Shown here piece by piece: positions 1 through 64,000 of a stretch of 64,000 bases of DNA. The notes under the pieces were generated by a model. The model ran no database searches. It had not been told where the DNA came from and saw nothing but the letters and a program-made list of their open reading frames with translations. A program made the position numbers and the translations under genes. The first letter of the stretch is position 1, and each line of letters begins with the position of its first letter. Origin of the DNA: the human T2T-CHM13v2.0 reference genome, Homo sapiens; assembly GCF_009914755.1 (NCBI RefSeq), contig NC_060945.1, one strand, 5' to 3'.

Positions 1-300
1 TATTTTATTAAGCCTCAGAAGTCTTTAAAATAGCATTATACATTTACGATGCATTCATGTTGTTGCATGTTCAAGAGTCTGACTCATTTTTGTTGAGTAA
101 TATTCCGTTTGTGTGAGTAGAACCCTTTTAAAAATTTATTCAAAAATGAAGAGCATTTGGGTTACTTTCTGCTTTGGGGATTGTGAATTTTTTATAAACA
201 TTCACATAGAAATAATTTGTGTGAATCTAAGTCTTCATTTCTTTTTGGAAAATATCTGAAGCGAGGATGGTAGGACATTTAGTAAGTGCATGTTTTCTTT
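1..300 (-). mobile_element. Old L1M 3' fragment (probably resumes at ~2560-2740)
   Basis: Degenerate antisense L1M 3' motifs such as 'cattcatgttgttgcatgt' and 'gagcatttgggttacttt'. Boundaries approximate. Confidence 0.55.
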
Positions 301-1305
301 TGTTTTAATCTGTTAGGTTGCTATAACAAAAGTGCCATAAACTAGATGGCTTATAAACAACAGAGACTTCTTTCTCACAATTCTGGAAGCTGGAAAGTCC
401 TAGATCAAGGTGCCAGCAGACTTGGTGTCTTCTAGCTGTGTGTTCTTATGTAACTGCGCAACAGGTTCACCTTGCCCACTGCCTAGACGGAGTTGATTTG
501 TCAAGACAGGGGAACTGCAATGGAGAAAGTTATTGGTGCAGAGCCGGCAGTGTGAGAGACTGGAGTTTTATTATTGCTCACATCAGTCTCCCCAAGCATT
601 CAGGGATCAGAGATTTCAAGAATAATTTGGTGGGTGTGGGTGAGTGAGTTGGGAGTGCTGACTGTTTGGGTCAGATGAAATCATAAGGAATCAAAGCTGT
701 CTTCCTGCACTGGGTCAGTTCCTGGGCGGGGGGCCCCACGATCAGATGAGCCAGTTTATCCATCGGGATGGTGCCAGCTCATCCATCAAGTGCTGGGGCT
801 GTAAAATATCTCAAGCACTGATCTTTGGTTTTACAATAGTGATGTTATCCTCAGGAGCAATTTGGGGAGTGTCTTGTAACCTCCAACTGCATGGCTTCTA
901 AACCATAATTTCTAATCTTTTGGCTAATTTGTTAGTCCTACAAAAGGCAGTGTAGTCCCCAGGCAAGAAGGGGGATTGTTTTAGAAAAGGGCTATAAACT
1001 ATGTTCCTCCCAAAGTTAATTTGGCCTTCATCCAGGAATGAACAAGAACAGCTTAGTGGTTAGAAGCAAGATTTCAGATTTCTTTCACCACAGTCATAAT
1101 TTTGCAATAGTGGTTTCATTTACATGAGGCAAGGAGAATGGGAGAGCTCTCTGGGTAAGCTTTTTAAGGGCACTAATCCCACTCAAGAGGGCTCCACCTC
1201 ATGAACTAATAATCTTCCAAATGTCCCACTTCCAAATACCATCACCTTGGGGGCTAGGATTTCGATATATGAATTGGGGAAGACACAAACATTCATACCA
1301 TGGCA
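301..1305 (-). mobile_element. MLT1A-like MaLR LTR split by an LTR8 insertion
   Basis: Starts 'ggttgctataacaaaagtgccataaactagatggcttataaacaacag', ends 'gacacaaacattcataccatggca'; the halves rejoin as tgtgttctta/catgagg. Confidence 0.75.
449..1118 (-). mobile_element. LTR8-type ERV1 solo LTR
   Basis: Reverse complement begins TGAAACCACTATTGCAAAATTATGAC; TG...CA termini; 4-bp TSD ctta/ttta (1 mismatch). Confidence 0.8.
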
Positions 1306-1320
1306 CCTTATGAAAAGATT

Positions 1321-2555
1321 AGAGTTTATTTTTTAGAGCAATTTTAGGTTCACAACACAACTGAAGAGAAAGTACAGAGAATTGTCGCATAACCCCATTT
1401 GCCCCCTCACACAACTTTCCTCATTGTCAATATCCACTGGTACATTCGTTACAATGAATTAACTGATATTGACATATCATCCTGCAAAGCAGTTTACATT
1501 ATAGTCCACTCTTGGTGTTGTATACTCTATGCACAAATGTATAAGGACATGTATTTACTATTATTATATTAAAAAGAATAGTGGCACTGCCCTAAAAATC
1601 CTCTGTGCTCTGCCTATTCATTCTTTCCTTTTCCCAAACTTCTGGCAACTACTTTAAAGTCTTGATTAGTTTTTTTTCCCTCTTTTTCAGAATGCCATAT
1701 AGTTGAAATTATGTAACACGTAGCCTTTTTAGGTTAGGATCCTTCACTTAGTAGTATGCACTTGAGATTCTTCCATGTCTTATCATGGGTTAGTAGCTCA
1801 TATTTTTAATGCAGAATAATGCTCCATCTTCTGTGTATACCAAAATTTATTTATCCATTCACCTACAGAATAACCTTTTGGTTACTTGCACATTTTGGCT
1901 ATTATCAGTGAAGTTGCTCTAAAACATCCACGTGCAAATTGTGTGTGGATATAAATTTTCAATTCATTTTGATAAATGCCAAGAAATGAGATGGCCAAAT
2001 CTTATAAGAGTATGTTTAGTTTCACTGCCATTCAAACTGCTTCTAGTATTTTGAATTTCCCAGAATGAGAATTAGTGTTGCTCCACATCATGACCAGCAT
2101 TTGTTCTTGTCAGTGTTTTGGACTTTGGCCATTTGAATAGGAATGTAGGTGATATCTCATTGCTGTTTTCATTTGCAATAGTCTAATGGCATATGATGCT
2201 GAGTCTCTTTTCACATGCTTATTTTCTATTTGTACATCTTTGGTGACGCTTCTGATCAAGTGTTTTGTTTATTTTTCAGTTATGTTGCCCATTTCTTATT
2301 ATTGAATTTTAAAAGCTATTAGTATATTTTGGATAGCAGTTTTTTTATCAGTGTGTCTTTTGAAAATATTTTCACCCAGTCTATGGGTTGTCCTCTCATT
2401 GTCTCGACACTATGTTTTGAAGAGCAGATGTTTTTAATTTCAATGCAGTTTAGCTTAACAATTTCTGTTAGGGATTATTCCTTTGGCATGGTATTTTTAA
2501 AGCCGTTACTTTAACCAAAGTCATCTAGATATTCTTCTATACTATCTTCTATTAT
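1321..2555 (-). mobile_element. L1MC-type 3' end fragment
   Basis: 'ttttagagcaattttaggttcacaacac...agtacagaga' is typical of an L1MC1/2 3' end, followed by antisense L1 3' sequence. Confidence 0.65.
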
Positions 2556-2680
2556 GTTAGTTTTTATAAGAAGCTGCCAATTGCTTTCAAAGTGGCTATC
2601 CTACATGAGAGTTCAAGTTGACCTGCACTCTCACCAGGACTTGAAATTCTCTTTTCTTTTTTTTAAATTAGTTTCAATAG

Positions 2681-3092
<412 letters not shown>

Positions 3093-3693
3093 ACGGGTCC
3101 ACTTTTGCTTAGGACAGTTGCTCCTGTTGTTTCCATAGTTCCTTCCATGGCTAGGGCTGGCCTCAGGAGGGCACGAGGAGAGAAGAAAGGGAAATCAAGC
3201 AAACACCAAACACCAGGAAATGGGTTTCCCTTCACACTCTCTGGCACATGTAGGCCCCTTTTCCATTCTTCTGATGGAAATTGGGATTTTCTCCTGGAAT
3301 TTACATTGCTCACTTCTGTGATTTGTTTGAAGTTGGAGGCAAACAGGAAGATGCAAACAAGAAACTCATTGCTAAGCGTTGTTATTTAACTTTCAAATTT
3401 GATCTCCATTCTACTTGCTATTGTTTGTTTTTCAGTCCCCAAGAAGTGGTATTCAGTGGGAGATGTGGGCTGTAGCCACTTACCCATTTACCCATATGAG
3501 TTGTAGTCATGACCCTATTTAAGCCAGCACCAGAAGTCTGGACCTGATGCTTTGAATGGCATCATCTGACTTCTTTATAAAAGGCAGAACTTCAGAGGCC
3601 CCTCCAATCACACTATTCATACAAACCTGTTTCATGTATTATCCATGTTCTTTTTGGCTCCTACGTACAATTGTGATCATCTCTTAAGAATAG

Positions 3694-4760
<1,067 letters not shown>

Positions 4761-5003
4761 ATAGTACTAGTGGAGGAGGAGGAGGAGCAAAGCTGATTGG
4801 AAGTTGGGGAAATATCTTAGAATCTATTTTTAGTTAAGCCCTAAAGCAGAACCAGAAGCTTTAATGCATTTTGTTGGTGAGAGTTGAAGGAGATGGAATG
4901 ACACTCCACACAAGGATAGCAGGGAAATGATAACATCTGAGTCATAGAGATTCCCCTCTGGCTGTTTCCACCCTTCTTTCCTATTGGAGAAATATAAATT
5001 ATA

Positions 5004-5630
5004 TGTAGTATTAAATCAGAATGTCATGTGCATCATGAACAACCTGCTAAGAGATTGCAAAGACTTAAGAAATCTCAGTCTTTTATTTAGCCAAACAGTT
5101 ACAACCCATTGCATACATGTTCTTAAGATAAACAATAGCTAGTCCTCAAGTAAGAGAACTTGACACCATCATTTGTTACACACAGATCATCCTACGTTCA
5201 CCTGATAATTGGGGTGTTTATCTGTGTTTACTAATTGGATTTATCCAAAGAAAAATAATTTCATATTTTTATGGCAGAAGGTGATTTTGGAACCCAGAGC
5301 ACAGAATCTGTTAGGCAAAGTTAGGCACATTGCTTCCCATAGAAACTGGGGCTCTTCATGATTACATTTCAAAGACTTAGCTCCCAAGTGCTAGAGAAAG
5401 ACATTCCTATGTCTTCAAGCTGGCTAGAGTCTTATCTAGCTTTTAAACAGATTTATATACATTTTAGGGAGACAAGAAAATAATTTACAATTACTTACGT
5501 TATAATTACTTAGAATTAAAATTACTTAGAGCAAATGCTCTAAGAAAAGGGCGGTGGAGGGAGTCTCTTCCTTTATTTTTAACAGGGAGAATTAAAGCTC
5601 TTTTGAAAACTTGCCTTTGCATCCCCCACA
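5004..5630 (-). mobile_element. Old ERV1 LTR, MER34/LTR48-group-like
   Basis: 'gattacatttcaaagac...gctcccaagtgctagagaaagacattcct' resembles MER34-group LTRs; ends in ...cccaca. Family uncertain. Confidence 0.45.
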
Positions 5631-5769
5631 GTCGTTTTGCAACATCCAACTAGGGTAATCCTGCTAAGAAATGAAATATTATCAAGTTACTCCTCTACAT
5701 TCCACTTGAAAGTAAAGGCCAAACTATTAACAAACATCCTTTCATCATGTGTGTTTTCTGACTCCCCAT

Positions 5770-6310
5770 TTTATTTTATTTTAAGATTTTTTTAATGTTT
5801 ATTTTTAAGTTTTAAGTTCAGGGGTACATGTGTAGGTTTGTTACGTGGCTAAACTTGTGTCATGGGGATTTGTTGTACAGATTATTTCATCACCCAGGTA
5901 TGAATCCTAGTTTCCATTAGTTGTTTTTCTTGATTCTCTCCCTCCTCCCAACCTCCACCCTCTGAAAGGCCTCAGTATGTGTTGTTCCCCTCTATGAGTC
6001 CATGTGTTCTCATCATTTAGCTCCTACTTATAGTGAGAGCATGCAGTATTTGGATTTCTGTTCCTGTGTTAGTTTGCTAAGGAGAATGGTCTTTAGCTCC
6101 ATCCGTGTCCCTGCAAAGGACATGATCTCAGTCTTTTTGTATGGGTTCATGGTATTCTGTGGTGTATATGTACCACATTTTCTTTATACCGTCTATCATT
6201 TATGGGCATTTAGGTCAATTTCATGTCTTTGCTATTGTGAATAGTGTTGCAATGCACATACATGTGCATGTGTCTTTATGGTAGAATGATTTCTATTTCT
6301 TCAGTTATAT
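5770..6310 (-). mobile_element. L1PA13-16-like 3' end
   Basis: 'ttcaggggtacatgtgtaggtttgttac...cagattatttcatcacccaggta' antisense L1 3' UTR with a T-rich tail. Confidence 0.8.
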
Positions 6311-7561
6311 TGTTTCAAAATATTTACCAATACCCAGGCCAAAAACTAGTGGCATAGTTGACATCTAATATATATTTGCTGGCATAATGTCATGTTGCTT
6401 ACATTCAATAAATGTTGTTTTTGAAGAAATTAATGAAAAATTTTAAAGACAGGTTGCAAGAACAGAGGAAAAAAGTCCCAAAAGGAAGTTATTGTAAAAC
6501 TCCAGGCCAGAGACATTGATTGCCTGAATTTCACTAAAATAAAATAATGGGGGAATGTGAATGTATTTGAGAGATTGTGGACGTAATAGAATTAGCTAGA
6601 CTTGGTGGTTGGCTAGAGATGGGCCAAAAGTAGAGAAAGAAGTCACAGTAAATTTGATCATTTCAGAACGAGCAAAGGGCAAGTATTAATATTTCCCACT
6701 AAGATATGAAATTCAGAAAGTTAATTTTGGGCAGTTAATAATGATTTCTATTTTAATTATGAGGTTAAACACTGGCTCTGCCACTTACTGTAAGATATTA
6801 AGAATTTTTTTTTATAGCTTCCTAGCCCTTCAATTTCCTCAAATACAAGAAGAACAAAAATGGCATGTACCACAAAGTTTTTGTGATTTTTGAAATAATA
6901 CACACAAAATACTAAAACAAGTTTCTGCAGTAAACTAAGAAATCACTCACAGTTGCTGTTTTGAGACTTACTATATTACTTTTATCACTCACTATTATCT
7001 TTATCCTCCAGAGGAAAGTGAATTTATGGTTATAGTGACACAGACTAAATATAAGTTCATAGGATTAAAAAATATATACAACTCAAGAATGTATATGATA
7101 ATCGAATCCTTGACAAACATGTATAGTTTTATATGAATCAGGATTCAATAATAGGTACAAAACCCAAAATATTTTAAAATAGAGCTGCAAAGGAAATTGA
7201 GAAGAAATTATTACAAAGTAGTAGAATAAATATGAGAGTGGGGCACAATATGACAGAAAATGAGTATTACAATGCTAATTTGAGAGGTTAATGATTACTT
7301 TTGCTTGCATGCTCATTGTTTTTCTCTTTACCTTTGTCTGTACTGATACAAATGTCAACTTAATGACACAACTCAGATGATTCCTGCTTAATGAAGTCTA
7401 TTCTGAGACCTGTAATAAAAAATTATTCTATTTTCGGGGTTTCCATGGCATTTAAATATATATAATCAGTGCTCAGACAAATCTGTTAATAAATTGGCTG
7501 ATAAGTCATGTTATTCTGTGAGTTTCTTGGATTCAGAGTCTTTATTTATATGTTTACCAGA

Positions 7562-7954
7562 TGTTATATACTGAAATGTGTTCCCCGAAATTTGTATATA
7601 GAAGTTTTACACCTAGTACGTCATAATGTTTGGACACAGTGCCTTTTAAAAGGTGATTAAGTTAAATTGAGGCAGTTACATTGGGCCCTAAATCAACGTG
7701 AATGATGTCCTTATACAAGGAAATGTGAGCACACATAGAGACACCAGGGATGTGCAGGGACCTAGAAAAACAATGTAAGGACACAACAGGAAGGAAACCA
7801 TCTGAAAGCCAAGGACAAAGACATAAGGAAAAACCATACTGCTGACATCTTGGTCTTGGACTTCTAGCCTCCAGAACTGTGAGAAAAATAGGTTTCTATT
7901 GTTGCAGCCACCTAGTCTATAATATTTCTTTATTGTAGCCCTAGCAAATACACA
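7562..7954 (+). mobile_element. MLT1B-like MaLR solo LTR
   Basis: 'gacttctagcctccagaactgtgagaaaaata...gcagccacctagtcta...gccctagcaaataca'. Confidence 0.8.
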
Positions 7955-8409
7955 AGGGTTTTGGGAAACCTTCATATGTCAGTTTCATGAGGCCATTCAG
8001 TCTACACAAATTATCTCCATAACAACTAAAATTTTAAATTTTTAGATAATTTCAATATACAATAACTATATCCTGATTATTCATAAGATTTAAGAAAAAC
8101 ATAATTTTCTCTATTGTGGATGAGTTTTCTGGATCCAATTATTTATGATACTGAATTTCATAGGAAGTTCAAAGCAAAGCAAGTTTTTGTTTTTGTAAAG
8201 TAATACAGTTTAAAAATGTTCATTGAAAGATTGACTAAAATATTTTAGATTCTAAATGAAAACACTAAAATAGGTGCATAAGACAAAATAATGTATTTTT
8301 AAATTGCATTTTGAGCTGATTTTTATTCATTCTATGTAACTGATTTTAGGGATGTGTTGTTTTTTTTCAGTCCACATGAACATAGTGGTATAATTAACAA
8401 AATGGAGTT

Positions 8410-9520
8410 AACATTTCTAACATCTCCTAAGCTTGCCTAAATTTTAGGCAGGTTTCTTCTAGACTCTAGGCCTAGGATCTCCCTTTTCTTAGAACACTTA
8501 TGTTAGAAAACTGGCAATTGTAAATTCTTTCACTGCCCCTTTGAGATGCAAATTTTCTGCCCAGTCATGCTTGTTACCAGGGGTTCCTTGCTCCCAGAGC
8601 TCCCAAGATGGTGGTGGGCTGCTTCCAAAATGGTGGCAAGCCTCGTGTTCTCTGACCTGGGGTTCTTGGCCTCACGGATTTCAAGGAATGGAATCTTGGG
8701 CCATGCGGTGAGTGTTATAGCTCTTATTAGAAGCCGTGGGTCACGGAAGAGAACTGTGGAACCTACTGACTCCTGTTCAGCTCAATTAGGACGAACCCAG
8801 GCACTTAGCTGTGCAGGAACAAGGGCAAGCCTTTAGCCCAATCAGGAGTGGCAATGGGTGCCTCGCTGGATCAGAAGCACAGCGGACACCCTTCCAGATC
8901 TGGAGGGATGGCAGTCAGCGGTGGGTCTGTGACAGCGGCAAACACCAGTGGTGGGCAGCAAGTGAAAGCTCAGCTCGAGCTGTAACAAACACGGACCAGA
9001 AGAATGCAGTTGCAAGATTTAATAGAGTGAAATAGAGTGAAAACAGAGCTCCCATACAAAGGGAGGGGACTCAAACAGGGTAGCCGTTACTGGCTCGAAT
9101 GCCTGGGTTTATGTCCTGATCATTGTCTCTCCCTCTGTGCTCTTGGGCCATAGATGATTGGCTATTTCTTTACCTCCTGTTTTTGCCTAATTAGCATTTT
9201 AGTGAGCTGTCTTTACTATCTGATTGGTCGGGTATGAGCTAAGTTGCAAGCCCTGTGTATAAAGGTGGAAGCAGTCACCTTCCCAGCTAGGCTTAGGGAT
9301 TCTTAGTCGGCCTAGGAAATCCAGCTAGTCCTGCCTCTCATGCTGACTAACCTGCCGCTCGATGTCCTCTAGTACTTGTGCACTAGCTCATACCAGCAAT
9401 TAAAAACTCTCCTGGAGTTGTTTTAATGTAATTGAGTTCAATCTCTGTTCTCTGTTGCAAGAGTCTTGAATAAAGCCATTATTGCCTGTTTAATATGTCT
9501 GTTGAAATTTTCATTGATTT
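8410..9520 (+). mobile_element. MER67-like ERV1 LTR interrupted by LTR17
   Basis: 'cccttttcttagaacac...gcaattgtaaattctttcactgcccctttgagatg' upstream, and 'tgagttcaatctct...gtcttgaataaag' downstream of the LTR17. Confidence 0.55.
8572..9340 (-). mobile_element. HERV-W solo LTR (LTR17), full length
   Basis: Reverse complement begins TGAGAGGCAGGACTAGCTGGATTTCCTAGGCCGACTAAGAATCCCTAAGCC; 769 bp; perfect 4-bp TSD TGCT at 8568-8571 and 9341-9344. Confidence 0.93.
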
Positions 9521-9987
9521 AATATAGAAAAACTGGAGTTTATTAGTGTTTATATGTATTTGTTTCTTTATATATATTTCTGAGAATATATTCACTTAAG
9601 GTATATGAGAATAGCTGATCTTTCATACCAGGAAATATCAAACCTAAAAGCACATGTCATTATGTAATGTGGATAGAAGTCTTCTTTTGAAACATAATTA
9701 CCCTCCTCATATATGTTCTATCAGATCATTAACATTGCTTAGATAATAAAATATCACAATATAGAGAGATGTAGAATAAAGTGGGAAGTATTTTTCCAAG
9801 CTATTTAGCCAGGATTGTCTCCCCAGAAGAAGCAAGAATAATGCTTTTATTCAAAAGTTAAAAGGAAAATAATCTCAGTGAAATGCAAACTCTTTGACAT
9901 ATAAAAAATGTGGCATATGCACAACTGTAAAATGATCTTTGAAAATTTATTTTTGAAAATAAATCCCAGATGTCATTGATGCCTTTC

Positions 9988-10300
<313 letters not shown>

Positions 10301-11802
10301 GATGCCTTTCATTTTAACTCACTTTGTTTGCAGTTTTGGAGTAGTCTGTGCTATAATTTTGGACAGACTCTATTGTCTGACATGATAACAATTGTAAAAT
10401 ACTGACGAAGGCAAAAACGTGTTCTCAAACTCTTTTGGTAGAGATTTTAAGGGCTGGAAACTCAAAATGGAGTAGTTTGATGTGTCCTTAATCTCTTCTC
10501 AACAGCTAGTGTAGAGTTGCTGACTTTCTCACATCTCTGAGTGAGCAAAGAAAGGAAGTCAAAGGTTAAATCAATCTGTGTTTTAGTAAATAGGATATGG
10601 AAAGCTCAAGTCCACAGCCAGGCTTAACCTGACTTCTGCTTGACCACAACTATTAAGTAGAACACTTAGTAAGTGTACAAAGTCAAGACGCTTGCCCTTG
10701 GCAAGAGAGGAAGAATGAAGGAAAGATAGTAATGAGTCTGTCCTATCACCTGGGAACATGAGAAGGCTACTTATCCTCCTAAGCTTCCCATTCACTGCCA
10801 AACACTGTACAGAAAACAAACAATAGCTTTAGTCTCCTGGCACTGTTACATTACAATCCCAAACCACTTACTCTGTCATTAGTTCTCCATAGTCAAAAAC
10901 TGTGACCTTATCCATAACCACTAGATGTTTTCCAGTGGCCAATAATTACTTTGTTAGTAAAATAAAAGTTGTTTCTAAGGTTCTGTTAAAAAAAAAATGG
11001 GTTCCAAATATTCAATTTGCATTTTCATCCAATATTTATGAGAAAAAAAATACATACTTTGTGGTATACCATATGCTAGTATTATACATGGAAAAGAGGA
11101 TACAATGATGGTTCTACAAGAAATACCGTCTTGTCAGAGACAGATTCCAATGTAGTGAAGGTCAGAGTAATTATCAAATGCACAATTACAGTAATGAAAG
11201 GTACAATAACAGAGAAGTGCCTGGGATATTAAAGTTTGCTAAAATTTATTAAGAACTACAAGCTCTATATCTTAATGTATTACACAAACTCAAGTGTAAA
11301 AAAGAAAGAAACCAACAAAGTTTGAAAAAATACATGTAAATGATATATAAAATATGCTACCTCTTATTTCTTAATGATTATGTACTAAAAGGTTTTTACT
11401 GAATTTTTTCTAATTTTAATAAGATATTAAATTTATAATTACAAAATAATATAAGTGTGTTCAGAGTACTACAGTTTATTCTCTTCTTCAAGTTATTTGA
11501 TAATATTAGCAGAATAAGAAAAAATACCACTGCACAAAGGACAAAAACATACAATTGGTACTCTCTGACAGAAAGAAACACATCTATAAACACTTACTGT
11601 TTATTGGGTGAAATATTAAATATTATTGATCTACAGTTACATGTCTAAAACATTTCATTGATTTTGTTTTGTATTTTTGTTGCTCACACTATGAATGCGA
11701 AAGTAATTACACACACCACAAAAATCTCTTGTATTCATAAACAAAATTATTCCTAATAGAAAAAATAAAACCTACACTGTCACCAAAAGTGTATAAGTGT
11801 TG

Positions 11803-11973
11803 ACTACCTGAGGGTGGATGGTGAGAGGAGGGAGAGGATCAGGAAAAATAACTAATGGGTACCAGGCTTAATACCTGAGTGAGGAAATAATCTGTACAAC
11901 AAATCCCCATGATGCAAGTTTACTTATGTAACAAACCTGCACATTTACTGTTGAACTTAAAAGTTAAAAAAAA
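11803..11973 (+). mobile_element. L1PA13-16-like short 3' end
   Basis: 'gggagaggatcaggaaaaataactaatgggtaccaggcttaatacctg...acaaacctgcacat' plus an A tail. Confidence 0.8.
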
Positions 11974-12177
11974 GAGAAAACCTAATATTTCTCATTAATA
12001 CTCTACCAGTACCAATCATCAACCTCTTTCAACAGATTAGAAAAAAGATATTCAGATTTTATTGTCATTTTCAGAAAATGTAAGAGAAATTTAATTTTGT
12101 TGGAGAACTGCCAAATGCTTTATTAGCATAATGATTTCAAGGTACAGATTGCTGGAAATAGAGTCTAGAACATAAAG

Positions 12178-12641
12178 GGTAGGAGATTGGTCAGAATGGT
12201 GGGAGAAAATCTAGGGAAAGGGGCAGGCCTTTTGAAAAGTCAGAAGGCTCTGCTTAGCTTCGGTGGAGAATAAACTGAAGGCAGCTCTTCTCTGACCCTG
12301 AGGGAGAGGGCAAGGAGTAGGTACAAAGAAGTATAGGGGAATTTATCCTAAACAGGCTTGTTCACTTACGTTGACCAGGAACTGACCTTTGATCATCCGT
12401 GTGCATGACCCGTTCCCTGTAAGGGGAACAATAAATGTTAATTACCCACAGACTGTGTTTGCCCCAGGCTTTCGGCATTATGTCTGTACTGAGTGAAAGC
12501 AAGCAGCTCCAGCCGTTTGAGACTGCTCACTCTCTGGCCACTAGTGCCAGGCAGTCCCCTAGCTGCTCTAACACTGCATACCTGTGTCTGAGTACTCGTT
12601 TCATCCATCACTAGGCCAAGGTCTGCAGGATGGACCCGGCA
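12178..12641 (+). mobile_element. LTR22-family (HERV-K HML-5) solo LTR
   Basis: 'gtaggagattggtcagaatggtgggagaaa...gtctgcaggatggacccggca'; perfect 6-bp TSD ATAAAG at 12172-12177 and 12642-12647. Confidence 0.8.
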
Positions 12642-12650
12642 ATAAAGCTT

Positions 12651-13220
12651 GTGTATTTGACTGAAATGGGAAATGGTCACAAATTTCTTCATCCTTGGTG
12701 AACTTGCCTCTTTGCAATGCTATTTTCCTGCTACTCTGCTCACCAAGTGGTTGAAAGTACTTCTTCACCTTGTGTAATCAGGGCTGGTCTTGTGATTTGT
12801 GGTGATGGACAGAATGCAGTGGAAGTGCAGTGTAGGAATTCTGATCCTAGTCCTGACCAGGAAAGGAAGTTTCCACTCTCACTTTCTTGACAAATTGCTT
12901 TGAGGTTGCTATGTGAAAAATCTTGGTTAATCCTATTGGAGGATTAGAAATCACATAAAGCAGAGCTATTGAATCTAAGTTCCTTCAGAACTACCAGCAA
13001 ATACGAGACACGTAAGCCCACTTTGGACCATCCAGCAACAGTAGAGTCACGAGAGAACTAGGGTCTCACAAGTGACCTTAGGCAAAACTTGTGGCAGAAC
13101 TGAACATCTAAGCCCATTCAAAATTGCTGACATACAGGATTATGAACAGCACATAAATCGGTAATTTAAAGTCACAGAGTTTTGTTGTAGTTTGTTATAA
13201 AGAAACGGATAACTGGTAAA
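12651..13220 (+). mobile_element. Old MLT1 (F/G/H-like) MaLR LTR
   Basis: 'gggctggtcttgtgatttg...cagaatgcagtggaagtg' and the 3' motif 'agttttgttgtagtttgttat...gataactg'. Confidence 0.6.
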
Positions 13221-14579
13221 TCTCTAAGATGTCTATTTTCTGAAATAAAATTAAATCTGTTCAGGAGACCTTGATATAGTTCTTTGAATAATACCTAATA
13301 ATAAAAATAGAAAGTAATATTTATTGGTAAGCAATGTGCTAAATATTTTACATTTATTGCCTCCAATAATTCTCCAAGTAATAAATAATTTTACCTTTCG
13401 TTTTTATTTCCATTGAAAACTAGGATAAGAAATGTTAACTTGAAATTTTATCTGAAGTGTTTTTTCCATATACATGCATTATCTTTTAAAGTAGAGTAAG
13501 ATAAGGCCCAACAATATATAAACTAATTATCCATACATAATTAAGTCATTTGTACTTTTCATAATTTAAAAAATCATTAAAAATAAATCAAAAGTGAACA
13601 TTTCATGTAAGTATACATGACACTTTGAATTCCTAAACTATAAAAGTAATAATCATAAAGAATTAACCTATATACAGTTATTTGCTTATCCAAATTGATT
13701 AAGATGATGCGTACATAAAATGCCATGTCCTTTATACTTAATAATTTATTCTGTATGTGTACTGTTTGTTTAGTTCTGCTAGAGATATGCTGTTCTCAAT
13801 AAAGAATGTTTTGAAAAATACTCTAATGTAATTACTAGATTTCTATAATAACTTGTCAACTGTAACAATTTATTTTCCAGTATATGCTTATTTCAGAAGT
13901 AATTTCTTGGGAACTTAAGGATAAAGAGAAATAATTAAATGTGAGGAATAACACATACATATAAATAAAACAAATGGAAGAACAGAAACAGAAAATATCT
14001 TAATTCAACTTGAGAATAAATTAAATAATATCTTGGGAAAGGGTAAAGATTCTGTGAGATAATAAATACACATTTTTTAAGCTGCTAAATGTCTGAGTAA
14101 TTTATTATGTAGAAATAAATAATTAATACATTGCAAATTAGCAAAATGCTAGAAATATGTAAGGATTCATTTATGTATACCAAATGTAGATGCTTTTGTA
14201 GGTTTACTCCTAATACATTTTACAGGTACTGTATTTAAAGAAAAAATAATGTCTAAAATTTTCATCATTGCAATTCATGGGAAATTGTGTCAGTGTCACT
14301 GTTATTGTAATTACTTGTAAATAGGTAATTGTAACTAGATTGTTAAAGGAGTAATAAATATTGTTAAATGGGAGATACATTTTATAGAACATTTTCTTCT
14401 TACAGCCAAAAAATGTTGAATGTTATTCTACACTGAGATACATTTGACTGGAGAGGATGTGAATGCCTGGTCCAAGATACATATAACAAAGTATATCTTT
14501 AGGAATTTGATATCAGTCTTAAACATAGGATGAAAGACAAAGCTCTTTTATCATCTCCCAAATTCTCATTTTCCTTTTG

Positions 14580-17500
14580 TATGCCTTTTTCGAAAGCTTT
14601 TGATAATGTATTTCAGATTCATTCATATTGTTTTCTCTTTTATTAGTTTCTTAATTATTCATTTTCCAATTGAGGGGCATTGTGTTGTTTCCAGGTTTTG
14701 GCAATTACAAATAAAGCCCCCATATGTATTTGCTTCCCATATTTGTGTCAACGTAGGGTTTCATTTCAATTGGGTAAATTCCTAACTTGATAAGAAGCTG
14801 CAAGTTTTTAGAGTGGACATAATATTTTGTATTTCATTCATCAGTGTGTATGAATACCACCTCCTCCACTAGTTCTTGATATTTTAGATTATTTTATTTT
14901 AAAAATTATTTATTAAATGTCTGTTCAGGGATATCTCATTGTTTTATTTGCATTTTCCTAATGACTAATTTGTTTTCTTGGTATCTATGTCTCTTTTGTG
15001 GTCAGGTATGTGCTTAAATCTTTGTCTCATTTTGAAAATTGAGTTATTCAATTCATTATTATAAAGTGCAGTGTGCTTTTTAAATACTGGAGCTCATTTA
15101 AAAAATCAGATTTCTTATTTTCATTTTTCTTCTACCAGTTTTTAGTTTCTCTTTTATTTCCTTGGCAGTCTCCTTTGAAGATCAGATTTTCTTAATATTG
15201 GTAAAGTCCAATTTTTTTTAATGAATTGGTCTTTTTGTGTCATATCTAACAAAACTTTGCTTAATCTAAGGTAACAAAGATTTTTTTCTACATTTTCATT
15301 TAGAAGGTTTGTATATTTAGGTTTTATAATTAATAACCCATTTAGGGTTACTTTTTGTAACTCAAAGATAATGTGAGGTAGGAATTTACACTTTTTTAGT
15401 TACACTCACACAAACACATACACATTCAGGTTTGTTTTGCAGTTAGGTTAATGATTTCTCATGAGTCACTTTTCTAACTCAAAAATGGTGTAAGAGAGAT
15501 TAAAGTTATTTTATTTGCATAAATGTTTATTTGTTTCATACGATTTCTGTTTGTGTGTTTGTTGAATATCAATTGATTATATATAACTATTTCTGGATTA
15601 TATATTTTGTTCTATTTATCTATATGCCTGTACTTTGTCCAGTAAAAATCTGCCTTGAATAATACAGTTCTATCATAGATATGAATAGGAGGTACTAATG
15701 CCCTTCAAGAACACTTTTGCCTTCTTTTAGAAAATTGTTTTGGGCATTTTAATTTCTTTACCTTTCACCAAATATATTAAGGATGCTACTATCTAATATG
15801 TATATATATATTCATATCTATATTTACTGCAGTGACATTGACTATACTTCTTCTAATGTGTAGATTATGAAGATAATTAACAACATTGAGCATTACAATC
15901 CATGATTATGGTATTTAGCCCTACTTGTGTTTTTTGAATTCTTTTATCAGTGCTTTGCCAATTTTAGCATAAATATATTAAATGTATATAGTAAAAGTTA
16001 CAACTAATTACCTTATTTTCTCAGTGCTATTGTATATGTTATGTTTACTTTTCTTTTCAGTTTTTAATTGTTGCAATCATGTAGAAATGGAATTAAATTT
16101 TGTATAGATAACATATTGAATTTTATAATAGCCTTTTTCCTAGGAAATTGTTAAACATATTTTTTCAGTTCTAGTACATATTTTGAATCTTTCAAATTTA
16201 TACATATAAAATCAGGTGTCAGTAAGTAGATATTTTTATAACTTTCTTTTAAATCTGTATGACTTTGGGTGGGGATAGGTCTTCTTGTATGTCCTAGGGT
16301 CTTCAAAATGTTATTAAATAGAATCGACATTCCTATCTTGTTCCTGATATTATAGGAAAAGCACTTAGTCTTTCATTGTTCAGGATGACATTATCTTAGA
16401 ATTTTCTTAGATGAACTTAAAAAGCTTAAGGATATATTATTTTATTTCTAGTTTACTGAATATTCTTATTGGAGATGGATATTAAATTTGGTCATTCGCT
16501 GCTTCTGCAAATGCAAATGACCAAAAAATTTAAGGTTTTTTTTTTTTTTTTTGGATGAGGTGGTTATTCTTGGTTGGTCTCTTCATATGATTAGTTATAT
16601 TGCTTATTTTTTGTTGTTGAATTTGTTTTGCAACCACCAAGGAAAACACACTTGTCTGTCTGTATTTGCCATTTTACATATTGTTGAATTAAAATTTCAA
16701 CTATTTCTTTAAAATATTGTATGCCCATTTTTATGAGAGATTTTGGTACATAGCCATCTGTTTTTGTAATGTTATTGTCTTTTTTATATATCAGAGCTAT
16801 GCTGTCCTTTAGAATAATTTGGGAGTATTCACTTCTCATCAGTTTTCCAGAAAAGTTGTTTGTGTAGGATTTGGTACTATGTCCATATCAATATTTGGTA
16901 GAATTTACCGTTTAAACTACTTCAGCCTGGTGTGTGTGTGTGTGTATGTTTGTGTGTGTATGTATGTTTGTGTGTGTGTGTGTGCATGTATAAATGTATT
17001 TAACAAATATTCAATTTTTTAAAAAAAGATATAGAGATCTTCTGTTGTTTCAGTAATATTTGCTAGTTTAAAGCAATTTATCTCTTTCATCTAAATGGTC
17101 AACTTTATAGTAAAATGTTCTCTTATTATCTTTTAAAATAAGCAGAATCTGTAGTGATGATCCAGTTTCATTGCTAATGTTGGTCATTTGCATCTTCTAA
17201 CTCATTTTATGCATCAATGTGGTTAGAGGGTAATCAATTTTATTGATGCTCATAAAAAGTGAACTTTTAAAAAATATCTTTTTATTGTCTGTTTTCACTC
17301 TCACTGATTTTTTTATGTTATCTCCATTATTTCTTACTTTTTGCTTCTTTTGGATTTATTTTGCTTTGTGTTTTCTAATTTCATAAGGTAGAAGCTTAGG
17401 TCATGAATTTGAGTTCTGTCTTCTTTTTTAATAAAACAATTTCATGCAGCAAAATTTTCTTTAAGTACAAACCAATACATTTCAGTATGTCCCTTTTTCT

Positions 17501-18430
17501 TTTATTCAATTAATAATAAATAGTAAAGTCTATTTTGATTTCCAGTGCAATTCAGTAATAGCATAGTAACATATTTTGGATACTTTTAATTATTTTTAAC
17601 TTGTTAAGGTTTGTTTTAAGGCCTGGAATATGGTATACTCTTTAAATGTTTTAAATTAATTGATGCATTTTGCTGTTGTTAGTTTGGAGTGTTCTCTAGT
17701 TTTCCACTTTGTCATTTTGGTTTATGGTGTTTTTAAGGTATACTACATAGTTTTTGATATTCTACTTATTTTTTAAAATACTAAGAACAGAATATTGAAG
17801 TTTCTAACAATAGTTATATATTCGATTACTTGTCTTTTAATTTTGTTTTATATTTTTTGGTCAGTTATTAGGTGCATATACATTTATGATTGTATTTATT
17901 CAGTAAAATAATCTCTTTATTATTATGTTATTTTTCTTTATTATCTTTGATATTCTGAAGTATAATTTTTCTGATATCAACATATCTTTTGATTACTATT
18001 TGCCTTGCTCATCTTTTAAATTAAACACATAAATGGTCTTATTTTTAAGTACGACTTATCTGTCTTTCAATGGATGTGGTTAGACAATTTAAATTTATTG
18101 TAGTTTTCGATATTATTGGATAAAAATCTATGATTTGGCTATCCATTTTCTATTTACTTTATTTAATTTTTGTCCTCTTGTCTGCATACTTTGGATTGAA
18201 TATTTTTAAGCTTATTATGTTAATTATTGAAGTATTATTTATATGTGCTTTAAAGTTAGGTATTGTCCTAGATTTTATAATATCTATCTGAATGTTCAGT
18301 GTTTGACAACATATTCGCATTTCAGTTTTTCAGACTCTTGTGATATTTTTACATACATATTTGATGTAATAAATGCTAAAGTCTCACATAAGATTGCTAC
18401 TAATTTTGGCTTTACACTGTTGATATAGTC
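14580..18430 (-). mobile_element. Ancient L1M (ORF2/3' region) remnant, fragmented
   Basis: Long T-rich stretch with degenerate antisense ORF2 motifs ('tcttgttcctgatattataggaaaagc', 'tttttatgagagattttggt', 'gtagaatttaccgtttaaac'). Confidence 0.7.
16930..16985. repeat. Imperfect (TG)n microsatellite
   Basis: Directly visible. Confidence 0.9.
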
Positions 18431-18620
18431 TACAGCAAACTAAAAAGTTTCAGTAATGTATTTTGTCTTAACTTTTTATTACATATAATAGATAACTTTT
18501 AAAGTTATTTTGATCATATATTTTTACTTATCATAATTTGATATTTTCAACATTTTTCATTCAAAATATACTTTAAAATATATGGTCTAAAATTTCATTT
18601 ATTTGTTGTTTTTTCAATTC

Positions 18621-18915
<295 letters not shown>

Positions 18916-19480
18916 CCAATGTTACATTTATTAATGTAGTCTAGAAGCAAAACTTTTAATCCTAAAATATTATTTTTCTCTGATACATTGACAGGTATTG
19001 TATAATTTGTTGTTTCAAAATTCTGTGATGTCCAATTTAAATGGTTCACAGATGTGTTAAATTAAGCTTTGAAAAATACATTTATTTGGATTTAAAATTA
19101 TCTTCATGTTATTTTCCATGATTTATTATATTAAATATTTATTAATATTTCCAGGATTATACAAGCTAATTATGTTTAATTAATTAGTGTTTTCATCTTT
19201 AAAAGCCTAAAATTAGTATTTTTTGATTTCCAGTAATCAATACGGAAAATGAAAATAAAAATACTAATCCTTCAAATGGATAATTATTAGACTGTATGAC
19301 TGATTTACATTTCCTCATAAAGGAATAATGGTTTATTTTATTAATTTTTTTTACATTAGCCTAAAGTCTTATTGTTGTCCATTGTAAAAGATTTCACAGA
19401 TAACATAATAGTTATTGCAGGAAATATTTAGGTTAAATGAGTGAGTGGAAACTTGCAGAAGAAACAGGTCACTCACAGGT

Positions 19481-19780
19481 GACTCAGTTCTGCATGGCTG
19501 AGGAAGCCTCAGGAAACTTACAATTATGGTGGAAGGGGAAAGGGAAACAATGCACCTTCTTCACAAGCCAGCAGGAAGGAGAAGAGAAAGCAGGGAAAAT
19601 GCCAGATGCTTATAAAACCATCCAATCTTGTGAGACTCACTCATTGTCATGAGAACAGCATTGGGGAAACCACCCCATGATTCAGTTACCTCCACCTGGT
19701 CCCAATCTTGACATGTGGGGATTATGAGGAATACAATTCAAGGTGAGATTTGAGTGGGGACACAGAGCCAAGCCATATCA
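19481..19780 (-). mobile_element. THE1D/MSTA-like MaLR LTR, partial
   Basis: 'ggaaacttacaattatgg...gagatttgagtggggacacagagccaagccatatca'. Confidence 0.8.
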
Positions 19781-21750
19781 CTTATATAGGTGGAATCATG
19801 AAGTATTTATCCTACTGTGTTACCTTATTTCACTTAGCATAATGGACGTTATTGATACTATCAAGTATGGCAGAATTTCATTCCTTTTAAAGGCTAAATA
19901 GCTTTCCATTGTAAACATATATCACATTTTCTACACCCATTTGCATGTCAATGGGTGTTTGTTTTCATATTTTGACTACTGTGAATACTGCTGCAATAGA
20001 CATGAGAGTGCAGATGTCTCTTTGAAATCCTGATTTTTTTTTTTATTATACTTTAAGTTCTGGGACACAAGTTCTGGGACACAGGTGCAAAACATGCAGG
20101 TTTGTTGTATAGGTATACATGTGCCATGGTGGTTTGCAGCACCCACCAACCTGTCATCTAGGTTTTAAGCCCCACATGCATTAGATGTTCCTCCTAATGC
20201 TATCCTTCCCCTTACTCCCAACCCCCAACAGGCCCCAGTGTGTGATGTTTCCCTCCCTGTGTCCATGTGTTCTCACTGTTCAACTCCCACTTATAAGTGA
20301 GAACATGCAGTGTTTGGTTTTCTGTTCCTGGGTTAGTTTGCTGAGAATGATGGTTTCTAGCTTCATCCATGTCCCTGCAAAGGATATGAACTCATTCTCT
20401 TTTTATGGCTGCATAGTATTTCATGGTGTATATGTGCCACATTTTCTTTATAGTCTATCATTGATGGGCATTTGGGTTGGTTCCAAGTCTTTGCTATTGT
20501 AAATAGTGCTGTAATAGACATATACGTGTGCATGTATATTTATAGTAGAATGATTTATAATCATTTGGTTATATACCCAGTAATGGGATTGTTGGGTCAA
20601 ATGGTATTTCTGGTTCTAGATCCTTGAGGAATCAGAGATCCTGATTTTAATTCTTTTGGATCTAGGCTCTGAAGTGGGATTGATGAATCAAATGGAAATT
20701 TTATTTTAATTTTTGTAGTTACTTTCATACTGTTTTACATAATGGTTGCACCATTTTACATTTCCACCAGTAGCATACAAGTTTCCCTTTCTCCACATCC
20801 TTGTCAACATTTGCTATCCTTTAACAAAAAAAAAGCCATTATAACAGGGGTGAAATTTTCATGTCCCTGAAAATTAATAATAATGAGCACATTTTCTTAC
20901 ACCTGTTGGTCATTTGTATGTCTTCTTTGGGTAAAGATTCATCCAGGTCTTTTTCCTTTTTTATATCAAATTGTTTCTTACTTACTATTGAGTTGTAGGA
21001 TCTTTTTATATATTTTGGATATTAACCCCTTACCAAATGTATGATTTGCAAATATTCCTCCCATTCCATATTTTACCTTTTCACTCTTTTGATGGTTTTC
21101 TTGCCTGAGTAGAAAGTGTTTTTAGTTTGTTTTAGTCCCAGTTGTCCTTGAAATCGGAATTACATTATAATTATAATTCTTGAGATAGAAGAATGCATTT
21201 TTGCTTCTGTTGCTTGTCCCTTTGGTGTAATATCCAATAAATCATCTAAAACTTTAACAATTACAGGTCTTATCTTTAATTCTTTAATACATTTTGAGTT
21301 GATTTTTGTGTATGGTGTAAGATAAGATTACAATTTCATTCTCTTCTATGTGAATATCCAGTATCAACTTTTAAGACACCAACAATTTCTCCATTGTGTA
21401 TTTTTAGCACCCTTGCTAAAATTATTTGACCAAGTATATGTGGGTTTATTTCTGTGCTATTTTGTTTAATTGGCTTATTTTTCTGATTTCAAGGCCAGTA
21501 CAATACTGTTTTAATTGTTGTAACTTTATAATATAATTTAATAAGAAAATGTGATGCCTTCAGCTTTGTTCTTCTTTCTTAAGATTGCTTGGGCTATTCT
21601 TGGTCTTTTGCAGTTTCACATAAATTTTGGAACTTCTTTCTCTTTCTATATTAAAAAATCAAGATTTTGGTAGAGATTACACTGGGACTTTAGATCACTT
21701 TAGGTAGTATGGACATTTTAACAGTAATAAGGCTTTCAACTCATGAACAT
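19781..21750 (-). mobile_element. L1MA-type 3' UTR/ORF2 fragment interrupted by an L1PA
   Basis: Antisense L1 motifs ('cttatttcacttagcataatg', 'gtgatgccttcagctttgttcttc', 'ggtagtatggacattttaaca'). Confidence 0.8.
20038..20634 (-). mobile_element. L1PA8-like 5'-truncated insertion
   Basis: Antisense 3' UTR with 'gtcatctaggttttaagcccc'; TSD ga(a/g)atcctgatttt at 20024-20037 and 20635-20648. Confidence 0.85.
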
Positions 21751-22519
21751 GAGAAAACTTATTCATCAAAAATGAAGAGATAAGGACTTTCCAAATAAAA
21801 TAAAAAAGAATTAATCCTCACTAGATATGCCTTACATCTGATTTTGCAGGGTACAGTCTCTACAGTTGCTTTCATGGGCTAGCACTGAGTGCCTTCCAAG
21901 CTGTCGATGAATGCAAAGGAGAAATGTGGGGTTGCAGCCCCCACACAGGGTCCCCACTGAAGCACTGACTAGTGGAATTGTGGGAATTGGGCCACAGTCC
22001 TCCAGACCCCACCCAGAAAGATGGATTCATCGACAGCTTGGAAGGCACTCAGTGCTAGCCCATGAAAGCAACTGTAGAGACTGTACCCTGCAAAATCAGA
22101 TGTAAGGCATATCTAGTGAGGATTAATTCTTTTTTATTTTATTTGGAAAGTCCTTATCTCTTCATTTTTGATGAATAAGTTTTCTCATGTTCATGAGTTG
22201 AAAGCCTTATTACTGTTAAAATGTCCATACTACCTAAAGTGATCTAAAGTCCCAGTGTAATCTCTACCAAAATCTTGATTTTTTAATATAGAAAGAGAAA
22301 GAAGTTCCAAAATTTATATGAAACTGCAAAAGACCAAGAATAGCCCAAGCAATCTTAAGAAAGAAGAACAAAGCTGAAGGCATCACATTTTCTTATTAAA
22401 TTATATTATAAAGTTACAACAATTAAAACAGTATTGTACTGGCCTTGAAATCAGAAAAATAAGCCAATTAAACAAAATAGCACAGAAATAAACCCACATA
22501 TACTTGGTCAAATAATTTT
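21418..22519. repeat. Long near-perfect inverted repeat: arms 21418-21912 and 22025-22519 (495 bp each), 112-bp spacer
   Basis: Base-by-base comparison shows exact reverse complementarity except 21619 C versus 22318 A. Confidence 0.97.
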
Positions 22520-23955
22520 TGTCCTAGCTGAGGTTCTCCATGAGGCCTCCAGCCCTGCAGCAGACTTCTGGGTGGACATCCAGGCATTTTCATATATCCT
22601 CTTAAAGCCAGGCAGAGGTTCCCAAAGCTCAATTCTTGTCTATTGTGCACCCACAGGACCAACAGCATGTGGAAGCCACCAAATCTTGGGGCTTGCACTC
22701 TCTACAGCAATGGCCAGAGCTGTATCTTGGCAACTTTTAGCCATGCTGGAGCCAGAGTGGCTGGGATGCAGGGGCACCATGTCCAAAGATTGCACAGAGC
22801 AGCAGGACCCTAAGCCTCTGACAAGCTCTGGAAGCATTTTCCCCATTGTCTGGGCTGTTAACATTCAGCTCCTTGTGACTTATGGAAATTTCTGCAGCTG
22901 GCTTGAATTTATTCCCAGAAAATGGGTTTTCCCTTTCTACCTCATGGTCAGGCTGCAAATTTTCCAAATTTTTATGCTCTGCTTCCCTTTTAAACATAAG
23001 TTCCAATTTAAAATAATCTTTTTGTGAACACATATAACTGTATGCTTTCAGGAAAAGCCAAATCACCTCTTAAATGCTTTTCTGCTTAGAATTTATTTTA
23101 CCAGATACCCTAAGCCATATCTCTCAAGTTCAAAGTTCTACAGCTCTCTAGGGTAGGGGCAAAATGCCACCAGTCTCTTTGCTAAAGCATAGCAAGGGTG
23201 ACCTTTGCTCCAGTTCCCAATAAGTTCCTCACCTCAATCTGAGACTGTGGGGGTTCAGTCAGAATGGTGGGAGAAGTTGTAAAATAGTCACAAACCTTCC
23301 AGGAAGGCCGGGGTTTTGCATAGCTTCAGTAAAAGATACGGCTGAAGCAGCCTAATCCTCTTTGAGCTAATAGCAAGGGTAAATAACAAAGGAATTCAAG
23401 GGAGTTTATCTAAATAGCTTGTTTACTCATGTGGTCCTAAGACCAACCTTTGATTTCCCACCGGTGCATAATTGCTCTCTACTGGGGCGCGGGAGGAGGG
23501 GGGTGTCGGCAATGTCAATTACCCTCTAGTGGTGTTTACTCAAGACTTTTGTCACTTACATACTGAATAAATGTGAGCTTCGCTGGCTGATCAGGGCCAC
23601 AGCTGCAACTCTTTACAGCACCCTCCCTGGTGTCTGTGAGTGGTCCAGACACTTAGCTGGACTGTCAGGCAAAATATCTGTGTCAGTGTACATTATTCAT
23701 CTGTCGTTGGGTCAGGATCTGCGGGTCAGTCTCCCACATGAGACTGCCTCAGTCTCGACTTCATTGTCCATATCACTATCAGCATTTTAGTCAAAACCAC
23801 GTAACAAGTCTCTAGTAAGTTCCAAACTTTTCCTTATTTTGTTGTCTTCTGAGTCCTCCAAACTGTTCCATCATTTGCTGGTTACCCAGTTCCAAAGTGG
23901 CTTTCACATTCTCAGGTATCTTATAGCAATATCCCACTACCTTGGTATCAATTCT
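21837..23955 (-). mobile_element. MSTA/THE1-type MaLR internal region, rearranged by the inverted repeat and interrupted by LTR22
   Basis: 'tttgcagggtacag', 'gaggttctccatgag', 'gcttccctttaaacataagttccaattt', 'ggttacccagttccaaagt...cccactaccttggtatcaatt'. Confidence 0.85.
23246..23738 (+). mobile_element. LTR22-family (HML-5) solo LTR
   Basis: TGTGGGGGTTCAGTCAGAATGGTGGGAGAA...CTCCCACA; perfect 6-bp TSD TGAGAC at 23240-23245 and 23739-23744. Confidence 0.85.
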
Positions 23956-24211
23956 CTATATTAGTTCATTCTCACACTACTATAAAGAATACCTGAGACT
24001 GGGTAATTTAGAAGAAAAAAGGAGATTTAATTGACTCACAGTTCTGCATGGCTGGGGAGGCCTCTGGAAACTTACAGTCATGGCAGAAGGCAAAGGGAAA
24101 GCAAGGCATGTCTTAAATGGCAGCACGAGGAAGACAGAGAGCATGCCTGAAGGTGGAAAATCCCCACATTTGTCAAACAACAAGATCTCATAAGAACTCT
24201 AGCATGAGAAC
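23956..24211 (-). mobile_element. MSTA-like 5' LTR, truncated
   Basis: 'tattagttcattctcacactactataaagaatacctgagactgggtaattta...gcatgagaac'; directly adjoins the MaLR internal region. Confidence 0.8.
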
Positions 24212-24870
24212 GACAACTGATACCAGGGAAATAACAAATAATAATAAGAAACTTTTTTGAATAATTATATGCCAACAAATTGGAAAACCTACAATAATTG
24301 GATGAGTTCCTAGGAAACATACAACATATCAAGACTGAATCACAAAGAAAATCATAAAGATAGATAAGATAGATCATAAAAGAGTAAGAAAAAATAATCA
24401 GCAAGAAAAACCTTTTCAACAAAGGAAATTTCAGGACTATATGGCTTCACTGTGGATTCTACCAAACATTCAAATAACAATTAATACCGATCTTCTTCAC
24501 TCCTCTAAAAATAAAGAAGAGGAAATACTTCCAAATTCATCTTACAAGGGTTGCATTTTCTTGATACCAAAGCCAGAAAATACACTGCAAGAGATGGGAA
24601 TTAAAAGACCATCTTCCTGATAAACGTAGTTTCAATATCCTCAATAAAATACAGGCAAATTGAAGTCAACAGCATGTTGAAAGCACCATTCACCATGATC
24701 AAGTGGCAAATTTGGTTCAACATATACAAATCAATTATGTTATATATCACATTACAGAATGAAGAATAAAATCACTTGATCATCTCAATAGACAAAGAAA
24801 GAAGCATTAGACAAAATTCACCACTATTTCATAATTAAAACACTCAACAAACTAAATATAGGAGGAATTG
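24212..24870 (+). mobile_element. L1M ORF2 fragment
   Basis: 'tatgccaacaaattggaaaacct', 'atggcttcactgtggattctaccaaacatt', 'caccatgatcaagtgg'. Confidence 0.8.
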
Positions 24871-25845
24871 TATTTTTTAAATTTGTTCTTGTTTATGGCA
24901 AGTACAGTAGACTTTATTTTGTAATCTGTTTTCTTTCTTTTTTTCTGTGTACCTACAGGGTTTTTTATCTTCCCTTAATGTCCTGGGAGTTTACTACTTT
25001 CTTCTTATTTAGACTTGGTGATTGTTTTAGTGTACAGAATACTACTTAAACTTCATTTTTATCTACTTTCTTCCTTAAATTCCTTACAGCTCAAATTTGG
25101 TCATGACTTGGAAGGAGAAAATTATTAGAAAAAGATATGAAACCATGCCATCAAGGGATAGGGCCACTGGCATTATTTTAATCCAATGGTAGTGAGAAAC
25201 ACCATAGCCAACTTTATGAATAACCTTTTAAGATTTCTTTCACATGAGTGAACATTGTCAATATTATTATTCTGCCATCCTTTGTCTTCCTTGTTTTAAT
25301 TTCCTATGTTTCTAGTAAGAGCCTTAATGCAGAAATTATTGCATTAAATAGTAAGATTAATAGCATAACCAAAATAGTGTACTATGTGTCATTGTTTTTC
25401 AAATAAAATTCCTAGATAAAAAAGCAAAGTCACCGAACTCACGATTGTGTGAAAATCTCAGAATGAATTATGAAAAAAATCACCTAATTAATAGAAGACT
25501 ATTAGGTAAGCAGCATAACAGAATTGACACCGTTTAGTTTGTGGAGTATAACTGGTAATCAATCATTACTTTATTTTTATCAAGTCATAACCCATAAGTA
25601 ATATCTGGTTTCTTTCTTCATTTTTATCTGTTAATAATTAATACAAATTCCAGCTACATTTACGTTGAAAGTTAGTTAATGTGTGTTAGAATTACATACT
25701 TAGTTAATTATTATTACATATATATGACATTCACAATGTAAAAGATGCTGTGTATACTTAGAAATCTCATATAAATATAATCAAATTGCCTCTATGATAT
25801 ATACTCACTATCTAGAGCACACATATCAAATATGACCAAAAAGCC

Positions 25846-26334
25846 CAGCAGGTTTGGAATATACTTTTGGAAGCCCATGGACTCAAAACCACATTAATTA
25901 TAATATTATGACATTATTTGCTCTTTCTAGTCTTTTCCTCATGAGCATACAGTGAATATTTTCAAAGGCTTTATAGACATGTGGTATCACAATAGATTAC
26001 ATAAAAAAGCAGATATGATAATCCCCATCTTTTCTTGAATTTGGACATTACATTAATTTGTAAAAATGTAAAACAATATAATCATTTACATTTTATTTTG
26101 TTTTGAAAATATAGCTATTTTTATAAAATTGTGCAATTTTTGTTAACATGCAATGAATTTATTTCTGCTATTTTAAATAATAAATAGTTCTTGAATTTCA
26201 CAGTTTTAATTTATAATATAGTATATATTGATATTTATAACTCAAATTTCAAAAAAAATTTGGAGAAGCCGAAAATTTTTTATATATAAAATCTGTATAT
26301 CTATAAATCCTGAGAAAATAAAATTGCTGAACTG
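25846..26334 (+). mobile_element. Charlie1-derived hAT DNA transposon relic (Charlie1b-like)
   Basis: 'agcagatatgataatcc...tttgtaaaaatgtaaaacaat...gttttgaaaatatagctattttt...tgttaacatgcaatg' matches the Charlie1 terminal region as remembered. Confidence 0.65.
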
Positions 26335-26679
26335 GAGAATAACATATGCAATTATAAATTAATTTATTCAAAAAATTTTTACCTGCAATGATTATTCTAA
26401 TATGTCACAGACAAACAAATATGCACAAACTGAGAGACGTTTTACTTATTGGAGTTTCTCACGTAGTTGGGTAAGAAAAGTTATAGCTAGATAAGGAGGA
26501 ACAGTGTTCAAGTCAAGAAAGAGTTGCTACATCTTCTGAAAAAAATTCTATGAATTAGAAAGAGAACATTGTTTTAAGATAATTTTTAACATTAAGGTTT
26601 AAGAAATTCATTTAATCTAAAAGTAGAGAATTTAAATGAAAATGAGTTTGAGATATTGTTAAAATCTCTATAAAAATTA

Positions 26680-26996
<317 letters not shown>

Positions 26997-27614
26997 ACAT
27001 AAACATTTGGCTGAAAGTTTTCTAAAGGTAGACTGAAAATAAAAAGAAAGCTATTAAAATATTATTTTCTGATGGCTAAATATGGTGTCTGTCAGATTTT
27101 GACAATTTAACAAAATAGACAAGAGTTCATTTGGAGACAATTTACATAACAGGTCAAATAAACAGTCTGCAGAGCAGCTGACACTTCTTATTAAGGTCAT
27201 TCAGTTAATTAGTGAAAAACAACCAAGAATTAGATTCTCATAAGGCTCAGTCCATATTTTATTCTATAACAATGCAATGTCTTAACATTCCGTTATCACA
27301 TTTGGTTTGCCATGAATCTTGCCAATTGTAAATAATATTCTTGAAGAATTTACATATTTAGAATATGTAATTCTGAAATTATGCATTAATTGTAAGAGAA
27401 ATGACACTGAGGATATAATAAAATGTATAGCAGAGAAACAGATTGAAATTTGGAAGTTATTAGAATATTGGATAAATTAATCGTAAAGGCTGTCAGTAAC
27501 TCACTTATATAATCATTCAAAGTAATACATACATCTATTTATTAACAAGAAAGTTGAAAAGATATTTAATAATATTAGTGGAGCTTAGGTGGCTTATAAC
27601 TGTAAGCTATGAAT

Positions 27615-30600
27615 TTCAGGTTTTAGTTCCAGCATGTAAATAGCATGGAAATCACAGTTTTCAAGGGTTATAAGAAAGTCCTTACAACAAATAAAAGCAG
27701 AACAAACTAAAATTAAGGATTTTACTAAGACTCTTCAGGGAATAGAGGTCACAGGGCAAACAACCACTCCAAATTGCAGAAAATGGGTAAATCCAGAGAA
27801 TCACAGCCCAAAATTGCTTCCCAGGAATAGAAATCATAAGCTGTGAACAGGTAGGAACAGTTAAATGGGAATTTTGTTGGGTTATTGGAACTTGAGAGGA
27901 CAATTGATTAAGATAAATACTGTCCTGAGGGTTGTATTTTTAGACAACCCCAACAGTTTTGTGGAATTTCGACTCCAGAGGCCTCATCAAGTTTTCCTTG
28001 TGAAGATTTAATAAAAATTCCTCTGCAGCTCTGGCATGAAGCAGGGAAGAGTAATACTTCTGAGTATTGTCCAGCACCTTCTCTATGGCAAATTTCATCT
28101 GCCAGAGGCAGGACTTTACTAGAGCCTTGTCCCAGAAATTAGGCATTTTCATTTTATTCCAGTTCCTTCTAGTTTTGCTGTATGCCTGAAGAAAAGAAAA
28201 GCAAAAAGTTATATTAGAAGAAACACTGGTGAATGTCACAAGCCAAGGACACAGGCCCATTAAAGATAGATTTTGTTGAAAAATTTCTCCCACACTTTAC
28301 CAGCATATCAACAGGGTTACAATATAATAGTACATATGGCAAATTACACCTGAAAAACCTTGAGACAAAAACTTTCTTTGAGGAAACCTACTAAGGAAAG
28401 CTGGAAGTGGAGAGTAAAGACAAGAACAAGGACACTGGGGAAATTTGAAGCCACTGGCACCTATAGCTAGTACAGGTACTAACAAAGGTCAAATTTTAAT
28501 CATATTAATGCAAACCTTTAACTGGACAGCTATTTATTCAGTTCTTATTACCCAGTGAATGAATTCTGGATTTCAACAGCAACAACAATAACAACAAAAT
28601 AGAAGACACACCAAAAGGCAAAATAAAACAAAATAGTCTGAAGAAGTCAATCATCAAAACATGACTCAGATATAAAACCAATGTTTGCTTTATCAAGTAG
28701 AAAGTTTAACATAGTTATGACTAATATCTTAATTATTATTAAAAGAAGAGAACATGAAAACAGGTTGACAATGCAAGAAGAGATAGAGAGACTAAGAAAT
28801 ACTTTAAAGGAAATGCTAGAAATCAAAAACATTTTATGTATCAACAACTACTTTAACTAAGCTAGAGCACCTAGTTGTTTGGTCAAACATTAATCTAGAT
28901 GCGGCTTTGAAGGTATTTTGTAGATGTGATTAACATCTACAATCAGTTGACTTTTTTATTTAGAAGATTATTCTTGATATTGTTGGGAGAGACTGGGCTT
29001 ATCTCATCAGTTGAAGGCCTTATGAGCAAAAACTGGATTCCTGGCAGGGGGGAAAAAATCTGTCCTCAAGACTGTACCATGGAAATCCTGCCTGAATTTC
29101 TTGCCTGTTTTCTGCCTTGTTAATTTGTCACTCAAAACTGCAATATCAACTCCAGTCTAAATTTCCTGCCTGCTGCCTGCCCTGTAGATAACAGACATTC
29201 CAGTCCTCACAATTGCATCAGTCAATTACTTAAAATAAATCACAAGTATCTTTCAAAATAGATAGACTAGATAGGTAGGTAGGTAGGTAGGTAAGTAGGT
29301 AGGTCAGTCGATCCCAGATCTTATTAGTCTGTTTTTTGGGAAGATCCTGAAGAGATTTACTTCCAGAACTAAATGTAAAGAGAAATGTTAATAGAAAAAA
29401 TAGAGCTTCTACGATTTAAACGGTAATTTCAAAATGTAAAAAGTATGCATTTTTAAGGTACCAGAAATAGATGAAAGGGAGAATGGACAAAAAGAAATAT
29501 TTGAAGCAATAATGGCTGAAAACTTTCCAGAAGTGGTGGCAGACAACACAGCACAGATCCTTGAAGTGCAAAGAATACCATGCCAATTAAACACCAAAAT
29601 AACAACGATAATAACTAAAAAAAAAAAAAAACTTCAAAACTAGGCATATTATATTTCAATTGTAGCAAATCAAAAACAAAGAGAGATGTTGAACCAAGCC
29701 AGTGTATGTTTGTGAGTAAGAGTGAAGCACCTAAGATTTTCTTCTTTTTTTTTTTTTTGGCTTGATAGGAACAAGAATAAGAATTAGAGTAGAGTATTTT
29801 GTGAGAAATTCCACCAACTAGAATTATCTATTCAGAGAAATTGTCCTTCAAAAGTGAAGGAGAATAAAGACATACTCAGACAAGTAAAATATTGAGAAAA
29901 TTTATTCCTAGTATCTATTCCTCAAGAAATGTGAAATATTTCCTTTTGGCAAGAGAAAAATATCACAGGTTAGAGACATATCTACATAATGAAAGGAAAC
30001 GCATCAAAGAAGGAATAAGGAAAATATATTTTCTTATTCTTAATTTATCTAAAATAATGGATCATTTAAAGTAATACCAGTAACAATATAATGGTTGATT
30101 GTAGAATAAATATAAATGAAAAATAATGTCAACAACTTTATAAGACATGGGAAGGAGGAATTAAGATTATAGTGTGATAAGTTATGTGTATTATACATAA
30201 AGTGGTATGGTGCTTTTTGAAGGTTGATTGTAATGCAATTGTAAACTATAAGCCAAGTACTTATAACATTTTAGAAAGATGCCTAATTACTGTGCAAAAT
30301 GAGAAAATAAAATGGGAATATAAAATGCTCAATTAATTATAGAGAAGACAGAAAAGTAGGAGAAATTTATATTAAATTATAATTTTATAATAAATTATAA
30401 TTTTATATAATTTAAGTAATAAATTATAAATTTAACAAATAGAAAGAATACTGTATATTAATCCAACTGTATCGATCATCACTTTAAATATCAATGGCCT
30501 AAACGTACCATTTTAAAGACAGAGATTGTCAGAGTGAATAAAATAAGAAGACTTAACTTTATGTTAGACAAATTAAATTCACTTTAAATATAGAGAATCT

Positions 30601-31270
30601 TATAGATTTGAAGTAAAGAACTGGAGAAAAATATGTCATGCTGATGTTAATAAAAGAAAACCATACAGACAAAGCCAACTTAATAACAAGAAAACTTATT
30701 AAGGATAAAGAGGGACATTGTATAAATAAAACAATGACCAACTCTGCAAGTCAAAAATAATCCTAATTTTCTAAGCATTTAGCAAAGAAGATGAATATGA
30801 ATGTGGACAAAAAAACTGATAGAACTCCAGGTAGAAACACACGAAATCCACTATTATTGATGTCTTAAATATACTTTCATAATTGATAGTAAGGAAATAA
30901 ATATCAGTAAATATATAGTTGATCTGAACAACACTATCAACCAATGTAATTTAGTAGGCATTTATGGAACACTAAATCACTGGATAAATTGAAAACTAAG
31001 AAGGAATATTAATAGAATAAAATATAATGGATTAGAATAGCATAGGGTAAGACAAATCATTCATAAAGATTTTAAAATAATTTATGTAGGCACTCTTCCA
31101 TAAAAGAAAGTGGAACTAACCTCTCCACTTCTCAATTTTGACATGAAAATAGCGAGTTCGTTCCAAAAAGTACAATATAAATGAGTCAAGAGTGGGTGCA
31201 CTTTACATCAGAAAAATCTGGCAAATGCAATCTCAGCTAAGTGATCAAAGTCAATATTAATTCATACTGA
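27615..31270 (+). mobile_element. Ancient L1M (L1MC/MD-like) 5' end, ORF1 and 3' remnants
   Basis: 'gaaatatttgaagcaataatggctgaaaactttcca', 'aaattgtccttcaaaagtgaaggagaataaagaca', 'ctttaaatatcaatggcctaaac'. Confidence 0.65.
28830..29350 (+). mobile_element. MLT2D-like ERV-L LTR containing a (TAGG)n tract
   Basis: 'ggtcaaacattaatctagatgcggctttgaaggtattttgtagatgtgattaacat...cagttgaaggcctta'; (TAGG)n at ~29259-29304. Confidence 0.75.
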
Positions 31271-31359
31271 GATTCTCCAGTGGGCAACAATACTCACATC
31301 TTGATACTGACTTGAACATTAAATCTCGTAAGTTAACAACTTCCTTATTAATAAATTTA

Positions 31360-34430
<3,071 letters not shown>

Positions 34431-34520
34431 GTTGATAGGATTATCTGGATTTTGTAACTAGAAATGTTTACTTAAAACCCCAGAAACATCTTATTAGATA
34501 ATAAGTTTAGACCACTTTCT

Positions 34521-34752
34521 TTTTCTTTTTCTTTCTCTTTTTTTTTTTTTCTTTGAGACAGAGTCTTACACCGTCACCTGGGCTGGAGTGCAATGGCGCG
34601 ATCTCTGCCTACTGCAACCCCGCCTCCCAGGTTCACGCGATTCTCCTGCCTCAGCCTCCCGAGGAGCTGGGATTACAGGTGCACACCACTACACCCAGAT
34701 AATTTTTTTCTATTTTTAGTAGAGACGGGGTCTCACTATGTTGGCCAGACTG
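34521..34752 (-). mobile_element. 5'-truncated AluSg7-like element
   Basis: Perfect 18-bp TSD aagtttagaccactttct at 34503-34520 and 34753-34770; motifs gttcacgcgattc and ctatgttggccagactg. Confidence 0.85.
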
Positions 34753-34800
34753 AAGTTTAGACCACTTTCTGCAGAGGAAAAGCAGTAATTATTCTAAGGT

Positions 34801-34804
<4 letters not shown>

Positions 34805-34845
<41 letters not shown>
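34805..34845. repeat. (TG)n microsatellite, about 20 units
   Basis: Directly visible, nearly pure. Confidence 0.95.
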
Positions 34846-34848
<3 letters not shown>

Positions 34849-36782
34849 TTTATTATTTTTTAGAATAGATCATTGTAAAATTGGGAAGATATAGTCAAAT
34901 CAATATGTTTAGACTTTTCTGAGAACCATTCTAGCTACACTAATTGTAACCACAGATGTTGGTTATTGATGGAAGAGAAATCCAGCTGGCCCATGGAGTA
35001 GTAAGTCACATAGAGTCATGAAACATAACTGAAGGATGTTTACATCTAATAGGAAAAAAAATTAAGAGAAAAATAATTTGCCATACTTTGATCATTTTAA
35101 TAGAAATTATTACAAAGAATATTGAATTATAAAAGAAATATACCATAGGTATAAAATTAATTATATTTTAGTGCTAATAATGAGAATTTTCCTAGTTTAT
35201 TTCATTTCATATTAGTCTAATATTATTTTAATGTCATTTTAAAGGACTTTTCAGTTCTTTAAGTTTTTCCTTATTTTAATGAATTAATATTTTAAATTTT
35301 TATAGTGGACCAATGACATCTCAGGCTTGTAATATAATAACTTAGGGAAATATGGTTTTCTGTTATAATCTAAAAATAAACCATGGTCAGTAATCAATTT
35401 TCTTGATTCCATTAAATCATAAGTGTATTGAGGTCAAGAGTACAAGGTGGAAATTGTCAGCCTATTAATTCATTAAATATTTAGTTCAGCTTTTAGAAAC
35501 ATATTTAAATATCTATTACACACCTTCCTAGCATTACTTGTCTCACTTTTTTCTTTTTTATGGTTATTTTGAATTACAAATGTTTATGTGTCAAAACTAA
35601 ACATTTTTTAAAACTATGTAAATACATACATTTGTATTTATACTATATATTGCATTGTCTCCTCCTCTGAAAGACCAATGATATCAGACATTTCAAATAG
35701 AAAACCTAAACAGCATAATTAGGTAGAATAATCCCCTTTATGTGATTTCTTCTACAGAATCGCTCATGCATAATCAGGAAATGTTACTTTCTGAAGTAAA
35801 TGTTGGTTCCAGTGTACAGCTCCACTGCATTTTCATTGGCAACCTCTCTCTGCATGATTCTAAAAGATGGATCGCTTAAATATGACGTTATAGAGGGTTC
35901 ATTTTCTTCTACTTCCAACTACGATGATTACATGTAGAGTTATTCTATTCTCACTTTTAAAGAAAACTCAATAAATAAAAAAAATTAAAGCTTTTAGCTC
36001 TGGAGAGAAAGCAATCTATCCTCCAATGTGAAATAATAGGAAATAAGTCATTTTTATCATTTATGTAACATTCCTGTTAATATTAATATCCCGCCTTTAA
36101 TTGGTTCCTCTGGACATTCAATCAACTCAACATATTCAATTTTACTGAGAACACAACTGTGAATATACTCAAAAGTTTCAAAAAGTATAACTGTTAAAAG
36201 TGCAGACAGGAAATTATGGTCATTAAATCTCACACAGCTTCAGCTACTTTTGAAAGTATTTTGACATTCTGCAAATATATTAAAAAACCATTGACATAAA
36301 AATTGTATGTTAAGTTAAACTGTATTATTATTATTGTTTAGAAAAATATTCATCTTTGACAGGGAATAGTTTCAAAAGAAACCTGCTGATATGATTTAGG
36401 ATACTTGTAAGTATATGTGTGCAGTATCATTTACCTGGTTTTTTGGGAAAATATTTATCCAAAAATTTTATCTTGAATTCTTTAAAAATATCATGACCTT
36501 TTAAAATTCAGAACAAAATATTTTATTGTCACCTTTATTGTTTGACCAAATGTATTGCACATTCAGAATAGCATTTTCTGTGAAACATTCTCCATTAGAA
36601 TAAATACCAGAAATTCAATTAATAAGTACGTCAACACAGTTATACTAATATAATCAGATAGCATAATAAACCACCTTTACAACATTCTCTACAATATTCT
36701 ACAATATTCTCTAGCTCCATTATATAAGTTTTTTTAAAATATATGTTTTCGCCTCATATATTGACAACTTAGATTACCCTAG

Positions 36783-37321
36783 GTGATAGTTAATATTGTC
36801 AGCTTGATTGGATTGAAGGACGCAAAGTATTATTCCTGGTGTGTCTGTGATAATGTTGCCAAAGGAGATTAACATTTGAGTCAGTGCACTGGGAGAGGCA
36901 GACCCAGCCTCAGTCTAGGTGGGCGCCATCTAGTCAGCTGCCAGCAAGGCTAGGGTAAAAGCAGACAGACGAACGTGGAAAAACTAGACTGGCTGAGTAT
37001 TCCGGCCTTCATCTTTCTCCCATGCTGGGTGCTTCCTGCTCTCAAACATTGGACTCCAAGTTCTTCACCTTTGGAATCTTGGACTTACACCAGTGGTTTA
37101 CCAAGGGCTCTCAGGCCTTTGGCCACAGACTGAAGGCTGCACTGTTAACATCCCTACTCTTGAGGTTTGGGGACTCAGACTGGCTTCCTTGCTCCTCAGC
37201 TTGCAGATGGCCTATGGTGGGACTTCACCTTGTGATCGTGAGAGTCAACACTCCTTAATAAATTCCCTTTCATATATAAATCTATCCTATTAATCCTGTC
37301 CCTCTAGAGAACCCTAATACA
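36783..37321 (+). mobile_element. MLT2A2-like (HERV-L) LTR
   Basis: 'cttgattggattgaaggacgcaaagtatt...gccaaaggagattaacatttgagtcagtg...ctgtccctctagagaaccctaataca'. Confidence 0.88.
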
Positions 37322-37690
37322 GATGTTGGTAGCGGTAGAGTGGGGTACTGCTATAAGGATACCCCAAAATGTGGAAGCGACTTTGGAACTAGGTAACAGA
37401 CAGAGGTTGGAACAGTTTGGAGGGCTCAGAAGAATACAGAAAAATATGGGAAAGTTTGGAACTTCCTAGAGACTTATTGAATGGTTTTGACCAAAATGCT
37501 AATAGTGATATTGACAAGAAAGTTCAGGCTAAGGTGGTCTCAGAAGGAGATGAGAAACTTCTTGGGAACTAGAGCAAAGATCATTCTTGTTATTCTTTAG
37601 AAAAAGAGACTGGCAGCATTTTGCCCCAGCTCTGGAGATCTGTGGAACTTTGGACTGGAGAGAGATGGTTTGGAATTGACACTTATGTTT
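37322..37690 (+). mobile_element. THE1/MSTA-type MaLR internal 5' segment
   Basis: 'gtagagtggggtactgctataaggataccccaaaatgtggaagcgactttggaactaggtaacagacagaggttggaacagtttggagggctcagaagaa'. Confidence 0.88.
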
Positions 37691-37767
37691 TCTGATGCTA
37701 CAATAAAATAATGTTTTGTCTACTTATATTCTAGCCTACTAATACAACATGAGTATTGCATGGTCAG

Positions 37768-37937
37768 AAAATAGCCAGATGTGGTGGCATGTGCAGGTAA
37801 TCCCATCATGTCAGCCTCTGGATTATCTGGAATTATATAGGCACATACCCACACAACTGGCTATTTTAAAACTTCTAATTTATTTATTTATTTATTTTGT
37901 AGAGACACGGTCTCACTATGTTGCCCAAGCTGACCTT
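37768..37937 (-). mobile_element. AluJ/FLAM fragments (short + strand piece abutting a - strand piece)
   Basis: 'ttgtagagacacggtctcactatgttgcccaagctg'; upstream 'aaaatagccagatgtggtggcatgtgc'. Confidence 0.65.
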
Positions 37938-38039
37938 GTTCATATTTCTTCTTCCAGAATATTTCATATCCTGTAGTAAGCAGTCCTCCCAGTTTTTGTT
38001 TAAATGAAATGAAGTTATGTATTTCCTACATTTAAAAAG

Positions 38040-39545
38040 AAAAGTATCTTCATTGAGAACAGAATTCTTACAGAATGGGAGAAAGCATTTGCAAAATATA
38101 TATATTATATGAGACCTGTACCTAGAATACATTTTAAAATTTTTGCACCTCAATGAGAAGTCATAAAACCTCATCAAATCAAGGAAATCTAAATATAAAC
38201 CCTAGCCAGCAATTGAATGGGAACTTTATCATATGAAATACATAGAGGTCAAGTAATCATGTAAAAAAACTCCAATTTTTGGAATTAAAAAGAAAACTCA
38301 AAGTCTAAAAAATAGCAAAGCTAAAAAAATAGCAATGTGTCATCATTACACACCCCATAGAATGGTAAAAGTGTAAAACGATGCTCTTTACTAACTGCCG
38401 GTGAGGACATGGAACCATTATAACATTCATACATTTTGTGTATGATTGCATAAACACTTTGGATAGCAATTTTACAGTTACATAGAAATTTAAGCATCCA
38501 CTTACCAAATCACCTGGCCATTACATTCCTATATATTTACTCAAGAGAAAGAAATACATATGTTCATTCAAAGCTTTGGTTCATTGCTGTGTTATATGTA
38601 AAAGCTAAAACCTGGAAGCATCCAAAAATTTTTTTACCAGTGCAATGTAATACTACTCAGCAAAGAAACAGAATGGACGAATAAAAACGACGACGATAAA
38701 TCTCAAAATAATTATGTTTGTTTTTATTTTAAAAAATTACAAGGAAAGCATATCCAGTACAATTTCATTATATAAAATTCTAGAAAATACAATCTAATTT
38801 ATAATGACAGAAAGCAGACCAGTGCTTGCCTTCTCATTGCAATGTATGTGTTTACTACCAACGTGTCAAAACTCATCAATCTGTTTTTTAAAAAATGTGC
38901 ATATTATTGCAAAAATAAAATAAATTACAAATGCAAGGCAATAAAATATCTCAGTAGTCTTTGTTAAAAGCAAGACGCTTTAAAAAATGTAAGTAGAAAC
39001 AAGTAGGATTGCCAAATAATTTTGATTAAAAAAAGTCAAAAAGCCCATATGATTTTTTGTACTTATTAACTAATTATTAAGATTGTGTCATAATGGCTAA
39101 AGCATAGACATATGGGTAACAGAAATGTAACATATACCAGAAAGTAACATACTCATAATTAATGAATTGATTGTCAACAAAGGTCAAGACAATTCAATAA
39201 AAAAGAATTGATTTATTTAAAAAAAGTTATAAAATAATCTTATAGCCATAAGTAAAAAAATCATCTCAACGTACACCTTACAATTGAATACAATATTAAC
39301 TGGAATGTATCATAGATACAGCTATACATACAATGAAAACTATAAAACATCTGGATGAAAACATGGGAGAAAATATTTTTCAACTTCAATTTGGCAACTT
39401 TTTAAAATATAGGACATAAAATTCACAAAACAGAAAAGAAAATCAATAATTTGTACTTCACAAAAGTAAAAAACTTAAGAACATTGCTAAAAATAAAAGA
39501 CAAACAACAGAAAAAATGTTTCGATAACATATACCGGAAAATTAT
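38040..39545 (+). mobile_element. Ancient L1M (MD/ME-like) 3' fragments
   Basis: 'gaatgggagaaagcatttgcaaaat', 'acattcctatatatttactcaagagaaagaaatacatatgttca', 'atgacagaaagcagaccagtgcttgcct'. Confidence 0.6.
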
Positions 39546-39549
39546 TTTA

Positions 39550-39725
39550 TATATATATATAATAATTTTATATTATATATTATATTATACATATATAATT
39601 ATATATATTTTGTATATATAATTATATATTATATTATATATATAATTATATATATATAATATATATATATAATTATATATATATAATATATATATATAAT
39701 TATATATATATATTATATACATATA
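39550..39725. repeat. (TA)n-rich low-complexity tract
   Basis: About 175 bp of almost pure A/T with repeated 'atatatataattatatat'. Confidence 0.9.
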
Positions 39726-39729
39726 ATCA

Positions 39730-40318
<589 letters not shown>

Positions 40319-40319
40319 T

Positions 40320-43300
40320 TGTCTCTATTTTCAGTAACATCATAGTCTAAGTAGAAAATTACTAGGAATCAGTTAAAATGGGCATAGTATTTGCATGATA
40401 CATCACTAGTATATAAAAATCAGTTGCTTTCCCATACATCAGAAATCAACTATTGGAATTTGAAATTAAAGGGAAAAATCAGTGTCATTTTCAAAATCAC
40501 ACACCAAAATGAAGTGATTATGTACACATATAACACAAATGTATAGAACCTACATGCAGAAAAGTGTAAAACACTAAAGAAAAAAAAGAATATGTAAATA
40601 AATGGAAAGATATTCTGTATTTGTAGATTGAGCGACTTACCTATTGACAAGATGTCAGTTCTTCCCAATCTAATCTGTATTGACTGCAATATCAGTCAAA
40701 ATACCAGTAAGCAATTTTGTGAGTATTGAAAAATTGATTCTTAATGTATATAAGAAGGCAAAGACCTGTAATATCTAACACAATGCTAAGGAAGAAAACC
40801 AAACCTGGAGGACTCACCATATCAAATTTCAATAGCATCATATTGACCAAAGAATAGGCACATAGAGTAATGGACTACATCAAGGAGAATACAAATAGAC
40901 TCTCATATAGTCAACAGATCTTTGACAAAAGAGTAAAGGCAATTTAGTGAAAAAGAATGATCTTTTAAACAAATTGAAACAATTGAACATTTAAATGCTA
41001 AAAATGAACTTAGATATAAACATTACACCTTTTACAAAAATTAACTCAAAATGACTCATAGGCCTAAATGTAAATGTAAATGTAAAATATAAAATTATAG
41101 AATTTCATGAGTAAACATAAAATATATATGACCTTTAGTTTGAAAATGAGCTTTAATTACAACACCAATGGCATGATCTGTCAAATAACAATTATTGTTT
41201 GACTTTTTTAAATGTAAAAATTCTGCACTGCAAAAGACTTTTATGAGAATAAAGAAAATGAATGAACAGACTGACAGAAAATATTTACAAGTGCAGATTT
41301 GAAAACATACTTGTATATAAAGTATTTTTAAAATTGAACTCAACAATAAGAAAAAATAATATTTAAAATGGGCAAAAGTCTGAACAAACACACCAAAATA
41401 TATGGATTTAAAATAATTAAATGAGAAGATGCTCAGGACCATTTGTTAACAGAAAAATGTAAATTAAAGCTACAATGAAGTACCACCATATATCTATTAG
41501 AATCAGAATCACTAAAACCCAAAGGCTAACGATACCAAATGCTGACAATAATACATGAAACAGGAACTCTGATTCATCTGGAGGAAATGCAAAATGATAC
41601 ACTTATACTGGAACACAGCATTTTCTTACAACTCAACAATTAGGCTCCTTGACATTTACCCAACTGAGTTGATTGAATACTTAGGTTGACAGAAAACCTA
41701 GACACAGGATTTTTGGCAACTTATTTGTATTTGCCAAAAATGGGAAGCAACCAAGGTATCCATTGATATGTGAATGGATAACAAATCATAGTACATCCAT
41801 ATAATGGAATTTGATTTAGTGATAAAGAGAGATATGCTTCAAATCATAAAAGACATTACAAAACATAACTCCATATTGCTAAGTGAGAGATGCCAGTCTA
41901 AAAAAGCTGCACAGTGCCAAATTCAATTACACGAATTTCAGGAAAAGACAAAACTATCGAGTCAGTAAACACATCAGTGGTTCTGTCACAATCAGGAGGA
42001 AGATGAATAGTTGAAGCATAGGAGATTTCCTAGAGCAGAAAAACTATTCAATATGACATTGTAATGATGAATTCATGACCACAAGCATTTGTCAAAACCT
42101 ATAGAACTTTGCAGTTTAACTTTAATGAATACACATTTTTAAAAATTTATTTAAATGCTGGGAATTTTAAGATGGAATGAAGAATGTGACAATAATCTAA
42201 ATGTATTACAAATGAATGAAATAACCTCACTAAAGGGGTGGAACAATAAAGTGATGACTTAAGCAACTTTGGAAATGCATGAACTCTGTAATACTAAAGG
42301 GACCCAGAAGAGTTGAATAGTGCTGTTTTCCATTGAAGTATTGGTTAACTATTCTGAAACCACAAATACATATATACTAAAACTGAAAAATTATGTAAAT
42401 AGATGGTGAATGATAGAGACAAATTTCATCATTGTTGAAATGGGAAGTCACAGAAAACATGTTATAGAGGCTAAAATGAATTATATGTTAATGGGTTAGA
42501 GTTGAAGACATCAGCATAAACTCTTTTTAGCTTAATATTGATACAGATCGTTCCACATAAAAACATTTATAGATATGTATATACAGCACTCCCATAGAAA
42601 TGAGCACAACCAGCATACAGATCTTCACTTCTAATACCATTGACTAATAAAACGAATGAGGAATCATTGGAACAATTGCTGAATCTAGGGCTGGGGTAGA
42701 AAATATACAAGACAAGATATCAAGTTTTTGTAGTGTCAGAAAGTGACAAAAAATTAAAAAAAAAAAAAAAAACCCTCACAGTGATGGAGTATGTCAAAGG
42801 GCCCCAGGAATTAAAAAAAAAAAACTCCCATTGACAAAATATGGAACAATTATAACAGGAAATATGTAAAATTGTACTTAGTTATAACCCAAATTATAGA
42901 ATAATTTTCCATGAGTCCATACTAAAATAAGTAAATGATGGAATAAATAAATAAATGGAAGAGAATAGACCAATCATTTGAGTAGACGAATTCCAAATAA
43001 TAAATGTAGATACTCTGCTCTTATCGAAGTGGAACATGATTCTTCACTTTTTAAGTGTGGGCAGTATATAATGCCTTCTATGTAGGGAAGGAGGAACAGA
43101 GTAACTTAACATTGGAGAAACCTGCCAAACACTATCTCTACCAGGAGATTGAGGTCAACATGAAAAGTGATACATAATATTTATGGTGCATATGCTTGAT
43201 ATGATGTGATAAGAATGGCACTTTACACCTCCCAAAAAAGACATTACTTCAGTCTAATCATGAGAAAAAAAATTAACTAAGTGCCAATTGAAGGCTGTTC

Positions 43301-43655
43301 TGCAAAATACCTGACCAGTACTCCTTGCAACTTTAAATATCATACAAAACAAGGAAAGTCTCAGAAACTGTCACAGCTGAGAGGAAGCTAAGAAGACCTA
43401 ATAGCTAAATGTAGTATCATATTCTGGATGGAATCCTGAAACAACAAAAACAAACGGACATTATGAAAAAACAGGAAAACCCCAGTAAAATATATTCTGT
43501 AATCAAAATATATGAATCTCGGTTCATTTTTACAAATATACTACTGTAATATAATAAATTAATAGGGGTAACTAAGGGTAGATTATACAGAAACTTCCTG
43601 TACTGTCTTCTCAATAATTCTGTAGATCCAAAATTGTTCTAAAATAAAATGTAGT
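40320..43655 (+). mobile_element. L1MC (L1MC3-like) ORF2 end and 3' UTR
   Basis: 'aaatggaaagatattctgt', 'caagatgtcagttcttcccaa', 'aaaatacctgaccagtactcct...aaacaaggaaagtctcagaaactgtcacag', terminal 'tctaaaataaaa'. Confidence 0.75.
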
Positions 43656-44444
43656 TTTAAGAAATAATTTCACTATTTTTATTAGGAGTAAAATGATATG
43701 AATTAGTAAGCAAATAGATTAGATTATTGTTGTCAGTAACTTTCCTCATTTGATCATTTAATACCAAGCAAATATTGTTTCTTCCCAGCTTCCTTTAACC
43801 TTGGATTGTGGATTTATTTTCTTTGTTTCTATTGCTTATTAAACAGTCTTGACCTCTCTTCACTGAATCTAATATATCCACCAAATGCTGTTATTCAGTT
43901 CTTAATCTTAGCCATCAATTTCTGTAAGAGTAAGAGAATACACTAAGTGAAAATAGATTTAATAGGGATAGACAATGATTCACAGTGTTCCAGAGAGGCC
44001 ATTAAGATAACAAATAATGCATGTCTCTTTGAATATATAAAAATGAAATTACTAAAAAAAAAATCTACATTAGTTTTGGCTTTGAATATAATTTAAACCA
44101 CACTGTTTGTTTTACTTTCTCTATAGGCTTTATATTTATAACACAACAATTTATTTTAATCAATTTTGTTGCACATTTATTCCAAACAATAAATACAACA
44201 ATTGGTAATTTCATATGATTATTAATGAAAACATCATTAACCTTTAATACAGAAGGGTAAGGCATTTTTTAGTATGCATATAAAAATTTTTGAAAAATAA
44301 TTCTATAGCTAAATAAATCAATAAGAAGATTGGGAGAGTGGATATAATAAAAGTTGATAAGAGATACAAGTCATTTATGGTGTTTATTGTATTATATGTC
44401 AATATTGAAAGAAACTCAAACTTCTTTTTAAGTTTACTTCTTTT

Positions 44445-44700
44445 TTTCTTTTTTTTTTAATTGAACAATGAGAGCACATGGACACAGGAAGGGGAATATC
44501 ACACACTGGGGCCTGTTGTGGGGTGGGGGGAAGGGGGAGGGATAGCATTAGGAGATATACCTAATGCTAAATGACGAGTTAATGGGTGCAGCACACCGAC
44601 ATGGCACATGTATACATGTGTAACAAACCTGCACATTGTGCACATGTACCCTAAAACTTAAAGTATAATAATAATAAAATTTAAAAAAAAAGAAAAAAAA
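44445..44700 (+). mobile_element. L1PA3-like 3' end with poly(T) on the left and poly(A) on the right (inverted, twin-primed type)
   Basis: 17-bp TSD ttaagtttacttctttt at 44428-44444 and 44701-44717; 'cctaatgctaaatgacgagttaatgggtgcagcacacc'. Confidence 0.88.
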
Positions 44701-45341
44701 TTAAGTTTACTTCTTTTGGAGCCTACTACAGGTATGGTCATGAATGTATATATAATTTCACTAATCCCTTGAAAGAAACTACAAAATTTAAAATAGAACT
44801 AAAATGATCAACTGTAAATAGATGAAAGCAAGTAGAAACAAACAGGACAAAGGTGGCAGCATAGGAACGTTTGTAAACAGTATAGTCTTAATCAGGAGGA
44901 CACGGATTAGGTATTAGTGGACTATGTGGTAATGAACACTCCCACGTGCCCACATACACACGCGTACACACACTTGCAGAATTGAGGCAGGAAAATAGGG
45001 TCTGGAGGCAGGGAACATAAGGCTGATTTACACTTCAGCTATGACAGGAAATATCCTCTCCATAGGGCAGACACCGAGTAAATGACTGTAACTTTACTTT
45101 GTCCTCTCCATTTACAGCGGGCATACTCGAAGCAACCAATGAAATCCTTTAGGGGGTATTTTAAACTCCTAAAAATTCCTTAATAGGGCCTTTGAGCTCC
45201 TATGCTTGGGCCCTCTCCCACACTGTGGAGTGTACTTTCACTTTCAATAAATTCCTTTGTCCCTTCCTTGCTTTGTGCGTTTTGTCCAATTCTTTGTTCA
45301 AGACACCAAGAACCTCGACACGAACCACCTTTAACATAGTT

Positions 45342-45359
45342 TGGTGAACCAGCCTGGAG
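45342..45359 (+). promoter_or_regulatory. Primer binding site, tRNA-Arg-like
   Basis: tggtgaaccagcctggag versus TGGCGAGCCAGCCAGGAG (complement of the tRNA-Arg(ACG) 3' end as remembered), 15/18 match, 5 nt after the 5' LTR. Confidence 0.7.
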
Positions 45360-46365
45360 GCAGAGGTAAGCCCAAAGTTTGGGATTTATTCTTCTCCTTT
45401 CTTCTTTTTCTTTCTGCTCCATACAAGGGAATCTTTCTCCCTTTTCCTTTCCAACCCAGGACCCTTGGTAGTCAGATCCTAAACATGGAAGCAAATGCAG
45501 GTTTCTGGCTGTGGCCAGTAAACCTAAGGGGGTTCCATGTGGAGAAGCCTGACCACCACCGCCCAGTTCGCTTAAGAAACCTGGGTTTTTTTTCCACGTC
45601 TTTTTTCTTTTTCTTTTTTTTCCTCTTTCTTTTTCAGTCTTTCAGCAGCAGCTTCCTAGTAGCTCCTTGGAAATTGAGGGCAATTGCCTGGGGTCACTCC
45701 TCAGTACTGCTTGAAGGCCTAGGAAATGAATGGGAATAATTGCCCTGCCCCAAAGGGGAAAGGACTTGTATTTTTTAATCTTTTCTGTACATGGTCCCTG
45801 ATCCCTACATGGGATGCAGCTCCGAGCAAACTTGCACATGTTTCAGGGGACTTAAACCTTCTTTTCTTATGCTAAATTCTTCCCTTATTGTATTCAACTG
45901 GCTAAGGAACAAAAAGGCCCACCCAGCATCCAGTTCTCATTACAGTTCATGGCCACTCTTATAAAGCTCATTGTATCCTCCAGAGGGGAGAACCTGCATG
46001 TGGTGCCCACCTGAGGTCAGAGACGTTTGGCACTCTAAGACTGGACCCCACAGGAGGATGCTCTGTGGATCCTGGGGACCCTAACCACTCCACTCCTAAC
46101 ACTCTTGGCAGAGGATCTGAGGTCTAGTATTAACCCCCCTTAGAATTTTCTCTCACAGTTGCAGTGCTGCTTGGCCCCAACAGTGTTTGGAATCTGGAGT
46201 TTACTTTCTAATGGGAAAGTGGAATGGTGTTGCATGTGTCCAGGCTTTTGTGCTGTGTTTCTAACCAGGGCGCTTGGTTAATGTGTGACATCCTCCTTTG
46301 GTAGGGTTTGGTCCCAGTGCTCTTTGAAGTCTGGGGAGATTTGACCTTTAAAAATCAAACTGTCA

Positions 46366-46685
<320 letters not shown>

Positions 46686-49600
46686 TCAAACTGTCATGAA
46701 GACTGCTTTACCCAAAATCTTGGTTCACAGCCTTCATTAGATTATCTGTTGGGGCAAAGTAATACGGGCAAGCTTGTATTGCTATCTCATGACTAAGGTG
46801 CCAAGCTATTGTATTTTCATTTATGTGTGTGTGTATACACATCTATATGTGTTTATTTGTATGTACGCTTATTGTTATATGTCATGTCTACCAAAATTGG
46901 CTTATAAGTAAAAGAGCACTCATAAATTAAGTAAATAAGTCTAAGCAATTTACAAGTTTAGATGACTTAAAGTATCACTTTACTAAACAATCTAGCTTTA
47001 CAATTATTGGTGGAATAAAAATAGAAATGCCTTCAGAATTGTCAGCATACATTTTGTCTGAATTTTATGTTTGTCTTTGCTAGATATTTTTAAATATCAG
47101 TGTTAATTCAAGGGAGGAGCTGCTTGGGGTAAGCCTGCCTCCCATTCTGTTCAAAATGACTGAGATAAATTCATATCTGATTGCTTCCTTTGGAAAAGCT
47201 AATCAGAAACTAGAAAGAATGCAACCATTTTTCTCCCACCTGTGATCTGAAAGCCCACAAGCCCCCTCCTCACCTAGAGCTGTCCCACCTTTCCAGACCA
47301 AACCAATGTTCATTTTACCTATGTTGATGGATGTCTCATGTCTTCCTTGTAAAAAGTAAAAAATTAAGTACAGTGAATAGAATAATTGTTTAGGTAATGT
47401 TTTTGTGTAAATTAAAATCTTAAAGTTGTTTTTGATGCTCATTTAATATCTGAGTCATTTCCAATAAAGAAAATGTTGTAATATAGAAAAATATGTTTCC
47501 AAAAATTGTGGAATTGTCCTTATCTATAAATGTCCATATCTGATAGCTCAGGATTTCTTGCTTTTTAGAGTTTCAGTATAGTTTTAGTTTACTAAGGATA
47601 AAATTCTAGTTAACATGTAATTCTGTATAGGAAATGTGCCAGAAAGGGTTGTATTATTAGTGGAAAAAGAATAATTTTATCTAATTCCAAAATTATCTAA
47701 AAGTAAGTTCAAATTACAGATTTGAAAAGGTTATTTATGAAACAGTGTAGTAAGAAACCATTAAGTAGGGGAGAAAGATATGGAAAAACTTTAAATAATA
47801 AAATATTATTTAAAACCCGATAAAGAATTGGAAACATTTGTCTATCATTTTCATAGTTAAAGCTCTTAGTCTTGAATAAAGTTAAAAGTATTGTAAAAAT
47901 GCATTGGCAGTTTGGCAGTTTTTAAAAAATATAGTTAAGCATGGAGCTGGATTTAGCATAAAGTCAAATTTCACATACATTGCATTGCTTCACACTATGT
48001 TTACAGTTTTGCATGGATAGTGCTAGAGTACTTATTGGTCATGTGCCTAAAGTGAATTTCTGAATTTCACAGAATGTATAATGATATTGGTGAACTTAAG
48101 GATATTGAATTGTGTGTCAGGAATAAAATATTCATTATGTGGGTTTTTGGGGGCCCTAAGTGACACTGTAACCACCAGAGTAAATAGAGTAGGAAAATTT
48201 AGATTTGGTTTCCTCCTTAATTGTTTTTGCTTCTAGTTTTCATTCATTTGCTGTTTATTCTCCTCTGGCTTTGATTGACTATCCATATATATAAATCATG
48301 ATGCTTTTTATTTTCTAATGGAAGGCTTTTATTTGGTTTTGTGAATAGTTATTTTGTTTCCAATGCATTTCTAGCAAGTCATATTCATTCCACTTATCTG
48401 GAATTCCTAAGCTACCTTTGTCAGGTCACAGGATTAATGGAGCACACCAGCTTTTTATTCTTATAAACTAACTTTTTGAATTTTAGGCTTCCTGGTATTT
48501 TAAGTATGCTGACTATACTCTCATAAATAGAATTTGAGTCATATTTCTTTCTCTCTGCCTAGTTTCTCCAAAACTTGTAAACTATTTATAAATATTCTTA
48601 ATTCATGGCAATGTGTTTGTTTACATACAGTCAAGCATGATCCCTAAGGCTGCTCAGGGAGAGAGAACTTAGAAACCTGGCATGCTGGCAAAAGGGTAAG
48701 AATTTCTTGCCAGTCAGTCTCTGGCCTCTTTCTTTCTGTGCAAACTGGTTACATTAAAGATAAAAATCACTGTTTGTCTCCTCTGTAAAGTTTTGACTTA
48801 ATTGGTTTAATAATAATAAGAGCTTAAATCAAATGTTTCATCAGAAATGTGAAAAACATAATGCCTTTTATTTTGTTCATGTGACTTGAGTAATCGTTGG
48901 CAAATAAAGACAGTTTTAAAGATTATTGGTAAAATACAATGTCTTCAAAATGTAAACATGTGGTGTAAGTTATGTTCAAACATTAGGTTTGCTAAAAGCT
49001 TTAAGATCATAAACTGCTTCTTTGGTTTTTGAAAATTGTTTAACTTGCCTGCATTCCAGCTGGGTAAGGCCTGGGGACATGTGGAGCTGGCCACTCCCTA
49101 GCTATGCTGGAAGCAGTCAAACCTTATTAGAACATAACTTACCAGATTTTTACATTAAAGTTAAAATTGCTAAGACTCACTATTATAATATGCAATTGAG
49201 ACTGCTAGAAACAGTTTTAAATGTAAGGTGTGCAAAAACAGTAGAATGTGATTTTTTATGTTGTTGTTTAAAGGTTATAAAAGGTTTTTGATTCTTTAAA
49301 ATTTTGGACTCATCATTTTGGCAAAAGAAATAATTTATGGTAATCTAGAATTCCAAAATCAAACTTAAGCCTCAAAATTATCTTTCCTAATGCCTGAGTT
49401 TCTGGATGGATCAGAGGGCCCCTGAAAACATCCAGAAAGGAGGTAAACAGGATTATTTGACATGTTTAGGTACGTAGGATTGCCAAAATGATGTTCAATC
49501 TTCTTTAGGCTATGTTTTTGTGAATATATTCCAAAATTGTATGGGATTTCTAAAATTCTAATGTCTAAGTGTATGCTACCAATCACAATTATAGTTATTA

Positions 49601-50604
49601 TGTTATTGTAAACCACAGAAAAAAATAAATTTCCTTGTATAAAACTACTAACTCAAGTAGAACAAAATTAATTAAATACCAAGAAAATACTTTGTCAGAT
49701 TTTCATGTTAAACCAGTTGAAACTGAAATTGTTTAAAATAGTTTATAACCAATGCTTGGTCCCATATTCCTGGGAAGACAATTAATTCAATGCATGCTTT
49801 CTGGTTGTATAAAAGCTTTCCCACACAGGAGGACTGATGTTATAACAGTAGATTATTATGCTACAGTATATTTTCACCAGGTAAAGAAAGCTTTTTATGG
49901 TTTGAATCTTCTGGAAACATCAGAGTAAAACCATACTTGCCATCCACACTACAACAAAACTTTGGGACCTTGAACTTTGGGTTCATAACCTCATGACTGA
50001 GAAGGGTCCCTCTATGCTATTGGAGCTGTGCACCCACTGGAACCCTTAAGGTCAAACTAAGCAGGGAAATTTCTCCCAAGAAGAGAATAGGACCCTTGAT
50101 GTGAACAGCTTCCTAAGTTCACAGATTAAGACTTCTACTATCATGAACTCATATCTTTGAATATTTTTTCTTGCTTATGCCTTCTAAGAACAATAGAAGT
50201 GGAAAAAGGGTCTGTTATGTGCACTTATGGGGCACACTTTTATTTGTTAATGAGTTTGCAGCCTGCCTTATACATGGGTAACCTTATACTTTGATAGATA
50301 AAAGGTGAAGGCCCACTGTTGGTAAGAAACTTTAATGGTACATGTGTTGCCTCATAATCAGTCAAAAGCAAAACACTGGTTGACTCCTTTTAACCCACAT
50401 CATGGGTTAAAGGGAACATTGCCAGAAGGCCTTCACTCTTCTAAAAGGGCATCATTTGTTAGGTCCTTTTTCCATGGTTTAAAGTAAACTATGCAATGAC
50501 TAGAAATTTAATCCCTCATGACAGGCTCTATGGCAGATTCTACTGTAAAGGCTACAGTTACAGAATAGACTCTAAATTTTCTTGTGAAAGTTATGACAAA
50601 ATTC

Positions 50605-50646
50605 GCTAAACAGAGAAGTATCTGTGCAGCTGCTGGCACTTGTGGC
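50605..50646 (+). pseudogene. Degenerate retroviral env TM remnant
   Basis: Translates to AKQRSICAAAGTCG, resembling the cysteine loop next to the immunosuppressive domain of gamma-type env; correct position in the provirus. Confidence 0.45.
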
Positions 50647-51074
50647 CTATAGAGAAATACATCAAATGAAGATTATAGAAATTCAGTGGTAGAGGAGTGA
50701 TGAAGAAATTGCTTAGTCAAGTGAGTACATTCTTTATCTAGCTCATTATTTGATCCATTTGATTTTAGGAGGTTTGTTTTATGGGGATCTTGAGGAAGGT
50801 GCATATTCCAAACTCTTGATATTATTCTCCCAATAGTCATAATAATAGTCTCCAGAGTGCACTGTATTCTCTCAAAGGTTTCAAATGCTTGCATGCAGCC
50901 ATCTCTAGAATGTGATATGGTCTCTCCTCAACTGGAATAACAGGAGCTGAAAGAAATGTGCAACCATGAGGACACCATAACCTATAAATAATGTGCTGAT
51001 ACCAGAAACCCAAAATGATGGTAACTGAGAGTGGTTCTAAGGCCCTAAGTTTTGGTACACTCTCATCTAAGTGA

Positions 51075-51403
<329 letters not shown>

Positions 51404-54138
51404 AGGCAGAATATTTTAAACAAAATTCTGGGAGGCCGTTGTTTTGGACTAAGTTCATGCACTAGGTCTCAACAAACCAAGCCAAACCAAACCAAACCAA
51501 AATGGAGTTGCTTGTGCTAGGACTTTAAGGAAACACATAGATTCTAGAACAAATCAGGTTTTGTTCTGAATCCTGCAAATCTCTATAATACAGATTTCTG
51601 ACAGCATAGGTATCCACCCCCTAAAGTCCCCATTAAATCTTTTAACCAAATTCATTTCCTCTGGCCTAGAGACCATCAAGCTTCAGATGATCATGCAACA
51701 AAAGTCCCAGCTAGTTCCAGGTGAAGACAACACACCTGGCCTTCAAAAAGCTACTCTGCCTCCACTAGAGAGAACAGGGCGAGAGTTCCATGATCCCCAG
51801 TAGGTAAGGACTACACCCCAAGCCAGCATGAAGCAGTTACAGGAAAAGACGACCATTGATCTCTCTGCTTCCTATAAAGATTTATGGATTTATGGGGATC
51901 ACATCTGTTGGCGGGAGGGTGGGAAAAGGGGCAGGAAAATAGGGTCTGGAGGCAAGGAACATATAAGGCTGATTTACACTTCAGCTATGAGAGGAAATAT
52001 CCTCTCCATAGGACATACACAGAGTAAATAATTTTGTAACTTTACTTCATCCTCTCCATTTACATAGGGCATACCAGAAATAACCAGTGGAATCCTCTAG
52101 GGGGTATTTAAACTCCCAAAAATTCTGTAATGTGGCCTTGGAGCTCCTATGCTCAGGTCCGCTCACACACTGTGGAGTGTACTTTCATTTTCAATAAATT
52201 CCTTTGTCCCTTCCTTGCTTTGTTTGTGTGTTTTGTCCAATTCTTTGTTCAAGATGCCAAGAACCTGGACACCCTCCTCCTTTAATAGAATGATTTGATT
52301 TATTTTACTTCACATTTTGTTTATTTGTTTATTTGTACTCACATTTTGTGCTCATTTTTCCTACTGCAGAGGTTTTTAAAAATACTGAAGATATAATTGT
52401 CCTTATTTATCTCTGCATTTGTTAATCCACACATTTATTTGAACAAATGGTATCTTCAAATTTGCCATGTACCAGCTATCATTCTAGCCACACATGATCC
52501 CTACCTTCATGGAAATTTCTACCAATAAGTGTTCTAGAAAAACTTGACATTATTACTGAGTCTTACTGGCTTTGGGATACAACAAAATACACTTCCTAGT
52601 TTGAGTGACAGTCAGAAATGGTTCCTAATATCCTAGGTGAAATCTATCCATCAGTTAACTGCTTTTAAACAGCTCACACTGCCCCTTTATCAGATGTAGC
52701 AGCTGCCTCAAATAAAGCCTGTCTATTTTACATTCACATATCCATGGTTCATGTACATTCAATAGTCACTTGGAGATAAGGCAATAGATCATATATTTTA
52801 CCAGTTAGGTGTGAATCAGTAGTGCATTAATTGTAAGAATATAACTGGTAAACATACATATCAAAGGACAAGGATATTTGGATAATGAAGGGTGAGAAGT
52901 GAGATTTATTATGAATGGAGCAAATGTAAAATTTTATAATTAACGCAAATGTCTGGTATTTCCAGACATTAAAAACACATAACTATAGCAAGGTAATTTA
53001 TATCTCAATGTCACTATTTATTTATTTTCTCTGTGGGAGTATCTATAAGAGAAATATTTATTATTTCCTACTTTAAGCTAAAGAAGTGGCTAAACCTAGG
53101 TGTTTGAGTACTTGGGCATAGATTGAGGAGATACTATTAACATTTTTTTGTTACATAACTGAAAATTAAACATACTAAATATTTGGAAAACTCCTCCACA
53201 ACTTCATTTTACTTATGAACTCAATTGAGGACTATTGTGATAAACATTTCTTATACTTACCAAAGTTTTTGGTGTTCATATTTGTCAAGGAACTGTGCTA
53301 AAGGAGAGTAATTGACCATTGTAGAGTAAAGCCTAGGAAACTCTAAAATTCTCTACATTTTTTTTCTTTTTTTACATCCATAGGAAAGAAATAACATGAT
53401 TGAGGTTGAATTTATCACTACCAGAGAAATGGAACTTGAGCCTTATTACATTTGGATTAGAAAAACATTGGAATATCAGTTGAATACTCAGACTGTAAAG
53501 ACCATGAATATCACCTTTAGAAAAGTGTATCTGATTTTGGTTAGTTCTGCATTTTATAGCTGCTCTTATATGGGTACACTTAGCCTTCATCTGTGGACTC
53601 AATGTGCACTCAGTCAAAATAGCATATGTGGCTTAAATACTGAGTGTAACCTAATCATTTATTCCATAAATGTCTATAGTGCATTAATTTTGTGCTAGGT
53701 CTTTTCAAATCAAAAGCATTTGGGATAACATGAACAGCAAACTCACTCTTCTATGTATTACTATTTGGTTAACAGAGTCAGTCACTGTGAAAAGTAAACA
53801 ATTAGATAAACAAGATAACAATTGCTCTGATAAGTGAAATTAAGTAATAGTAGAGAAAGTTGATAATTATCCTTCCTTGGATAGTCAGTGAAGGCCAGAT
53901 GGAAAAGGCAGCATTTAAACAGATGTTAGAAAGAACTGGGTATTTAAGACAAATAACTTCTCAGGTAGGAGAAATAAGATGAAGGCTCTAAAGTCATTTA
54001 AAATTTAAGTTCAATACAGGACTAGAAAGAAAGCCAATGTGCTTGGATGGCTTAACGAGCTGTGATTTAGTGAATCATAAACAGGAAACTCGGAGATGAT
54101 TTCAGAGATGAAGTCTTGGGTCAAGATTTGGTAGGCCT

Positions 54139-54596
54139 TGTGTAGGGAAAATATCTTGGGCCCCCAAAATCACTAAGGAAAACTCAAGGTGGAAACTGCT
54201 TAAGAAAAATCCTGCCTCCTATTCTATTCAAAGCTCTCCCTCTGCTCACTGAGATAGATGCATATATGATTGCCTCCTTTGGAAAGGCTAATCAGAAACT
54301 CAAAACAATGCAACCCTTTGTGTCTTACCTATCTGTGACCTGGAAGCTCCTTCCCGCTTTGAGTCTTCCTGCCTTTGCTTCAAGTTGTCCCACCTTTCCA
54401 GACCAAACCAATGTACTTTTTACATATACTGATTGATGTCTCATGTCTCCCTAAAATGTATAAAATCAAGCTGTGCCATGACCATCTTGGGCACATGTCA
54501 GGATTTCCTGAGGCTGTGTCACGGACCCTTCCCTCACCTTGTCAAAATAAACTTTCTAAATTAACTGAGATCTGTCTCAGATTTTCTGGTTTCACA
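54139..54596 (+). mobile_element. MER4A/MER4A1 solo LTR
   Basis: 'ggaaaatatcttgggcccccaaaatcactaagg...aaataaactttctaaattaactgaga...ttcaca'; TSD gcct/ggct. Confidence 0.85.
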
Positions 54597-54723
54597 GGCT
54601 CTTAGATAAAAATAAAGGTTTGGATTTATTTTTATGAGTGCATTTGAACTCGTTGTAATGAATAGTTTTGACGTGGTAGAAAAAATAATACTATAACATT
54701 ACTTTTAATTGTTCTCTAACTTC

Positions 54724-55056
<333 letters not shown>

Positions 55057-55622
55057 TAAACAACATGAAAGCAGGAAGATGGTTAGCAGGCTGCTGCAGA
55101 GCCTAGATGGTTGTTAATAGCAGCTTGTTGAAGGACAAGTATAAAGGTAAATGACAAGTGACCATGTTCAGCATGTATTTTTGGTAGACAGATGGAGGTA
55201 TTGCTGATATATTACATGGAGGAAATAAGAGAAAAAAATGAGTAAGTGCAATTTCTCACTCAGTGGTTTAACAACTGAAGAAAGGACTTCTAGATTCTGA
55301 AATAAAATATTATGGAAGATGCAAAAGTTTATTGAAAGAAATAGTGTTACCATAGCCATGCATGTTAGGTCGCAGTATGGAGTATGGTTGAAATTCTGAG
55401 TGGAGGGTGTGTGAATCTGGTGTTCGGTGAGGTCAGGTGATAAGAATTTGAGCCACATGGCATATCATGACACACAAAATCATTTCTTCTGACGCTACTT
55501 CTATACATTCCAGTAAATAGAGGAAACATAAAGATTGAGGACTAAACCTTTAGGAAATTTGCAGTCAAGATTTTTTAACACAGGAGAAGATAATGAAGAT
55601 GATTTAGAATATATGGCTACAT

Positions 55623-56190
<568 letters not shown>

Positions 56191-58511
56191 TTATAGACAC
56201 CCTGAGGTGAGTAAGTTTCAGTGTGAAAGGAAGGAGAAATAGAAGCTAGAAAGTGCATATTTCCAAGATGGTGAAAAAGTGGAGAAAGAAATTGGTGATG
56301 GAAGCCAGCCTTGGAGAAGCAACTAGTAGATAATATCACATGTGAAGAGTTTGAACTTTAGTGGCAGGTGCATTTCATTCACAATAGCAAAATATAAGCA
56401 GAGTGTGGGTGCCGATTAAGGACTTTGGATAGATGCAGCCATAAGGAGAGGAGGGGGAATTCTACCTAGGCATGTTCTGCAGATTGAAACTATGTCACAG
56501 CTTCAATGGCCGCCCCCCTTTTCAATACTCCTGGATGAAAATGGGTTTTGGAATGTAGCCGGTTTTCAGTTCCAGATGTTTCTCATAACCCCAAATTATC
56601 TTCACTTGCCAATTTCCTCTGTCAAATTAATATAGGTTGGGTATTATTCTAACGGTTCACTTTCTTTTTAAACCATGTAATTCAAGGACATGAAGACTCT
56701 AAAAATGAACAGTTTTTTTTACTTAAGTTTATTGCTAAAAGTATGATTTCAACGGATAAAATGAGAAGAGAGCAGCCATAATAGATGGTAGTGATCATTT
56801 TCTTATTTAAAAAATCCTCTTTTGAGCATAGTAAGGAGCTGTGTACATTCTGAAGTATACTTGCTGAAAAATTATTACAGAAGCATAATAAAATGTGTGA
56901 TTTTGAACTTCACTCCTTTCCTTTCACAATGTCAAAATGATTCATATTTCTCTAGAAATGTTCAGGAGGAGAATATTCACCTGTGTAAATTATATTCCTA
57001 TGGGGAAGGGATTACTGCTCTTACCGAAGAGTTTATGGCAGGGTTTACTCTTTTCCATTGACAGTATGGGATGAGAGAATGGGACTTAGCTTTGTGTCCA
57101 TTTGCATTCCAGTCACCGAAATAATAATAGCTATATGGCACCTAGAGTAGAAAGGATGCTTTACAGTAAGGGCATTCTCTCAAAACTTAATAGTTTCCAC
57201 TATAAAAACTAAAGACAGTTCTTCCTAGTTTCACTGTTTCAGAGCACTGTTATTAGTTGGCTCAAAAGTTTAAATAGCTTTTGTTGTAAAATAAACAATT
57301 GGTATATGACATTCTATGAGAGGGATGGTCTGAGAATGGTTTATTGTGACAATGCAATCACTTTCAGGTATTAAATTTCAGGATGAAAACTATAAATCAT
57401 TCGCTTTCCCAGAGTGAAGTTTGACTTATTCCTGTGGCCAACATGGCGTATGGACACCAAGGACAAATAAGTCAGAATAACTTGATGGAAAAGACCTTCA
57501 GCGATAACTACATAGTTTTCATCTCTTGTATGAACAAAGTGTTAAATTTTCTCTACTATCAATTCTTTAGTGATATATTGGCTATGATTTTTTTCTGTTC
57601 CATGATATATATTATTTTATCATATAATATACATTGATATATGAATTGATTAAGGTCAGGGATATATACCAAGATAATAATTTGTTCTAAAAACTATATG
57701 TTCAGTTTTTATCATTAAAAACATTTTAAATAATAACTAATTCTCATTTGTAGTCAATAAGTGGCACATGCATAATCATATGGCAAAGATATATTTTTGT
57801 TTGGTGCTGTAGGTACAAATTACAGTTTGATCTTTCATACTTTATGAAAACAATGGTATAAATAGATATATGGTTCATATTGCAGTTGAATATAATATTT
57901 ATTCAATAACATTTATTAATGATATTTCAGGAAGTATTTCTCATACTTTAATGTATACATGAACCACATGGTATCCTCTTAAAAAAGCAAATTTTGTTTC
58001 AGTTTTTAGAAGATGGAGCTAAGATTTTTTCATTTCAAACTGCTTTGTGATCCGCTGATCTCAGTTTCAGTAGCAAATTTAAAAATATGTATGCTTCTGG
58101 ATTTTAATAGATAACTGAAATAAAACAAAATATTTTTCAGTACTAAGAGTGGTTAAATTTCAACATGATCTTTGCTTAAATGAAAGAGACTATTAGAAGT
58201 ACATTTTCTAGTACTCTTTTTTATTTCTTTTCATTTTAAATATATTTCCAAATTACAATACTTTAATTTAATGACTCATGCTGACTTCAAAATTAACACC
58301 ACAGCTAAAATATATGAGCTCCTTTTACAGCAGCGTTTTTCCTCTGGGAAATAGTAACTTCTCTTGCCATTGTTTTCATTATTTTCACTTCTTTTCTTCT
58401 GTACAAGGATCTGACAATACATCCTCAACTTTACTTGCTTGAAAACAGAAGCAGTGGCAAAGATTAGTGGTGAAAACCAGGAGACTTAAAAAACACATTT
58501 AATCTCTTTCA

Positions 58512-58564
58512 TTCCCTTCCTTCCTTCCTCCCTTCCTTCCTTCCTTCCTTCCTTCCTTCCTTCC
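58512..58564. repeat. (TTCC)n tetranucleotide microsatellite
   Basis: Directly visible polypyrimidine repeat. Confidence 0.95.
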
Positions 58565-59559
58565 TCTCTCTCTTTTTTATTTTTTGGAAAATACTCAACT
58601 ATCATCATTCACTGCCATTCAAAACATTTTTCAATCATGTATTGTCACCTAAAAGATTTATTCAAAACCTAACGGTGAATGGATAAAGATGCTCAATTTG
58701 GGGGCTCTCAATAGACAATTCAGGAATGCCGATGATTTTGCTATGTCAGTTTGGTGCTATGAAGGGAGGTAAAATATATTGCTTAAAATTGTATATATAT
58801 ACACATTACATTATATATACAAAAATTACATGTATATATATATACACATTACATGTATATATTTTATAATTTTATTAATATATATAGTTTTAATTACAAT
58901 TCTTACATATAATATAAACATAAATTTTATGTGATCCTTTTTTCTTGAATTAAAGGTTATATAATAAAAGCTACCACCTGCAGTTCTCACAGCAGTAGAA
59001 TTCCAAATCAGCCGCTGCAAAATCAGCAACAGCAGCTGTAACCTGGTTTTTAGAGAAGTTGAAATCAATTTTCACAGGTAACTTAAAGTTTATACAAATG
59101 CAGATTGTGTTCGCCAGTGTTTAACATTTGTATAATAGTCATAAAGATAATAGTACGATAAAGAGTTATTCTTACTGAATTTCAATACACAGTCTCTTCT
59201 TTTCTGTTATGGTCTTCAAAGGTATTATTTAAGCTTAATTACATTTATGAAAACAAATTAAGAAAAATGTCAAAGTTGGGATTTAAAGAGGTATACACTT
59301 ACTAAAATAAGGTATGTTTCTTAAACAAAATGTATTCTATTTTAATCATTAATTTAAGACTTTCAGTTCTTCATGAATCAGTGACCCATCAATAGTGTAT
59401 CTTTTACTGTAAGTTAATTTCAATCCTAGATTTGTATACAATTAAAGTAACATATTTATCTTAATCTTTTAAGTTTTTATATATCATCCAGAAAAATGAG
59501 ATATCTATAATAGTCTTTCAGTTCTGTAAACTTTTCTCTTTTTTCTTTCTTTAATTTTT

Positions 59560-61030
59560 TTTTTACTTTTTATTTTTGGTAACAATGGTTTTACATATTT
59601 ATGTGGTAGATGTACCATTTTGATACAAGCATAAAATGTGTAATAATAAAATCTAGGTAATTGGGATATTCATTACATAAAATATTTATAATTTATGTGT
59701 GTTGGGAACATTCCAAATCTCTTCTTCTAGTTATTTTTAAATTTACAATAAATTATTATTAACTGTAGTCACCCTATTGTGCTACTGAACACTAGACCTT
59801 ATTCTATTAACCATCACCTCTTTATAACCCCCCGCAAACCCACTACCCTTCCCAACCTCTGGTAACTGTCATTCTACTCTCTGTCTTTATGAGATCAGTT
59901 TTCTTTAGTTCCCATATATAAGTGAAAACATGCAACATTTATCTTTCTGTGCCTGGCTTATTTCACTGAACATAGTATCCTCCAGTTCCATCCATGTTGT
60001 TATAATTATCATGATTTCATTCTTTTGTGTGACTGAATAATAATCCATTGTGTATATATACCACATTTTCTGTATTCATTCATTTGTTGATTGACACAGT
60101 TTGATTTCATATCTTGGCTATGGCAAATAGTGCTGCAATAAACATGGGTGTGCCAACATCTCTCTCCAATAGATGTATTTCCTTTATTTTGAATAAATAC
60201 CCAGTAGTGAGATTGCTGGATTATATTGTAGTTCTATTTTTAGTTTTTTAAGGAACCTCCTTACTGCTTTCCATAGTGACTATACTAATTTACATCCCAC
60301 CGATAGTGTATGAGTGTTCCTCCTTCTCCACCTCCTTACCACCATTTATTTTCTGTCTTTTTGTATTTTTGTTATCCCATTTGTCCATTTTGGTTTTCAT
60401 TGCCTGTGCTTTTGAGGTCTTATTCAACAAATTTTGCCCAGACTAATGTACTCAAATATTTTCCCTATGTTTTCTTCTAGTAGTTTCAGGTCTTACATTT
60501 AAGTCTTTAATACATTTAGATTTGTTTTTGCATATGGTAAGAGAGAGGGTACTAATTTCATTCTTCTGCATATGGTTATCTAGTTTTTCAAGCATCAATT
60601 ATTGAAAAGACTGTCCTTGCTGCAGTGTATGTTTTTGGTACTTTGTCAAAAATGAATTGACTGTAAATGTGTGGATTGATTTGTAGGTTATCTATTATGT
60701 TCTATGTGTCTGTTTTTATGGCAGTACCATGCTGATTTTAATACTATAGCTTTGTAGTATAATTTGAAGTCAGATACTGTGCTTCTTCCAGCTTTGTTCT
60801 CTTTGTTCAGAATTGTTGTAGGTATTCCAGGTCGTTTGTGGTTCCATATACATTTTAGAATTTTTTTTTTATTTCTGTGAAGAATTTCATTAGTACTTTG
60901 ACACATACTGTATTGAATCTGTAGATAATGTTAGGCAGTATAGACATCTTAATAATATTGATTTTTCTAATTCATGATTATGAAATATCTTTCCATTTTT
61001 GTGTCTTCAATTTACTCCCTTGATGTTTTA
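59560..61030 (-). mobile_element. L1MA2/3-like 3' region with internal deletions
   Basis: 'ttttgatacaagcataaaatgtgtaataat', 'tctttctgtgcctggcttatttcact', 'tagctttgtagtataatttgaagtcag'. Confidence 0.8.
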
Positions 61031-61034
61031 TAGC

Positions 61035-61200
61035 ATTTTTATCAACAAAAATTGTGTATGTTTATAATATACAGCATGATGTTTTGAAATATGTATATAT
61101 TGTAGAATGGGTAAATCGAGCTAACTAACATATGTATTCCCTCATATGTATATATATTTGTGTGTGTGTGTATGGCGAGAACACATAAAATCTATTTTCA
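61035..61200 (-). mobile_element. L1MA5/6-like 3' end fragment
   Basis: 'tacagcatgatgttttgaaatatgtatatattgtagaatgggtaaatcgagctaactaacata'. Confidence 0.65.
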
Positions 61201-61468
61201 AGTTATTTACATGTGGGTGGATTATCATTGTACATTGGTTTATAACTTAATTTGTTGTTAAGTGACAAAAGTGGATGGATAGTATGCTTCCTTTTATGTG
61301 GAAGAGGGAACTTGGGGAGCTTAGGGAGTGCACACGCTGGAGGGACTTTTTATTTTAGCAATGCTTCTTGCAGTACATTTATAACTCACGTATAGAAAAC
61401 TTTCACAATTTTTCATAAGCATTTTGCAATTATGATTAAGTGGATTTTTCAAAGCAATACAAATAGAA

Positions 61469-61770
61469 GGCCAAGGAAGGTGGCTTATGTCTGTAATCCC
61501 AGCACTTTGGGAGGCCAAGATGGGCTGATCACCTGAAGTCAGGGGTTCAAGACCAGCCTGGCCAACGTGGTGAAACTCTGTCTCTACTAAAAATACAAAA
61601 ATTAGCCAGACACGGTAGCACACATATGTAATCCAAGCTACTCTGGAGGCTGAGGCAGGAGAATTATTTGAACCTGAGAGTGCCGTGAACCAAGATTGCG
61701 CCACTGCACTCCAGCCTGGTGGCAGAGCAAGACTCTGCCTCAAAAAATATATGTATAAAATAAAATAAAA
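61469..61770 (+). mobile_element. AluSx/Sz-like with a small internal deletion
   Basis: Alu body, A-rich tail, TSD core aaatagaa. Confidence 0.85.
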
Positions 61771-61804
61771 ATAGAAGTCACATTTTTTTCTTTTGACAAT
61801 GTCA

Positions 61805-61942
61805 TAGCAAAACATATGTAAGGAAACTAGTATAGCAACACATATGTAAGGAAACTAATATATATGTAAGGAAACTAATATAGGAAAACATTTGTAAGGA
61901 AACATATATAAGGAAACTACTAATATATACTATATTAGTAGT
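61805..61942. repeat. Short degenerate minisatellite (core atgtaaggaaac, about 5 copies) ending in a 12-bp hairpin
   Basis: Repeats directly visible; actactaatata-tac-tatattagtagt at 61916-61942. Confidence 0.75.
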
Positions 61943-62669
61943 CATTCAATCTACCATAACTAATACAAATAACTGAAAACCTACAAACATGAGCAAATCT
62001 CTTCATGAATTCATAGCCCAAACAAGTTTATTGTCTCTCTTCCATCTCAGTTTAAGTCCATGAATTACCAAAACTTTTTTCTCCTGGTCTTTGATTTTAG
62101 TAATTTAATTTAGTTGTAATTATAATTATTTAAGAAAAGGTATCAAAGTGAATTACAAATTATGAAATTATATTTGACTTATAAACTACAGTTTGCAAAG
62201 AGTGTATAATTTTGATTAGTAGCTGGTTGTAGAACTAATTGGTCTGGAGCTCTTTGAAATAAATCACTCTAGCTTCTCCATTGTGTGCCTTTAGTGCTCA
62301 CATATAAGTACTTTTTACGTATCCATTGAATCAATGAGTGGATAAATCAATAAATTATTTCCCATCAATAAATTGAAGCTTGCTATATGTTTATTTTGCC
62401 TAGCAGTGACCTTTTAATCTTAGATAAATATTTATTATGTTATTAAATTTAATTTTCAACTTAGTTTCAACTTTGCAATAATTTTCATGGTTTTTAAAAT
62501 ACTATTTTAGGAAGTATAAAATTTTCGTTTTTCTTACATGCAAATGTGCTCTTTTAAGCTTAAGATTAAAAAATTAAAATCACTGGACAGCTAAGATTCT
62601 GGCTAATTGAGTAAATCTACTCTACACTAATTTGTAAAACCTGTTTTTGATATTAGCAACTGTTTTTAA

Positions 62670-62790
62670 AATATTTAATGTTTAATTATTATAGGTACAT
62701 GTGATGTTTTGATATAGGCATACAATGATATAGGCATACATCAGGGTAATTGGGGTATCCCTCACCTAAAGCCTTTATCATTTCTTTGCT
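62670..62790 (-). mobile_element. L1MA1/2-like 3' end fragment
   Basis: 'ggtacatgtgatgttttgatataggcatacaatg...catcagggtaattggggtatcc'. Confidence 0.7.
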
Positions 62791-62876
62791 TTTGTTTCAG
62801 TTTACTTATCACTTTGAGTTTAATCACTAAACAATTTTGTCAATAACATTTAATTAGGCATAATAATCTATGATGG

Positions 62877-63225
62877 TGATATGGTTTTGCTGTGTCCCCA
62901 CCCAAATCTCATCTTGAATTGTAGCTCCCATAATTCTCATGTGTCATGAGAGAGACCTGGTGGGAAGTAATTGAATCGTGGAGGTGGTTTTTGTGTGTGT
63001 GTGCTGTTCTCGTGATAGTGAATAAGTGGTTTTATAAAGGGGAGTTCCCCTGCACACACTCTCTTCCTTGCCACCATGTAAGACGTCCCTTGGCTCTTCC
63101 TTCATCTTCCACTACGATTGTGAGGCCTTCCCAGGCATGTGGAACTGAGTCCATTAAATCTCTTTCCTTTATAAATTACCCAGTCTTGGGTATGTCTTTA
63201 TTAGCAGCATGAGAACAGATTAACA
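62877..63225 (+). mobile_element. THE1 (THE1C-like) solo LTR
   Basis: TGATATGGTTTTGCTGTGTCCCCACCCAAATCTCATCTTGAATTGTAGCTCCC...; 5-bp TSD gatgg/gatga. Confidence 0.9.
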
Positions 63226-63899
63226 GATGAATATTTTTAATAAATAAAATATAATTTGAAAGTCAGATAGTTTCCATAATCTTTGTCAAAAAATTTACAC
63301 TGTGGTATCTCATGAGTTGACCTTTACTTATAAGAATATAGGTGCATTACAAGTAGTTTAGAAATTCAGATGGACTTTAACCATTAAAGTTGTTTTTATG
63401 GCAAGTCATGAAATTTGACATTAACCAAAAACATGGTAGAATATTGTAAGTGAACAATTACTTGTTTCCTATGCCATGAGAGGTTAGTCCCTTTTCTGAA
63501 TATAAAGACAATACACCTAGTGTTTACAAAGCAAAAAGTTTTAAGACTCTTGTATATTTGTTTTAAAGATTATCTGCTATTCACTAGTATTCACCTAACA
63601 TTTCTCTTTACTTCATTTGCTACAGGCATTTATTGCATTCCATTTAGTAGTTTGTTGTCCCAGCATTGAAGATGTTATGCTGTTACCAGACCAGGAATTA
63701 GAAATCTGTTAACCACAAAAAAATCAGGATAATTTGATTTGACAGATTCAGGAAGTTCAGAATGGCTATTGTACAAGGTGGTAAATAAGTTGCCAACTGA
63801 GAAAAAGTATAAGAAGCAGCAGTGTAATGTTCTGATTCTTCTATTTAAAATGCTGGGTTTAAAGTTAATTTTACTTTCATTTATAAATTTTGAAGATAT

Positions 63900-64000
63900 A
63901 TTTATTTATTTTAATTTTTATGTGTACATTGTAGGTGTATATATTTATGGAGTATGTGACATGTTTTGGTACAGACATGGAATGCATAATGATTATATCA
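63900..64000 (-). mobile_element. L1MA-type 3' end running off the window
   Basis: 'gtaggtgtatatatttatggagtatgtgacatgttttggtacagacatg'. Confidence 0.7.

What the first reader, a model, noticed from the sequence alone, without database searches (positions are those of the whole stretch)
21418..22519. Recent 495-bp near-perfect inverted duplication built from ancient repeat DNA
Seen: the arms 21418-21912 and 22025-22519 are exact reverse complements except one site (21619 C versus 22318 A). Each arm crosses two unrelated repeat junctions (antisense L1 ORF2, sense L1 ORF1-like piece, MaLR internal), so it cannot be two independent insertions. The underlying repeats are heavily decayed yet the arms differ by about 0.2%. 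Inference: the duplication is very recent (plausibly human-specific or polymorphic) or the arms are homogenised by gene conversion. Using the remembered MaLR-int consensus, the ancestor was A-B-C and the present state is A-B'-A'-C. About 3 bp of microhomology (AAT/ATT) at the switch point fits a replication template-switch or fold-back event. Long near-perfect inverted repeats with short spacers are known to be rare and unstable.
Basis: partly seen in the sequence, partly recalled or inferred. Interest (0 to 1): 0.85.

Follow-up and report, generated by a model that had tools for sequence, protein, structure and literature searches.

The report
Inverted duplication with flipped spacer, chr21
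A 495-base stretch of old transposon debris on human chromosome 21 was copied in reverse next to itself and the 112 bases in between were flipped, a clean but ordinary example of a known kind of complex DNA rearrangement with no sign of function.

Summary
Arms 21418-21912 and 22025-22519 are reverse complements with one mismatch in 495 (21619 C / 22318 A), separated by 112 nt.

Each arm crosses three unrelated repeat pieces: antisense L1 ORF2, sense L1 ORF1 C-terminus, and the internal part of an LTR element. It is therefore one duplication, not two insertions.

Six of six paralogous LTR-element copies from the same genome run from the inner end of the arm, through the reverse complement of the spacer, straight into 22520 onward. 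The two new junctions are 21912/21913 and 22519/22520.

This is a duplication-flanked inversion ("dupINV"), equivalent to a "3-1-2-4" template switch. Both are described classes.

Age could not be tested, because no other human or ape assembly was available. One difference in 495 gives about 2 My (0.05-11 My) without gene conversion.

The 3-nt microhomology depends on an unknown ancestral dinucleotide. The 112-nt spacer makes the repeat much less fragile than a true palindrome. No function is indicated.

The parts
20842..21417 (-). Left flank X: decayed L1 ORF2 (antisense on the + strand), continuous with the left arm
   Evidence: 21163-21327(-) matches human LINE-1 ORF2p residues 952-985, E 1.8e-5. 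20842-21021(-) matches residues 1060-1107 only weakly, E 0.28. 18 of 18 L1 paralogs align across 21417/21418 without a break.
21418..21912 (+). Left arm A (495 nt). Its outer junction with X is ancestral; its inner junction J1 (21912/21913) is new.
21418..21754 (-). Arm block 1: L1 ORF2 fragment, antisense
   Evidence: 38 paralogous matches in the assembly cover window 21300-21754 at 70-74% identity. No direct Pfam or PDB hit for the short stop-free pieces inside the arm.
21752..21836 (+). Arm block 2: L1 ORF1 C-terminal piece, sense
   Evidence: 3 paralogs found. In 2 of them the matching strand encodes Pfam Tnp_22_dsRBD (E 1.1e-11 and 5.2e-9), with Transposase_22 just upstream in one. The window piece itself gave no hit.
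21839..21912 (+). Arm block 3: internal part of an LTR element (MaLR-like; name recalled)
   Evidence: Paralog matches. In 5 of 5 paralog loci tested the homologous region lies between direct repeats 1.8-2.05 kb apart at 74-89% identity.
21913..22024 (-). Spacer B' (112 nt, 57% GC): the same LTR-element internal sequence, inverted relative to both A and the right flank
   Evidence: 6 of 6 paralogs align to 22098..21912 on the strand opposite to the one on which they align to 22520 onward. GC.
22025..22519 (-). Right arm A' (495 nt). Its inner junction with the spacer is ancestral (reverse complement of A-B); its outer junction J2 (22519/22520) is new.
   Evidence: The within-window L1 paralog alignment stops exactly at 22519.
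22520..23245 (+). Right flank C: continuation of the LTR-element internal sequence
   Evidence: Paralogs L003-L008 continue from the end of the reverse-complemented spacer into 22519/22520-22817 and on to 23245.
21619..21619 (+). The only arm difference (C here; the right arm at 22318 corresponds to T)
   Evidence: At the aligned site, L1 paralogs carry T in 13, C in 4 and A in 1 of 18.

Best explanation
This is a genuine germline rearrangement of the duplication-flanked-inversion type, with no function.

The ancestral locus read X-A-B-C. X-A is a decayed antisense L1. The end of A, together with B and C, is one continuous LTR-element internal region.

In a single event the 607-nt segment A-B was copied from the opposite strand and laid down after the first copy of A. 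Synthesis then resumed at C, giving X-A-B'-A'-C.

The most likely route is a replicative switch-and-return. The nascent strand leaves its template at the end of A (21912). It re-primes on the complementary strand at the B/C boundary using 1-3 nt of homology. It copies back through B and A to 21418. It then returns to the original template at the first base of C using about 1 nt of homology. In the four-point model this is switch-point order 3-1-2-4.

Shown: the structure, the ancestral order and the two new junctions.
Inferred: the replicative route, neutrality, and an age probably under about 10 My.

The product can fold into a 495-bp hairpin as single-stranded DNA or as RNA, but nothing indicates that this is used.
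For: - Exact inverted repeat with 1 mismatch in 495.
- 6 of 6 paralogous copies are colinear with arm end, then reverse-complemented spacer, then 22520 onward. In 5 of 6, exactly 2 nt lie between the spacer end and the start of C, so both new junctions map to one ancestral point with no loss of sequence.
- None of the 46 paralog matches crosses 21912/21913.
- 18 of 18 L1 paralogs cross 21417/21418, whereas the L1 match on the right arm stops at 22519.
- Junction homology is short, 1-3 nt and about 1 nt.
- CNV-flanked inversions, including dupINV, are the largest class of complex structural variants and were attributed to MMBIR/FoSTeS or to joint repair of several breaks (PMC5338099, passages read).
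- No Rfam family in 20000-24000. The region lies in a gene-poor stretch, inside an intron of a predicted lncRNA (hub annotation).
- The arms differ at one site, which a library or assembly fold-back chimera copied from one molecule would not show.
Against: - The ancestral allele is inferred from paralogs, not from an orthologue.
- The catalogued 3-1-2-4 events are tens of bases long, whereas here 607 nt were copied.
- In a pure template-switch model, nothing forces the landing point and the return point to be adjacent, as they are here. A break at the B/C point explains that more naturally.
- Homology at the junctions may be as low as 1 nt. That fits end joining as well as re-priming.
- Age and fixation status are unknown.
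Confidence: 0.5

Rival explanations
1. Inversion by staggered breaks. Two single-strand nicks 495 nt apart (at X/A on one strand and A/B on the other), plus a break at B/C, free the segment A-B. The overhangs are filled in, so A becomes double-stranded on both pieces. The middle piece is re-joined upside down by end joining, giving X-A-B'-A'-C.
For: - It yields exactly the observed structure.
- It explains why both new junctions sit at one ancestral point.
- Junction homology of 1-3 nt and about 1 nt fits end joining.
- In Drosophila, 17 of 29 fixed inversions carry such inverted duplications (median 321 bp, range 46 bp to about 1.9 kb), often at one breakpoint only (PMC1885836, passages read).
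Against: - It requires unwinding of 495 nt between nicks, a difficulty the authors themselves note.
- The known cases flank large chromosomal inversions, not a 112-nt segment.
- Nothing in the sequence marks nick sites.
Confidence: 0.2
2. Two steps. First, a break at B/C lets the 3' end fold back and prime at the end of A (or an inverted copy of A is otherwise inserted at B/C), giving X-A-B-A'-C. Later, recombination between the two arms flips the spacer.
For: - Both new junctions fall at the same ancestral point, as an insertion at a break predicts.
- Read on the other strand, the J1 homology is the fold-back priming site.
- 495-nt identical arms are a plausible substrate for intramolecular exchange (inference).
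Against: - It needs two rare events where one suffices.
- No intermediate has been seen, though none could be looked for here.
- Fold-back synthesis must stop at 21418 and be captured by the other end.
Confidence: 0.15
3. The duplication is old (tens of millions of years) and the arms are kept nearly identical by arm-to-arm gene conversion, as in sex-chromosome palindromes. This concerns age and could apply to any of the origins above.
For: - Large X-chromosome palindromes keep more than 99% arm identity and are conserved from human to macaque (PMC8327919 and PMC8981503, abstracts in the search listing only).
- Nothing here excludes conversion.
Against: - Without conversion, P(at most 1 difference) is 0.005 at 15 My and 1.4e-5 at 28 My, so this reading depends entirely on conversion.
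- There is no GC enrichment of the arms, as GC-biased conversion would tend to give. The L1 part of the arm is 29.4% GC against 30.3% in the adjoining unduplicated L1. This is weak evidence.
- The arms are 495 nt, far shorter than the known conserved palindromes.
Confidence: 0.12
4. Assembly or library artefact: a fold-back chimeric read, or polymerase strand switching during sequencing.
For: Only one assembly could be examined. Inverted chimeras are a known artefact of some library methods (recalled).
Against: - The structure returns precisely to the ancestral sequence at 22520 after the inverted copy, whereas a fold-back chimera would not.
- The arms differ at one base.
- The whole feature is 1.1 kb, far shorter than the long reads behind such an assembly (recalled).
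Confidence: 0.03

Closest known systems
Template-switch mutation, four-point model type 3-1-2-4 / 1-3-4-2 (Loytynoja & Goldman 2017, PMC5453318)
   Same: [quoted passage not shown] This creates an inverted repeat whose spacer is itself inverted. [quoted passage not shown]
   Different: The published events are mutation clusters of tens of bases found in human-chimp alignments, and repeat-masked fragments were filtered out. Here the copied fragment is 607 nt and lies wholly in repeats. The ancestral state is inferred from paralogs.
dupINV / INVdup complex structural variant (Collins et al. 2017, PMC5338099)
   Same: An inversion flanked on one side by a duplication in inverted orientation, with two new junctions.
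   Different: That catalogue is of large variants from jumping libraries (kb to Mb). This one is 495 + 112 nt, and it is not known here to be polymorphic.
Inversion-associated inverted duplications from staggered breaks (Ranz et al. 2007, PMC1885836)
   Same: An ancestrally single-copy stretch is duplicated in inverted orientation at the edge of an inverted segment. The duplication size is within their range.
   Different: Those flank chromosomal inversions in Drosophila. Here the inverted unique segment is only 112 nt.
PATRRs and other fragile palindromes (review PMC7999016)
   Same: Several-hundred-base, near-perfect inverted arms in non-coding human DNA.
   Different: PATRRs have essentially no spacer and are over 90% AT. 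Here the spacer is 112 nt at 57% GC and the arms are about 69% AT. No link to translocations is known.

Membership tests
Template-switch mutation type 3-1-2-4 (four-point model) | A middle fragment that is the reverse complement of adjacent reference sequence | tested here: met
   22519..21913 is the reverse complement of A plus the ancestral spacer.
Template-switch mutation type 3-1-2-4 (four-point model) | Switch points ordered 3 < 1 < 2 <= 4 on the ancestral sequence | tested here: met
   Point 3 = 21418; point 1 = 21912; points 2 and 4 = the ancestral B/C point. The order comes from 6 of 6 paralogs. The ancestor is inferred, not observed.
Template-switch mutation type 3-1-2-4 (four-point model) | Ancestral form seen in an orthologous or allelic sequence | not testable with these tools
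   No other human or ape assembly is held; the genome search gives only this genome.
Template-switch mutation type 3-1-2-4 (four-point model) | Short range (a few tens of bases) | tested here: not met
   The copied fragment is 607 nt. The paper restricts itself to short events (PMC5453318).
dupINV complex structural variant | Inverted segment with a duplication at one breakpoint and two novel junctions | tested here: met
   Novel junctions at 21912/21913 and 22519/22520; ancestral junctions at 21417/21418 and 22024/22025.
dupINV complex structural variant | Segregates as a variant among people | not testable with these tools
   The only indirect look was the supplement of PMC10150506, which holds no row with a coordinate starting 2072 or 2073. 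An ancestral allele would more likely be called a deletion there.
Staggered-break inversion | Inverted duplication of ancestrally single-copy sequence abutting the inverted segment | tested here: met
   495 nt lies within the 46 bp to 1.9 kb range reported.
Fragile palindrome / PATRR | Little or no spacer | tested here: not met
   112 nt between the arms.
Fragile palindrome / PATRR | More than 90% AT | tested here: not met
   Arms 31.5% GC, spacer 57.1% GC.
Palindrome maintained by gene conversion | Arm identity above 99% | tested here: met
   494 of 495.
Palindrome maintained by gene conversion | Present in distant species | not testable with these tools
   No primate genomes held.
Palindrome maintained by gene conversion | GC enrichment of arms relative to flanks | tested here: not met
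   L1 part of the arm 29.4% GC against 30.3% in the adjoining L1 flank. This is a weak test on 337 nt.

The most novel reading that the evidence does not exclude
The inverted copy is human-specific or still segregating. As a 495-bp perfect hairpin inside a transcribed lncRNA intron, it would then act as a young source of long double-stranded RNA (editing or small-RNA substrate), or as a local replication or recombination hazard whose spacer flips between haplotypes. That would make it a dated natural example of hairpin birth by one large template switch.
Probability: 0.07. Interest if true: 0.5.

Novelty: new member of a known kind. Interest (0 to 1): 0.3.

Why it matters
It is a clean case in which every junction of a complex rearrangement can be assigned as old or new from the genome's own paralogous repeats, without an outgroup.

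Its size falls between the short template-switch clusters (tens of bases) and the large duplication-flanked inversions (kb to Mb) that have been catalogued.

If it proves young or polymorphic, it would be a convenient marker for the rate of such events and for how long a 0.5-kb hairpin-forming repeat with a roughly 100-nt spacer survives. Otherwise it is neutral junk-DNA history.

Tried and rejected
- **Pfam on six long translations:** Repeated with 13 stop-free pieces of 25-64 aa from 20842-22048, which gave 0 families.
- **PDB sequence search, pieces inside the arm:** three pieces gave nothing. The L1 ORF2 label for the arm therefore rests on the flank hit plus colinear paralogs.
- **Pfam on 12 open frames in L1 paralog loci:** only one sub-threshold RVT_1 hit (20.1 bits against a cut-off of 29.6) and an unrelated EF-Tu pseudogene.
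- **Rfam:** only one chance-level hit outside the feature.
- **Retrocopy origin of the second arm:** rejected. There is no poly-A at either end of 22025-22519, and the source lies 112 nt away.
- **Two independent transposon insertions:** rejected. The arms share three unrelated repeat blocks and their junctions.
- **Direction of the single substitution:** paralogs favour T (13 of 18), so the left-arm C is probably derived. This does not help with dating.
- **Search for the locus in a T2T inversion callset supplement:** nothing found. The PDF supplement of that paper could not be read.
- **Literature:** none of the literature searches was locus-specific. I therefore make no claim that this locus is or is not in print.

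Full report
**1. Observation**

The repeat finder on 20000-24000 gives one inverted pair, 21418-21915 / 22022-22519. A base-by-base check shows 495 consecutive complementary positions (21418-21912 against 22519-22025) with one mismatch, 21619 C opposite 22318 A. Position 21913/22024 then mismatches and two further bases pair by chance.

On one strand the difference is C against T in a non-CpG context. Pairing ends abruptly at 21417/22520.

In the whole window the next-best inverted repeats within 5 kb are 130-141 nt at 84-92%, plus AT-rich low-complexity DNA (15 pairs listed). In the whole assembly the arm sequence has just these two 100% copies.

**2. What the arms are made of**

*Block 1, 21418-21754.* A search of the window's own genome with 21300-21860 returned 38 paralogous matches at 70-74% identity covering window 21300-21754. 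In the 18 loci fetched, 18 of 18 align straight across 21417/21418.
- The adjoining minus-strand frame 21163-21327 matches human LINE-1 ORF2p residues 952-985 (E 1.8e-5).
- Frame 20842-21021 matches residues 1060-1107 only weakly (E 0.28).
- This block is therefore antisense L1 ORF2.
- The short frames inside the arm itself gave no Pfam or PDB hit.

*Block 2, 21752-21836.* This block has three paralogs. In two of them the strand that matches the window's + strand encodes Pfam Tnp_22_dsRBD (E 1.1e-11 and 5.2e-9, above the cut-offs). One also has Transposase_22 just upstream. The block is therefore an L1 ORF1 C-terminal piece in sense orientation.

*Block 3, from 21839.* From here the arm belongs to a family with many copies. 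In 5 of 5 paralog loci tested, that family lies between direct repeats 1.8-2.05 kb apart at 74-89% identity. This makes it the internal part of an LTR element. The name MaLR is from recall.

Two independent insertions cannot reproduce three unrelated blocks and their junctions, so the arms come from one duplication.

**3. Ancestral order**

Six paralogous copies of the LTR-element interior (L003-L008) were aligned to 21000-23500. These were all the non-self loci that one search returned.
- In 6 of 6, one uninterrupted stretch of the paralog matches 22098..21912 on one strand and then 22519/22530 onward on the other strand, continuing to 22817 and 23245.
- The same paralog stretch also matches the left-arm end (21839-21894) in the orientation that precedes the reverse-complemented spacer.
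- None of the 46 paralog matches crosses 21912/21913.
- The within-window L1 alignment of the right arm ends exactly at 22519.

The ancestral order was therefore X-A-B-C. The present order is X-A-B'-A'-C, where the spacer B' is the inverted B. The junctions 21417/21418 and 22024/22025 are old. J1 (21912/21913) and J2 (22519/22520) are new.

**4. Junction detail**

In 5 of 6 paralogs exactly two bases lie between the end of the reverse-complemented spacer and the start of C. They are AT once and AC four times; L006 is ambiguous.
- Both new junctions therefore map to one ancestral point. At most two bases were lost, and the ancestral allele would be about 493 bp shorter.
- If the locus had AT, J1 shares 3 nt (AAT, or ATT on the other strand). 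If it had AC, J1 shares 1 nt. J2 shares about 1 nt.

**5. Mechanism**

The structure is what the four-point template-switch model calls type 3-1-2-4. [quoted passage not shown] That catalogue deals with events of tens of bases and excluded repeat-masked fragments. Here 607 nt were copied.

In structural-variant terms it is a dupINV. CNV-flanked inversions were 77.2% of complex variants in one survey, and were ascribed either to MMBIR/FoSTeS or to joint repair of several breaks (PMC5338099, passages read).

Two rivals give the identical product:
- **Staggered breaks.** Staggered single-strand breaks followed by fill-in and inverted re-joining. This was proposed for 17 of 29 Drosophila inversions, with duplications of 46 bp to about 1.9 kb (PMC1885836, passages read).
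- **Two steps.** Fold-back priming or an inverted insertion at a break at the B/C point, followed by recombination between the arms that flips the spacer.

Both new junctions sit at one ancestral point. This is natural for the break-based routes and coincidental for a pure switch-and-return. A single haplotype cannot separate the three. I put the replicative route at about 0.5.

A retrocopy origin is rejected. The second arm has no poly-A at either end and lies 112 nt from its source.

**6. Age**

No other human or ape assembly is available here (this genome has no relatives held).

Without gene conversion, and using a recalled rate of 0.5e-9 per site per year, one difference in 495 gives about 2.0 My (95% interval 0.05-11.3 My). 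The probability of at most one difference depends on the age assumed:

| Age assumed | P(at most 1 difference) |
|---|---|
| 6.5 My | 0.17 |
| 9 My | 0.06 |
| 15 My | 0.005 |
| 28 My | 1.4e-5 |

A human-lineage origin and an African-ape origin are therefore both open. Anything older needs gene conversion.

The arms show no GC enrichment over the adjoining unduplicated L1 (29.4% against 30.3%). This is weak evidence against long-running GC-biased conversion of the kind described for conserved X palindromes (PMC8981503 and PMC8327919, abstracts in the listing only).

At the one variable site, L1 paralogs carry T in 13, C in 4 and A in 1 of 18. The left-arm C is probably the derived state.

**7. 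Artefact?**

This is unlikely, for three reasons.
- The sequence returns to the exact ancestral continuation after the inverted copy.
- The arms differ at one base.
- The feature is only 1.1 kb.

It could not be checked against reads.

The supplement tables of a T2T-based inversion survey hold 16 chr21 mentions but no coordinate beginning 2072 or 2073. That is uninformative, because an ancestral allele would look like a deletion there. The PDF supplement could not be read.

**8. Consequences**

As single-stranded DNA, 21418-22519 folds into one 495-bp stem (-606 kcal/mol). This follows trivially from the repeat.

No Rfam family matches in 20000-24000 apart from one chance-level hit outside the feature.

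- In yeast, lengthening the spacer from 12 to 100 bp lowers repeat-induced recombination about 300-fold, and from 12 to 200 bp lowers gross rearrangements about 20-fold (PMC10164571, passages read).
- PATRR-type fragile palindromes have no spacer and are over 90% AT (PMC7999016, passages read). Here the spacer is 112 nt at 57% GC and the arms are 31.5% GC.

**9. Verdict**

Recency is untested, the microhomology is uncertain, and the instability claim is overstated. This is a tidy new example of a known class of complex rearrangement in non-functional repeat DNA, of modest interest.

Noticed in passing
window 21752-21754 (boundary of the two L1 pieces inside the arm; also 22183-22185 in the right arm): An antisense L1 ORF2 fragment (about residue 810 onward, by extrapolation) abuts a sense L1 ORF1 C-terminal fragment. 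They are in opposite orientations and about 2.5 kb apart in L1 coordinates (recalled layout). This is either an older L1 5'-inversion with an internal deletion or two separate L1 fragments. It predates the duplication, because both arms carry it.
   Followed up: partly
window 39547-39727: AT-rich low-complexity stretch giving many short overlapping inverted repeats (41-70 nt, 70-98%) with spacers of 1-40 nt. This is quasi-palindromic AT microsatellite DNA.
   Followed up: no
window 2797-3092 / 4010-4294 and 54735-55041 / 55619-55921: Inverted repeat pairs of 130-141 nt at 84-92% with spacers of 0.6-1.2 kb. They look like ordinary inverted Alu pairs (one listed pair shows Alu-like sequence; name recalled).
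   Followed up: no
L011:2056-3041 (+), a paralog locus on contig C1: Two open frames next to an L1 copy match Pfam GTP_EFTU (E 3.2e-20 and 9.1e-9). This is probably a processed pseudogene of an elongation-factor gene and is unrelated to the finding.
   Followed up: no
window 23112-23245 vs 37537-37671: A second partial copy (81% identity, opposite strand) of the end of the same LTR-element interior lies 14 kb downstream in the window.
   Followed up: no
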